From: Mobula hypostoma | Lineage: Eukaryota | Assembly: GCF_963921235.1 (NCBI RefSeq) | Contig: NC_086097.1 | Location: 3,410,001-3,474,000 of the forward strand | DNA length: 64,000 bases | Direction of reading: 5' to 3' | Part shown: piece after piece, positions 1 to 64,000 of the stretch | Layout of the letters: each line of letters begins with the position of its first letter | Position numbering within the stretch: the first letter of the stretch is position 1 | Notes under the pieces: model-generated | What the model was told of the DNA's origin: nothing | Seen by the model: the letters and a program-made list of their open reading frames with translations, nothing else | The model's database searches: none | Translations under genes and position numbers: made by a program

Positions 1-364
1 ATGAGGATAGACAGAAAAGACTGACGCATTCTCATTGCATTCAAACAAATCAGAGGTGATTCCATTGAAGAACATGAGGTGAGAAATCGACATGATGTGA
101 ACTGAGAAGCTGCTTCTTCTGGTTGGAGAGTTGAGAACTAGAGGGAATTGTTTCAGGGGAAGTGGTCAGCAAACTTGGACTGCGGGGACATTTTTACATG
201 AAGGATGTGCTGAAACTCCCATGCTTAGAGATCAGATATATTCTATGCAAAGACCTTAAGCCTTTGACTAGCTAACTAGCTGCACAGAGAAATTGGGAAA
301 GTAAAACTGAGAGGATCAGCTACTGATTTAATTGAATGAACTGGGGGGGGGGCCTGGAGTATTC

Positions 365-1440
365 TAAGTGGTTGCATCACTGTCTGGTATGGAGGGAGGG
401 GCCACTGCACAGGATCAGAGACAGCTGTAGAAAGTTGCAAACTCAGCCAGCCCCATCCTGGATCATGGGCACTGGTCTCCCCAGCATCCAAGACATCTTC
501 AAAAGGTGATGCCTCAGAAAGGTGGAACACTCAACAAGGGGAATTGAGTATAGGAGCAAAGAGGTCCTTCTGCAGCTGTACAGGGCCCTGGTGAGACCAC
601 ACCTGGAGTACTGTGTGCAGTTTTGCTCTCCAAATTTGAGGAAGGACATTCTTGCTATTGAGGGAGTACAGCGTAGGTTCACAAGGTTAATTCCCGGGAT
701 GGTGGGACTGTCATATGTCGAAAGATTGGAGCGACTGGGCTTGTGTACACTGGAATTTAGAAGGCTGAGAGGGGATCTTATTGAAACATATAAGATTATT
801 AAGGGATTGGACACGCTGCAGGCAGGAAGCATGTTCCCGCTGATGGGTGAGTCCAGAACCAGAGGCCACACTTTAAGAATAAGGGGTAGTCCATTTAGAA
901 CGGAGTTGAGGAAAAACTTTTTCACCCAGAGAGTGGTGGATATATGGAATGCTCTGCCCCAGAAGGCAGTGGAGGCCAAGTCTCTGGATGCTTTCAAGAA
1001 AGAGATGGATAGAGCTCTTAAAGATAGCAGAATCAAAGGTTATGGGGATAAGGCAGGAACTGGATACTGATTGTGGATGATCAGCCATGATCACAATGAA
1101 TGGCGATGCTGGCTCGAAGGGCTGAATGGCCTACTCCTGCACCTATTGTCTATTGTCTATGAAGGATCCTCATCACCTTGTCATTGAGAAGGATGCCCTC
1201 TTCTCAATGCTACCATCAAGCAGCCATTTCAGGAACAGCTTCTTCCCCTCCACCATCAGATTTCTGAACGGACAATGAACACTATCTCAGTATTTTCCTC
1301 TCTTTTTGCACTAGCATTTAATTATATATATTTCTCATTGTAATTTATATATTTTTTCTTATTATGTATTGCAATGTACTGCTGCCATAAAACAACAAAT
1401 TTCGTGATATTTGCCAATGATATTAAACCTGATTCTGATT
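365..1440 (+). mobile_element. Rex1/Babar-type LINE 3' fragment, split by a CR1 insertion at ~525-1160
   Basis: ggttgcatcactgtctggtatgg (GCITVWYG) before the CR1. After it come aacagcttcttcccc and an attaaacctgattctgatt tail. Confidence 0.7.
525..1160 (+). mobile_element. CR1 LINE 3' fragment
   Basis: ORF 522-1070 has LVRPHLEYCVQF, RRLRGDLIETYK, RTRGH and FFTQRVV, followed by a CR1 3' UTR and a (ctattgt)n tail. Confidence 0.92.
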
Positions 1441-1735
1441 ACCTAGAAATTACAAGCTATCTGGACTGTTGTACACGATGATGATGATTAACTCTCAGTG
1501 CACTTCATCTATACATCTACCATGCTTGATGTTAACACTGCATGTAACTTGGAGGTGGATGTGCCTGTGGAGAGATAGTGAGGGCAAGCAGCCTGTAGCC
1601 AGAGCAGGAGCCAAGATAACTCAGACAGATGCCTGTGTATCAGAGCCTCATGAGAATATGCCAGTGATATTAAGCCTGGTTCTGATTCAGATTCTGAGTG
1701 AGAGAAAGCCTTAGACCATATGGTTTAATAATTCA

Positions 1736-2553
1736 TTTATTTCATACTTATTATATAGAAAATAAACATGTTGAAGAATAAAGCCCATGGCCTGGTCTTT
1801 AAGGGAAAAATAGTATTTTACTGATTTGTAATTTTGATAAAACTCTTTATTGTGATTTAAAACAACTACAGACTTGCCAGTGTAGAAAAGGCTTTATCAG
1901 TTAAATCATGACATGCCAACAAAGAATTAAAAAAAGCACCTATTTGTAAAGTCATTCTCAAAACGTAACTGGCTATGTGTTTTGAAAGGATGAGTACACT
2001 CAGATGAGATGCTTCATGAAGGGGTTTGCATAGTGAATCAGACGGCAAGTGCACATGGCGTGATGGACAACCATGCTCTTTGTTAGTTCATTGGATTATG
2101 AAGTGATCTTCTTCTTTTTATACCGAGCTGTTTTGTTCCCATGATACCAAATTCATGCATGTAAAGACTTTAACATCAACACTTCTGATTCTGACTGAAT
2201 AGCATTTATTTTGGAGATTATAGAATATTTGAAAGAATGAGTTAAAATTCAACTGGGTATTGAAACATCTTGATACTGATTATGCCTTTTGTAAGGTCTT
2301 GTCTCTTACTTTGATTGGCAGCTTTGTCCTCACAGTCAACTTGGCCAAAGGGAAGTCTGCTTCTCTGCTCTGAGTATGTGTGTTCATTTTTGTTTGAAAT
2401 AAGTTCCTGATCCTTGTCCTTGCGGGACGTTTTCAAACTCTCCACATGCGTAACGTGCATTTCAAACTAAGCAGACTCCTGTCTTGAAACAACAACTGTG
2501 GGACGGTGCTTCCTTTCTAAGGTTAAATAAGTACACTGTTTCTGTCTGCTATT
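1736..2553 (-). other. PRIMA1: Probable PRIMA1 3' UTR with candidate poly(A) signals
   Basis: AT-rich sequence with no recognisable repeats follows the stop codon. AATAAA occurs on the minus strand (tttatt on plus) at 2205-2210, 1846-1851 and 1736-1741. The true 3' end is not determinable. Confidence 0.5.
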
Positions 2554-2653
2554 TTAAATGAGTACACTGTTTCTGTCCACCATTTTGTTGTTTTGGGAAG
2601 TCATTGCATATTCCGTTCGGCTTGTCCCATTTTCTTCTTTCCGCATGGGCTTC
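2554..2653 (-). CDS. PRIMA1: PRIMA1 terminal coding exon (cytoplasmic tail and stop codon)
   Basis: Minus strand has a pyrimidine tract then ggaaacag|G AAG CCC ATG CGG AAA GAA GAA AAT GGG...ATT TAA = (R)KPMRKEENGTSRTEYAMTSQNNKMVDRNSVLI*. This resembles human KPLRKDENGTSVAEYPMSASQSNKGVDVNNAVV, and its phase matches the CG| end of the 38224 exon. It is not in the ORF track. Confidence 0.93.
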
Positions 2654-4277
2654 CTGTTTCCGGTGCGGGAAGGGTGGTTAAATGCAAAGAAAAACAGAAC
2701 AGAAAAAAATCGTGTTAACTGTCAGTACTTGTTAATCATGTGAACTGAATACTTTAGGGAAGGGATACATTTTGCAAGGTTAAAAATGGAATTTTCCACT
2801 GTTTTAGGAAAAGAAAGTTAAGCTAGGCTTTGATTAATTGAGGAAAGCAGTGACAATTTTTAACTTCCACTTCGGCATCTAAAACTGTCGAAATGTCTTT
2901 TTGAAATAATCAGTTTAACAAATTTTGTCACAAATAAAATGACAGGATATCCACATTAATCAGGCTTTTGCAAACTACCAATACTCCTTCACCCTGGCAA
3001 GTAGTTAATGTGGCTACTTTAGGTCCAAGTTCAAGTTTATTGTCACCTGACTGTACATACATACAACCAAATGAAACAACGTTCCTCCAGACACAGTTCA
3101 CCACACACATCACACATGAAACAAAATATTACCGCAAATAAGGTAATAAAATACCATGCCAAGTGCAGCTCAGTTAAAGAGTAAACAGTCAACAGCTCGC
3201 TCTGCTAGTGGTGAGATCTCAGCGACGGCAGGGTGTTCATGAGTCTTACATGAATTTTATTTTCCTGTTTGCACTTCAACCCATTTGTAAAGCACCTTGA
3301 ACCACATCTTCTAAATGAAAAGTGCTCTATAAATAAATTATTATTATTAGATTTGTATCTTTATTTTTATTCTCTGCAGAAGCTGGTAAAACCGGAGGTA
3401 CAGGCACATCCAAGCACACCCATTTCTCAATTGCTAGGAACTTTCAGACTATTCTAGTAGTGCTTAGTATTGTGGCTTTCAGGAGATTTATATAAATATG
3501 GCTGTGTAGGCCTAATTGTTCAATGCTAGTGTGTAGTGACTTTGGGATGACATCAGTTGTAGAAATTACTATTGAGACAATGTATATCCTGTTCATGTTC
3601 CATAGTCTTTCAATTTCCTCTTTTAATTCAGCATGTTTCTGGTGTTTTTCATTTCTTAATTTCTGGATGTTATGTATGTTCGGAATGGCTATATCTATTT
3701 GTTCTAGCTTGTTTATCTTCTATTATTATATGCTGACGGTGACTATGGTTGTCCTATCTGTAGCAATGGATCAGTTGAATTACAACTTGTAGGAATCTGA
3801 CTGTAGAATCCTGGAATGTGTTCCATTGTTTCTGGTTTCACTTCACATTTTCTGCATTTATCATCATGAATTTGTTGGTCTTTGATTATTAGCATGATTG
3901 TGATGATGACTATTATTATTATTTACATATCACATGATCTATTGATCTATTAGGTCACCTCTCAGCCTCCTTTATTCTGAGGAAAACAAGCCCAGCCAAT
4001 CCAACCTCTTCCCAGAACTGACCAGCTTTCCTCCAAACCAACCAAAATCCTGGTGAACCTTCTCTACACCTTCCATTGCAAACGTGTCAACCCTACAGCA
4101 GGGAGACAGATCAGCACATTGCACCCTGGGAGCAACCTAGTAATGTTTTGTAAAGTTGTAATACAACATCCTGACTCTTACAGATCAATTACACTGCACA
4201 GAAATAGGCCCAGTGGCCCGACGTATCTATTCAGACTCAGGTGCCTAGCAAGGACAACATGCACATCCTCCTACCTC

Positions 4278-7200
4278 ATAGGTAGGAAAAGGGAAGAGGT
4301 CCTGAAAGGAGAATATAGGGAGCTAGGAAGGGAGTTGAGAAAAAGGACTGCAAAGGTAGTAATCTCGGGATTACTGCCTGTGCCACGCGACAGTGAGAGT
4401 AGGAATGCGATGAGGTGGAGGATAAATGCGTGGCTGAGGGATTGGAGCAGGGGGCAGGGATACAAGTTTTTGGATCATTGGGACCTCTTTTGGCGCAGGC
4501 GTGACCTGTACAAAAAGGACGGGTTACACTTGAATCCTAGGGGGATCAATATCCTGGCAGGGAGATTAGCGAGGGCTACTGAGGTGACTTTAAACTAGAA
4601 TGGTTGGGGGGTGGGAATCAAATTAAAGAGGCTAGGTGAGAGGAGGTTAGTTCACAACAGGGGGATGGGAACCAGTGCAGAGAGACAGAGGGGTGTAAAG
4701 TGAGGGTAGAAGCAAAAAGTAGTAAGGAGAAAAGTAAAAGTGGCAGGCCGACAAATCCAGGGCAAGCATCAAAAAGGGCCACTTTTCAACATAATTGTAT
4801 AAGGGCTAAGAGAGTTGTAAAAGAGCGCCTGAAGGCTTTGTGTGTCAATGCAAGGAGCATTTGTAACAAGGTGGATGAATTGAAAGTGCAGATTGTTATT
4901 AATGATTATGATATAGTTGGGATCACAGAGACATGGCTCCAGGGTGACCAAGGATGGGAGCTCAACGTTCAGGGATATTCAATATTCAGGAGGGATAGAC
5001 ATGAAGGAAGGGGAGGTGGGGTGGCGTTGCTGGTTAAAGATGAGATTAATGCAATAGAAAGGAAGGACATAAGCCGGGAAGATGTGGAATCAATATGGGT
5101 AGAGCTGCATAACACTAAGGGGCAGAAAACGCTGGTGGGAGTTGTGTACAGGCCACCTAACAGTAGTAGTGAGGTCGGAGATGGTATTAAACAGGAAATT
5201 AGAAATGTGTGCAATAAAGGAACAGCAGTTATAATGGGTGACTTCAATCTACATGTAGATTGGGTGAACCAAATTGGTAAAGGTGCTGAGGAAGAGGATT
5301 TCTTGGAATGTATGCGGGATGGTTTTTTGAACCAACATGTCGAGGAACCAACTAGAGAGCAGGCTATTCTAGACTGGGTTTTGAGCAATGAGGAAGGGTT
5401 AATTAGCAATCTTGTCGTGAGAGGCCCCTTGGGTAAGAGTGACCATAATATGGTGGAATTCTTCATTAAGATGGAGAGTGACATAGTTAATTCAGAAACA
5501 AAGGTTCTGAACTTAAAGAGGGGTAACTTTGAAGGTATGAGACGTGAATTAGCTAAGATAGACTGGCAAATGACACTTAAAGGATTGACGGTGGATATGC
5601 AATGGCAAGCATTTAAAGATTGCATGGATGAACTACAACAATTGTTCATCCCAGTTTGGCAAAAGAATAAATCAAGGAAGGTAGTGCACCCGTGGCTGAC
5701 AAGAGAAATTAGGGATAGTATCAATTCCAAAGAAGAAGCATACAAATTAGCCAGAAAAGGTGGCTCACCTGAGGACTGGGAGAAATTCAGAGTTCAGCAG
5801 AGGAGGACAAAGGGCTTAATTAGGAAGGGGAAAAAAGATTATGAGAGAAAACTGGCAGGGAACATAAAAACTGACTGTAAAAGCTTTTATAGATATGTAA
5901 AAAGGAAAAGACTGGTAAAGACAAATGTAGGTCCCCTGCAGACAGAAACAGGTGAATTGATTATGGGGAGCAAGGACATGGCAGACCAATTGAATAATTA
6001 CTTTGGTTCTGTCTTCACTAAGGAGGACATAAATAATCTTCCAGAAATAGTAGGGGACAGAGGGTCCAGTGAGATGGAGGAACTGAGCGAAATACATGTT
6101 AGTAGGGAAGTGGTGTTAGGTAAATTGAAGGGATTAAAGGCAGATAAATCCCCAGGGCCAGATGGTCTGCATCCCAGAGTGCTTAAGGAAGTATCCCAAG
6201 AAATAGTGGATGCATTAGGGATAATTTTTCAAAACTCGTTAGATTCTGGACTAGTTCCTGAGGATTGGAGGGTGGCTAATGTAACCCCACTTTTTAAAAA
6301 AGGAGAGAGAGAGAAACCGGGGAATTATAGACCGGTTAGCCTAACGTCGGTAGTGGGGAAATTGCTGGAGTCAGTTATCAAAGATGTGATAACAGCACGT
6401 TTGGAAAGCGGTGAAATGATCGGACAAAGTCAGCATAGATTTGTGAAAGGAAAATCACGTCTGACGAATCACATAGAATTTTTTGAGGATGTAACTAGTA
6501 GAGTGGATAGGGGAGAACCAGTGGATGTGGTATATTTGGATTTTCAAAAGGCTTTTGACAAGGTCCCACACAGGAGATTAGTGTGCAAACTTAAAGCACA
6601 CGGTATTGGGGGTAAGGTATTGGTGTGGGTGGAGAATTGGTTAGCAGACAGGAAGCAAAGAGTGGGAATAAACGGGACCTTTTCAGAATGGCAGGCAGTG
6701 ACTAGTGGGGTACCGCAAGGCTCAGTGCTGGGACCCCAGTTGTTTACAATATATATTAATGACTTGGATGAGGGAATTAAATGCAGCATCTCCAAGTTTG
6801 CGGATGACACGAAGCTGGGTGGCAGTGTTAGCTGTGAGGAGGATGCTAAGAGGATGCAGGGTGACTTGGATAGGTTGGGTGAGTGGGCAAATTCATGGCA
6901 GATGCAATTTAATGTGGATAAATGTGAAGTTATCCACTTTGGTGGCAAAAATAGGAAAACAGATTATTATCTGAATGGTGGCCGATTAGGAAAAGGGGAG
7001 GTGCAACAAGACCTGGGTGTCATTATACACCAGTCATTGAAAGTGGGCATGCAGGTACAGCAGGCGGTGAAAAAGGCGAATGGTATGCTGGCATTTATAG
7101 CGAGAGGATTCGAGTACAGGAGCAGGGAGGTACTACTGCAGTTGTACAAGGCCTTGGTGAGACCACACCTGGAGTATTGTGTGCAGTTTTGGTCCCCTAA

Positions 7201-7735
7201 TCTGAGGAAAGACATCCTTGTCATAGAGGGAGTACAAAGAAGGTTCACCAGATTGATTCCTGGGATGGCAGGACTTTCATATGAAGAAAGACTGGATGAA
7301 CTTGGCTTGTACTCGTTGGAATTTAGAAGATTGAGGGGGGATCTGATTGAAACGTATAAAATCCTAAAGGGATTGGACAGGCTAGATGCAGGAAGATTGT
7401 TCCCGATGTTGGGGAAGTCCAGAACGAGGGGTCACAGTTTGAGGATAAAGGGGAAGCCTTTTAGGACTGAGATTAGGAAAAACTTCTTCACACAGAGAGT
7501 GGTGAATCTGTGGAATTCTCTGCCACAGGAAACAGTTGAGGCCAGTTCATTGGCTATATTTAAGAGGGAGTTAGATATGGCCCTTGTGGCTACGGGGATC
7601 AGGGGGTATGGAGGGAAGGCTGGTGCAGGGTTCTGAGTTGGATGATCAGCCATGATCATAATAAATGGTGGTGCAGGCTCGAAGGGCCGAATGGCCTACT
7701 CCTGCACTTATTTTCTATGTTTCTATGTTTCTATC
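4278..7735 (+). mobile_element. Young CR1 LINE, 5'-truncated within ORF1, with complete ORF2 and 3' tail
   Basis: ORF1 C-terminus with SGNH-esterase-like VVISGLLP...DGLHLN (4278-4598), ORF2, 3' UTR and a (tttctatg)n tail. Confidence 0.96.
4700..7636 (+). CDS. CR1 ORF2: AP endonuclease plus reverse transcriptase (stop-free, 978 codons; true start uncertain)
   Basis: EN motifs NARSI, GITETW, MGDFN and SDH. RT motifs [29 protein letters not shown] and FADD. Confidence 0.95.
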   Translation: MRVEAKSSKEKSKSGRPTNPGQASKRATFQHNCIRAKRVVKERLKALCVNARSICNKVDELKVQIVINDYDIVGITETWLQGDQGWELNVQGYSIFRRDRHEGRGGGVALLVKDEINAIERKDISREDVESIWVELHNTKGQKTLVGVVYRPPNSSSEVGDGIKQEIRNVCNKGTAVIMGDFNLHVDWVNQIGKGAEEEDFLECMRDGFLNQHVEEPTREQAILDWVLSNEEGLISNLVVRGPLGKSDHNMVEFFIKMESDIVNSETKVLNLKRGNFEGMRRELAKIDWQMTLKGLTVDMQWQAFKDCMDELQQLFIPVWQKNKSRKVVHPWLTREIRDSINSKEEAYKLARKGGSPEDWEKFRVQQRRTKGLIRKGKKDYERKLAGNIKTDCKSFYRYVKRKRLVKTNVGPLQTETGELIMGSKDMADQLNNYFGSVFTKEDINNLPEIVGDRGSSEMEELSEIHVSREVVLGKLKGLKADKSPGPDGLHPRVLKEVSQEIVDALGIIFQNSLDSGLVPEDWRVANVTPLFKKGEREKPGNYRPVSLTSVVGKLLESVIKDVITARLESGEMIGQSQHRFVKGKSRLTNHIEFFEDVTSRVDRGEPVDVVYLDFQKAFDKVPHRRLVCKLKAHGIGGKVLVWVENWLADRKQRVGINGTFSEWQAVTSGVPQGSVLGPQLFTIYINDLDEGIKCSISKFADDTKLGGSVSCEEDAKRMQGDLDRLGEWANSWQMQFNVDKCEVIHFGGKNRKTDYYLNGGRLGKGEVQQDLGVIIHQSLKVGMQVQQAVKKANGMLAFIARGFEYRSREVLLQLYKALVRPHLEYCVQFWSPNLRKDILVIEGVQRRFTRLIPGMAGLSYEERLDELGLYSLEFRRLRGDLIETYKILKGLDRLDAGRLFPMLGKSRTRGHSLRIKGKPFRTEIRKNFFTQRVVNLWNSLPQETVEASSLAIFKRELDMALVATGIRGYGGKAGAGF

Positions 7736-7939
7736 TCATCTCATCACACCTCATCTCCTCCATATGGTGCTCCAAGGATGTAATGTTGAGGCTTTATAAG
7801 GCATTGGTCAGACGACACTTGCTGTATTGTAAGCAGTTTCGAATCAGAATCAGAATCAAGTCTATTCTGAATCAGTTCAGCACGGACTAGAAGGGTCGAG
7901 ATGGCCTGTTTCCGTGCTGTAATTGTGATATGGTTATAT

Positions 7940-10815
7940 GGTTATTATCACCGGCATGTGACATGAAATTTGTTAAATTAGCAGCAGCAGTTAAATTCAA
8001 TACGTAATATAGAAGAAAAAAATAAGTAAATCTTATTCAGTATACTTTATACAGTATATGCATATTGAATAGATTAAAATCATGCAAAAAACCAAAGATA
8101 CTATATATTAAAAAAAGTGAGGTAGTGTCCAAGGGTTCAATGTCCATTTAGGAATCGGATGGCAGAGGGGAAGAAGCTGTTCCTGAATCGCTGAGTGTGC
8201 CTTCAGGCTTCTGTATCTCCTACCTGATGGTAACAGTGAGAAAAGGGCATGCCCTGGGTGCTGGAGGTCCTTAATAATGGGCGCTGTCTTTCTGGAACCA
8301 CTCCCTGAAGATATCCTGTGTACTTTGTAGGTTAGTACCCAAAATGGAGCTGACTAGATTTACAACCCTCTGCAGCTTCTTTCAGTCCTGTGCAGTAGCT
8401 CCTCCCCACGCACCCCCCCTCCATACCAGACAGTGATGCAGCCTGTCAGAATGCTCTCCACGTTACATCTATAGAAGTTTTTGAGTCTATTTGTTGACAT
8501 GCCAAATCTCTTCAAACTCCTAATAAAGTATAGCCGCTGTCTTGCTTTCTTTATAACTGCATTGATATATAACATAGAATATAGAATAGTACAACACATT
8601 ACAGGCCCTTCGGCCCACAATGTTGTGCCGACCCTCAAATCCTGCCTCCCATATAACCCTCACCTTAAATTCCTCCATATACCTGTCTCTTAAACTTCAC
8701 TAGTGTATCTGCCTCCACCACTGACTCAGGCAGTGCATTCCATGCATGAACCACTCTCTGAGTAAAAAACCTTCCTCTCATATCCCCCTTGAACTTCCCA
8801 CCCCTTACCCTAAAGCCATGTCCTCTTGTACTGAGCAGTGGTGCCCTGGGGAAGAGGCGCTGGCTATCCACTCTATCTATCCCTCTTATTATCTTGTACA
8901 CCTCTATCATGTCTCCTCTCATCCTCCTTCTCTCCAAAGAGTAAAGCCCTAGCTCCCTTAATCTCTGATCATAATGCATACTCTCTAAACCAGGCAGCAT
9001 CCTGGTAAATCTCTTCTGTACCCTTTCCAATGCTTCCACATCCTTCCTATAGTGAGGCGACCAGGTTATGTTGGGACCAGGTTAGGTCCTCAGAGATCTT
9101 GACACCCAGGAACTTGAAACTGCTTACTCTCTCCACTTCTGATCCCTCTATGAAGATTGGTATGTGTTCTTTCGTCTTACTCTTTCTGAAGTCCACAGTC
9201 ATCTTACTGACGTTGAGTGCCAGATTGTTGCTGCGAAACCACTCCACTATTTGGCATATCTCACTCCTGTATGCCCTCTCGTCACCACCTGAGATTCTAC
9301 CAACAATGGTTGTATCATCAGCAAGTTTATAGATGGTATTTGAGTTATGCCTAGACACACAGTCATGGGGATATACAGAGTAGAGCAGTGGGCTAAGTAC
9401 ACACCCCTGAGGTGCACCAGTGTTTCTCGTCAGCGAGGAGGAGATGTTATCACCAATCCGCACAGACTGTGGTCTTTTGATTAGGAAGTCGAGGATCCAA
9501 TTGCAGAGGGAGATACAGAGGCCCAGGTTCTGCAACTTCTCAATCAGGATTGTGGGAATGATGGTATTAAATGCTGAGCTATAGTTGATGAACAGCATCC
9601 TGACATAGGTGTTTGTGTTGTCCAGGTGATCTAAAGCCGTGTGAAGAGCCATGGAGATTGCATCTGCCATTGACCCATTGTGGCGATAGGCAAATTGCAG
9701 TGGGTCCAGATCCCTGCTGAGGCAGGAGTCCAGTCTAGTCATGACCAGCCTCTCAAAGCATTTCGTCACTGTCGATGTGAGTGCTACCGGGTGATAGTCA
9801 TTAAGGCAGCTCAGATTATCCTTCTTAGGCACTGGTATAACTGTTGCCTTTTTCAAGCTAGTGGGAACTTACTCCTGTAGGTTGAAAATGTCCTTGAATA
9901 CTCCTGCTGGTTGGTTGGCACAGGTTTTCAGAGCCTTACCAGGTACTCCATCGGGACCTTCTGCCTTGCGAGGATTCACCCTATTTAATAAAGACAGCTT
10001 AACATTGGCCTCTGAGACAGAGATCACAGGGTCATCAGGTGCAGCAGGGATCTTCACAGCTGTAGTTGTGTTCTCCTTTTCGAAGCGGGCATAGAGGGCG
10101 TTGAGTTCATCCGCTAGTGAAGCACTGCTGTCGTTGGGTTTCGCTGTGTAGGAAGTAATGTCTTGCAGTCCCTGCCAGAGTTGCCGTACATCTGATATCG
10201 CCTTCAACCTCGTTCGAAATTGTCCCTTCGCCCTTGAAGTAGCCCTTCGCAAATCATACCTGGTTTTCTGGTAAAGACCTGCATCGCCAGACTTGAATGC
10301 CACAGATCTAGTCTTCAGCAGATGACGTACCTGCTGGTTCATCCATGGTTTTTGGTTTGGGAATGTGCAGTAAGTCTTTGTAGGCACACACTCATCCACA
10401 CAGGTTCTAATGAAGTCGGTGACAGCTGCAGCATACTCATCCAGATTCGAAGATGAATCCCTGAATACAGTCCAGTCCACCGATTCAAAGCAGTCCTGGA
10501 GGTGCTCCTGTGTTTCCCTTGTCCATACCTTCTTGGTCCTCACTACTGGTGCTGCAGTCTTCGGTCTCTGCCTATATTCAGGGCATAGAAGTACAGCCAG
10601 GTGATCAGACTTCCCCAAGTGAGGGCATGGAATAGCACAGTAGGTATTCACGGTAGCAATGGTCCAGTGTGTTGTTTCCTCTGGTATTGCAAGCAATCTG
10701 TTGATGGTAATTGCTTAGTGATTTTGTTTCAGACTGGCCTGGTTAAAATCTTCCAAAATAATGGTGAAGGCATTAGGTTGTGCTGTTTCGTGCATGTTGA
10801 TCCCATTGCTCAGTA
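7940..10815 (-). mobile_element. Rex1/Babar LINE, decayed, EN end plus RT
   Basis: ORFs 9869-10696 (HLGKSDH, FPNQKPWM, KAEGPDG), 9047-9856 ([27 protein letters not shown]) and 8360-8638 (KARQRLYF, ESILTGCITVWYG). Confidence 0.9.
8570..9063 (-). mobile_element. CR1 3' fragment nested in the Rex1 element
   Basis: ORF 8665-9039 reads ALERVQKRFTRMLPG...RRRMRGDMIEVYK. Rex1 sequence resumes on both sides. Confidence 0.88.
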
Positions 10816-11039
10816 TCGGTCACTTTATCGAAGAAAAGATGTGCTAGCATTAGAGAGTTTCCAGTGGTGGCTCATGAGAATAATGCAGGGAATGAAAGTG
10901 TTAAGTATGATTAGATTAGGTTCAACTTTATTATCATTGTGCCGAGTACAGATACAAAGCCAATGAAATGTAGTTAGCATCTAACCAGAAATGCAAAGAA
11001 TAGTGTTATTTACAAAATAACTGCGAATGAAAAGTAAGA

Positions 11040-11455
11040 GGAGTATTTGATGGTTCTGGGCCTGGACTTACTGGAGCTTAGAAGAATGAAGGAGATCTCA
11101 TTGAAACCTGTCAAATATTGAAAGGCCTGGATAGAGTGGATGTTTCCTATAGTAAGAGACTCTAGGACCAGAAGGTACAGCCTTAGAATAGAGGGACATC
11201 CATTTAGAACAGAGATGAGGAGGAATTTCTTTAGCCAGAGGCTGGTTCATATCTGGAACTCATTGTCACAGACAGCTGTGCCCACCAAACAAGTCACTGA
11301 GTATATTTAAAGCAGAGGTTGATAGGTTCTTGATTAGTCAGGGCATCAAAGGTTACAGAAAGAAGGCAGGAGAAGAATAGAGTTAAGAGGGAAAATAAGT
11401 CTGTTACGATGGAATTCGATGTGCCCTACTTCTGCACCTGTGTCTTATTGTCTAA
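11040..11455 (+). mobile_element. Old CR1 3' fragment
   Basis: Degenerate CR1 C-terminus (agaagaatg..gatctcattgaaacc, ttctttagccagagg) and 3' UTR. Confidence 0.8.
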
Positions 11456-11550
11456 TTATCTCCAACATTCTTTGACTTATGCTCTACTTGAGACCAGCTC
11501 TCTACCTCATCATCAAATTAGTTACATTGTTTATCTTTCTCCTCTTTAAG

Positions 11551-13322
11551 ACCATAAGACGTAGGAGCAGAATTAAGCCAACAGGCGCATGGAGTCTGCT
11601 CCACCATTCAATCATGGCTGATCCTTTTTTTCCCCTCTTCAGCCCCCCTCCCCAGCCTTCTCCCCGTAACCTTTGATGTCATGTCCAATCGAGAACCTAT
11701 CAACCTCTGCTTTAAATACACCCAATGACCTGGCCTCCGCTGCTGTCTGTGGTAGCAAATTCCACAAATTCACCACCCTCTGGCTAAAAGAATTTCTCCA
11801 CATCTCTCTTTTAAATGGACACCCCTTACCCTGAGGTTGTGTCCTCTTGTCCAAGACTCCCTGACCATAGGAAACATTCCTATCCAGATCTACTCTGTCT
11901 AAGCTTTTCAATGTTCAAAAGGTTTCAATAAGATTCCCCCCCCCCCATCCTTCTAAATTCCGACTACAGACCCAGAGCCATCAAATGTTCCTTATGATAA
12001 CCCTTTCATTCCAAAAATCATCCCTCTGAACCTCCTCTGGACCCTTTCCAATGCCAACACATCTTTTCTGAGATGAGGAGCCCAGAACTGTTCACAATAC
12101 TCAAGGTGAGGCCTCACCAGTGCCTTATAAAGCCTCAGCATCACATCCCTGCTCTTGTATTCTCGATATCCTGAAATGAATGCTAACATTGCATTTACCT
12201 TCCTCACCACCAACTCGACCTGCAAATTAACCTATAGGGTGTTCTGCACAGGAACTCTCAAGTCTCTTCGCATCTCAGATTTTTATATTTCCTCCCCACT
12301 TAGAAAACAGTCTGCACATTTATTTCTATGACTTAAATGCATGACCATATATTTTCTAATATCGTATTTCACTTGTCACATTCTTGCCCATTCTCCTAAT
12401 CTTCCTAAGTCCTTCTGTATTCTCTCTACTTCCCAAACATCTGCCCCTCCACCAGTATTTGTATCATCTGCAAACTTGGCAACAAAGCCATCTATTCCAT
12501 CATCTAAATCATTGATGTACAGCATAAAAAGAGGCGGTCCCAACACTGATGCCTGCGGAACACCACAAGTCACTGGCAGACAACCAGAAAAGGATCCTTC
12601 TATTCCCACTCGCTGCCTCCTTCTAATCAGCCAATGTTCTAACCATGTTAGTAACTTTCCTGTAATACCATGGGCTCTTAACTTGGTAAGCAGCCTCATG
12701 TGTGGCACCTTGTCAAAGGCCTTCTGAAAGTCCAAATATACAACATCCACTACATCCCCTTTATCTATCCTACTTGTAATCTCCTCAAAGGATTGCAATA
12801 GGTTCGTCAGGCAGGATCTTCCCTGAAGGAAACCATATGACTTGATTCTGTCTTGTCCTGTGTCACCAAGTACTCCATAACCTCAACCTTAACTGACTCC
12901 AAAATTTTCCCAACCACTGAAGTCAGGCTAACTGGTCTTTAATTTCCTTTCTGCTGCCTTCTTCCTTTCTTAAAGAGTGGAGTGACATTTGCAATTTTCC
13001 AGTCCTCTGGCACCATGCTGAGTCCAGTGATTTTTGAAAGATCACTACTAATACTTCCACTACCTCTTTCGGAATCCTGTGGTGCAGTTCATCTGGTCTG
13101 GCTGACTTCTGTACCCTTAGGTCTTTCAGCTTTTTGAGCACCTTCTCCCTTGTAATAGTAACTGCACTCACCTCTCTTCTCTCACACCCTTCAACACATG
13201 GCACACTGCTAGTATCTTCCACAGTGAAACCTGATGCAAAATACTCATTTAGTTCATCTGCCATCTCCTTGTCCCTTGTTATTATTTCTCTTGCCTCATT
13301 TTCCCCCGGTCCTATATCCACT
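11551..13322 (-). mobile_element. Decayed CR1 LINE (RT to 3' end)
   Basis: Minus ORFs contain [21 protein letters not shown] and LVRPHLEYC. Confidence 0.9.
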
Positions 13323-13707
13323 CTTCCCTCTTTCCTCTTCTCTTCTCCTCACCTGCCTGTCACTTCTGTTTGGTGCCCCACCTCCTTCATTTTCTCCCAT
13401 GGTCCACTTGCCTCTCCTATCAGATTCTTTCTTCTCTGGCCCTTTACTTTTACCGCCTGATGGGCCAGATGGCTGACTCCTGCTCCTATTTGTTGTGTTC
13501 TTATGTCACCTCTCAGCCTCTCACTTCATTTATCTGGTTTCATCTATCACCTTCCACCTTCCAGTTTGTCCTCCTTCCCTCCTCCCACCTTATTCTGGTT
13601 TTATCCCCCATCCTTTCCAGCCTTGGTCCGAAACATCAACTGTTTATTGATTTCTATAGGTGCTACCTGACCTGCTGAGCTCTCCCAGTATTTCGTGTGT
13701 GTTACTC
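13323..13707 (+). mobile_element. Old Penelope-like element 3' (pLTR) fragment
   Basis: Pyrimidine-rich tract followed by ccgaaacatcaactg...tgacctgctgag...tcgtgtgtgtt, homologous to the PLE termini at 15340-15477 and 20950-21084. Confidence 0.6.
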
Positions 13708-13909
13708 TTGAGGATCAAGATTCAGGTCAGTTTCCATCGAGTCTGACTAATGTGTTGGAAACATAACTCCATTTCAAGATGTAGACAGTGGAAAGATGGA
13801 AATCTTTGGATATGAACAATAATTGGTATATTTTTTAAATTAAATAAAAATAATTAATTTTAGGTTTATTATTTATTCTTATCCAAGTACTCTTTCTAAC
13901 TAAACATTT

Positions 13910-15477
13910 TTTTGTTGGGTTTGTGGAACAATCTATGTTCCGTGCCTATTCTGGTATCTGTCCCCCACTTTTCCTTCGCTACATCGACGACTGCATTGGC
14001 GCTGCTTCCTGCACGCATGCAGAACTCGTTGACTTTATTAACTTTGCCTCCAACTTTCACCCTGCCCTCAAGTTTACCTGGTCCATTTCCGACACCTCCC
14101 TCCCCTTTCTAGATCTTTCTGTCTCTGTCTCTGGAGACAGCTTATCCACTGATGTCTACTATAAGCCTACTGACTCTCACAGCTATCTGGACTATTCCTC
14201 TTCTCACCCTGTCTCTTGCAAAAACGCCATCCCCTTCTCGCAATTCCTCTGTCTCCGCCGCATCTGCTCTCAGGATGAGGCTTTTCATTCTAGGACGAGG
14301 GAGATGTCTTCCTTTTTTAAAGAAAGGGGCTTCCCTTCCTCCACTATCAACTCTGCTCTTAAACGCATCTCCCCCATTTCACATACATCTGCTCTCACTC
14401 CATCCTCCCGCCACCCCACTAGGAATAGGGTTCCCCTAGTCCTCACCTATCACCCCACCAGCCTCCGGGTCCAACATATTATTCTCCGTAACTTCCGCCA
14501 CCTCCAACGGGATCCCATCACTAAGCACATCTTTCCCTCCCCCCCCCCTGCATTCTGCAGGGATCGCTCCCTACGCAACTCCCTTGTCCATCCGTCCCCC
14601 CCATCCCTCCCCACTGATCTCCCTCCTGGCACTTATCCACGTAAGCGGAACAAGTGCTACACATGCCCTTACACTTCCTCCCTTACCACCATTCAGGGCC
14701 CCAAACAGTCCTTCCAGGTGAGGCATCACTTCACCTGTGAGTCGACTGGGGTGATATACTGCGTCCAGTGCTCCCGATGTGGCCTTTTATATATTGGTGA
14801 GACCCGACGCAGACTGGGAGACCGCTTTGCTGAACATCTAAGCTAAGCTCTGTCCGCCAGAGAAAGCAGGATCTCCCAGTGGCCACACATTTTAATTCCA
14901 CATCCCATTCCCATTCTGACATGTCTATCCACGGCCTCCTCTACTGTAAAGATGAAGCCACACTCAGGTTGGAGGAACAACACCTTATATTCCGTCTGGG
15001 TAGCCTCCAACCTGATGGCATGAACATTGACTTCTCTAACTTCCGCTAGGCCCCACCTCCCCCTCGTACCCCAGCTGTTACTCATTTTTATGCACACATT
15101 CTTTCTCTCACTCTCCTTTTTCTCCCTCTGTCCCTCTGAATATACCTCTTGCCCATCCTCTGGGTCACCCCCCCCCTTGTCTTTCTTCCCGGACCTCCTG
15201 TCCCATGATCCTCTCGTATCCCCTTTTGCCTATCACCTGTCCAGCTCTTGGCTCCATCCCTCACCCTCCTGTCTTCTCCTATCATTTTGCATCTCCCCCT
15301 CCCCCTCCAGCTTTCAAATCCCTTACTCACTCTTCCTTCAGTTAGTCCTGACGAAGGGTCTCAGCCTGAAACGTCGACTGCACCTCTTCCTACAGATGCT
15401 GCCTGGCCTGCTGTGTTCACCAGCAACTTTCATGTGTGTTGCTTGAATTTCCAGCATCTGCAGAATTCCTGTTGTTT
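13910..15477 (+). mobile_element. Penelope-like element: RT C-terminus, GIY-YIG endonuclease and 3' pLTR; 5'-truncated
   Basis: ORF 13923-14846 has LRYIDD, LPFLD and VYYKPTD, then FTCESTGVIYCVQCSRCGLLYIGETRRRLGDRFAEHL. A short duplication (ctaagctaagc, ~14838-14848) shifts the frame. A pyrimidine-rich 3' region and a hammerhead motif follow. Confidence 0.93.
15343..15380 (+). ncRNA. Minimal type I hammerhead ribozyme motif in the PLE terminus
   Basis: agtc-CTGACGA-agg(gtctcag)cct-GAAA-c-GTC-gact: stem I, the CUGANGA box, stem II, the GAAA box, and a GUC cleavage triplet ending at 15375. Confidence 0.8.
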
Positions 15478-15509
15478 GATTTTAAGACTATTGCTGCATT
15501 AGATGATGA

Positions 15510-15888
15510 GTATAAAATCCTAAAGGGATTGGACAGGCTAGATGCAGGAAGATTGTTCCCGATGTTGGGGAAGTCCAGAACGAGGGGTCACAGTTTGAGG
15601 ATAAAGGGGAAGCCTTTTAGGACCGAGATTAGGAAAAACTTCTTCACACAGAGAGTGGTGAATCTGTGGAATTCTCTGCCACAGGAAACAGTTGAGGCCA
15701 GTTCATTGGCTATATTTAAGAGGGAGTTAGATATGGCCCTTGTGGCTAAAGGGGGTCAGGGGGTATGGAGGGAAGGCTGGGGCGGGGTTCTGAGTTGGAT
15801 GATCAGCCATGATCATACTGAATGGCGGTGCAGGCTCGAAGGGCTGAATGGCCTATTCCTGCACCTATTTTCAATGTTTCTATGTCTC
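15510..15888 (+). mobile_element. Young CR1 3' fragment (same family as 4278-7735)
   Basis: Near-identical to 7355-7735. Confidence 0.92.
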
Positions 15889-16327
15889 TAAGTATAGTAG
15901 ATTATGCCTGGTCAAATTGTCTTACAAATCAGAGACACACGGGGGACTGCAGAGGCTGGGATCTGGAGCAACAAGCCATCGGCTTATAGTATTCAGCAGC
16001 TCTACAACATGCCAGGGTCAACGTCATGACATAGAACTTCATTATAGAAAGCAATAAAATATATAAATGTTCCATTTTAAATATATTTCTAAACAACCAT
16101 TTCAGGATTATAATTAAGATTGGCTTAGCTCAAAACTCCAATATCAAGTTCAAATTTAATTGTCAATCAGCCATGCCCACGAACACAGCCAAATGAGACA
16201 GCATTCCTCCAAGGGTCAAGATGCAAAACACATTAGCAAAAGTCACACACAGCCTAAGTGTGAGTTCCACGTTACAACCGAGGGCACACAGCTTCCTTGC
16301 CCTCAGTCTCTTCAGTGACAGTGTTCG

Positions 16328-17237
16328 GCGGCAGTGTTAGCTGCGAGGAGGATGCTAAGAGGATGCAGAGTGACTTGGATAGGTTGGGTGAGTGGGCAAA
16401 TTCATGGCAGATGCAATTTAATGTGGATAAATGTGAAGTTATCCACTTTGGTGGCAAAAATAGGAAAACAGATTATTATCTGAATGGTGGCCGATTAGGA
16501 AAAGGGGAGGTGCAACGAGACCTGGGTGTCATTATACACCAGTCATTGAAAGTGGGCATGCAGGTACAGCAGGCGGTGAAAAAGGCGAATGGTATGCTGG
16601 TATTTATAGCGAGAGGATTCGAGTACAGGAGCAGGGAGGTACTACTGCAGTTGTACAAGGTCTTGGTGAGACCACACCTGGAGTATTGTGTGCAGTTTTG
16701 GTCCCCTAATCTGAGGAAAGACATCTTTGCCATAGAGGGAGTACAAAGAACGTTCACCAGATTGATTTCTGGGATGGCAGGACTTTCATATGAAGAAAGA
16801 CTGGATGAACTGGGCTTGTACTCGTTGGAATTTAGAAGATTGAGGGGGGATCTGATTGAAATGTATAAGATCCTAAAGGGATTGGACAGGCTAGATGCAG
16901 GAAGATTGTTCCCGATGTTGGGGAAGTCCAGAACGAGGGGCCACAGTTTGAGGATAGAGGGGAAGCCTTTTAGGACCGAGATTAGGAAAAACTTCTTCAC
17001 ACAGAGAGTGGTGAATCTGTGGAATTCTCTGCCACAGGAAACAGTTGAGGCCAGTTCATTGGCTATATTTAAGAAGGGAGTTAGATATGGCCCTTGTGGC
17101 TATGGGGGTCAGGGGGTATGGAGGGAAGGCTGGTGCAGGGTTCTGAGTTGGATGATCAGCCATGATCATAATAAATGGCGGTGCAGGCTCGAAGGGCCGA
17201 ATGGCCTACTCCTGCACCTATTTTCTATGTTTCTATG
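16328..17237 (+). mobile_element. Young CR1 3' fragment (same family as 4278-7735)
   Basis: Near-identical to 6818-7730 (ORF 16297-17238), with a tttctatg tail. Confidence 0.93.
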
Positions 17238-17819
17238 AATCACTGAATCGACTTGCAGTATTCTACATCACCAATGCAATCACAATAAAAATGTCCAAGA
17301 CAGGCACTTGCACCAACTGTTGGATGGTGCACGACCTCTGATGGGGTCTTGCCGGCAGCAACACGGAACACAACAAGTCCAGCTCCACTCGCTGGTGGGG
17401 TAGAGCTGCAGCACTCCATGTTCCAGTGTCTTGTGATCGTAAAAATGAAAATTACACCTTTGTTTGGACCTTGAACCCAAATGTGAGGTGAGAATGACTG
17501 GTCCTGACACACAAGGCAGCCCCGACACATGAGTTATGACGGAATCCATAGGGCCAAGTGTCCACTGGCTGCTGTTATATTGACCATCAATGGAAGATGG
17601 CTGTGCTTGTTGGGTTTATTATTCTTAGCCCCAGATCATCTTCACAGCCAGAAGTGAGAGATCTGCTGACAACCATGGGGCAGCTAGCTCCAGTCACAAT
17701 TCCTTGAGTAATGATACAACCAGACTTGAGTCACAGTCAGAAATAAACAGTAATATTAATGTCCCTCCTGAAGGGGGCTTGACCAAATCCCCGCCCCCCC
17801 CCCCACAAGGCTTCCTTTG

Positions 17820-18430
17820 TTGATTATTACAACACGGAAAATTGAAAGAAAAATCCTGCATAAAGCAGTGAATATGTCCCAGTCCATCACTAGTAAAGCA
17901 TTCCTCACCCTTGAGCACATCTACATGCAACGCTGTCACAAGAAAGCAGCATCCATCTTCAGGGACCTCCACCATCCAAGCCAAGCTCCGCTTCTCACTG
18001 CTGCCATCAGGAAGGAGGTACAGGAGCCTCAGGGCTCACATCCCCGGGAACAGGAACAGTTACAGTTTTATCCTTCAACCAGCAGGCTCTTGAACTAAAT
18101 GGATAACTTCACTGAACTGTTCCAATAACCTATGGACTCACTTTCAAGGACTCTTCATCTCATGTTCTTGATATTTATTCTTATTTATTTTTTATTATTT
18201 TGTTTGTTTTTTTTCTATTTGTATTTGCGGTTTGTTGTGTTTTGCTCATTGGCTGTTTGTCTGTTTTTGTTATGTGCAGTCTTTCATTGATTCTATTGTG
18301 TTTCTTTGTATTTATTGTGTATGCTTGCAGGAAGATGAATCTCAGGGTTGAATATGGTTGTTATTCTCTCTCTCTCTCTCTATATATATATATACACACA
18401 CTTTGATAATAACTTTACTTTGAACTTTGA
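17820..18430 (+). mobile_element. Rex1/Babar 3' fragment
   Basis: KAASIFRDLHHP and LLPSGRRYRSL motifs, with a (tttgaac)n tail. Confidence 0.75.
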
Positions 18431-18584
18431 ACATTTTTCCTCACTAATCCTTAAATGTAATATTTCTCCATCATTCCCTCTACCCCAACAACCATTTCCA
18501 CGGCAAGTTTTGGGAAGGTTTCCTGGATGACAAATTTCTGATCAAGAAACCTGAAGTGCTACTAAAGGTTTCAACTGAGAGGAA

Positions 18585-19482
18585 AGCAGAGCACCGGGCG
18601 GAGCACCACGCATTCTCAGGCAGGAACATACAAACTCCTTACAGATGGTGTTGGAATCAACCTCCAAACTCCCAAGTCCTAGGAATAATGGTGCACAGTT
18701 CCCTGAAGGTGGAATCTCATGTGGATAGGGTGGTGAAGAAAGCTTTTGGTATGCTGGCCTTTATAAATCAGTGCATTGAGTATAGGAGTTAGAAACATAG
18801 AAACATAGAAAATAGGTGCAGGAGTAGGCCATTCGGCCCTTCGAGCCTGCACCGCCATTTATTATGATCATGGCTGATCATCCAACTCAGAACCCAGCCT
18901 TCCCTCCATACCCCCTGACCCCTGTAGCCACAAGGGCCATATCTAACTTCCTTTTAAACATAGCTAATGAACTGGCCTCAACAGTTTGCTGTGGCAGAGA
19001 ATTCCACAGATTCACCACTCTCTGTGTGAAGAAGTTTTTCCTAACCTCGGTCCTAAAAGGCTTCCCCTCTATCCTCAAACTGTGACCCCTCGTTCTAGAC
19101 CTCCCCAACATCGGGAACAATCTTCCTGCATCTAGCCTGTCCAATCCCTTTAGGATCTTATACGTTTCAATCAGATCCCCCCTCAATCTTCTAAATTCCA
19201 ACGAGTACAAGCCCAGTTCATCCAGTCTTTCTTCATATGAAAGACCTGCCACCCCAGGAATCAATCTGCACCAACCTGCACTCAGCGATGTTGTCGTTTA
19301 AAGTTAAATTGGACAGGAAAGGAATGGAGGGTTATAGGCTGAGTGCAGGTTGGTGGGACTAGGTGAGAGTAAGAGTTTGGCACGGACTAGAAGGGCCGAG
19401 ATGGCCTGTTTCCGTGCTGTAATTGTTATATGATTATATGGCCCTGAGCTGTAATATTGTTCTGCTAACCACTATGCTACTG
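18585..19482 (-). mobile_element. tRNA-derived V-SINE 5' part split by a + strand CR1 (~18673-19440), itself split by a - strand young CR1 (~18791-19268)
   Basis: SINE head (gctaaccactatgctac) at 19441-19482 and body (aaactccttacagatggtgttggaat) at 18585-18672. CR1 motifs lie between them in both orientations. Confidence 0.7.
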
Positions 19483-19849
19483 TTTTTAATCCTGCAAGAG
19501 GTATTAAATAACCAATAGAGATCTGACAACAGTCTAGCAGTTTAATCATTATCTGGCAGAAATGACAGAATTAATGTTTTCAATGATGGTGGGATTCGAG
19601 CACGTATTCCCATTGTATTGCTGGGATTGGCAATTATTAATGACGCCAAATTAGTGAAGATTCACACTGAAGCGCAAAGATAAAAAAAGGGATCAAAATA
19701 AAGAGATGGCAACAATTTAACATGATACAAAGTAAAAGAAAATAATGTGGACTAAAAGAGAAGCAAACATTATTGTGGTATTTTTGTGATTAAGGAATTT
19801 TATCGCAAAACTAAAACAATGCAATTAACATTTATTTAGAATTCCAGAA

Positions 19850-20225
19850 CAACACACACAAAATGCTGGAGGAACTCAGCAGGTCAGGCAGCATCTCTGG
19901 AAATGAATAAACAGTCAATGTTTTGGGCCAAGACTGGAAAGAAAGCGGGGAGGGGAAGGAGAATAGCTGAAAGGTGAAAGGAGAGGAAGAAATCTAATAG
20001 GAGAAGAGGGTGGACCATAGGAGAAAGAAGAAGAGGAGGGGGCCCAGGGGGAAGTAATACACAGCTGTGAAGAGATTAAAGATTAGAGTGGAGAATAGAG
20101 GAAGTGTGGAACAATCTGTTTACTGTAAAGAGAAATCAATATTCATGCCATCAGGTTGGAGGCTACCCAGATGGAATATAAGGTGTTGCTTTTCCACACT
20201 GAGTGTGGACACATCTTCACACAAG
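19850..20225 (-). mobile_element. Penelope-like element 3' fragment
   Basis: Reverse complement of caacaccttatattcc..ctgggtagcctccaacctgatggcatgaa (compare 14977-15025) plus a pLTR end. Confidence 0.8.
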
Positions 20226-20864
20226 AATTTTTAATGGACTGAATGGGAAAATAACTCAGCCAAGGACAGGGCCAAGCCAGGGTGTGACAGAACGAAGCTT
20301 GTGCATAGGGCTGGCAACCCCATCCACGGCTACAGAAATGCCATCAGAGGCTCCAAAGACCTCACCCCTGAGAGCAGGGGGAATCTTCAACGGGCTACAC
20401 CGGGAGATAGCATGAAAACGTGACCCAGAGCAGAGGACTCTGGTGTGCTGCCTTTGGCCCAGTAGGGCTTAAGTAAGTTAAAGGGGAGAATAGTATCCCC
20501 TGTAATTGGTGATCCATCCCAGATCAAAAGAGTGGCAGTAAGAGAACTAAGTGGTTAAAGGCCGGTTATTCAGAGGAGGTGAAATTATCCTGACACTACA
20601 GCTGTGCCTAAATCAGCTTAAGGACAGCATCCATGAAGTCCGCACTGAGTGCCAGCTAGCTAAAGAAAGATAAAGTAGTTTTACAATACATTATTTATTA
20701 GAGTCAGCAGTGAAAGACCATTACATCCAATAGTTACTGTGTACCAGGAAGTGGTCTGAGCTCAGTTGTATACATATGTCAGTGAAGAGTGTAGTCTTTT
20801 AAATCTTTGCCCCCAAATGTAAAATAAAAAGTGCCTGCCTATAAAAAGTTCATTGCCATTAATT

Positions 20865-21084
20865 TACACAAAATGCTGGAGGAACTCAGCAGACCAGGCA
20901 GCATCTATGGAAAAGAGTACAGTCAATGTTTCTGGCTGAGATCCTTCTTCAGTCCTGATAAAGGGTCTTGGCCCGAAACGTCGATTGTACTCTTTTCCGT
21001 AGATGCTGCCTGGCCTGCTGAGCTCCTCCAGCAATTTGTGCGTGTTTCTCGGATTTCCAGCATCTGCAGATTTTCTCTTGTTTG
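20865..21084. mobile_element. Fold-back (inverted pLTR pair) Penelope-derived element with a mutated hammerhead
   Basis: 20865-20945 is a diverged reverse complement of 20960-21040. The centre reads cagtc-CTGATAA-aggg tcttgg ccc-GAAA-cGTC-gattg. Confidence 0.8.
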
Positions 21085-21189
21085 CAATTCATTTACATAT
21101 TTTTATTTATTTAGAAACACAGTGTGGAACAGGACCCCTACCAGCCCACGAGCCGCACCAACCATCAACCCACCTATTCAACCCTGCCC

Positions 21190-21600
21190 AACACTGAGCA
21201 CATCTACGAGGACCACTGTCATGGGAAACAGCAACCTCAGCACCCACACCAGCAGGTTCGGGAACAGTTATTACCCTTCAGCCATTGGCTTGTGAACCAG
21301 AGGGGATAACTTCACTCACCTCAACACTGAATTGATTACACAACCTATGGACTCACTTTCAAGGACTCTGAAGCTCATCTCCTCATTGTTATTTATTTAC
21401 TTGTTTATTATTATTTTTTGTATTTGCGCAGTTTGCCTTCTTTTGCACATTGGTTGTTTGTCAGTCTTTGTGTGCAGTTTTTCATTGGTTCTATTGTATT
21501 TCTTTGTTTCTGTGAATGCCTACAAGAAAATGAATCTTAGGGTTGTCTATGGTGACAGATAGATACTTTGATAATGTATTTAATTTGAACTTTGAACTTG
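21190..21600 (+). mobile_element. Rex1/Babar 3' fragment
   Basis: cacaccagcaggttcgggaacagttattaccc and a tttgaactttgaac tail; homologous to 18030-18430. Confidence 0.72.
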
Positions 21601-21783
21601 TAGGCCATATCTTTACCAAGCCATTATAATCTGCTAAGAGTCGAAACACTGACAATCAGCTGCATCACCACTGTATAAAACTCTGCTATCAATATTCTAC
21701 AGGTCAATATTTACCAGTGGAAATAGAGTGGGTCTTAGAAACAGGCATTCTGCGGTATACTTTCACCTTATGACTCCCTAAAG

Positions 21784-22274
21784 CAACGTTCCCTCTAACA
21801 TTTTACAGATGCATGGGACAACCATTGCTCTGTGCAGGAAATTGTTATATAGACTGAAAACTGCGCGGCACTTTAAATGATTTTTTTGGTAATTTGCATG
21901 CTATGAATATTGTCAGCATTTATTAGGCCGGCACTTTATTTATGATGAGCTACCGACTTCCATTCTGAGTTTATTGTTACACTTTGTAACAGTGTTGTAA
22001 CTTGAAACTTTGACAATGTAAGTATGTTGAAGCTCTAAAATGTTTCCAAGTAAAGGTTGCTGTACATTTATTATTTATATATATTCATTATATATAAATA
22101 ATAAACGTTATATATTCATTAACACATTACAGGGTATGTCACAATTATATTTACATAGATTTCAAATTATATTAACATGATATAAAGAAAATTCCAGTGG
22201 CATGGCAACAAAGGCTAGGTGTGTGGGAACATTTCAGTTATTCTGCGTACCCACACAGCTTAGAGGGAAGAGTG
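21784..22274. mobile_element. Non-autonomous hAT-like DNA transposon
   Basis: TIRs caacgttccctctaa / ttagagggaagagtg. Flanking 8-mers ccctaaag and ccccgaag match at 6 of 8 positions. Confidence 0.6.
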
Positions 22275-22543
22275 CCCCGAAGGCTTCTTGAACCTATGAT
22301 GCATGCCACTAGCACGTAGAGCTCCACCAGAGTGAAACATCTGACTTCATCAAGTACAGAGCAGCCTGTATATTGGTGGAATACGACTGCAGTTTGTAAC
22401 ATCAGGTGAATGAACTATAATGAACTGCCAAGAAGTTTTTGACAGCAACTCTCCACCCCTGAACTTTGACAGCCCAGAAGCATAACATTGAACATAGAAC
22501 AGTACAGCACAGTAACCGGCCCTTCGGCCCACAATGTTGTGCT

Positions 22544-25500
22544 TGTTGAGTTCTGTTAATTGGACTATGTAAGTATTTAGTATGCACGCGCACTCTCCTT
22601 GTTATGCATGTGTGGTGGGAAAGGAATTATGGGATGTAAGGGTGGAGGCCCTCAGGTATTGAAGGGAGATGTTGAAAGCAAAGTTGTTTAAACAAAAGAA
22701 AAATGTGTCCTTGTTGCTTGGGCATTAACAGTGATGGCTTCCAATTATAGGACCCAACCAGCAAGCCTTATGAAAACTGGGAAAATGAAATTTGAATGTG
22801 GACTCGTGTTACGGAACTGGAGAAGATAAAACAAGCTTTGGTTGTTGTGTTGTTGTTTACAGTAAGACTAAGACAGTCCGCGACTGGAATTTCAGGTTAA
22901 GCCGATGGTATGATGGTATGAATATGCTAATAAATACACTTGACTTTTTGAAGGAAGAAAAGGATTGGATTTGTGAGGCATATTCAGACTTTGACAAAAT
23001 TTATAGAGATAATTCTAAAAATATGGTTGATGATATTATTGTGTTACATGCTCAAGGAGATCTGTTTTTTGTGTGAGAATGATGTAATGGTCTTTTGGGG
23101 GTCACCTGATGTAATTTTCCCGCCGCTGAGGTCACGTGATGACATGTGTACCACGGGTATATAAAGGGAAGATCCCAGATGACGCAGTCAGTTTTTAGTT
23201 TGTAGATTTCCAGGTGGAAAGTGCTGTGTCTCCGTTTCTGTTGCGTGCTTGTTTTTGTGACGCAGTTTCATTTTTAAAACTGAGTGTTGCGTTCTGTTGC
23301 AAGATACAATATTATTGGACTGGAAATTTTTGGCTAGATGTGCTGATTTACCCTATTCCAGCAGTAGAAGGGAGAGTGAAGGCTTTATCGAAGTACAGGA
23401 CCCGAAGGATTGAGAGGAGTCAGTATCATTCAGCAGTTTAACAGAGGATCGATCTTATTGAGTCTTCGTTGAAGGAGTAGCGACCTGCGTTGAGGATAAC
23501 TCTTGCCAAAAGAGAAAAGAGTTCGTGCAAAAGTTTGCTCTCTCTAAAAGAATTTAAGGTCAGTTGTTTTAAACTGTTTATTTACTGCATTGGGAATCCT
23601 GTGGACTGAACCAGCAGGAAAGTCGCGTCTATGAAGAAATCCTTCTCCAGAGAAGTCTCTCCCAATTGAACGTATAGATCTGTTCGACTTTCGAATTTAC
23701 CATTTTAAGAACTATATCTGACTTTATCGCTTTAAGAATTGTTTTCGTATTTAACGCTTTAAGAACCAGTGCCGGGTGACAATTTGTTGAACGGCTGCAT
23801 ATCAGTTAACTTCCGGTTAAAGTTTTTGTTTGTTTTTTTCCTTATCGTGTATCCGTGTTTAATAAATGTTTGGTTGTTTTTATATAATCTGTCTCGATTG
23901 ATATTCATTGTTGCCAGTTACATAACAATTGGTTTTGAGCAAAGGTACACTCGCACGCATAAATACAAAATGGGATGTCCTGACACAGTATTAGTTCTTA
24001 AATTGTTGGATAGCACGTGTCTAGACATAAAGGGCAGACAGCTAGCATTAAATATATGCACAGAACTTACACTTGCATCTATGAAACCAGCACTGAAGAA
24101 AATTTTTAGAGAAAAGTCCCCTAAGACAACAATCAGAATTAGTTTGTGTCAGGAAACAGCATACTTCACTGAGCAGAAACAAAGAGTATTGCAAGTGTAG
24201 ATCCCAGAGGGACCAGACAATGGTACCATTACCTGGCACAAATCCAATAAACAAGTATGATAGGAGATCGAAATGTGCAGTATGTCAAAGTATTTACAAC
24301 TGAGCAAGAAACTGCTCACACAGGACTGAACAAGTTAGGCTAAAGGAAGAAAACAACAAATATGAAGATGTAGAAGAGTGCCATATCACATTGTTTGCAA
24401 AGAAATCACTTACTAATGCAGAGACATCTGAGGCAGAGATTTTGACAATGGAATCTCTGGGATCTGCTGTTATTGACACAGCATGCGCACATAGGGAGTG
24501 TGGAGAAAATGGCTCGAAAGCTGTGTAAGTGAACTAAAATACAGAATGAAGTGTAGAAACTGGTGAACAGTAATACCCAGTAACAGTAACACCCAGAAAC
24601 AAAGCATTCAAATTTGGAGATGGAAAGATTGCACATTCCACCAAAAGAGTGAAAATTCCTGCAAAAATAGGGCAGACAAAATGTTATGCTGAAATGGAGG
24701 TGGTACCAATGAACATTCCACTACTCTTGAGTAAATCTTCCCTAAAGAAGGCAGGAACAGTACTGGATATGGAGAATGACTAAGCAACGATGTTTCAACA
24801 GCCAGTGTCTCTTGGGTTCACCAGCTCTGGACATTACTGTGTGAACATAAAGACATTACTGAGAACCAATGTGAGAATGAAGTACTAACTGTCACAGAAA
24901 ACATGACCATGGATGAGAAATACAAACCTCACAAGTAGTTTGGACACGCTTCAGTTGAAAGACTTCAGAAACTGCTCAGGCGTTCAGGAAACAAAGATGC
25001 AAATTATTTTTCCATTCTAAAGCAGATCATTGACAGTTGTGAGATGTGCCAAAAGTCTGGAAAGCCCAAGTCCAAAACTGTCGTTGGTCTGCCACTAGCA
25101 TCTGAATTCAATAAAACAGTAGCCATAGACCTACATGAACTGGACCAAGGAGTGTGGTATCTCCACATCATTGATGAGTTCAAACGTTTCAATGTCGGTA
25201 GCATTGTAAATACAAAGAGACCCACAGAGATAGTAAAATCTTCATCCATTCCTGGACAAATGTGCATGGCTCACCTCGGAATGTATTCAGTGCTAATGAT
25301 GATGAATTTAATAATAATGAACTCAGAGATACGGCAGAGAAGTTTAACATTGAAACAAACACAACACTGGTATACAGCCCCCGGAGTAATGGACTTCTGA
25401 GCAACCCAATCAAACACTTACTGAAATTATGCTGAAGGCAAAGAAAAGCAATGGCTGTGATTGGAACACAGCCCTGGACTGGGCCCTTATGGCGAAGAAT

Positions 25501-27378
25501 ACCACGCACAATGGTTATAGCCTGTAACAATGGGTCATGCGGTCAGACTTCATATTGAATCAATATAGATCAGGCTGGACCATCTGAGAAATATCAAGAT
25601 GAAGATGGCCTCGTAACTAAAGAGGTGTTATTTGAATCTGCAAAACAGGACGAAATCAGAAGTTGGAGAAATAATGGAGTTTTTGAGGAAGGTAGAGACA
25701 TTGTCTACAAAGATAGGTGTGCATTCTGAAAGAAAACCCAACAGGAGTTATACCAAAAGCACATCTAGTGGCTGGAGATCTTGAGGAACTGAAGATAGAA
25801 CTCCAGAAGACTCGCCAACATGTGCATCAGATTCTCTCCAACTACTTCTCTCAGTGATATGTCAAAAACATTGGCAACCCCATTGCATGGACAAAAAAAA
25901 CTGCATTCTTACAAGGAATGGAGCTGTCAAGTGACATTTACGTTAGACCCCCACCTGAAGCCAGAAGCAAAGGAACACTGTGAAAACTCAGAAAATGTGC
26001 GTATGGTCCGGCAGATGCATCACTCTACTGGCATAAAAAGGTCAAGGAAATAACGTTGAAAACAGGTGGAAAATGTCACAAGTGAACCCAGCTGTTTTTT
26101 ACTGGTGAGGTTCAGGATATCATGTGATTGGAATACTTGCCTGTCATGTCAGTGACTTCCTATGAAGAGGCTCAGAAAACTTCGCTACAGCAGTTATCTC
26201 TCAGCTAAAGTCAGCCGTTCAGGTTGGATGGGAGGAACGTGACAGATTCTGCTATGTGCAGTAGACATCCTCGCTGTTGACGGAACAGTACAACTGCACC
26301 AAGAACACTACATCAGGAATCTTCAGACAATCCGCATGGAATCCTCACGTGCCACACAACGGGATGCACCACTCAGTGAAGCTGAAACTGAGCAACTTGG
26401 GTCAAAGGTAGGCCAGATTCTACGGGTGGCAAGGCCGAGCAGACACGACATCATGTGTGATGCCTCCAACTTGGCATCCAGCACAGAAAATGCCACAGTA
26501 TAAACTTTACCTGAGGCAAACAAGATAGTGCACAGAACTCAGTCTGAAAACGTTGCCTTGAAGTTTCACAGCTTGGAAAAGATAGCTCACTGAGGCTCGT
26601 TTTCTTCAGCGATGCCGCACTCGGAAATCTTCCTGATGGAGCGACTCATGGGGGACATTTTATTGTACTGATGGGAGAAAAGGGAAGATTTACACCAATC
26701 GGCAATCAAGAAGGATCCTAAGAGTTGTATGGAGTATGCTGGCAGGAGAAACCCTTGCATTGTCTGAAAGTATTGACAAAGCTGTTTTTCTGGCCACACT
26801 GTATTCTGAGCTTTTCCATGGTGATCCAAAGATGAACAGTCTACAGATAACTTGTGTCACAGACAGCTACTCATTGATTGATGCCATCAAATCCACCAAG
26901 TCAGTTACAGAGAAGAGGCTTCATCTGGAGATAAGCAACATCAGAGAACTTGTCCAAGTACAGACAATTCATCATGTGCTATGGTCAACTACAAAGGAGC
27001 AACTTGCTGACTGTCTCACAAAGAAGAGAGCTCCAGCTGTTGTGCTGTTAAAGGCACTTAATAAAGGCACTTGTACCTTAAGAATTGTACTAACTTCGAG
27101 GGTTAGAACTAACTCCCAGATCCTAATGGAATTGGAATTGCCTTGCATTTTTTTTCAAATTTTATTTTTGAATATACGGAAATTGTTGAGTTCCGTTCAT
27201 TGGACTTTGTAAGTAGTTAGTTTGCGTGCACACGCTTCACGTTATGTATGCGCGTGTGTGTGGAGGGAGAGAAATCATCGGATGTAAAATAGGTGGCCCT
27301 CAGGTATTGAAGGGAGACGTTGAAAGTCAAGTAGTTTAATCAAAAGAAAAATGTGTCCGTGTTGTTTGGACATCAACA
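22544..27378 (+). mobile_element. Decayed Ty1/Copia LTR retrotransposon, GalEa-like, both LTRs present
   Basis: LTRs 22544-22730 and 27184-27378 (tgttgag...aaca); TSD gtgct/gtgtt. Domain order is gag (from ~22734), protease (AVIDTAC, ~24466), integrase (FGHA..CEMC, VAIDL, ~24940-25400), RT (~25600-26400) and RNase H (FSDAA, LAGETLAL, TDSYSL, QLADCLTK). Confidence 0.88.
23042..23927 (+). mobile_element. Solo LTR inserted in the Copia gag
   Basis: tgttac...ataaca termini and an exact 4-bp TSD attg (23038-23041 / 23928-23931). TATA-like gggtatataaaggg at ~23155 and AATAAA at 23861. Excision rejoins gag as DDII-G-FEQRY. Confidence 0.85.
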
Positions 27379-28058
27379 GTGTTAAACCAATTAAATTAGT
27401 AATTAAATTATTAACTAAACTATTCCCTTCTGCCTACACAATGTCCATATCCTTCCATTTTCCTCACATTCATGTGCCTATCTAAACGTCTGTTAGAAGT
27501 CTCGGATGTATCTGCCTTAACCACCACCCCAGGCAGCACATTCCAGGCACCCTCCATTCTCTGTGAAAAACTTACCCCTCACATTTCCTTTCAAATTCCC
27601 CCTCTCACCTTAAATGCATGCCCTCTGGTATTAAACATTTCAACCCTGAGAAAAAGATACTGTATCTGTGCCTCTCATAATCCTATAAATGTCAGCCTCC
27701 TCCACTCCAGAGAAAGGGAAAGGAATACTACCTGCCCATATTTCAGCAGACCAGAATACACAGGAGCAGAATGAGACCATTCGGTCCATCGAGTCTATGG
27801 CATTATTCTGTCATTGCTGATTTATTATTTCTCTCTCAAACCCACTGGTTCCTATTCAACCCATGTTCCTATTCATACTCATGACCTTGAAGTATTTGGA
27901 TTTCCGTTATTTTTAGAAATTCAAACATTCTCCCACGTTCCTGAGGTTAACCCAGGACGAGGAATGAATGCTGGACTTGCTAACAATATCTCAGAAGTAT
28001 ATGCTTTCACTTGGAGCCCAAACACTGCCCCACCTCACACATACAAGTCAGTCTAGAA

Positions 28059-28136
28059 CAGGCCTTCTCAGACTGAGGTCCACGGACTCCTTGCTTAATG
28101 GTATTGGTCCATGGCATAAAAAAATGGGAACCCCTG
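28059..28136. mobile_element. ~80-bp hAT/Charlie-type MITE
   Basis: cagg...cccctg termini with TSD gtctagaa/gtctagga. Same internal sequence as 58787-58866. Confidence 0.8.
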
Positions 28137-28656
28137 GTCTAGGAGAAGATGAACAGCAGATTAACTATGATGTCCAATACTTTCAGAATCACACAGGTGT
28201 GCTGAAAAATATTAAAGTTCAAAAGCAAGGACTCTAGTTAACAGACATTGCTTGAAGGTCAGTGTTTTTCTTGCTCTGGTTGATAAAAAACTGCAATATA
28301 TTTGAGTTGAAATTTCAGTGAATAATATTGCGAAGTTATAAATTCTACAGGGACAATGGAATCACTGTAAGTGCAGCACAGGATATCATTTAACCTTTCA
28401 TGCCTGTCCACTGGTAATTTTAATTTTCACATTCATTCTTAGGCTGTGAGCAGTCAAGGACAGGGTGACCAGCTGCTGCTCAGCTATGCCAAAGTTAGAT
28501 ATTTCCAGCTTATGCCTGTCCATTTTGCACACCGTTTCATCTCTGTCTCCTTGCTGGATAATTATACAATTCATATTATCTCTGACTGGAAAGTATTAAT
28601 TACATTTATGGTAATGAGTTTCATTTATTTTTACTTTATTCTTCATTAACCTCTCA

Positions 28657-28912
28657 GGCACCACAGTAGCATAGTGGGTCGCGTGATGCTATTACAGCTC
28701 GGTGTGTTACGGGGTTCAGAGTTCAATGTCGGCACCGTTCTGTAAGGAGTGTCTGTCTGTAAGTCCTCCCCATGGAATTCTCCAGGTCCTCAGCTTCCTC
28801 CCACACTCCAAAGAAATCCTGGGTAGGTGAATTGCTCATTGTATATTGCCTCATGATTAGACTAGGGTTAATTCGGTTTGTCAAGGTTTGCTGGGGCGTC
28901 CTGGCTCGAATC
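28657..28912 (+). mobile_element. tRNA-derived V-SINE
   Basis: A-box-like cagtagcatagtgg, B-box-like gagttcaatgtc, and a V-domain-like cttcctcccacactccaaaga. Confidence 0.75.
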
Positions 28913-28994
28913 GCCAAAAAAAAACTGACTGAATCACTTGTGGAAAGAGTGGACTCTTCATCCTCTTGAAGGTGTCTGAGGAATATTAATTTTA

Positions 28995-29232
28995 TTTATT
29001 TATTGGTATAGTGCAGAACAGGCCCTTCTGGGCCAGGCCACTGAGCTACACTGCCCGGCAACCTCTCTGTTTAATCCTAGCCTAATCACAGGACAATTTA
29101 AATGACTAATTAACCCACTAAATGTTACATCTTTGGACTGTGGGAGGAAACTGGAGCATCTGGAGGAAACCCATGCAGTCACGGGGAGAACGTACAGACT
29201 CCTTACAGATGGTGCTGGAATTGAACTCCGAA
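28995..29232 (-). mobile_element. V-SINE, inverted relative to 28657-28912
   Basis: ctttggactgtgggaggaaactggagcatctggaggaaaccca is the reverse complement of the V-domain. Confidence 0.8.
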
Positions 29233-29744
29233 CTGTGAATATCATAACTTATTTATTTGTAAGTTTCCCAGGTAGGAGTTGATATGTTTCATTACCAACC
29301 TCAGGTTTTCAAGTCCAAGCAACATCCTTGCTAATTTACTTTGCAGTCCAAATCCATAACTGTTAACCAATTCTATATAAAAATGACATATCTCTGTTCA
29401 GACTTCAGGACAGTGTGGGTGACAGGGGCCATGATGTTCCCCTTGTGCACAAGTAAAATAAAGTGCAGTTGAGTTGTAAGAGTGTGCCTGTTCTGGGTAC
29501 AGGTATTTTATTATCAACGATGAAAATACCACCAAGCTTAAAGACATAGTATCCTGTCAAATAGAAGCAGAAAGCTCAATCTATCAGAGATGGGATTGAC
29601 ACTTACATCTTGCAACAGTAAGACATTTGTAACTCAAGGCAGATAGAGCTCAACAAGCAGAGAAAGGAGGAGAACTAAGACAATATCCTGCAGAGTTCCA
29701 CTCAAACAGGGAAGAAGTCATCATCCTGACACAGTGGTGTCAAT

Positions 29745-30825
29745 AAAACAATCTCTCCCTCAATGTCGCAAAAACAAAGGAGCTGGTTGTGGACTACAGG
29801 AGGAATGGAGACGGGCTAACCCTATTGACAGCAATGGATCTGGGGTTGAGAGGGTGAACAGCCTTAAGTTCCTCGGCGTAAACATTACCAAGGATCTCAC
29901 GTGGTCTGTACATACAGGCTGTATGGTCAAAAAGGCACAACAGTGCCTCCTTCACCTCAGGTGGTTAAAGAAGTTTGGTTTGGGCCCCCAAAGCCTAAGA
30001 AATTTCTACAGGGGCACAATTGAGAGCATCCTGACTGGCTGTATCACTGCCTGGTATGGGAACTGTACCTCCCTTAATCGCAGGACTCTGCAGAGAGTGG
30101 TGCGGACAGCCCAGCGCATCTGTAGTTGTGAACTTCCCATGATTCAGGACATTTACAAAGACACATGTGTAAAAAGGGCCCGTAGGATCACTGGGGACCC
30201 GAGTCACCCCAACCACAATCTGTTCCAGCTGCTACTATCCGGGAAATGGTACTGCAGCATAAAAACCAGGACCAACAGGCTCCGGGACAGCTTCCACCAG
30301 GCCATCAGACTGATTAATTCATGCTGTTGCAACTGTATTTCTTTGTTATATTGACTATCCTGTTGTACATAATGGGGAAGTCCAGAATGAGGGGCCACAG
30401 TCTGAGGATAGAGGGGAAGCCTTTTAGGACTGAGATTAGGAAAAACTTCTTCACACAGAGAGTGGTGAATCTGTGGAATTCTCTGCCACAGGAAACAGTT
30501 GAGGCCAGTTCATTGGCTATATTTAAGAGGGAGTTAGATATGGCCCTTGTGGCTACGGGGGTCAGGGGGTATGGAGGGAAGGCTGGGGCGGGGTTCTGAG
30601 TTGGATGATCAGCCATGATCATAATAAATGGCGGTGCAGGCTCGAAGGGCCGAATGGCCTACTCCTGCACCTATTTTCTATGTTTCTATGTTTCTACATA
30701 ATATTTATTACAAAATATGATAAATTGCACATTGCACATTTAGATGGAGACATAACGTAAAAATTTTTACTCCTCATGTATATGAAGGATGTAAGTAATA
30801 AAGTCAAATCAATTCCATTCAATTC
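29745..30825 (+). mobile_element. Rex1/Babar 3' portion with a nested young CR1 fragment (30374-30694, TSD tacataat)
   Basis: ORF 29734-30354 has KFLGVNITKDLTW and ESILTGCITAWYG. The CR1 piece is near-identical to 7411-7735 and flanked by tacataat on both sides. Confidence 0.88.
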
Positions 30826-31236
30826 AGGAACAGATTGGACTGGCCATCAATTTAATGCTGAGGGTACTAGCGTTCATTACTTTCCATTAACAGACCAAAA
30901 TGATATTAACTACAGATGATGGGTATGAAATGGCATAGTTCAAGCACGGAGCTACAGTCTCTACTCTCAGATACAGTGACAAGCATGTTTGCTGCATTTT
31001 ACCCTGAGACAAAGCAATCTCAGAAATGGTATCTGATAAATAATACAATCACCTAAATTGTGTATTTCTTGTCAGAACAATGGCAAACTCACCAGTAATA
31101 ATTAAAATTACCAGTAATCATAGTAACTTGCATCCTGCCAAGGAAGTATAGATTAGAAACTCTTTCACACATCATGTTTCAAAGCTCCATTCAATTGCAT
31201 AGCACAGTGGAATCTATTACAATTAATTCATCATAA

Positions 31237-32095
31237 AACCATAAGACCTAGGAAGAGAATTAGCCCATTCATCTCCTTGAATCCGCTTGACCATTGTATC
31301 ATGGCTGATTTACAATCCCCGCCCAACCCCGTTCTCCTGCCTTCTCCCTGTAATCTTTCATGCCCTGACTGATCAAGAACATGTCAACCTTTGCTTAAAA
31401 TATACCTGATGACTTGGCTTCCACAGCCTTCTGTGGCAATGAATTCCTCAGATTCACCACCCTCTGGCTAAAGAAATTTCTTATCTCTGTTCTAAAGGGA
31501 CATATTTTTATTCTGAGGCTGTGCTGTCTGATCCTAACTCCCCAGTGGAAACAGGCTATCCACGTCCACTCTATCTAGGCCATTTAATATGTTTCTCTGA
31601 GATCCACCCCACCCCCCCCCATTCCTCTAAACTCCAGTGAGTGCAGGCCCAGAGCCATTAAACGCTCATTTGTTAACCCTTTCATTCCATAAGAACATAA
31701 GAGCAGGAGTAGGCCATCTGGCCCGTCGAGCCTCCTCTGCCATTCAATAAGATCATGGTTGATCTGGCCATGGACTCATCTCCACTTACCTGCCTTTTCC
31801 CCATAACCCTTAATACCCCTACTATGCAAAAATATACCCAACGTTGTCTTAAATACATTTACTGAGGTAGCCTCCCCTGCTTCATTTGGCATAGAAGTCT
31901 ACAGATTCACCACGCTCTGGGAAAAGCAGTTCCTCCTCATCTTCTTCCTACATCTACTCCCCCGAATCTCGAGGCTATGTCCCTGGATCATTCTTGTGAA
32001 TTTTCTCTGGACTCTCTCCAATGCAGCACATTGTTTCTTCGATATGTAACTGCTCACAATACTCCAAGTGTCATTGAACCAATGCCTTACACTGT
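31237..32095 (-). mobile_element. Old CR1 3' fragment containing a second CR1 3' fragment (~31688-31985)
   Basis: Two reversed CR1 tails (cataagacc, cataagaacataag), each followed by agattcaccac. Confidence 0.75.
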
Positions 32096-33829
32096 GTGTC
32101 AGGAAATGCTGCTTTCGAGGACTCTTGATCTCATGTTCTCCATATTTATTGCTTAGTTCTTTTTTCTTTTGTATTGGCACAGCTTGTTGTGTTTTGCTCA
32201 TTGGTCAACTGCCCGTTGGGTGTGGTCTTCCGTTAATTCCATTATGGTTACTGGATAATGTTAGGTCTGAACATACAATGACCTTCCAGTTAACAGAAGA
32301 CATTAGCCACTCGTTTCCAACTCATCACCGGCAGCCTATTTAACCCCAGTTCTCATTCCCAGTCCTTGTTCACCCATCAAACCAGCCAACCTCAAACAGT
32401 TGCTCCCCACCATTATATACTTACTTTTATATTCTAGTCCTCTCGAAATGAATCTTGATATTGCATTTGTGGTCCTTATCATTCTTGGATAAGCGCCCCA
32501 AAACTCTCACAATACTCCATGACTCCAAGGATCATGGCAGTGGTGAAATGCTTGTACTCCTGTTCCCTCATCTACAAACTCCAGGGGCAGGGCTCAGTTA
32601 TCCTAGCCCGTGAGTTTGGGTAACCCTTGTGTCTGACTGCTCAGCTGACTCTTGAGCAGCTGTCCTTTCATTTGAATGGATTCACTAATCTGGATTTAAA
32701 GTATCAATTATTTCTGTTTATTTTAATTAATAATAAAATTGTATTTGACTTTAGCTACGCTCTGCGAGATGAAGAACTGCTGCGTACTTGTTCTTGCAGA
32801 AACATGGCTCCAGGACATCACCCACACATCATCAATCTACAGCTCATGACACTTAAAACTATATATTTTTTCAATATTATTTTTGGTAACTATGTTTTTT
32901 TTGCTATCATAATTTAATGTACTGTGTGTGACTGCTGGTTCTGTGTTTTGCACGTTGGCCATGGAGAAATGCTGTATTGTTTGGCTGTATTCATGTGATG
33001 GTTGAATGACACTTGAACTTGAACTGAGCTTTTAATTATATTTGCAAAGTAACTGAGTTTTAAATTATTACTTTTTAAAATATGTTTAACATTTTAATTT
33101 TTTCAGGTTTTTAATATTTCAGGTTCTTACAGATATACAGACACGAATCAGACATCACAGCATTGGGTGTCAGAGGGACATTGGAATGTTTTGTGTTGGA
33201 ACCTCAGAGTACATCACCTGAGACTAATCTTCATTTGAGAGTTTCTCCAATTCACAGGACTGCCATCTATACGGTTACTGCTGCTGAGGTGATAAACTGT
33301 GACATGTGGGCTGGGATAAATGTGAACCAGGATAATATGTTCTTTATTGTTTTTAATTTGATTTTTCTTAAAAAAAAATCAAACCAATGAAATATATAAA
33401 GATCCAATAAACACTCACCAATGGAACTAACCACAGTGAATAACTCAATAAAGGTTCAAAAGGTTCAAAGATACATCTTATCATCAAAGTATCTATGCAG
33501 AACACAACTTTGAGATTTATCTTCTCCGGATAGCCAAAAAAGACAGTTCTTGGTAGTTCTTGAATGAAAGACATCAATCTTCCCCCTTGCCTTCAAATTG
33601 TAATCTCCTCCGCATAAAAAAAACAAAAACTCTCAAACCCCGAACCACCCCAAACTCCTCCCTCATACAAAAACTAACAGATCATTCAAACTCCCAACTC
33701 TCCAATCAGCAACAAGAAAGAATGGACGAGAACACAAAAGAAACAACAGAACTGAAATAGGCCAATACAAACAACAGTCCAATCCATAAATCTCAGAATT
33801 TCGATAACACCTCCGAGACCATCAGGACC

Positions 33830-34012
33830 CAGCGGTCCCCTCTGAGGTCAGCGGCTCGAACCAGTGGCCCCCTCCGAGGGAAGCGACTAGAACGGGCGGT
33901 CCCCTCCGAGGTCAGTGGCATGAATGGGTGACCTCCTCCGAGAGCAGCGACTCAAACCGGCAGACCCCTGTGAGGGCAGCGACTGGAACAGACGGCCCCC
34001 TCCGAGGGCAGC
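33830..34012. repeat. GC-rich 32-bp minisatellite, ~5.7 copies
   Basis: Units of cagcggtcccctc(c/t)gaggNcagcg(a/g)ctcgaac start at 33830, 33862, 33894, 33926, 33958 and 33990. Confidence 0.85.
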
Positions 34013-34029
34013 TGCCTCTTTATGAGATG

Positions 34030-35348
34030 CTGCATGTACCTAATAAAATAGCCACTGAGTGTATGTTCATGGTCTTCTGCTACTGTAGCTCATCCACTTC
34101 AAATCAAATCAAGTTTAATTGTCATTCAAATCATACATGGATACAGCAGAATGAGACAGTGTTCTTCTGGGGCCAAGATTCAAAAGCATACACGCACAGT
34201 CAAAATAACAAGAAAGGAAAAAATGAACAGAGACATGTAAGAAAACAAATTCTTAGACCAAGTTCTTGAGTGAAAAGTCTGACAAACTGATGGCTCCTGG
34301 CAGTCCAGCCTATAATTCCATCAATCCACCACTGGAGGGTAGCACCGACTGGAGAGGGCACGCTCAACCGAGGCCAGATGCCACGCTACAAAGCAAGGCC
34401 GAGGACTGAGGCCCAGTCCTTGCTACAACCAAGGTGACACAGCTGCCTCGCTGCCTGTCTCTTCACCAAACAAGGGAAGCAATCAATTCCCAACAGGGCC
34501 TTGTGATCACAAAAGAAACATTCAAGACACTCACTCACGGTTTCACTGCACGCTGCCTTCACGGCCACTCAAAGGCACCAACTCCGATACCTCCGAGTAG
34601 CTCACAGCAGCATGGTCTCCTCACAGGTCAGCTCTTCCGAACCCAATCCAGTTTCTCCTGCGGCCTGACAGCTCAGCTCAAAACCCTGGCCCAACGGACT
34701 GGTATGATGTCCCCGGCCCAGAGAGCTGACTCACCTCCTCTGAGCTGCCTGCTGGATCTTACAGCAACCCAACTGCTCGATGCGGTGAAGTCAAGAATAG
34801 TCTTGCTGTGTATAAAAACACATATAACAAAAGGAAAAAGCACCTTTTGATGGCCCCCAAGAGGCTGCTGCATGTATACGTGCCGCCATCTTACGGGAAG
34901 GAATAAGGTTTGACAGATTGCACATTCGGAGATGCTCTTTTGCACACCACTGTTGTAATGTGTGGTTATTCATGTTGCAGTTGCCTTCCTGGTCATTCTC
35001 CTCTGACCTCTCTCATTGATAAGGCATTTTCACCCACAGAACTGACACACACTGGATGTTTTCTTCTTTTTACACTATTCTCTGTAAACGTTTTAGACTG
35101 TTGTGCATGAAAATCCTAGGAGATCACCAGTTTCTGAGATACTCATGCCACCCTGCCTAGCACCGAAAATCATTCTACTGTCAAAGTCACTTAGATCAGC
35201 TTTCTTCACCATTCTGTGGTTTGGTCTGAATAACGACAGAACCTCTTGCCCATGTTGGCATGTTTTTATGCATTGAGTTGCTGCCACAAAGATATTTGCA
35301 TTAATGAGCAGTTGTACAGGTGCTCCCAATAAAGTGGCCACTCAGTAT
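34030..35348. mobile_element. Tc1/mariner-like non-autonomous element (pieces ~34030-34100 and ~34905-35348) with an intervening insertion
   Basis: The motif cc(t/c)aataaa(a/g)t(a/g)gccact(g/c)agt occurs twice, and the second copy is followed by TA. It resembles fish Tc1-type MITE termini as recalled. Confidence 0.55.
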
Positions 35349-35469
35349 AATACAAGATGAACTCTGGATGTCTATAAAGGCAGCAGCAATTTTGCCACTT
35401 GAGGTGTAATAAACTTTTTTCACTTTGATTTACAAACAATGCAGACAGAATTTTTAAAATCACTAAAGT

Positions 35470-37345
35470 ATTACCTAATTAGCAGTCACTAAAAAGGCAA
35501 CTAAAACAAGCATAAGGAGAATAAAAGATGAAATATGAAGGTAAGCTAGCCAATAATATCAAAGAGAATATCAAAAGTTTTTTTTCAAATAGAAAAGGAG
35601 TAAAAGAGGCTTGAGTAAATATCGTACTGCTGACAAATGATGCTGGAGAGGTAGTAATGGGGGAAGAAAAAATGGCAGACAAATTTAATAAGTATTTTGC
35701 ATCAGTCTTCACTGTGGAAAACACTAGCAGTGTGCCAGAATTTTGAGTGTATCAGGGAGCAGAAGTGTGTAAAGTTGCCCTTACTAAGGAAAAGGGGATT
35801 ATGAAATTGAAGGGTCTGAAGGTAGGTAAGTCACTTGGACCAGATGGTGTACACCTCAGGGTTCCAAAAGAGGTGATGAAAGGATCGTGGAGGCATTAGT
35901 AATGCTCTTTCAAGAATCAATGGATTCTGGCATTGTTCCGGAAACCTGGAGAATTGCAAATGTCTGTCACTCCACTCTTCAAGAAGGGAGGGAGGCAGAA
36001 GAAAGGAAATTATAAGCCAGTTAGCCTGACATCAGTGGTTGGGGAGATGTTGGAGTCCATTATTAAGGATGAGGTTTCTGGGTACTTGGAGGCACATGAT
36101 AAAACAGGCCATAGTCAGCATGGGAAAATTTTGCCTGACAAACCTGCTGGAATCCTTTGAAGAAATAACAAGCAGAATAGACAAAGGAGAATTAGTAGAT
36201 GTTGTGTATTTGGATTTTCAGAAGGCCTTTAACATGGTGCCACACATGAGGCTGCTTAACAAGCTATGAGCCTATGGTATTACAGGAAAGATTCTAGCGT
36301 GGATAAAAGATTGATTGGCTGGCAGGAGGTAAAGAATGGGTATAAAGGAGCCTTTTCTGGGTTGGCTGCCAGTGGCTAGTGGTGTTGGAACCACTGCTTT
36401 TCATGTTTTCTGTGAATGATTTAGATGATGGAATTGATGGCTTTGTAGCCAAGTTTGCAGACGATACGAAGATAGTTGGAGGTGAAGGTAGTATTGATAA
36501 AGCAGGGAGTCTGCAGTAGGACTTAGACAGATTTGGAGAATGGGTAAAGAAGTAGCAAATAGAATATTATGTAGCGAAATGTATGGTCATGCACTTTATT
36601 AGAAGGAATAAACATGTAGACTAGTTTCTAAAGGGGGAGAAAATTCAAAAATCCAAGATGCAAAGGATTTAGGAGTCCTTGTGCAGGATTCCCCAAAGGT
36701 TAATTTGCAGGTTGAGTCTGTGGTGAGGAAGGCAATGCGATGTTCGCATTCATTTCAAGAGGACTAGAATATAAAAGCAAGGAAGTAACACTGAAGCTGT
36801 ATAAGGCATTGTTTGACTGCACTTGGATTATTGTCAGCAGTTTTGGGTTCTTTATGTAAGAAAAGTTGTGTTCACATTGGAGAGGGCCCAGAGGAGGTTT
36901 ATGAGAATGAATCTGGGAATGAAACTGTTAACATTCGTGGAGTGTTTGATGGCTCTGGGCCTGTATTCATTGAAGTTTAAAAGAATGGGAGGGGATCTCA
37001 TTGAAACCTACCAAATGTTGAAAGGCTGAGATAGAGTGGATGTAGAGAGGATGCTTCCTATAGTGGTGGAATCTATGACCAGAGGACACAACCTCGGACA
37101 GGAGAGACACACATTTAGAATGGAGATTAGAAGGAGTTTCTTTAGCCAGTTGGTGGTGAATCTGTGGCATTCACTGCCACAGGCTGCTGTGGAGACCAAG
37201 TCATTGAGTAGATTTAAAGTGGAGGTTGGTAGGTTCTTGATTAATCAGGGCATCAAAGATTATGGAGAGAAGGCAGGAGAATGGGGTTTAGAATTATAAT
37301 AAATCAGCCACCATAGAATGGCGAAGCAGGTTCCATGGGCCAAAT
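35470..37345 (+). mobile_element. Decayed CR1 LINE
   Basis: [17 protein letters not shown], gccaagtttgcagacga (AKFADD) and a 3' end, with many frameshifts. Confidence 0.9.
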
Positions 37346-37689
37346 CATAGAGACATCATCTGTGTTATGGTGGTCGTGTTGCTTGAAAACTGCCTGTGCC
37401 GTAATTTTTTATAATGCAAACCAATATCACTTGTGCATACATCAGGAAGTGAGAGCTGAAAGAAAATAAAATGTGTTTATTCATTATTTAAATAAATTCT
37501 GTAAGAGTGAATTTTATTCCATATCTCAAATGTATGAGTTATGATTTGTGGATTTTATACAGATCAATTTCCATAACCCGAATGACCACAGAGTTATTTC
37601 ACTTCACTTGTATTAGAGAAACAGTAATGTTATGTGGAGATACTGAGTTTGACAATATTGTTTAAAATAATCATCAATAAATCATGCCT

Positions 37690-38100
37690 TGATGTCACCT
37701 GTTGCAGCCAGCAGGGATGGAGACACCAGAGCCGGGTGTGTACTGGGTTGGTCCTCCCGTCAGTGCTGCCCTCCAGTGTTGCCTGGGTAACAGACAAGCA
37801 CAGGTGCGAGATGAGGAACTGCTGCGGGCTTGTTCTTGCAGAAATATGGCTCCGGGACAACATCCCATGGACCGTGAATCTACAGGCCATGTTACTCAGG
37901 GACTTGGGCCATATTACTTGTTTTTATATCATTATTATTATTTGTTACTGTATGTTTTTCTTTTGTAATTAGATGTGCTGTGTGTGCCTCATTCTCTGTG
38001 TGATTGTTGGATCTGTGTTTTGCAGCTTGGCCCCGGATCAACACTGTTTAATTTGGCTGTATTCATGTGCATGGTTGAATGACCACTAAACTTGAACTAA
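37690..38100 (+). mobile_element. Short bipartite Rex1-derived non-autonomous element (relative at ~32755-33027)
   Basis: EN-like EMRNCCGLVLAEIWLRDNIP joined directly to a Rex1-type 3' UTR ending aaacttgaact. Confidence 0.55.
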
Positions 38101-38223
38101 AATGTTTATATTTTGCTTTTTTTTTCCCCTCAATTCAGATGATGTTCCTTGTTTCAGCCGCCAATATACAATAATTCACATGGGGACACGTTTTTCAATG
38201 ATACACGGAGAGTTTCACCTTAC

Positions 38224-38353
38224 CGTTTAATTGCTTTGTAGCAGATAATAACAGCCACCACCAGGAAGGCAAGCGTAGCACATCCCACCGCAATTACAAT
38301 CACCATGTCCGTCCACCAGGGCTTCAATGGCGGATAATCTGTTGGCTTTACAA
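38224..38353 (-). CDS. PRIMA1: PRIMA1 internal coding exon (transmembrane exon, equivalent to mammalian exon 4)
   Basis: Minus strand reads ...tctctcttttacag|TTGTAAAG...ATTAAACG|gtaagg: 130 bp, phase 1 to phase 2. It encodes xVKPTDYPPLKPWWTDMVIVIAVGCATLAFLVVAVIICYKAIKR, which aligns without gaps to human PRiMA as recalled (WWSGLVIIIAVCCASLVFLTVLVIICYKAIKR). Confidence 0.95.
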
Positions 38354-38591
38354 CTGTAAAAGAGAGAGAAAGACATAACTTTGACAGTTTGTGCTGAAAT
38401 GACACACTATTTTGTTAGCTGTGCTCCAGTAAGCCTGATGGGAAATGAGTGTCACAACTCTCCCAGCTCAGACTTGAGGGCAATTTGCAAAACCTGGCCA
38501 TGATCTGATCATATTAAGCTCTGCAGAATTCACACCTAACATCATTTTTACCACAAATTGCTTGGCATTGTTGCAAAATAACAGATAATTA

Positions 38592-40590
38592 TAAGACCAT
38601 GAGACCATAAGGTACAGGAGCAGAATTAGGCCATCTAGTCCACCTGCTCCACCATTTCATCATGGCAATACAATGTTCCTCTCAGCCTCAGTCTTCTGCC
38701 TTCTCCCTGTTTCCCTTCATGCCCTGACCAATCAAGAATCTATCACTCTCTTCCTTAAATATACCTAAAGACTTGGCCTGCACAGCTGCCCCTGGTAAAG
38801 AATTCCACAGATTCACCACTCTCTGGTTAATGAAATTCCTCCTCATCTCCATTCTAAAAGGGCGCCCCTCTATTCTGAGGCTGTGTCCTCTGGTCTTAGA
38901 CTCTCCCACCACAGGAAACATCCTCTCCACATCCATTTTAGCAAGATCTTTCACCACTCAATAGGTTTTGATGAGGTCACCCCTCATTCTTCTGAATTCC
39001 AGTGAGTAGAGGCCCAGAGCCATCAAGTGCTCTTCATACAACAAGCTATTCAATCCTGAAAACATTTTCATGAACCTCCTTTGAACCCTCTCCAGTTTCA
39101 GCACATCTTTTTTTAAGATAAGGTGCCCAAAACTGCTCACAATACTCCAAGTGAGGCCTCATCAGTGCTTTATAAAGTTTCAGCATTACATCCTTGTTTT
39201 TATATTTAAGTCCTCTTGAAATGAATGCTAACATTGCATTTGCCTTCCACACCACTGACTTAACTTGCAAATTAACATTTAGGGGATCCTGCACAAGGAC
39301 TCCCGAGTCCCTTTGCACCTCAGTTTCTTTGTAGTTTCTCTCCATTTAGAAGATATTCAGCCCTTTCATTTTCTTCCACCGAAGTGCACGACCATACGCT
39401 TCCCGACATCTGCCACTTCTTTGCCCATTCTCCTAATCTGTCTGTCCTTCAGTAGCCTCTCTACTACCTCAAAATTACCTATCCCTTCCGTTACCTTTGT
39501 ATCGTTTGTAAACTTTGCAACAAAGTCATGAATTCCATCATCCAAATCACTGGTGTATAACATAAAAAGAATCGGTCCTAAGACAGACCTCTGTGGAACG
39601 CCACAAATCACCGGCAGCCAGCTCCTTTTATTCCCAATCTTTGCCTCCTGCCAATCAGCTACTGCTTTGTCCATCTAGAATCTTTCCTGTAATACCAAAG
39701 GCTCGTAGCTTGTTAAGTAGCCTCATGTGTGGCACCTTGTCAAAGACCTTCTGAAAATCCAAGTACACAACGCCTCCTTTGTTTATCCTGCTTGTTATTT
39801 CTTCAAAGAATTACAACAGATTTGTCAAGCAAGATTTTCCCTTGATGAAATCATTGGCTTTGGCTTATCTTATCATGTGCCCCCAAGTACCCTGAGACCT
39901 TAATAATCAACTGTAACATCTTCCCAACCACTGAGGTCGGCCTAACAGGACTATAGTTTCCTGCCTCTCTCCCTTCTTGAAAAGTGGAGTGATGTTTGCA
40001 ATTTTCCAGTTTCCCAGAACCATTCCAGAATCTAGTGATTCTTGAAAGATAATTACTCATGCCTCCATAATCTCTTCAGCCACCTCTTTCAGAATCCTGG
40101 GGTGTACACCATCTTGTTCAGGTGACTTATCCACATTCAGACCTTTCAGTTTCCCAAGAAGCTTCTCTCTAGTTATGGTAGCTTCACACACTTCATGACC
40201 CCGATACCTGGAACTTCCACCATACAGTCAGTGTCTTCCACCATGAAGACTGAAGCAAAATACTTATTCAGTTCGTCTGTCATTTTGTTGTCCCCCATTA
40301 CTACCTCTCCAACATCGTTTTCCAGCAGTTCAATATCCACTCTCTTCTTTCTTTTACATTTTATATATCTGAAGAAACTTTTGGTATGTTCTTTGATATT
40401 ATTGGCTAGCTTACTTTTTATTCCTTCTTTACCTTCTTAACGACTTTTTTGCTGCCTTCTGTTCATTTTTAAAAGCTTCCCAATCCTCTTATTTCCCATT
40501 AATTTTTGCTTTATTATATGCCCTCGCTTTGGCTTTTATGGTGGCTTTGACTTCTCTTGTTAGCCACGGTTGTGTCATCTTCCCTTTAGA
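38592..40590 (-). mobile_element. Decayed CR1 LINE
   Basis: Minus ORFs contain RPHLEYCEQFW, GVPQRSVLGP and KTRGHSL. Confidence 0.9.
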
Positions 40591-40715
40591 AAACTGAATT
40601 ATGAAAGGAATTTTTTATCAAGACTATTTTATGTAATGTTGATTGAAAATATATTTAATAATGTTATGCAAAAATTAATCTGTTTGAATGCATCATTTAG
40701 TGCATTTTTGATATA

Positions 40716-41735
40716 GTTCAAAGTAAATTTATTACCTAAATACATATATGTTGGCATTTTCAACCCTCAGACTCATTTTCATGTGTGAACACTCAATAAG
40801 TCTATAGAATAATAACCATAACAGAATCAGTAACAACAAACTGTGCAGGTATCAAAAGAAGGAAATAATAATAAATAAATAAACAAATAAGCAATGAATA
40901 TCGAGAACAAGAGATGAAGAATCCTTGAAAGTAAGTCCATTGCTTGTGGGAACATTTCAATGATGGGGCAAGTGAAGTTATCCCTTTTGGTTCAAGAGCC
41001 TGATGGTTGAGAGGTAATAACTGTTCCTGAACATGGTGGTGAGAGTCCTGAGTCTCCTGTATCTTCTTCCCGATGACAGCAGTGAGAAGAGAGCATGGCC
41101 TGGTTAGTGTGAGTCCTTGATGATGGATGCTGCTTTCTTCCGACAATTCCTCCATAGAGTTGTGCTCAATGGTTAGCAGGGCTTTATCTGTAACGGTCTT
41201 GGCTGTATCTACTACTTTTTGTAGGATTTTCCATTCCAGGCCACTGGTGTTTCCACATTAGGCTGTGACGCAGCTGATCAGTCTGCACATCTATAGAAGT
41301 TTGTCAAAGTTTTAGATGACATGCTGAATCTTCGCAAATTCCTAAGGAAGTAGAGGTGTTGCCTTGCATTCTTCATAATTACACTTGCATGCTGGGTCCA
41401 GAACAGGTTCTCCAAAAAAATAACACCAGGAATTTAAAATTGCTGACCCTCTCTGCCTCTGATCACCCGATAAGAACTGGCTCATGAAACACTGGTTTCC
41501 TTTTCCTGAAATCAAAAATCACTCTTTGGACGTGCTGACATTGAGATGTTGCGGCACCAATCAGCCAGATTTTCAGTCTCCATCCTGTATGCTGATTCTT
41601 CACCACCTTCGAGTCAGTCTATGACGGTGGTATCATCAACAAATTTGAATATGGTTTTGGAGCTGTGCTTAGCCACATTGTAATAGGTGTAAATCAAGTC
41701 GAGCAGGGGACTAAGCACACAGCCTTGTGGTGCCA
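40716..41735 (-). mobile_element. Decayed Rex1/Babar 3' portion
   Basis: [11 protein letters not shown] and FKFVDDTT (ORF 41614-41805), with the reversed tail gttcaaagtaaatttatt. Confidence 0.82.
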
Positions 41736-41808
41736 CTGATAATATTGCTAACCTGTTTAATAAATATATTAAAACTGACAGTAGCAAATTGAATTCCTTT
41801 AACATTTA

Positions 41809-42025
41809 TCAAAGTTGCTGGTGAACGCAGCAGGCCAAGCAGCATCTATAGGAAGAGGTGCAGTCGACGTTTCAGGCCGAGACCCTTCGTCAGGACTAAC
41901 GAAGGGTCTCGGCCTGAAACGTCGACTGCACCTCTTCCTACAGATGCTGCTTGGCCTGCTGCGTTCACCAGCAACTTTGATGTATGTTGCTTGAATTTCC
42001 AGCATCTGCAGAATTCCTGTTGTTT
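41809..42025. mobile_element. Young fold-back Penelope-derived element
   Basis: 82-bp inverted arms (41809-41890 / 41899-41980) with one mismatch and an 8-nt spacer. The right part closely matches 15351-15477. A flanking direct repeat cctttaacattta lies at 41796-41808 and 42026-42038. Confidence 0.92.
41861..41898 (-). ncRNA. Minimal type I hammerhead ribozyme motif, sense to PRIMA1 pre-mRNA
   Basis: Minus strand reads tagtc-CTGACGA-agg(gtctcgg)cct-GAAA-c-GTC-gactg. Confidence 0.8.
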
Positions 42026-43297
42026 CCTTTAACATTTAAATAGGAAGAACATGATTGAGAAAGCTTGCTGTCAGAAATATTTAGAATACCGAAAGAGTCT
42101 GACTACCGATCATGTCAGTGAGACAAGGCCTACAGTTATTTTTAAGTATTTTGTAGGGTGTTTTTGTTGTGTCTGTACAACTACATATCCATTAAATAAA
42201 AGCATGCACGTGGAGGTGATGTCAACTGGTGTATTGTCATTGTAGGGGAAGGACAACAAATCAATGGGCATGGGGAAGTTATCAGTCCATAATCTGTGCT
42301 AACAGGAGTCATTACGCTAAAAGAAATAGATCCATACATTACACCTCCTCCCTCTTTAGCAACACAAAACTGTATATGTAACAAAACAATTAACTTCCCT
42401 CTAACAAATCATACTCAAATAAACATACCTTCACGATAACAGTCCATAAATAACTTCACTATACTAACGATTCAGGCTTCTGGGTGGCGGTCTGCGTCTT
42501 TCAGGGTAGCGCCTTTGGACCTGTGGAGTGGCATTAGTTTTGGCAGGTGTCTTGTCAAAGGCAACTTTGTCTGTTGCAGGTGTCCCATCGCTGTTGGTGA
42601 CAGGATTATCACTGAGAGGTAAGTCCGGTGACTGTAAAGTGTCCATCTTGTTGGACACAGACAAACAGGTGTGTTCTTTGGTTGAGCATCCAGTATCTGG
42701 TCCACATGATGTCACCATATCTGATCTCAACGTCCACTGTGTACATCAGTGGTCCAGTTCTTGAAGTTATCCTGCCGGGTGTCCACTTGTCTTCTGGGCT
42801 ATCAAGTGCTAGAACTCCCTGTCCAATCTCGAAGCTCCTTGCTGATCTACTTGGCAACTGGCTGAACTGTTTACTCTGCACTTCCCTCTGGAGGTCTGGT
42901 TTCAGGAGATCTATGTGAGATCTCAGATTCCTGCTCATGACAGCATTGCAGATTTTGATTTGTGAACTGTATTCTGACAAACGGAAAGGAAGTTGTCCAT
43001 TTCTTGCTGTGGAGAAGCGTCCTCCTTGACAATCACTTTAATGGACTCCCTGAATGTTTGGACAAACCTTTCAGCTAACCCATTTGTTGGTGGGTGGTGG
43101 GGAACTGACTTGAAATATCTGATGCTATTTTTCCTTCATGAATAGTCTGAACTTCTCTTACGTGTATTGTGGTCTGTTGTCACTCACAATTTGTTCAGGT
43201 AAGCTATTTCTGGAGAGGACAGTCTTCAGAGCAGAAACAGTCTTTTCTGAGTTGGTTGACTTCACTGGTATGACCTCCAGCAACTCTGAATGAGCAC

Positions 43298-44869
43298 TTT
43301 GAAACCACTGGATACTGTGAAGTCTATGGGCCCAGACAAAATCCTGCAATAATCCTGAAGATTTGTACTCCAGAACTTGTTGTGTCACTAGCCAAGCTGT
43401 TCCAGTACAGTTACAACACTGGCATCTACCCAGCAATGTGGAAAATTGCCCAGGTATGTCCTATACACAAGAAACAGGACAAGTCCAACCCAGCCAATTA
43501 CCGCCCTATCAGCCTACTCTGAATCATCAGCAAAGTGATGGGAGGGGTCACCAACGGTGCTGTCGTGCTGCACCTACTCGGCAATAACCTGCTTACGGAT
43601 GCCCAGTTTGGGTTCCGTCAAGGCCTCTCAGCTCCTGACCTCATCACCTCCTTGGTCCAAACATGGACCAAAGAGTTAAATACCAGTGGTGAGGTGAGAG
43701 TGATAGCCCTCAACATCAAGGCAGCATTTGACTGAGTATAGCATCAAGGTGCCCTAGCTAAAATAAAGTCAATGGGAATTAGGGGGAAAACCTACTGCTG
43801 GTTGGAATCATACCTGACACAAAGGAAGATAGTTGTGGTGGTTGGAGTCAATCATCTCTTCCTCAGGACATCACTGCAGGAGTTCCTCAGGGAAGTGTTC
43901 TGGGCCAACCATCCTCAGCTGCTTCAAAAATGACCTTCCTTCCGTCATAAGGTCGGAGTGGGGATGTTCGCAGATGACTGCACAATGTTCTGCATCATTT
44001 GTGGCTCCTCAGATAGCGAAGTAGTTCATAGCCAAATGAAGAAGGGCCTGGACAATGTCCAGTGTTGGGCTGACAAGTAACACTCAAGCCACACTAGTGC
44101 CAGGCAATGACCATCTCCAACAAGAGAGGCTCTAACCATCGACCCTTGACATTCAGTGACATCAGCATCACTGAATCCCCCACCATCAACAGCCTTGAAG
44201 TTACCATTGACAGGAAACTGAACTGGTCTAGCCATATAAACACCATGTCTACCAGAGCAGGTCAAAGGCTAGGAATCCTGTGGCGTGTAACTCACCTCCA
44301 CACTCCCCAAAGCCTGTTCACCATCTCCGAGGCTCAAGTCAGGAGTGTAATGGAATATTCGCCACTTGCCTGGAAGAGTGCAGCTTCACCAACACTCAAG
44401 CAGCTTGACACCATCCAGAACAAGGCAGCCCACTTGATTGCTACCCCTTCCACAAGCATCCAATCCCTTCACCATCGATAAAACAGTTGCAGCAGTGTGT
44501 ACTATCTACAAGATGCACTGCAACAACACACCAAAGTTCTTAAGGGAGCACCTTCTAGACCCACGACCACAACCATCTAAAAGGATGAGGACAGCAGATA
44601 CCTGAGAACACCATCACTTGGAAATCCCCCTCCAAGTCACTCACCATCCTGACTTGGAAACATATTGCTGGTTCCTTCTTTGTCGCTGAGTTAAAATCAT
44701 GGAATCCCCTCCCTAACAGCACTGTGGGTGTACGTACACCTCAAGGACTGCAGCGGTTCAAGAAGGCAGCTCATCACCACCTTCTCAAGGGCAACTAGGG
44801 ACGGGCAATAAATACTGGCTTAACTGGCGATGCCCACATCCCGTAAATGAATATATATAAAACAAAATT
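43298..44869 (+). mobile_element. Non-LTR retrotransposon (CR1/L2 group, distinct family) inserted in the Gypsy integrase
   Basis: DAQFGFRQG, NIKAAFD and QVRSVMEYSPLAW motifs, with a 3' end ggcaataaatactggc..cgatgcccacatccc. The Gypsy frame FLITV|AHS-LLEVIP rejoins across it. Confidence 0.82.
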
Positions 44870-45665
44870 AACAGTAATCAGAAACATGGAGACCATGAAT
44901 GGCTCAGCAAAGTCAATATGTACTCTTTGCCATGGTGATGATGGCCACTCCCACAGGTGTAATGGTGCCTGTGAGGGTGCATTTTGATCTTTTTGACATC
45001 CCAAATAGACTTTGGTCAAATTTTCAATCTGTCGATCTATTCCTGGCCACTACATGTGGCTTCAGGTGAGACTCTTCAACCTGACTGTACCCAGGTGTCA
45101 TTCATGCAGATTTTCTACGTCTGGTGTTGTTTAGTGGGAACCACAGCACAGGATCCACACATTAGGGATCTTTGACATATAGTCAGTTGGTCTCGTCTCA
45201 CTGAGTACTCTGAAAACATAGGGTTACCCTGAGCTGGCCATCCTTGCATGGTGAGATCACAGACTTTTCACAATGTTGGTCACTCCTTGATTCCTTTAGT
45301 ATTTCAGAATTTGTTACCAGCAATGCTGTGTGGAACGCTTCTGCTGGATCACAGTGTGAAGAATTTTCTTCTTCAGTTGCCATCAGTGGAAGACGTGACA
45401 CCATCAGTGTTGCTGTGTTGTTGTGTGCCCATGAATTCTATGTCATTAGAATGCACTCCCAGGAAATGTGCCCAGTATTGGAACTGGGTCACAGACATCA
45501 CTGGGATTCACTTAAAAATTGACACAAGGGGCTGGTGGATTGTCACTAGAATAAACTTTTGTCCATTGAGGTAGTGGTGGAACTTCTTTATTTCCCATAC
45601 TAGAGGAAGGGTCTCTTGGTTAATCTGTGTGTACTTGCATTCTGCGCTTGTCAGTGACCTTGAAG

Positions 45666-46223
45666 AAAATTTTGGAGTATTGTCAATAGTTTTGGCCCCA
45701 TATCACAGAAAGGATGTGTTGGCATTGGAGAGAGTCCAGAGGCGGTTCACGAGAATGATTCCGGGAATGAAGGGGTTAACATATGAGCAGAGTTTTGCAG
45801 CTTTGGGCCTGTACTCACTGATATTTAGAAGAATGCAAGGGTATCTCATTGAAACCTACCGGATGTTGAAAGGACTAGATAGGGTGGATGTGGAGAAGAT
45901 GTTTCCTATGGTGGGGGTGTCCAGAACTAGAGGGCACAGCCTCAAAACTGAGGGCATGACCCTTTAGAACACAGCAAGGAGGAACTCTTTTAGCCAGAAT
46001 GTGGTGAATCCATGGAACGCTCTGCCACAGACTGTGGTGGAGGTCAAGTCCGTGGGTATATTTAAGGCAGAAGTCGATAGTTTCCTGATCGGTCAGGGCA
46101 TCAAAGGATATGTTGAGAAGATAGCTGTGTGGGTTGAGTAGGATCCAGGACCAGCCATGATGAAGTGGCAGAGCAGACTTGATGGGCTGAATGGCCTCAT
46201 TCTGCTCCTATGTCTTATGGTCT
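45666..46223 (+). mobile_element. CR1 3' fragment inserted in the Gypsy RNase H
   Basis: ALERVQRRFTRMIPG and SRTRGHSL motifs with a tcttatggtct tail. Confidence 0.88.
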
Positions 46224-46424
46224 AAACACAAACAGACGTTCAGACCCATCTTTCATTGTGTGTGACAAAATGGCACCAATGCCATAAGGGGACACATCGC
46301 ACGCCAGTTTGATGGGCAGTGATGGGTCATAATGGGTGAGCAGTTCATCCGATGTTATTAGTCTCTCTGTTTCCTTTAATGGTCTTTCACATCTTTCTGA
46401 CCACTTCCACTTTCCTCCCGTCTG

Positions 46425-46680
46425 TAACAGAAACGGTACCACAGCATAAAAACCAGGACCAAGAGGCTCCGGGACAGCTTCTTCCACCAGACCATCTGAC
46501 TGATTAATTCACGCTAATACAATTGTATTTCTATGCTATATTGACTGTCCTGTTATACAGACTATTTATTACAAATTACTACAAATTGCACGTTCAGTCT
46601 CTGTGCATACATGAGAAGATTTTTACTTCTCATGTATGTGAAGGATTTAAGAAATAAAGTCAATTCAATTGAATTCAATA
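46425..46680 (+). mobile_element. Rex1/Babar 3' tail inserted in the Gypsy
   Basis: Homologous to 30240-30370 and 30700-30825, with an aataaagtcaattcaatt tail. Confidence 0.8.
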
Positions 46681-48282
46681 GGTACAGCGTAGTTTAGAAG
46701 GGCCAAGTATGACTTGAGTTGTGACACATTTTCTGGTTTGGCTGCCTGCAGCACTGCTTCAGTCTTCTCTTGTGACTTATGTAAGTCATGTTTGTCGATG
46801 ACATGTCCACAATATGAGATTTCATTCTTAAATAACTGACATTTCTCTCTCTCTGCAAACAGACCATACTCACTCAGCCTGGTAAGCACGTTATTAAGGT
46901 TCTGGAGGTGCTCTTCATCATTCTTCCCAGTCACAATGATGTCCATAAGACTCTAAAACATAGGATCAGAATGAGGCCATTCAGCCGATCGAGTCTTTTC
47001 CACCATTCCATCATGGCTGATCCCAGATCCCACTCAACCCCAAGGTAACACTGTGTTCCTGGGATATCTTGCAGCACTTGGTCCATTGCTCTTTGCTAAA
47101 TTGCTGGAGCTGATGTGACACCGAAGACGAGACGGTGATACTGGAACAGTCCCTTATGAGTGTTGACTCTGAGGGACATCCTGCCCGACTCCTCAATCTC
47201 CATTTGCAGATAGGCTTGTGACAACTCAATCTTTGAAAACCTCTCCCTGACTGCCAAAGATGCAAAAATATCTTCTATTTGTGGCGGGAGATACCATACA
47301 GTATGCAACACAGGGTTAATGCTCACTTTGAGGTCCCAGAATATGCAGACTGCTCTGGCCTTCCCCTTCCTGATCACTTTGACAATGAGTGTGGCCTAAT
47401 CACTCCACTCAACCTTGGAGAGAAGGCAGGTCGCCTCCAAGCTCTGAAATTCAGCGTCCACTTTAGGACGTAGTGTACTGTATAAGGCATTATAGAATCT
47501 TGGTGTTGCCGTTTCATTCAGTTCAATTCTGGCCTTCATGACTTTGAGTTTACCAATCACCTTTTCAAACACCTTCTCAGTAGCATTAAGCAGCTGTAAC
47601 AGTTTCTGGTTTGTGTCACTGTTTGGGCTACAGTTGCCCGTTGATGATGCATTGAACACTTTCGTGGTATGCCAGTCTAGTTGGATTTTTCTCAACCATG
47701 CACCTCCATTTTTCAATACACAAAGCTCTAACTGCTGTGTTTTGACTCCATATGTCACATTCACTTTCAGTTTGCCTTTGGGAGACACTTTGTGCTCCTG
47801 TGTAGGTCTTTAGCATCACCGAGGTATTTTATAATGGTAACTTAGAAAACAGTCTGTTGCAGTCAGCCTTATCAGTAGTCTACTATAGAGATACAACGTT
47901 GTATCAAGTTTTAGAGTAGTATAGAGAGTTGCAAAGAGATAGAAGTATCATGTAGTATAGAGTTAGAGAGTTGTACAGATTTATAGTGTATAGAGTTCTA
48001 TAGAGTTACAAAGTTGCATACAGTTGCATAGAGTTGTAGAAGTCTTTAGAGTGGGAGTGTTGTATAAGTTGGGGAGTTGTATACAGCTAGAGTTGCAGAG
48101 AGTTAGGGAGCTGCACAGAGTTAGACGTAGAGAGTTGTATAGAGTAAGACATAGAGAGTTGTACAGTTAGACATAGAGAGTTGTATACAGTCCGACACAG
48201 AGAGTCCAGAGTTACAGAGTTGTCCAGAGATAGATTTGTAGAGTTATCTAGAGTCTGCAAAATAGTATAGTGTTAGAGAGTT

Positions 48283-49157
48283 ATGGCTGATCCAATTTTC
48301 CTCTCAGCACCAAACTCCTGCCTTCTCCCCGTATCCCTTCATATCCAGACCAATCAAGAACCTATTGACCTGTGCCTTAAATATACATATAGATGGCTTC
48401 TACAGCTGCCTATGGCAAAGAATTCCACAGATTCACTACTCTCTGGCTAAGGAAATTCCTCTTCATCTCTGTTCTGAAAGGATACCCCTCTATACTGAGG
48501 CTGTGTCCTCTGGTCTTAGACTCTCCCACCATAGGAAACATCCTCTCCACATCTATTCTTTCAGGGCCTTGAGGTCACCCCTCATCCTTTTGAATTCTTG
48601 TGAAGGCAGGCCCAGGGCCATCAAACGTTCTTCATATGAGAAGCCATTCAATCCTGAAATCATTTTCATGAACCTCCTTTTAACCTGTTCCAGTTTCAGC
48701 ACATCCTTTCTAAGATACAGGGCCCAAAACTGCTCACAATACTCACAATGAGACCTCATTAGAGTTTTATAAAGTTTCAGTATTATATCCTTGCTTTTAT
48801 ATTTTAGTCCTCTTGAAATGAATGCTAACATTGCACTTGCCTACCTCACCACAGACGCAACCTGCAAATTAACCTTTAGGGATCCTGTACAAATGACTCC
48901 CAAGTCTCTTTGCACCTCAGTTTTTGTATTTTCTCTCCATTAGGAAATAGTCAACCCTTTCAATTCTTCGGCCAAAGTGCATGGACATAGATTTCCCAAC
49001 ACTGTATTTCATGCACCATTTCTTTGCCCCTTCTCCGAATCTGTCTAGGTCTTTCTGTAGCCTCTCTACTTCCTCAAAACTACAGGCCTCTCCACTGATC
49101 TTCATATCATCTGCAAACTTTGCAACAAAGCCATCTTTTCCATCATCTAAATCATTG
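48283..49157 (-). mobile_element. Decayed CR1 3' portion
   Basis: [17 protein letters not shown] and RMRGDL motifs. Confidence 0.88.
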
Positions 49158-49670
49158 GATGCCTTCCTGCCTGTCCTTTTAATACAATGTGTATCCCTGG
49201 ACATTAAGGTCCCAGTCATAATCTTTCAGCCATGAATCAGTGATGCCTATAACATCACACCCGCAAATCTAACTGTGCTGCAAGATCACCTGCCTTATTC
49301 TGTATACTGTGCACATTCAAATACAACACCTCCAGTCCTGTATTCAACCATAGAGAGTTGTTTTGAGTTGTACCGTGATAGAGTGGTATTACTTTGTACA
49401 GGGTTACAGAGCTGTGTGGAGTTATATAGGGTTACAAGGATATAACGTTGTATTGAGTTGCAGCATAGTATAGAGTTTTAGAGTAGTGTGGAGTTCTTGA
49501 GTGGTAAAGAGTGAGAGTGAGAGAATTAGGGAGTTGTATGGTGTTAGAGAGTTGTTTAGAGGTATAGAGTTGTATGGAGTTGGACAGTTGTATGGAGTTA
49601 GAGAGTTGTTTAGAGATATAAACCACTACAGAGTTATGGAGAAGTATAGAACTATTGAGTTGTATAGTGT

Positions 49671-50925
49671 TCTAGGGTTGTGCTGAGGTGTATGGTGTTG
49701 TGTTGAGGTGTATGGAGTTGTGTTGAGGTGTATAGTATTGGGTTGAGGTGCATAGAGATGTGTTGAGGTGTATAGTATTGGGTTGAGGTGTATAGAGTTG
49801 TGTTGAGGTGTATAGTATTGGGTTGAGGTGCATAGAGTTGTGTTGAGGTGTACAGTGTTGTGTTGAGGTGTATGGAATTGTGTTGAGGTGCACAGTGTTG
49901 TGTTGAGGTGTATAGTGTTGTGTTGAGGTGCACAGTGTTGTGTTGAGGTGTATAGAGTTGTGTTGAGGTGTACAGTGTTGTGTTGAGGTGTATAGAGTTG
50001 TGTTGAGGTGTATAGAATTGTGTTGAGGTGTATGGAATAGAGTTGTGTTGAGGTGTACAGTGTTGTGTTGAGGTGTACAGTGTTGTGTTGAGGTGTATAG
50101 AGTTGTGTTGAGGTGTATGGAGTTGTGTTGAGGTGTATAGAGTTGTGTTGAGGTGTATAGTGTTGTGTTGAGGTGTATGGAGTTGTGTTGAGGTGTATAG
50201 AGTTGTGTTGAGGTGTATAGTGTTGTGTTGAGGTGTATGGAGTTGTGTTGAGGTGTACAGTGTTGTGTTGAGGTGTATGGAGTTGTGTTGAGGTGTACAG
50301 TGTTGTGTTGAGGTGCACAGTGTTGTGTTGAGGTGTATAGAGTTGTGTTGAGGTGTATAGAGTTGTGTTGAGGTGTATAGAGTTGTGTTGAGGTGTATAG
50401 AATTGTGTTGAGGTGTATGGAATTGTGTTGAGGTGCACAGTGTTGTGTTGAGGTCTACAGTGTTGTGTTGAGGTGTATAGAGTTGTGTTGAGGTGTACAG
50501 TGTTGTGTTGAGGTGTACAGTGTTGTGTTGAGGTGTATAGAGTTGTGTTGAGGTGTATAGTGTTGTGTTGAGGTGTATGGAGTTGTGTTGAGGTGTATAG
50601 AGTTGTGTTGAGGTGTATAGTGTTGTGTTGAGGTGTATGGAGTTGTGTTGAGGTGTATAGAGTTGTGTTGAGGTGTACAGTGTTGTGTTGAGGTGTATAG
50701 AGTTGTGTTGAAGTGTATAGAGTTGTGTTGAGGTGTACAGAGTTGTGTTGAGGTGTACAGTGTTGTGTTGAGGTGTATAGAGTTGTGTTGAGGTGTATAG
50801 AGTTGTGTTGAGGTGTACAGTGTTGTGTTGAGGTGTATAGAGTTGTGTTGAGGTGTACAGTGTTGTGTTGAGGTGTATAGAGTTGTGTTGAGGTGTATAG
50901 TGTTGTGTTGAGGTGTATAGAGTTG
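49671..50925 (+). repeat. 20-bp minisatellite TGTTGAGGTG-TATAGAGTTG, ~62 copies
   Basis: Directly visible. The first decamer is nearly invariant; the second varies (tatagagttg, tacagtgttg, tatggagttg, cacagtgttg and others). Confidence 0.98.
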
Positions 50926-52431
50926 GAGACTTGCACAGAGTCAGACAGTTGCATAGAGTTAGAGGGTTATAGATTTGTATAGATTTAGAGTCGTACAGAG
51001 TTGGAGAGTTATGGAGTTGTACATAGTTAGAAACTGATGACCTTGTATATGTTACAGAGATATAATGTGTGGATTTATAGTTCAAGAGTGGTATAGAATT
51101 AGAGTGTTATAAACTTAGAGAGTTGTATAGGGTTGTAGGGTTCTGGAGTTGTGTGAGAGTTGTCTTCATTATGTAGAGTTATAGAGATATAACATTGCGT
51201 CTAGTTATAGAGTTCTAAAGAGTTAGAAAGTTACAGATTTGTATAGAGTAAGGAAGTTGTATGGAGTTTTTGTTTTGTATATTTACAGAGTTAAAACAGT
51301 TATAAATTTATAGCATTGTATAGAGTTATAGAATTGTATGGAGTTAGAGTGTAGTTTCAAGAGAAGGAGTCAGTGAGCAGCCCATTGCTGTGTAGCCCAC
51401 TGTGGCAGGCGCGTAGGCCTCTTCGCTTTGTGTGGTGTCCTTCTCTTGTTGCTGATATCGCAGGATGGTATCGTGGTTCTGCGTTTATGAATTGGACTAT
51501 TGTGTTAATGGACCGTAGACATTTTCACACTTATGGTTTTTTCTCACCCATTCCTTTTCCATTTTGCTTTGCGAGTGGAGGGTGTTTGAGGGCTGATACT
51601 TCGTCGTGTTCCATTAGATTTTTTTGTGCGGGACTGGGGTTGTTTTTTGGGGATGATGTTCCTGTTTTATTTTGCATGACAGGAGGGAGTTTGATGATCA
51701 GGATGTCATCCTTTTTTATTTGGGGTGGTGGGGGGGTCAGCTTAATGTTTCATTTTGAATGGTTTTCGTGTTCTTCGATATTTCATGGCTATCTGCAGAA
51801 GACGAGTTTCAGAGTTGCATATGGATAAATGTTTTGATAATCAGTGAACCACTGGACCTTTAAACCTTTGATATTACTGAGCCGTATGATCTATAGAGCT
51901 GTATTGAGTTAGAGAGTAGGATAGCATTGCAGAGTTATATAGAGTTGCAGAGTGGTATAGCGTTGGAGATTTGTATAGAGATAGAGAGTGGTATAGAGTT
52001 CTACAGTTATAGTTTTGTAGGTTGTATAGAGTTAAATAGAGTTAGAGAGTTTAAATGTTGTATACATTTATAGAGTTGTATGGAGATAAGGTGTTGTATA
52101 AATTAGGGAGTGGAATAGATTTAGAGAGTTATAGACTTGTATATAGGTATAGAGTTATAACATTATGTACAGTGATAGTATTTTAACATTGTGTACAGTT
52201 TGAGAGTTGCAGATTTGTGTAGAGTTATTGAGTTGTATAGAGTTAGAGATACAGAGCTGTGTGGTGTTACAGAGTTGGAGAGTTGTATGAAGTTATAGAG
52301 TTGTTTGTGGTTATAAACCACTACAGAGTTATGGAGAAGTATCGAGCTATAGAGTTTAACAGGTCAATAGGTATATTTAATGTCAGAGTAATGTATACTA
52401 TATACATCTTGAAATTCCTTTTCTTTGCAAA

Positions 52432-53007
52432 TGTAAGACCCTGAGAAAGGTTTCACTGCTAATGTAATGGTCTTTCTGTAGCACAGTGTTTGGGTTATGG
52501 CTGGAGATAACGGGGGCTTTGAAATGTGTGCTGTCCAATGAAGGGAGTGTTTTTTTCTAGTTGTGTGCCTGACAACGAGGTAATCTGGGTCTTTTGTTTG
52601 GTGGAAGATGGAAAGAGAAGATGCCAGAAAGGAGAGGTTGTAGACATCAGAAAGGAGTGGACTTGAAGTGGGGCCGGGAGTCAACAAAGCCCGAGGAAAT
52701 TGATGGAGGACCAGTGGAAGGGAAACCGTGAGCTCCAACTTGTGCACATTAGACTATTTCATTAAAATGGGCCCTTTTCATTTTGTTTTACTATACTAAC
52801 CCTTTAGTCAAATTAAGAATTATAAATCTAAATTGTTTAATTGCATATGGCGTACTATCTTGTTATTTCGTGGTGCTGACTTGTACCAGGGTAACACATC
52901 ACACAGCATCTACACAAACAGGAGGCTTTGCACCGCAGTCTCATGTTTAGTGGGGCCAGAGATAGTCTACCCTAGACTTGCGCAGCCAACGCAACCTGAG
53001 TGTTACA
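52432..53007. mobile_element. Probable solo LTR
   Basis: tgtaagac...gtgttaca termini with an exact 4-bp TSD caaa (52428-52431 / 53008-53011). It splits another repeat. Confidence 0.7.
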
Positions 53008-54266
53008 CAAACATCACAAAAACAGAGGAGTGCCCCAAAGAATGAATGACTGTTAAATGTTAGAACCCCCCACCCCCCACCTCCACCCCAGCTCCCCCTC
53101 CCACACACCAGCAGCAGCAAGGCAACAACTCCCCCACCCCCACCAGCAAAAAGCATCGGCACCCTCCACCGAGCACGCAAGCATGCAGCAAGCATCAATA
53201 TAGACACAGACTTGCAGTACCCCAAAAACTACTCATTCAACCAGTCATTTGACATACCACAGGCTCTCTCTCTCTAATGAGGGAGAACGAGATCTCCCTG
53301 TTTCACAGTGAAAGGGGAGACATAACAACTCACTTGTTCACGATGTTAAAAGTCTGTTGCTTTGTTTTTCCTGAGCTCTGCACCCAGACAGCCGGCTCCA
53401 GAAAGGCGCAGTTCTCTGGGTACAGTTCCCGGCAGCTAACCCGCTGCTCTCGATGTTCCATGTTCTCCCGCAACGCTTCAGTCAGGGGCACCGGCCTAGA
53501 ATCAGCACATCCCCAGAGCCACGGAAATCCAGAACCCTGAACGCATGCTCGTCTTCCAGGCGCATCCTTGGGATATCTAGTGTCTTGTGTTCTAGAGTTG
53601 TGTTGAGGTGTTTAGAGTTGGAGTGTTATGAATTTGTATAGAGTTAGGGAGTTGTACAGATGCAAAGATATGGACTTGTATATAGCCTAGAGTTGTATAT
53701 AGTTCTACAGTTGTGTAGAGTTCTAGAGATGTGCAGAGTTGCTTCACATGTGCAGAGTGTACAAATACTTCCTATAGGTTAGTTTCATACTGATTTCTAG
53801 TTTCACTGATGGCATTTGCTCTATTCCACATCCATCTTCTGAGGATGGCAATAAGCAGGCATTTTGCATTGTCCAAGTTCAGTTTATTGTCTTTCAGCCA
53901 TACACAGGTATATCACCAACAAGCAACGTTCCTCCAGAGCCAGCAGTTCTCAACCTGGACTCTATGGACCCCTTGTTTAATGGTATTCTCATTCAACCAT
54001 ACACAGGTATATATATATATACCACCAAACAAACCAATGCACCTCTGGACCAAGGTGCACAACACAGTACATATAACTCACACAACACATAAAGTAATTT
54101 TACCATAAATAAATTAACAAGAATACAGGCAAAATAAATTCTAGTGGTTGAAAATTTGCTCACATTAGGCAAGTCAGAGAAAGGTATGGAGCTAATGGGA
54201 TTTGTGTAAATGGGCAACATGGTTAGACCGAACGTGTGGGCTGAGAGGCCATTTCCTGCTAAACAA

Positions 54267-54480
54267 TTCTAACTCTATACAAATCTGGAACATTCTATCT
54301 CTATACAACTTTATAACTCTGTACAGCTCTAGACAACTCCCCAACTCTAGCCAGCACTAGAACACAAAGCATCTCTGGAATGCCATGCATCTCTAGAGCA
54401 CTATGCAGCTCTAGAACACGATGCAACTCCATATCTCCCTGACACTTTACAACTCTAAATCTACACAACTCTATAACCCT
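54267..54480 (-). repeat. Inverted block of the degenerate satellite
   Basis: aactctatac / acaactct words are the reverse complement of the 47880-53760 motif. Confidence 0.75.
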
Positions 54481-54694
54481 CATGATTTCATGATAGATCT
54501 CATGATTTTATTGGTATAACTTTACACAGTTTGATCGGTACAAATGAAAGCTCCCTCAGAAAGTCCAGTGGTTTTAAGCTCCTTGCATTAGACCAACTGC
54601 CGAGGGAAGGAGCTGAAACCCCGAGACTACAAGAGCAAGGGAGGTTTTGCTCAGTCAGGCATTAAAGTGCTGACAAGCATCTCCACTTCAACAT

Positions 54695-55850
54695 GACAAG
54701 GTCCCGCATGGGAGGTTAGTTAGGAAAATTCAGTCGCTAGGTATACATGGAGAGGTGGTAAATTGGATTAGACATTGGCTCAATGGAAGAAGCCAGAGAG
54801 TGGTAGCGGAGGATTGCTTCTCCGAGTGGAGGCCTGTGACTAGTGGTGTGCCACAGGGATCAGTGCTGCGTCCATTGTTATTTGTCATCTATATCAATGA
54901 TCTGGATGATAATGTGGTAAATTGCATCAGCAAATTTGCTGATGATACAAAGATTGGAGGTGTAGTGGACAGTGAGGAAGGTTTTCAAAGCTTGCAGAGG
55001 GATTTGGACCAGCTGGAAAAATGGGCTGAAAAATGGCAGATGGAGTTTAACACAGACAAGTGTGAGGTATTGCACTTTGGAAGGACAAACCAAGGTAGAA
55101 CATACAGGGTTAATGGTAGGGCACTGAGGAGTGCAGTAGAACATAGGGATCTGGGAATACAATACAAAATTCCCTAAAAGTGGCGTCACAGGTAGATAGG
55201 GTCATAAAGAGAGCTTTTGGTACATTGGCCTTTATTAATCAAAGTATTGAGTATAAGAGCTGGAGTGTTATGGTGAGGTTGTATAAGGCATTGGTGAGGC
55301 CGAATCTGGAGTATTGTGTTCAGTTTTGGTCACCAAATTACAGGAAGGATATAAATAAAGTTGAAAGAGTGCAGAGAAGGTTTACAAGGATGTTGCCGGG
55401 ACTTGAGAAACTCAGTTACAGAGAAAGGTTGAATAGGTTAGGACTTTATTCCCTGGAGCGTAGAAGAATGAGGGGAGATTTGGTAGAGGTATATAAAATT
55501 ATAATGGGTATAGATAGAGTGAATGCAAGCAGGCTTTTTCCACTGAGGCAAGGGGAGAAAAAAACCAGAGGACATGGGTTAAGGGTGAAAGGGGAGAAGT
55601 TTAAAGGGAACATTAGCGGGGGCTTCTTCACACAGAGAGTGGTGGGAGTGTGGAATGAGCTGCCAGACGAGGTGGTAAATGCAGGTTCTTTTTTAACATT
55701 TAAGAATAAATTGGACAGATACATGGATGGGAGGTGTATGGAGGGATACGGTCCGTGTGCAGGTCAGTGGGACTTGGCAGGAAACGGTTCGGCATAGCCA
55801 AGAAGGGCCAAAAGGCCTGTTACTGTGCTGTAGTTTCTGTGGTTTCTATA
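54695..55850 (+). mobile_element. CR1 3' portion (RT C-half), one frameshift
   Basis: ORFs 54755-55177 (GVPQGSVL, SKFADD) and 55180-55797. Confidence 0.93.
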
Positions 55851-55914
55851 ACAATGGGAAAGCAATAGTCCCCAGGTCCCAGTATCACCTTCCTCCAGCT
55901 ACTCCGACACTGAG

Positions 55915-56300
55915 CAATCAGAAAGAGAATCAGGTTTAATACCACTGACATATGTGAAATTTGCTGTTTGTGACAGCAGAACAGTGCAATACATGATAAA
56001 AGAGTATTAATTACAATAAAAGATCTAGATGCAAAAATTAGGAACTGAATAAAGAGAGGGAAAAACAGTAGTGAGGTAGTGTACATGGGTTGATGGTCCA
56101 TTCAGAAATCTGATAGTGGTGGGGAAGAAGATGTTCCTGAAACATTGAGGGAGTGTCTTCAGACTCCTGTAGCTCCTCCCTGATGGTCACAATGAGAAGA
56201 GAGCGTGTTCTGGGAGACAGGGCTCCTTAGTGATGGATGCTGCATCTTGAAGATGTTGTCGATGGTGGGAGGGCGAGTGCTCATGATGGAGCTCAGCTTT
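55915..56300 (-). mobile_element. Rex1/Babar 3' fragment
   Basis: Reversed tail aatcaggtttaat and gatggatgctgc; homologous to 8150-8300. Confidence 0.65.
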
Positions 56301-56339
56301 GAGTGAAAAAATGGAAAGAACTGCATGCTGATTGTGCCT

Positions 56340-58380
56340 TAAGACATAGGAGCAGAATTAGGCCATTCAGCCCATCGAGTCTGCTCCACTGTTCCATCAT
56401 GGCTGATCCCGGATCCCTCTCAACTCCGTACACCTGCCTTCTCGCCATATCCTGTGATGCCCCGACTAATCAGAAAACGATTAACTTCCACCTTAAGTAT
56501 ACACACAGACTTGGCCTCCACCGTGTTCTGCGGCAGATCATTCCACAGATTCACTACACTCTGACTAAAAAAATTTCTCCTTCAAATTCATTTTCTCACT
56601 GTTACCATCAAGTAGGAGGTACAGAACCCTGAAGGCACACACTCAGTGATTCAGGAACAGCTTCTTTCCCTCTGCCAACCGATTCCTAAATGGACATTGA
56701 ACCCCTGGACACTACCTCACTTATTCATATATATTATTTCTGTTGTTTTCATGGTTTTTAATCTATTCAATATATATATATATATATACAGTTTTTTTTA
56801 TTAATTTATAGTATTTCAGTTTTTTGCACTATTTTTAATCTATTCAATATTTGTATACTATAATTGATTTACTTATTTATTATTATTATTTTATTTTGTG
56901 TTTTCTTCTTCTATATTATGTATTGCATTGAACTGCTGCTGCTAAGTTAACAAATTTCACAACACATGCCGGTGATAATAAACCTGATTCTGATTTTCAT
57001 TCCTTACCTCCTCTCTAAAAGGTCACCCCTCAGTTTTGAGGCTGTGTCCTCTAGATCTGGATAGCCCCACCATAGGAAACATCCTCTCCACACCCAGCCT
57101 GTCTAGTCCTTCCACATTCGGTAGGTTTCAATGAGATACCGCTGCATTCTTCTAAGTTCCAGTGAGTACAGGCCCAAAGCTACCAAACATTCCTGGAATC
57201 ATCCTTGTGAAGCTCCTCTGGACTCTCTCCAATGACAACACAACCTTTCTGAGATATGAGGCCCAAATCTGTTGACAATACTCCAAGAGCGGTCTGACTA
57301 GTGTCTTGCAAAGCCTCAGCATTATCTCCTTGCTTTTATATTCTATTCCCCTTGAAATAAATGGCAACATTGCATTTGCTTTCTTTACCACAGACTCAAC
57401 CTGTAAAAATTACTCTTCTGTGAGGCTTGCCCAAGGACTCCCAAGTCCCTTTGTTCCTCTGCTGTTTGAATCTTCTCCCCATTTAGATAATAGTCTGCAC
57501 TATTGTTCCTTTTACCAAAATACATTATCATACATTTCCCAACACTGTATTCCATCTGCCACTTCTTTGTCCATTCTTCCAAATTGTCAAAGTCCTGCTG
57601 CAATCGCATTGCTTCCTCAGCACTACCTACCCCTCCACCTATCTTCATATCAACTGCAAACTTTGCCACAAAGCCGTCAATTCCATTATTTAAATCAGTG
57701 ACAAACAATGTGGAAAGTAGCAGTCTCAATATTGACCCCTCAAGAACACCACTGGTCAGTGGCAGCCAACCAGAAAAGGCCCCTTTTATTCCCACTCACT
57801 GCCTCCTGCCTGTCAGCCATTCCACTATCCATGCCTCTTTCCTGTAAAGCCATAGGATTTTAATCTGTTAAGCAGCCTCATGTGTGGTATCTTATCAAAC
57901 GCCTTCTGAAAATCCAAGTAAATGACATCCACTGCCTCTCCTTCATCTGCACTGCTTGTTACTTCCTTGAAGAACTCGAACAGATTAGTCGGGCAAGATT
58001 CCCCTTTACAGAAACCATGCTGACTTTGACTTATTTTATGATTATTCTCCAAGTACCCAAGAATCTCATCCTTAACAATAGATCCCAACACTTTCCCAAC
58101 CAATGAGGTTAGGCTAACTGGCCTATAATTTCCTTTCTTTTGCCTCTCTCAGGACTCAGGACTCCATCTGGTCCAGGTGACTTATCCACCTTAGGGCCTT
58201 TGAGTTTGCCTTGCACATTTTCCTTGGTAATAGCAATGGCACTCACTCCTGCTCCCTGACACCCACAGACATCTAGCACACTGCTCATGGCTTCCACGGT
58301 GAAGACAGATGCAAAGTACCTATTAAGTTCATCTGCCATTTCTTTGTCCCCTATTACTACCTCACCAGCATCATTTTCCT
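56340..58380 (-). mobile_element. Decayed CR1 split by a + strand Rex1 tail (~56585-56995)
   Basis: [13 protein letters not shown] and LVRPLLEYC motifs. The insert ends aataaacctgattctgatt. Confidence 0.85.
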
Positions 58381-58449
58381 GCCTTATGGAAACTCGGCCA
58401 AAGGGCTGGCACGTAGTGAGTTATTATGTAGTTCAACATAAAATTACCG

Positions 58450-59040
58450 TTGAGGCCCTCCGTTGGTTAGGGTTGACCGTGAATGGTGTGACCCAACTGT
58501 CTACATGACTTGCAAACCAGTACAGAGGCCAGGGCAGTACGATATAGAGAGCAAGCTGTTACCCAGGCAGCAGGCTCCCCCACCTCCCCCCGGTGAATCC
58601 AGTGGAGTGGCAGAGACCGATACAGTTGTACAGGAGTTGCCAGTCAGTATTGAACTCAATATAGGACTGCCTTAAGGATTTTAGTTCTGGATTTTTCCTT
58701 GGGGTTTACGCAGGAAGCCTTCCCCATGAGCGGATATAGCCAGAAGGCAGCGGAGGGTTGAGGTCAGAGCTTTCCTTCTCCTAGATCAGGGATTCCCAAC
58801 CTGGGGTTCATGGACCCTTTGCTTAATGGTATTGGTCCATGGCATAAAAAAGGTTGGGAACCTCTGTCCTAGATGAAGAGCCCCATATGCCCAAAGCGAC
58901 TGGGCAACCTGCCTTTGCCCCATTTCCTGTCAGTAGAAATAGCTCCACTGGGCTTAGTAGCTAAGTCACATGTGAAGGCCAGGAGCTGGCCTTGGTTGTC
59001 AGAGACTTTTTGAGATGCATGGCATTGGGAGCACTTAACA
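58450..59040 (-). mobile_element. Possible RTE-clade derived fragment hosting the MITE
   Basis: Resembles fish RTE 5'-region sequence as recalled (gagagcaagctgtt.ccca.gcagcaggctcccc; gctttccttctcctagat). No ORF support. Confidence 0.4.
58787..58866. mobile_element. 80-bp hAT/Charlie-type MITE
   Basis: 16-bp TIRs cagggattcccaacct / aggttgggaacctctg and an exact 8-bp TSD tcctagat. Confidence 0.9.
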
Positions 59041-60560
59041 GGCAATTTTAGTTTATCTGCACTACATCCCTGCCTGATCCCAGCTATGATAAGCTTGAAG
59101 AATGAAAATAAACTTCTACAAAACGGTAGAGTAGTTATACTAATCCTCAAGAAGAGCTGGCAGCAGGAGTCTTTTATACTGCATGTACCTCCTTCACCAG
59201 ATGTTTCCCTTCAAAGAGTGGCAGATAAAATGTCTTTCATTATTGGGCACACTGTGTATGACCTTGTTTTATCAGTTTTATTTCAATTAAAACCAGGCTG
59301 TGCTATTGGAAATACAAGTGAGATTTGATTTGATGGAGCTCAGTCCTTTTGGTTGTCCATCACATCCAACAATGACAGGAGACCTGTGTGAGAGAGATTT
59401 TAAAGTGGAACTCTCTCAACCTTGGAAGTCCAGATCCAGGGGTACGAGTAATCGTCACAGACTGGGGTCTTCCTTGATTGCAGTGGATGACCATGATTAC
59501 TTCAGTAGCTCTCAACTCTCCACAGAGCTTTGCAGAGCCGCCTTCCCGGCCATTGGATCTCATTGTAGATCTCATCCACCCCTTCTGCCAGAGTTGACTT
59601 CACGTGCTAGGCCAGGCATGAACCTACCTCACCAGGGTATGAGCTCTGCCACTTTCGCCCACCAGGTTTGGCTCACCTGTCAGTGCACTGTATCAGAGTC
59701 TGACCGCTACTACTTGGAGCCACAGGTGAGCACTGAGTATCTGGTGGGGACCAAAAACCAGTGAACTCCACCAGAATGGACACGACAAGTCCCTTTACCA
59801 GAGCTGTTACCTCATACACCCCAGCAGGAACTGAAATCCTAAGTACACAGCAGGAGCCACAGGTGAGAGATGAGTGACTGGTGGGGACCAGAAGTTTAGG
59901 ATCTTCAGACTGAAGAACAAGACTAGAAGGAAATGTTTGGACCATGAATGATCACATCTGGCATGGTAATCATTCAAGTTCTGATAAACGTCAGAATCCT
60001 GTGGTGCTGCTCAGTGGCAAAGGAAAGGGTGGTTTCACGACTGCTGGTTTAGGTTCATCTCAAGCTGCAGTAATATTCAATGTCTGGCTGATTGCTGTGA
60101 CATTTCTCTGTCTCCTGTTAGTGAGAGAGAGAGCCTGTGGTATGACGAACTGCTGGGTAAACAATAGTTATTGTTGACTGCAGATCATGGTCTCTCCTCC
60201 GGTGCTTTGCTATTGCCTGGTGGGTGGTGGACGCTGATGCTTTGCTGAAATGAGTTGAGAGGGAGGGGGAGGTTGTGTAGATGCCGGCTGCTGCTTGCAC
60301 GGTAGGGGTGAGAGGAGTTCTAACATTATTCTGTCACTCATTCTTTTGTGATTCATCCGTTTTTTGTGGACATCTGCAAAGTCTGGGTATTTCCGGTTGA
60401 ATACTGTATACATTGTCTGATAATAAAAGGAACCGTTGAATCCATTAAAATCATCTAAGCACCGAGCCAGATTAAAAAGGTTATGGCGTGGAGGCTGAGG
60501 GCAAAGGAAAAAGGACAAAGGGCAAAGGACAAACCAGTTTTCAGCTGATGAGGTTTTCCT

Positions 60561-60720
60561 CACCTCAGCACTGAACTGACTCTGTGCCTGTGGCCTGCAG
60601 CCATCGGGCTCCTGGGGCCAGCTTCACTCCCCTCAGCACTAAACTGACTCCGTGGCTGTGGCCTGCAGCCATTGGGGTCCTGGACCACCTGCAGTACTGA
60701 ACTGATTCTGTGGCTGTGAG
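60561..60720. repeat. ~60-70 bp imperfect tandem repeat, 2.5 copies
   Basis: cagcactgaactgactctgtg(c/g)ctgtg recurs at ~60566, ~60634 and ~60692. Confidence 0.7.
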
Positions 60721-60904
60721 GCACCCTTCAAGGTCTCTCCAGTGCCTGCTATTTGTTTACCTGTTTATTGTTTGCACGATTTCTTCTTCTTTCACAGTTG
60801 GGTGTTTGATGGTTTTTATTGTTTTTCCGGGACTCTATTGTGTTTCTTTGTTTAGTGGATGCCTGCAAGAAGACAACTCTCAAGGTCATACATGGTAAAT
60901 GGTA

Positions 60905-61165
60905 TGATGCTAGAAAGGTTGCAAACACTGTAGAATTTTCTCTATTTCTGCATAAATATGACCTAAAATGTGATCAGATCTTCATGCAAGTCATAAAACT
61001 AGATAAAGAAAACTCAATTTAATAAATAGCACCAGAAAAATTATACTTGTTCATTTATTTTCCGAGAAAAATAATTTAATATTAAATTATTCTGTTGGAA
61101 AAGGTATGTGAACCTCTGGGGTAATGCCTTCAACAAATGTTATTTGGAGTCAAGAGTTCCATTCG
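60905..61165 (+). mobile_element. Tc1-like terminal fragment
   Basis: tgctagaaaggttgcaaacac... with a second gaaaaggtatgtgaacc motif, resembling IR/DR-type Tc1 termini. Confidence 0.5.
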
Positions 61166-61169
61166 TAAG

Positions 61170-63648
61170 ACTAAGACCACAAAACACAGGAGAAGAATGA
61201 GGCCATACGGCCCATCAAGTCTGCTCCACATTCAGTCATGACTGATCCTTTTCAACCGCCCTTCAGCCCCACTCTCCGGCCCTCTCCCGTAACCTTTGAT
61301 GCCATGTCCAATCAAGATCCTGTCATGCTCTGCCTTAAATACACCCAACAACCTGGCCTCCACAGCTGCATGTGGGAACAAATTCCACAAATTCATCACC
61401 CTCTGGCTAAAGAAATTTCTCCACATCTCTGTTTTAAATGGACACACCTCTATCATGAGGTTGTGCTTTCTTCTATACACCACCACCATGGGAAACACCT
61501 TTTCCACATCTACTAGTTCTAGGCCCTTCAAGATTTGAAAGGTTTCAATGAGATCGCCCCTCCTTCTAAATTCCAGCGAATACAGACCCAGAGCCATCAA
61601 ATGTTTCTCATTTAATAACCCTTTCATTTCCAGAATCATCCTTGTGAAACTCCTCTGAACCCTCACCAGTGCCAGCACATCTTTTCTGAGATGAGGAGCC
61701 CAAAACTGTTCACAATACTCAAGGTGAGGCCTCACCAGTGCCTTATAAAGCCTCAGCATCACAACACTGCTCTTGTATTCTAGACCTCTTGAAATGAATG
61801 CTAACATTCCATTTGCCTTCCTCACCACCAACTCTACCTGCAAGTTAACCTATAGGGTGTTCTGCACAGGAACTCTCAAGTCTCTTTGTATCTCAGATTT
61901 AGAAAACAGTCTGCACATTTATTTCTATGACTTAAATGCATGACCATATATTTTCTAATATTGTATTTCACTTGTCACATTCTTGCCCATTCTCCTAATC
62001 TTCCTAAGCCCTTCTGTATTCTCTCTACTTCCCAAACACCTGCCCCTCCACCAGTATTTGTATCATCTGCAAACTTGGCAACAAAGCCATCTATTTCATC
62101 ATCTAAATCATTTACATACAGCATAAAAAGAAGCGGCCCCAAAACCAACCCCTGTGGATCATCACTAGTCACTGGCAGCCAACCAGAAAAGGATCATTTT
62201 ATTCCCACTCACTGCCTCCTACCAATCAGCCAATCCTCTAATCATGGCAGTAACTTTCCTATAATACCATGGGCGTATAACTTGGTAAGCAGCCTCATGT
62301 GTGGCACCTTGCAAAGGCTGTCTGAAAGTCCAAATATACAACATACACTGCATCCCCTTTATTTATCCTACTTGCAATCTCCTGTGTACATACATCTACT
62401 GATGCCTCTGGAAACATCTTTAGTGACGTTCCTGGAATCAGTGGGTGTTTCGGGTCTTTCAACATCATACAACCTCCTCCAGGTGACCCAGCCGGGGCTG
62501 ATCAGACCCCAGTTTGTGTCCAGATGGCTAGCTACTTATGACTCCATGGCTCCCCTCTTTTGAGCCACAGCCATCTTGAGGCCCTCTCTGCCGTTTCGGT
62601 GGTACTGCGGATGGCTCTCCTCTTCCTCTCTCCCTCGATGCCCAAATTGCTGAAGGCTCTAACTAAGGAACGGACGCAAATCCCCTACAACCACCCTCCA
62701 CTGGGAGACACCTCGCTCTCCATTCAGCCTGCTGACAGCAGCTGACCAGTCCTGCTTGCAGCTTCTTATCAACCCCTCCCTTCGCCATTGCCTCCAGAAT
62801 TTGGTTAACATCTTCATCAAACTGCTTCCACAGTGAAGTCATGATAGCTGCAGGCCATTTGATCCGCCTCCTGTTAGACTTCATGTTAGAGGGATTAGTT
62901 TGCAACACTTGGAGGTTCCGGGCACTATGGGGTGACTCTGGGCCTGGCCCCTCCTTCGTCTCACCAGGTTGAATACCTGCGCGTTGTGCTGCTCCTGCTC
63001 CCGCCAAACACTTCATCCTTGCCTGGTGGATCTTCAAGCCGCGATCGTTCTTGCAGATTTTGCCACATGCACACTGCTTCCTCATCATCGTTTGTTCACT
63101 GCCTGGGTCTGATGCCATTATGTCTGTCCGACTGGGGTGCTCTCGGGCACCCCTGGGGGTATCTTTCCCTTAGATTCATCGTAGCTTTTGTGGGGGTCCT
63201 CCTCTCAGAGGACACAGACTGGGTTGCCAGCCCGTTCTGCCCCGGTTGCCGTCTCTCCGGGCTGTCACTGACTCTCCAGTCGTCACCACTCTTTTCACGG
63301 TTGTCACCCAGTCTTTCCTGGTTGTCACTGATGAACTCAGGGTGTAAGCCTCAAAGAATTCCAACAGATTAGTCAGGCAAGATTTTCCTATCTATTCCTG
63401 TGTCACCAAGTACTCCATCACCTCATCCTTAACATTTGACTCCAACATCTTCCCATCCACTGAGGTCAGGCTAACTGGTCTATAATTTCCTTCCTGCTGC
63501 CTTCCTCCTTTCTTAGAGTGGAGTAACATTTACGATTTTCCATGCCAGAGTCCAATGATTCTTGCAAGATCATTATTAATGCCTCCACAATCTCTACTGC
63601 TACCTCTTTCAGAACCCTCGAGTGAAGTTCATTGGTCTGGGTGACTTG
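61170..63648 (-). mobile_element. Decayed CR1 (same subfamily as 11551-13322) split by the HERO-like insert
   Basis: ORFs 61232-61843 and 61975-62172. cttgcaatctcc|tcaaagaattcc rejoins across 62384-63348. Confidence 0.88.
62384..63348 (-). mobile_element. Internally deleted HERO-like (R2 group, restriction-like endonuclease) non-LTR element
   Basis: N-terminal zinc finger CACGKICKNDRGLKIHQARMKC and RIKWP..W..FDED are fused directly to C-terminal WRARCLPVEGGCRGF...AERASRWLWLKR. There is no RT. Flanked by cct/cct. Confidence 0.78.
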
Positions 63649-64000
63649 GAAACATAGAAAACCTACAGCACAACACAGGCCCTTTGGCCCACAGAGCTGT
63701 GCCAAACATCTCCTTACCTTAGAAATTACCAAGGGTTACCCCATAGCCTTTTGTTTTTCTTAGCTCCATGTACCTGTCCAGGAGTCTCTTAAAAAACCTT
63801 ATCATATCCGCCTCCACCACCACCGCCACCGCCGGCAGCACATTCCACGCACTCACCACTCTCTGCGTAAAAACTTACCCCGACATCTCCTCTGTACCTA
63901 CTTCCAAGTACCTTAAAAATGTCCCCTCTCGTGTTAACCATTTCAGCCCTGGGAAAAAGCCTCTGACTATCCACACGATCAATGCCTCTCATCAGCTTAT
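63649..64000 (-). mobile_element. CR1 3' end running off the window
   Basis: MRGIDRVDSQRLFP motif and a reversed gaaacatagaaa tail. Confidence 0.88.

What the first reader, a model, noticed from the sequence alone, without database searches (positions are those of the whole stretch)
41796..42038. Young 217-bp fold-back element with an intact hammerhead ribozyme on the PRIMA1 pre-mRNA strand
Seen: 82-bp inverted arms with one mismatch, an 8-nt loop, a 45-bp unpaired 3' extension and a 13-bp TSD. The minus strand carries a complete minimal type I hammerhead (agtc CUGACGA agg..ccu GAAA c GUC gacu). The plus-strand copy lacks stem I and reads CUAACGA. Established: Penelope-like elements carry minimal hammerheads in their pLTRs, which often cleave best as dimers, and can have inverted partial pLTRs. 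Inference: this is either a non-coding ribozyme-bearing mini-element mobilised by the PLE family at 13910-15477, or an extremely truncated insertion. In PRIMA1 pre-mRNA, the already-transcribed arm could sequester the ribozyme in a long hairpin, giving a self-silenced switch or a dsRNA substrate.
Basis: partly seen in the sequence, partly recalled or inferred. Interest (0 to 1): 0.7.

Follow-up and report, generated by a model that had tools for sequence, protein, structure and literature searches.

The report
Truncated fold-back Penelope retroelement insertion
This is a short, hairpin-shaped leftover copy of the tail end of a very abundant Penelope-like jumping gene, lying in an intron of PRIMA1; it is one of tens of thousands of such leftovers in this genome and is ordinary.

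Summary
There are 82-bp inverted arms with one mismatch, an 8-nt loop, a 43-nt one-sided 3' extension and a perfect 15-bp target-site duplication. A hammerhead-like motif lies on the minus strand, which is the PRIMA1 sense strand.

Both arms are the 3' end of a Penelope-like element (PLE) family whose 32-nt tail occurs 34,850 times in this 3.48-Gb genome. In a position-ordered sample of 30 tails, 16 insertions have this layout: an inverted arm joined to a direct arm. Fifteen of the 16 lie wholly inside their locus. All 15 have their own duplication, all 15 centres differ, and none matches this one.

This exact centre recurs 177 times. That is not exceptional, because two control junctions recur 4 and 24 times. 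The copies carry at least 9 haplotypes, 7 of them also seen in ordinary PLE copies. They therefore arose repeatedly and are not one self-propagating family.

The outer ends fall at two alternative element ends about 35-45 nt apart, like the two reverse-transcription start sites published for an Anolis PLE.

The hammerhead is the parent's own minimal motif. Its activity is untested, and here it is buried in a hairpin of -198 kcal/mol.

Verdict: an ordinary dead-on-arrival PLE insertion. An earlier scan note on another genome reached the same reading.

The parts
41794..41808 (.). Left copy of the 15-bp target-site duplication TTCCTTTAACATTTA
   Evidence: exact direct repeat with 42024-42038.
41809..41890 (-). 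Inverted arm. It is PLE sense on the minus strand and holds PLE 3'-region sequence from the edge of hammerhead helix I outward. It stops just short of the inner ('proximal') of the family's two alternative 3' ends and has no tail.
   Evidence: 94% identity to the window's PLE copy (reference positions 1486-1584, minus); in sister copies this arm reaches 0-17 nt further out.
41861..41898 (-). Complete hammerhead-like motif of the parent PLE: helix I UAGUC/GACUG, CUGACGA, helix II AGG/CCU, GAAA, then CGUC with the predicted cut after C41866.
   Evidence: by inspection. Identical to the commonest motif in 26 parent copies. Not recognised by Rfam.
41891..41898 (.). 8-nt loop CAGGACTA at the fold-back centre. 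It is part of a 12-nt imperfect palindrome, GTCAGGACTAAC.
   Evidence: The 32-nt centre occurs 177 times in the genome.
41899..41980 (+). Direct arm, PLE sense on the plus strand. Its hammerhead copy lacks the 5' strand of helix I and reads CUAACGA.
   Evidence: 93% identity to PLE reference positions 1486-1628 (95% over 128 nt in the second comparison)..
41981..42023 (+). PLE 'tail': a 43-nt extension present on one arm only. It ends about 11 nt short of the longest tails seen in sister copies.
   Evidence: The 32-nt core of the tail has 34,850 exact copies. The concept comes from Craig 2021 (PMC8557442, passages) and Frangieh 2024 (PMC11167929, main text).
42024..42038 (.). Right copy of the target-site duplication
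13850..15490 (+). 5'-truncated copy of the parent PLE family, holding the end of the reverse transcriptase, a GIY-YIG-like region, the hammerhead motif at 15343-15380 and the tail.
   Evidence: A sister copy's ORF hits GIY-YIG at E 9.4e-4, below the Pfam cut-off. Atlas neighbours carry HTH_animal, GIY-YIG and RVT_1.
38220..38366 (-). PRIMA1 exon (PF16101 positions 78-126). The fold-back lies in the intron upstream of it.
   Evidence: E 2e-13, 61.2 bits, over the cut-off.

Best explanation
The element is a single, dead-on-arrival insertion of a very active endonuclease-positive Penelope-like element (PLE) family. It consists of two 5'-truncated copies of the PLE's last 90-130 nt joined head to head, flanked by one 15-bp target-site duplication.

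Shown here:
- Both arms are PLE 3'-end sequence.
- Elements of this family end at one of two alternative places about 35-45 nt apart. The arm without the tail stops at or just inside the inner end, and the other arm carries the tail to the outer end.
- The inverted-plus-direct layout is the commonest insertion form of this family.
- Centres differ from insertion to insertion.
- Copies that share this centre arose many times from different PLE source variants.

Inferred: during target-primed reverse transcription the nascent cDNA turned back on complementary DNA. That DNA was either a second cDNA primed from the other nicked target strand or the cDNA's own stem. The turn used a 2-nt microhomology inside the imperfect palindrome at the 5' edge of the hammerhead.

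The hammerhead is a passenger: it is the parent's own minimal, dimer-type motif. In PRIMA1 pre-mRNA the complementary arm is transcribed first, and the motif is locked in a perfect hairpin of about 85 bp. Self-cleavage is therefore not expected. The only plausible activity is as a generic long double-stranded RNA.
For: Abundance. 40 of 40 scored genome hits are full length at 97-100% identity, from 775 candidates. The tail 32-mer occurs 34,850 times and its reversed control 0 times.

Own duplications and ragged ends. 30 of 30 examined look-alikes have their own 11-16-bp duplication, and both outer ends vary.

Position-ordered sample (the first 30 tail matches on contig 1).
- 16 of 30 are inverted plus direct and 14 are direct only.
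- 15 of the 15 composites that lie wholly inside their locus are flanked by a 10-16-bp duplication.
- The 15 centres all differ, and 0 of 30 have this centre.
- The inverted arm's outer end lies at reference positions 1581-1605 in 13 of 15 and never includes the full tail (0 of 15).

Two element ends. Parent copies end either with the tail (17 of 26) or at the inner end without it (9 of 26). This parallels the two reverse-transcription start sites, and the nicking and extension of both target strands, shown in vitro for an Anolis PLE (PMC11167929, main text read).

Known layout. An adjacent inverted 5'-truncated copy and a 30-40-bp tail at one end are published hallmarks of PLE insertions (PMC8557442, passages).

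Recurrent origin.
- At 4 polymorphic site pairs the two arms carry complementary states in 27-29 of 30 copies, with two or three paired states each.
- 16 of 21 copies with both arms read have identical arm haplotypes.
- 9 haplotypes occur in both arms of at least one copy, and 7 of these are also found in ordinary PLE copies.
- Control junctions recur at 4 and 24 places.

Hairpin. -197.9 kcal/mol, z -25.7. The hammerhead shape scores -6.3 against an MFE of -12.5 kcal/mol for the isolated 49-mer.

A second, older fold-back of a related subfamily lies in the same window.
Against: - This junction is commoner than the two controls tested (177 against 24 and 4). Some preference for this site, or some copying of fold-backs, is not excluded.
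- The window copy and L001 are independent insertions, yet they are 100% identical over 215 nt. They share the same A.C arm mismatch at a polymorphic site, and L026 shows the same mismatch on another haplotype. Chance mutation after insertion explains this poorly.
- The samples are small (30, 30 and 20 loci). The first 30 look-alikes were chosen by similarity to this copy.
- The joining mechanism is not resolved. Both orientations of the asymmetric centre relative to the tail occur, 11 to 16 among the first 27 listed places. Simple snap-back of a tail-bearing cDNA predicts only one orientation.
- PLE identity of the parent rests on a sub-threshold GIY-YIG hit (19.9 bits against a 22.6 cut-off), Atlas neighbours and motifs read by eye. 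The window's own ORF gave no Pfam hit.
- The mapping of the two element ends onto the Anolis start sites is by analogy, not by alignment.
Confidence: 0.85

Rival explanations
1. A self-propagating, non-coding fold-back mini-retroposon. The whole hairpin is transcribed and copied by the PLE enzyme, so copies with this centre descend from fold-back masters.
For: 177 exact copies of the 32-nt centre at dispersed places. 30 of 30 examined copies have their own duplications. L001 and the window copy share the same arm mismatch although they are independent insertions. Left ends look like 5' truncations of one fixed end.
Against: - At least 9 haplotypes occur, matched in both arms, and 7 of them are shared with ordinary PLE copies. 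A founder lineage would need the same changes in both arms again and again.
- The same centre occurs with the tail on either arm, 11 to 16. One form cannot be copied from the other.
- Other junctions recur too.
- In Anolis the RNA needed by the enzyme extends beyond the start site, so an inserted copy would lack it (PMC11167929, main text). Applying this to the present family is an analogy.
Confidence: 0.07
2. A functional ribozyme switch or regulatory double-stranded RNA element, recruited by PRIMA1 and acting on its pre-mRNA.
For: The complete motif is on the sense strand of the intron. A long, perfect intronic hairpin is a plausible substrate for RNA-editing or dicing enzymes; this rests on general knowledge and was not tested here.
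Against: - The copy is young and is one of thousands of like insertions.
- The motif is buried in a -198 kcal/mol hairpin.
- Even in isolation the hammerhead shape is not the favoured fold.
- Published PLE hammerheads cleave poorly and need dimers or protein (PMC4209133 passages; PMC11167929 main text).
- There is no sign of selection.
Confidence: 0.03
3. A miniature inverted-repeat DNA transposon, or a microRNA-type hairpin gene.
For: Long inverted arms and a duplication. Weak Rfam matches to mir-789, mir-3926 and mir-2131 hairpin models at 41-53 bits.
Against: - The arms are PLE 3'-end sequence reading outward from the centre.
- Outer ends vary by up to 17 and 14 nt, and one end carries an unpaired tail.
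- Duplication length varies from 11 to 16 bp.
- All microRNA matches are far below gathering scores of 82-100 bits, and none appears at gathering threshold.
Confidence: 0.01

Closest known systems
Complex insertion units of endonuclease-positive Penelope-like elements: an inverted 5'-truncated copy next to a direct copy, with a 30-40-bp tail at one end (Evgen'ev and Arkhipova 2005 and Arkhipova 2006, as cited in Craig et al. 2021, PMC8557442)
   Same: An inverted 5'-truncated copy abuts a direct copy, the tail is on one side only, the duplication is of variable length, a hammerhead motif lies in the terminal region, and 5' truncation is severe.
   Different: Both copies are truncated to about 90-130 nt, so nothing but the hammerhead region and the tail is left. 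The published schemes show the inverted copy next to a longer or full-length unit.
Poseidon PLE of Anolis carolinensis (PAc) in vitro (Frangieh et al. 2024, PMC11167929)
   Same: There are two alternative element ends a few tens of nt apart, with the tail between them. The hammerhead lies roughly 100 nt upstream of the ends. Both target strands can be nicked and extended, which would give two outward-reading arms.
   Different: This is a different host and PLE lineage. In PAc the ORF starts inside the hammerhead, which was not seen here. Fold-back products were not reported in the parts of that paper that I read.
Minimal hammerhead motifs of metazoan PLEs (Cervera and de la Pena 2014, PMC4209133)
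   Same: Type I layout, a CUGANGA...GAAA core, a 5-bp helix I, and no real helix III but a palindromic ACGU that could pair in a dimer. The 3'-splice-site-like sequence ending at the 5' edge of helix I resembles the situation reported for D. virilis Penelope.
   Different: Helix II has only 3 standard pairs, against the 7-8 reported for Schistosoma families. The pair next to the core is A-U instead of the G10.1-C11.1 reported as highly conserved.
Animal non-LTR retrozymes (Li, Clavereau and Pollet 2026 preprint, 10.64898/2026.07.22.740005; abstract and passages read)
   Same: Short, non-coding, hammerhead-bearing sequences derived from PLE terminal repeats.
   Different: Retrozymes are direct tandem repeats thought to circularise. 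This is a single inverted pair with no second hammerhead in the same orientation.
Twin-priming inversions of LINE-1 (recalled from general knowledge; no paper read here)
   Same: Both ends of a staggered break may prime reverse transcription, giving an inverted 5' part.
   Different: Twin priming inverts a different, upstream part of the RNA without duplicating it. Here both arms cover the same stretch.

Membership tests
Penelope-like element insertion unit | Sequence derived from an element that encodes reverse transcriptase plus a GIY-YIG endonuclease | tested here: inconclusive
   The arms are 93-95% identical to the 3' end of the window's copy at 13850-15478. That copy's ORF gave no Pfam hit. 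A sister copy's ORF hits GIY-YIG at E 9.4e-4, 19.9 bits, below the 22.6 cut-off. Atlas neighbours carry HTH_animal, GIY-YIG (12-20% of members) and RVT_1 (16-56%). YIDD and GIY-YIG-like motifs were read by eye.
Penelope-like element insertion unit | An inverted 5'-truncated copy adjacent to a direct copy, inside one target-site duplication | tested here: met
   for this copy. 16 of 30 position-ordered insertions have the layout, and 15 of 15 complete ones have a duplication.
Penelope-like element insertion unit | A tail of some tens of nt at only one end | tested here: met
   A 43-nt tail on the direct arm only. 0 of 15 inverted arms carry the full tail. 17 of 26 parent copies end with the tail and 9 of 26 end without it.
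Penelope-like element insertion unit | A hammerhead motif in the terminal repeat region | tested here: met
   The motif is present in 26 of 30 parent copies by a pattern match. Its 18-nt 5' half, preceded by 16 free positions and an A or T, occurs 37,433 times.
Hammerhead ribozyme, type I minimal form | Conserved core letters: CUGANGA, GAAA, and U-H at the cleavage site | tested here: met
   CUGACGA, GAAA and GUC on the minus strand. The plus-strand copy has CUAACGA, which changes core position G5.
Hammerhead ribozyme, type I minimal form | Helices I and II flanking the core, and a palindromic 15.2-16.2 for pairing in a dimer | tested here: inconclusive
   Helix I is UAGUC/GACUG, 5 pairs including one G-U. 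Helix II is only AGG/CCU. ACGU is palindromic. The shape scores -6.3 kcal/mol against an MFE of -12.5 for another fold, and the fold is no better than shuffles (z -0.39).
Hammerhead ribozyme, type I minimal form | A G10.1-C11.1 pair, reported as highly conserved (PMC4209133, passage) | tested here: not met
   The pair next to the core is A-U in this copy and in the commonest parent motif.
Hammerhead ribozyme, type I minimal form | Match to a curated covariance model | tested here: not met
   There is no hammerhead family at gathering score in the window, nor at E up to 10 in 41700-42150.
Hammerhead ribozyme, type I minimal form | Self-cleavage | not testable with these tools
   This needs transcription and cleavage assays. 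The sequencing runs available are contigs without read ends.
Self-propagating non-autonomous retroposon (SINE-like or retrozyme-like family) | Copies descend from a founder of the same structure, with fixed internal architecture and their own lineage | tested here: not met
   At least 9 arm-matched haplotypes, 7 of them shared with ordinary PLE copies. The same centre occurs with the tail on either arm, 11 to 16. Centres vary in the position-ordered sample.
Miniature inverted-repeat DNA transposon | Fixed terminal inverted repeats at both ends and a duplication of fixed length | tested here: not met
   Outer ends vary by 0-17 and 0-14 nt, there is an unpaired tail, and duplications are 11-16 bp.

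The most novel reading that the evidence does not exclude
These tens of thousands of young two-armed insertions may be natural footprints of a PLE-specific integration step. In this reading, both nicked target strands prime reverse transcription, one at each of the element's two start sites. This would explain why the tail sits on one side only. The two cDNAs, usually copied from the same source RNA, are then joined head to head at tiny palindromic microhomologies. For this centre, an unrepaired loop heteroduplex would give both loop orientations in roughly equal numbers. That would turn the long-described but unexplained 'complex inverted structure plus tail' of PLEs into a defined mechanism that can be tested against the in vitro system.
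Probability: 0.3. Interest if true: 0.5.

Novelty: new member of a known kind. Interest (0 to 1): 0.17.

Why it matters
For PRIMA1 and for ribozyme biology this copy matters little. It is a passenger motif in a dead transposon fragment.

The useful result is a warning. In a genome with about 35,000 young PLE tails, identical fold-back junctions with their own duplications recur by the dozen or the hundred. They must not be read as evidence of a new hairpin retroposon family.

There is also a modest positive point. The regularities seen here could be followed up genome-wide to constrain how PLEs integrate:
- the tail is on one arm only;
- the outer ends fall at two alternative element ends;
- the two arms share a haplotype;
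- both loop orientations occur.

Tried and rejected
- Rfam gave no hammerhead hit. The hairpin-type microRNA matches and a weak match to the UnaL2 LINE 3' element (E 4.3) are far below threshold and were dropped.
- A BLAST-type genome search with the tail alone found nothing, because its words are masked as too common. Exact-pattern counts replaced it.
- RNA evidence: no RNA holder is listed. The four runs laid are contigs of uncertain kind. They pile onto the repeat, leave the unique flanks almost bare, and give no starts, ends or editing calls.
- Pfam on the window's PLE ORF gave 0 families.
- The Lunse, Weinberg and Breaker paper on dimeric PLE hammerheads is not held. I know it only from citations in PMC6765202.
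- A literature search for fold-back, snap-back or twin priming together with Penelope-like found nothing relevant (listing only).
- Centre set by the 5' end of hammerhead-cleaved RNA: rejected. The centre lies about 32 nt upstream of the cut site, and direct-arm starts do not pile up at the cut site.
- A parent variant lacking one A (CCTTCGTTAGTC) as the sole source of this junction: rejected. It was seen in 1 of 26 parent copies, while the fold-backs carry many haplotypes.
- Pure snap-back of a tail-bearing cDNA: this cannot give the window copy's orientation, where the loop is continuous with the arm that lacks the tail.
- Two primers on one RNA with the inner one leading: this predicts the window form as the majority, which was not seen (11 to 16).
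- My first count of 30 of 30 copies in the window's orientation was an artefact of using this copy as the query. Searches corrected it.

Full report
**The observation**

The sequence is as described, with small corrections.
- Arms 41809-41890 and 41899-41980 are 82 nt each and pair with one mismatch, at 41848/41941.
- The loop is CAGGACTA. A 43-nt unpaired extension runs to 42023.
- The element is flanked by a perfect 15-bp duplication, TTCCTTTAACATTTA.
- The minus strand folds into a single long hairpin of -197.9 kcal/mol, with z -25.7 and 0 of 200 shuffles as good.
- The minus strand carries UAGUC-CUGACGA-AGG..CCU-GAAA-CGUC-GACUG, with the C of GUC at 41866. The plus-strand copy reads CUAACGA and has no 5' strand for helix I.
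- PRIMA1 exon matches (PF16101) lie on the minus strand on both sides of the element. It is therefore intronic, and the complete motif is on the sense strand.
- Rfam does not recognise a hammerhead here at any threshold tried.

**What the arms are**

The right arm plus extension is 95% identical to the 3' end of a 5'-truncated retroelement copy at about 13850-15490 in the same window. The left arm is the same sequence inverted.

That element's ORF shows a YIDD reverse-transcriptase motif and a GIY-YIG-like region by eye.
- Pfam finds nothing in the window's ORF.
- Pfam gives a sub-threshold GIY-YIG hit in a sister copy, E 9.4e-4.
- The protein Atlas places the ORF among clusters carrying HTH_animal, GIY-YIG and RVT_1.

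With the hammerhead motif and the tail, this fits an endonuclease-positive Penelope-like element (PLE).

**How common it is**

- The genome has 3.48 Gb in 200 contigs.
- The 32-nt core of the tail occurs 34,850 times exactly, and its reversed control 0 times.
- The 5' half of the hammerhead, behind 16 free positions and an A or T, occurs 37,433 times.
- A search with the whole 215-nt element gave 775 candidates. The 40 that were scored were all full length at 97-100% identity.
- In the 30 loci returned, every copy has its own duplication of 11-16 bp. Both outer ends are ragged: the left arm reaches 0-17 nt further out than AGTTGCTGG, and the tail reaches 0-14 nt beyond CCTGTTG.

**Is it an independent family?**

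Those 30 copies were chosen by likeness to this one, so I took samples ordered by position instead.

Among the first 30 exact tails on contig 1:
- 16 are inverted plus direct and 14 are direct only.
- The 15 composites that lie wholly inside their locus are each flanked by a 10-16-bp duplication, so each is a single insertion event.
- Their 15 centres all differ, and none is the centre seen here.
- Most insertions are very short, with inner ends clustered between reference positions about 1450 and 1560 of a 1629-nt reference.

The exact 32-nt centre of this copy occurs 177 times. Two other junctions taken from the sample recur 4 and 24 times. With roughly half of about 35,000 insertions inverted and most centres within about 100 nt, such recurrences are expected.

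Copies with this centre are also not one lineage.
- At four polymorphic site pairs the two arms carry complementary states in 27-29 of 30 copies, with two or three different paired states per site.
- 16 of 21 copies with both arms read have identical arm haplotypes.
- Nine haplotypes occur in both arms of at least one copy. Seven of them are also found among about 45 ordinary PLE copies.

The fold-backs were therefore made again and again from different PLE sources, with both arms copied from the same or a like template.

**The ends**

Parent copies end in two ways: with the tail (17 of 26) or about 35-45 nt earlier (9 of 26).
- In inverted insertions the arm without the tail ends in that earlier zone, reference positions 1581-1605, in 13 of 15.
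- That arm never carries the full tail (0 of 15).

This matches two published descriptions.
[quoted passage not shown] 2021, PMC8557442, passages).
- In vitro, an Anolis PLE starts reverse transcription at two adjacent internal sites with the tail between them, and it nicks and extends both target strands (Frangieh et al. 2024, PMC11167929, main text).

**How the two arms were joined (inference)**

The centre lies in a natural imperfect palindrome at the 5' edge of the hammerhead. The parent sense sequence there is CCTTCAGTTAGTCCTGACGAAGG. In the window copy the arm without the tail is continuous antisense sequence through the loop, and the arm with the tail starts 13 nt further in.

I fetched 20 further exact-centre copies.
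- The tail sits on the loop-continuous arm in 16 and on the other arm in 4.
- I had skipped seven places because they were already known to have the window's form. Adding them gives 11 to 16 among the first 27 listed places.

Three models were weighed against this.
- Simple snap-back of a target-primed, tail-bearing cDNA gives only one orientation.
- One RNA with two primers, the inner one leading, predicts the other orientation as the majority.
- Two cDNA 3' ends that both stop at the G before UUAGUC, anneal through the palindrome and leave an unrepaired loop heteroduplex predict about 1 to 1.

I cannot decide between these with the data at hand.

One more observation is unexplained. L001 and the window copy are independent insertions, yet they are identical over 215 nt including the same arm mismatch, and L026 shows the same mismatch on another haplotype.

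**The hammerhead**

The motif is identical to the commonest motif of the parent copies. It has the features reported for PLE minimal hammerheads: type I layout, a short helix I, and no real helix III but a palindromic ACGU that could pair in a dimer.

It differs in two respects.
- It has an A-U pair where G10.1-C11.1 is reported as highly conserved.
- Its helix II has only 3 standard pairs (PMC4209133, passages).

In isolation the hammerhead shape scores -6.3 kcal/mol against an MFE of -12.5 for another fold.

Published PLE hammerheads cleave poorly, as dimers or with the element's protein. In Anolis, cleavage was not needed for insertion in vitro, and no RNA-seq reads end at the cut site.

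In the PRIMA1 pre-mRNA the complementary arm is transcribed first and the hairpin wins overwhelmingly. The motif should therefore be silent. A role as a generic double-stranded RNA substrate is possible but untested. The runs available are contigs of uncertain kind and say nothing on this.

**Comparison and verdict**

This is a member of a known kind: a complex PLE insertion unit with an inverted 5'-truncated copy and a one-sided tail, here truncated to little more than the hammerhead region.
- It is not a retrozyme, because there is no direct tandem repeat.
- It is not a miniature inverted-repeat transposon, because the ends are ragged and one end has a tail.
- It is not a microRNA gene, because the Rfam matches are far below threshold.

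I tested the reading independently here. Searches of the held library for fold-back or snap-back products of PLEs found nothing specific (listing only). The general structure is in print.

Noticed in passing
window 20868-21087: A second, older (about 80% identical) inverted-plus-direct PLE insertion of a related subfamily. It has its own imperfect duplication (ATTAATTTACA and ATTCATTTACA) and a centre again at the 5' edge of the hammerhead, but a different junction.
   Followed up: partly
window 15310-15346 and the parent copies L031-L060: Directly 5' of hammerhead helix I the parent reads TTACTCACTCTTCCTTCAG, which looks like a branch point, polypyrimidine tract and 3' splice site. Cervera and de la Pena 2014 report that the D. 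virilis Penelope intron ends at the 5' end of helix I.
   Followed up: no
window 41969-42022: The tail can form a small stem-loop that gives a weak match to the UnaL2 LINE 3' element model (15.9 bits, E 4.3, far below the gathering score of 55). This is probably chance, but the tail is the zone where PLE reverse transcription is reported to start.
   Followed up: no
L001 (G000:C22:156204990-156205204) compared with window 41809-42023: Two independent insertions, with different duplications and different outer ends, are 100% identical over 215 nt. They share the same A.C arm mismatch at a polymorphic site, and L026 has the same mismatch on another haplotype.
   Followed up: partly
L033 and L046 (G000:C36:92452389-92452978): A head-to-head pair of longer PLE copies with identical haplotypes and a centre roughly 290 nt upstream of the hammerhead. 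It is an example of the same layout with long arms.
   Followed up: no
window 15480-17240 and 12920-13350: The PLE copy at 13850-15490 sits among ORF fragments of a LINE-like reverse transcriptase. The 3' ORF ending ...FFTQRVVNLWNSLPQE... is repeated at 15370-15891 and 16264-17238. This suggests nested repeats in this PRIMA1 intron region.
   Followed up: no
window 2566-2658 and 38220-38366; C1:3505299-3505505: Three PRIMA1 (PF16101) exon matches lie on the minus strand. The intron that holds the fold-back spans about 57 kb.
   Followed up: partly
first 100 places listed (contig C1): Among hammerhead 5' halves with a junction within 17 nt upstream, the junction lies directly before GTCC in about 13 cases, and before TAGTCC, TTAGTCC or GTTAGTCC in about 12 more. 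This hints that cDNA ends pile up at the 5' edge of helix I. The sample is biased by the pattern's first letter and by its design.
   Followed up: partly
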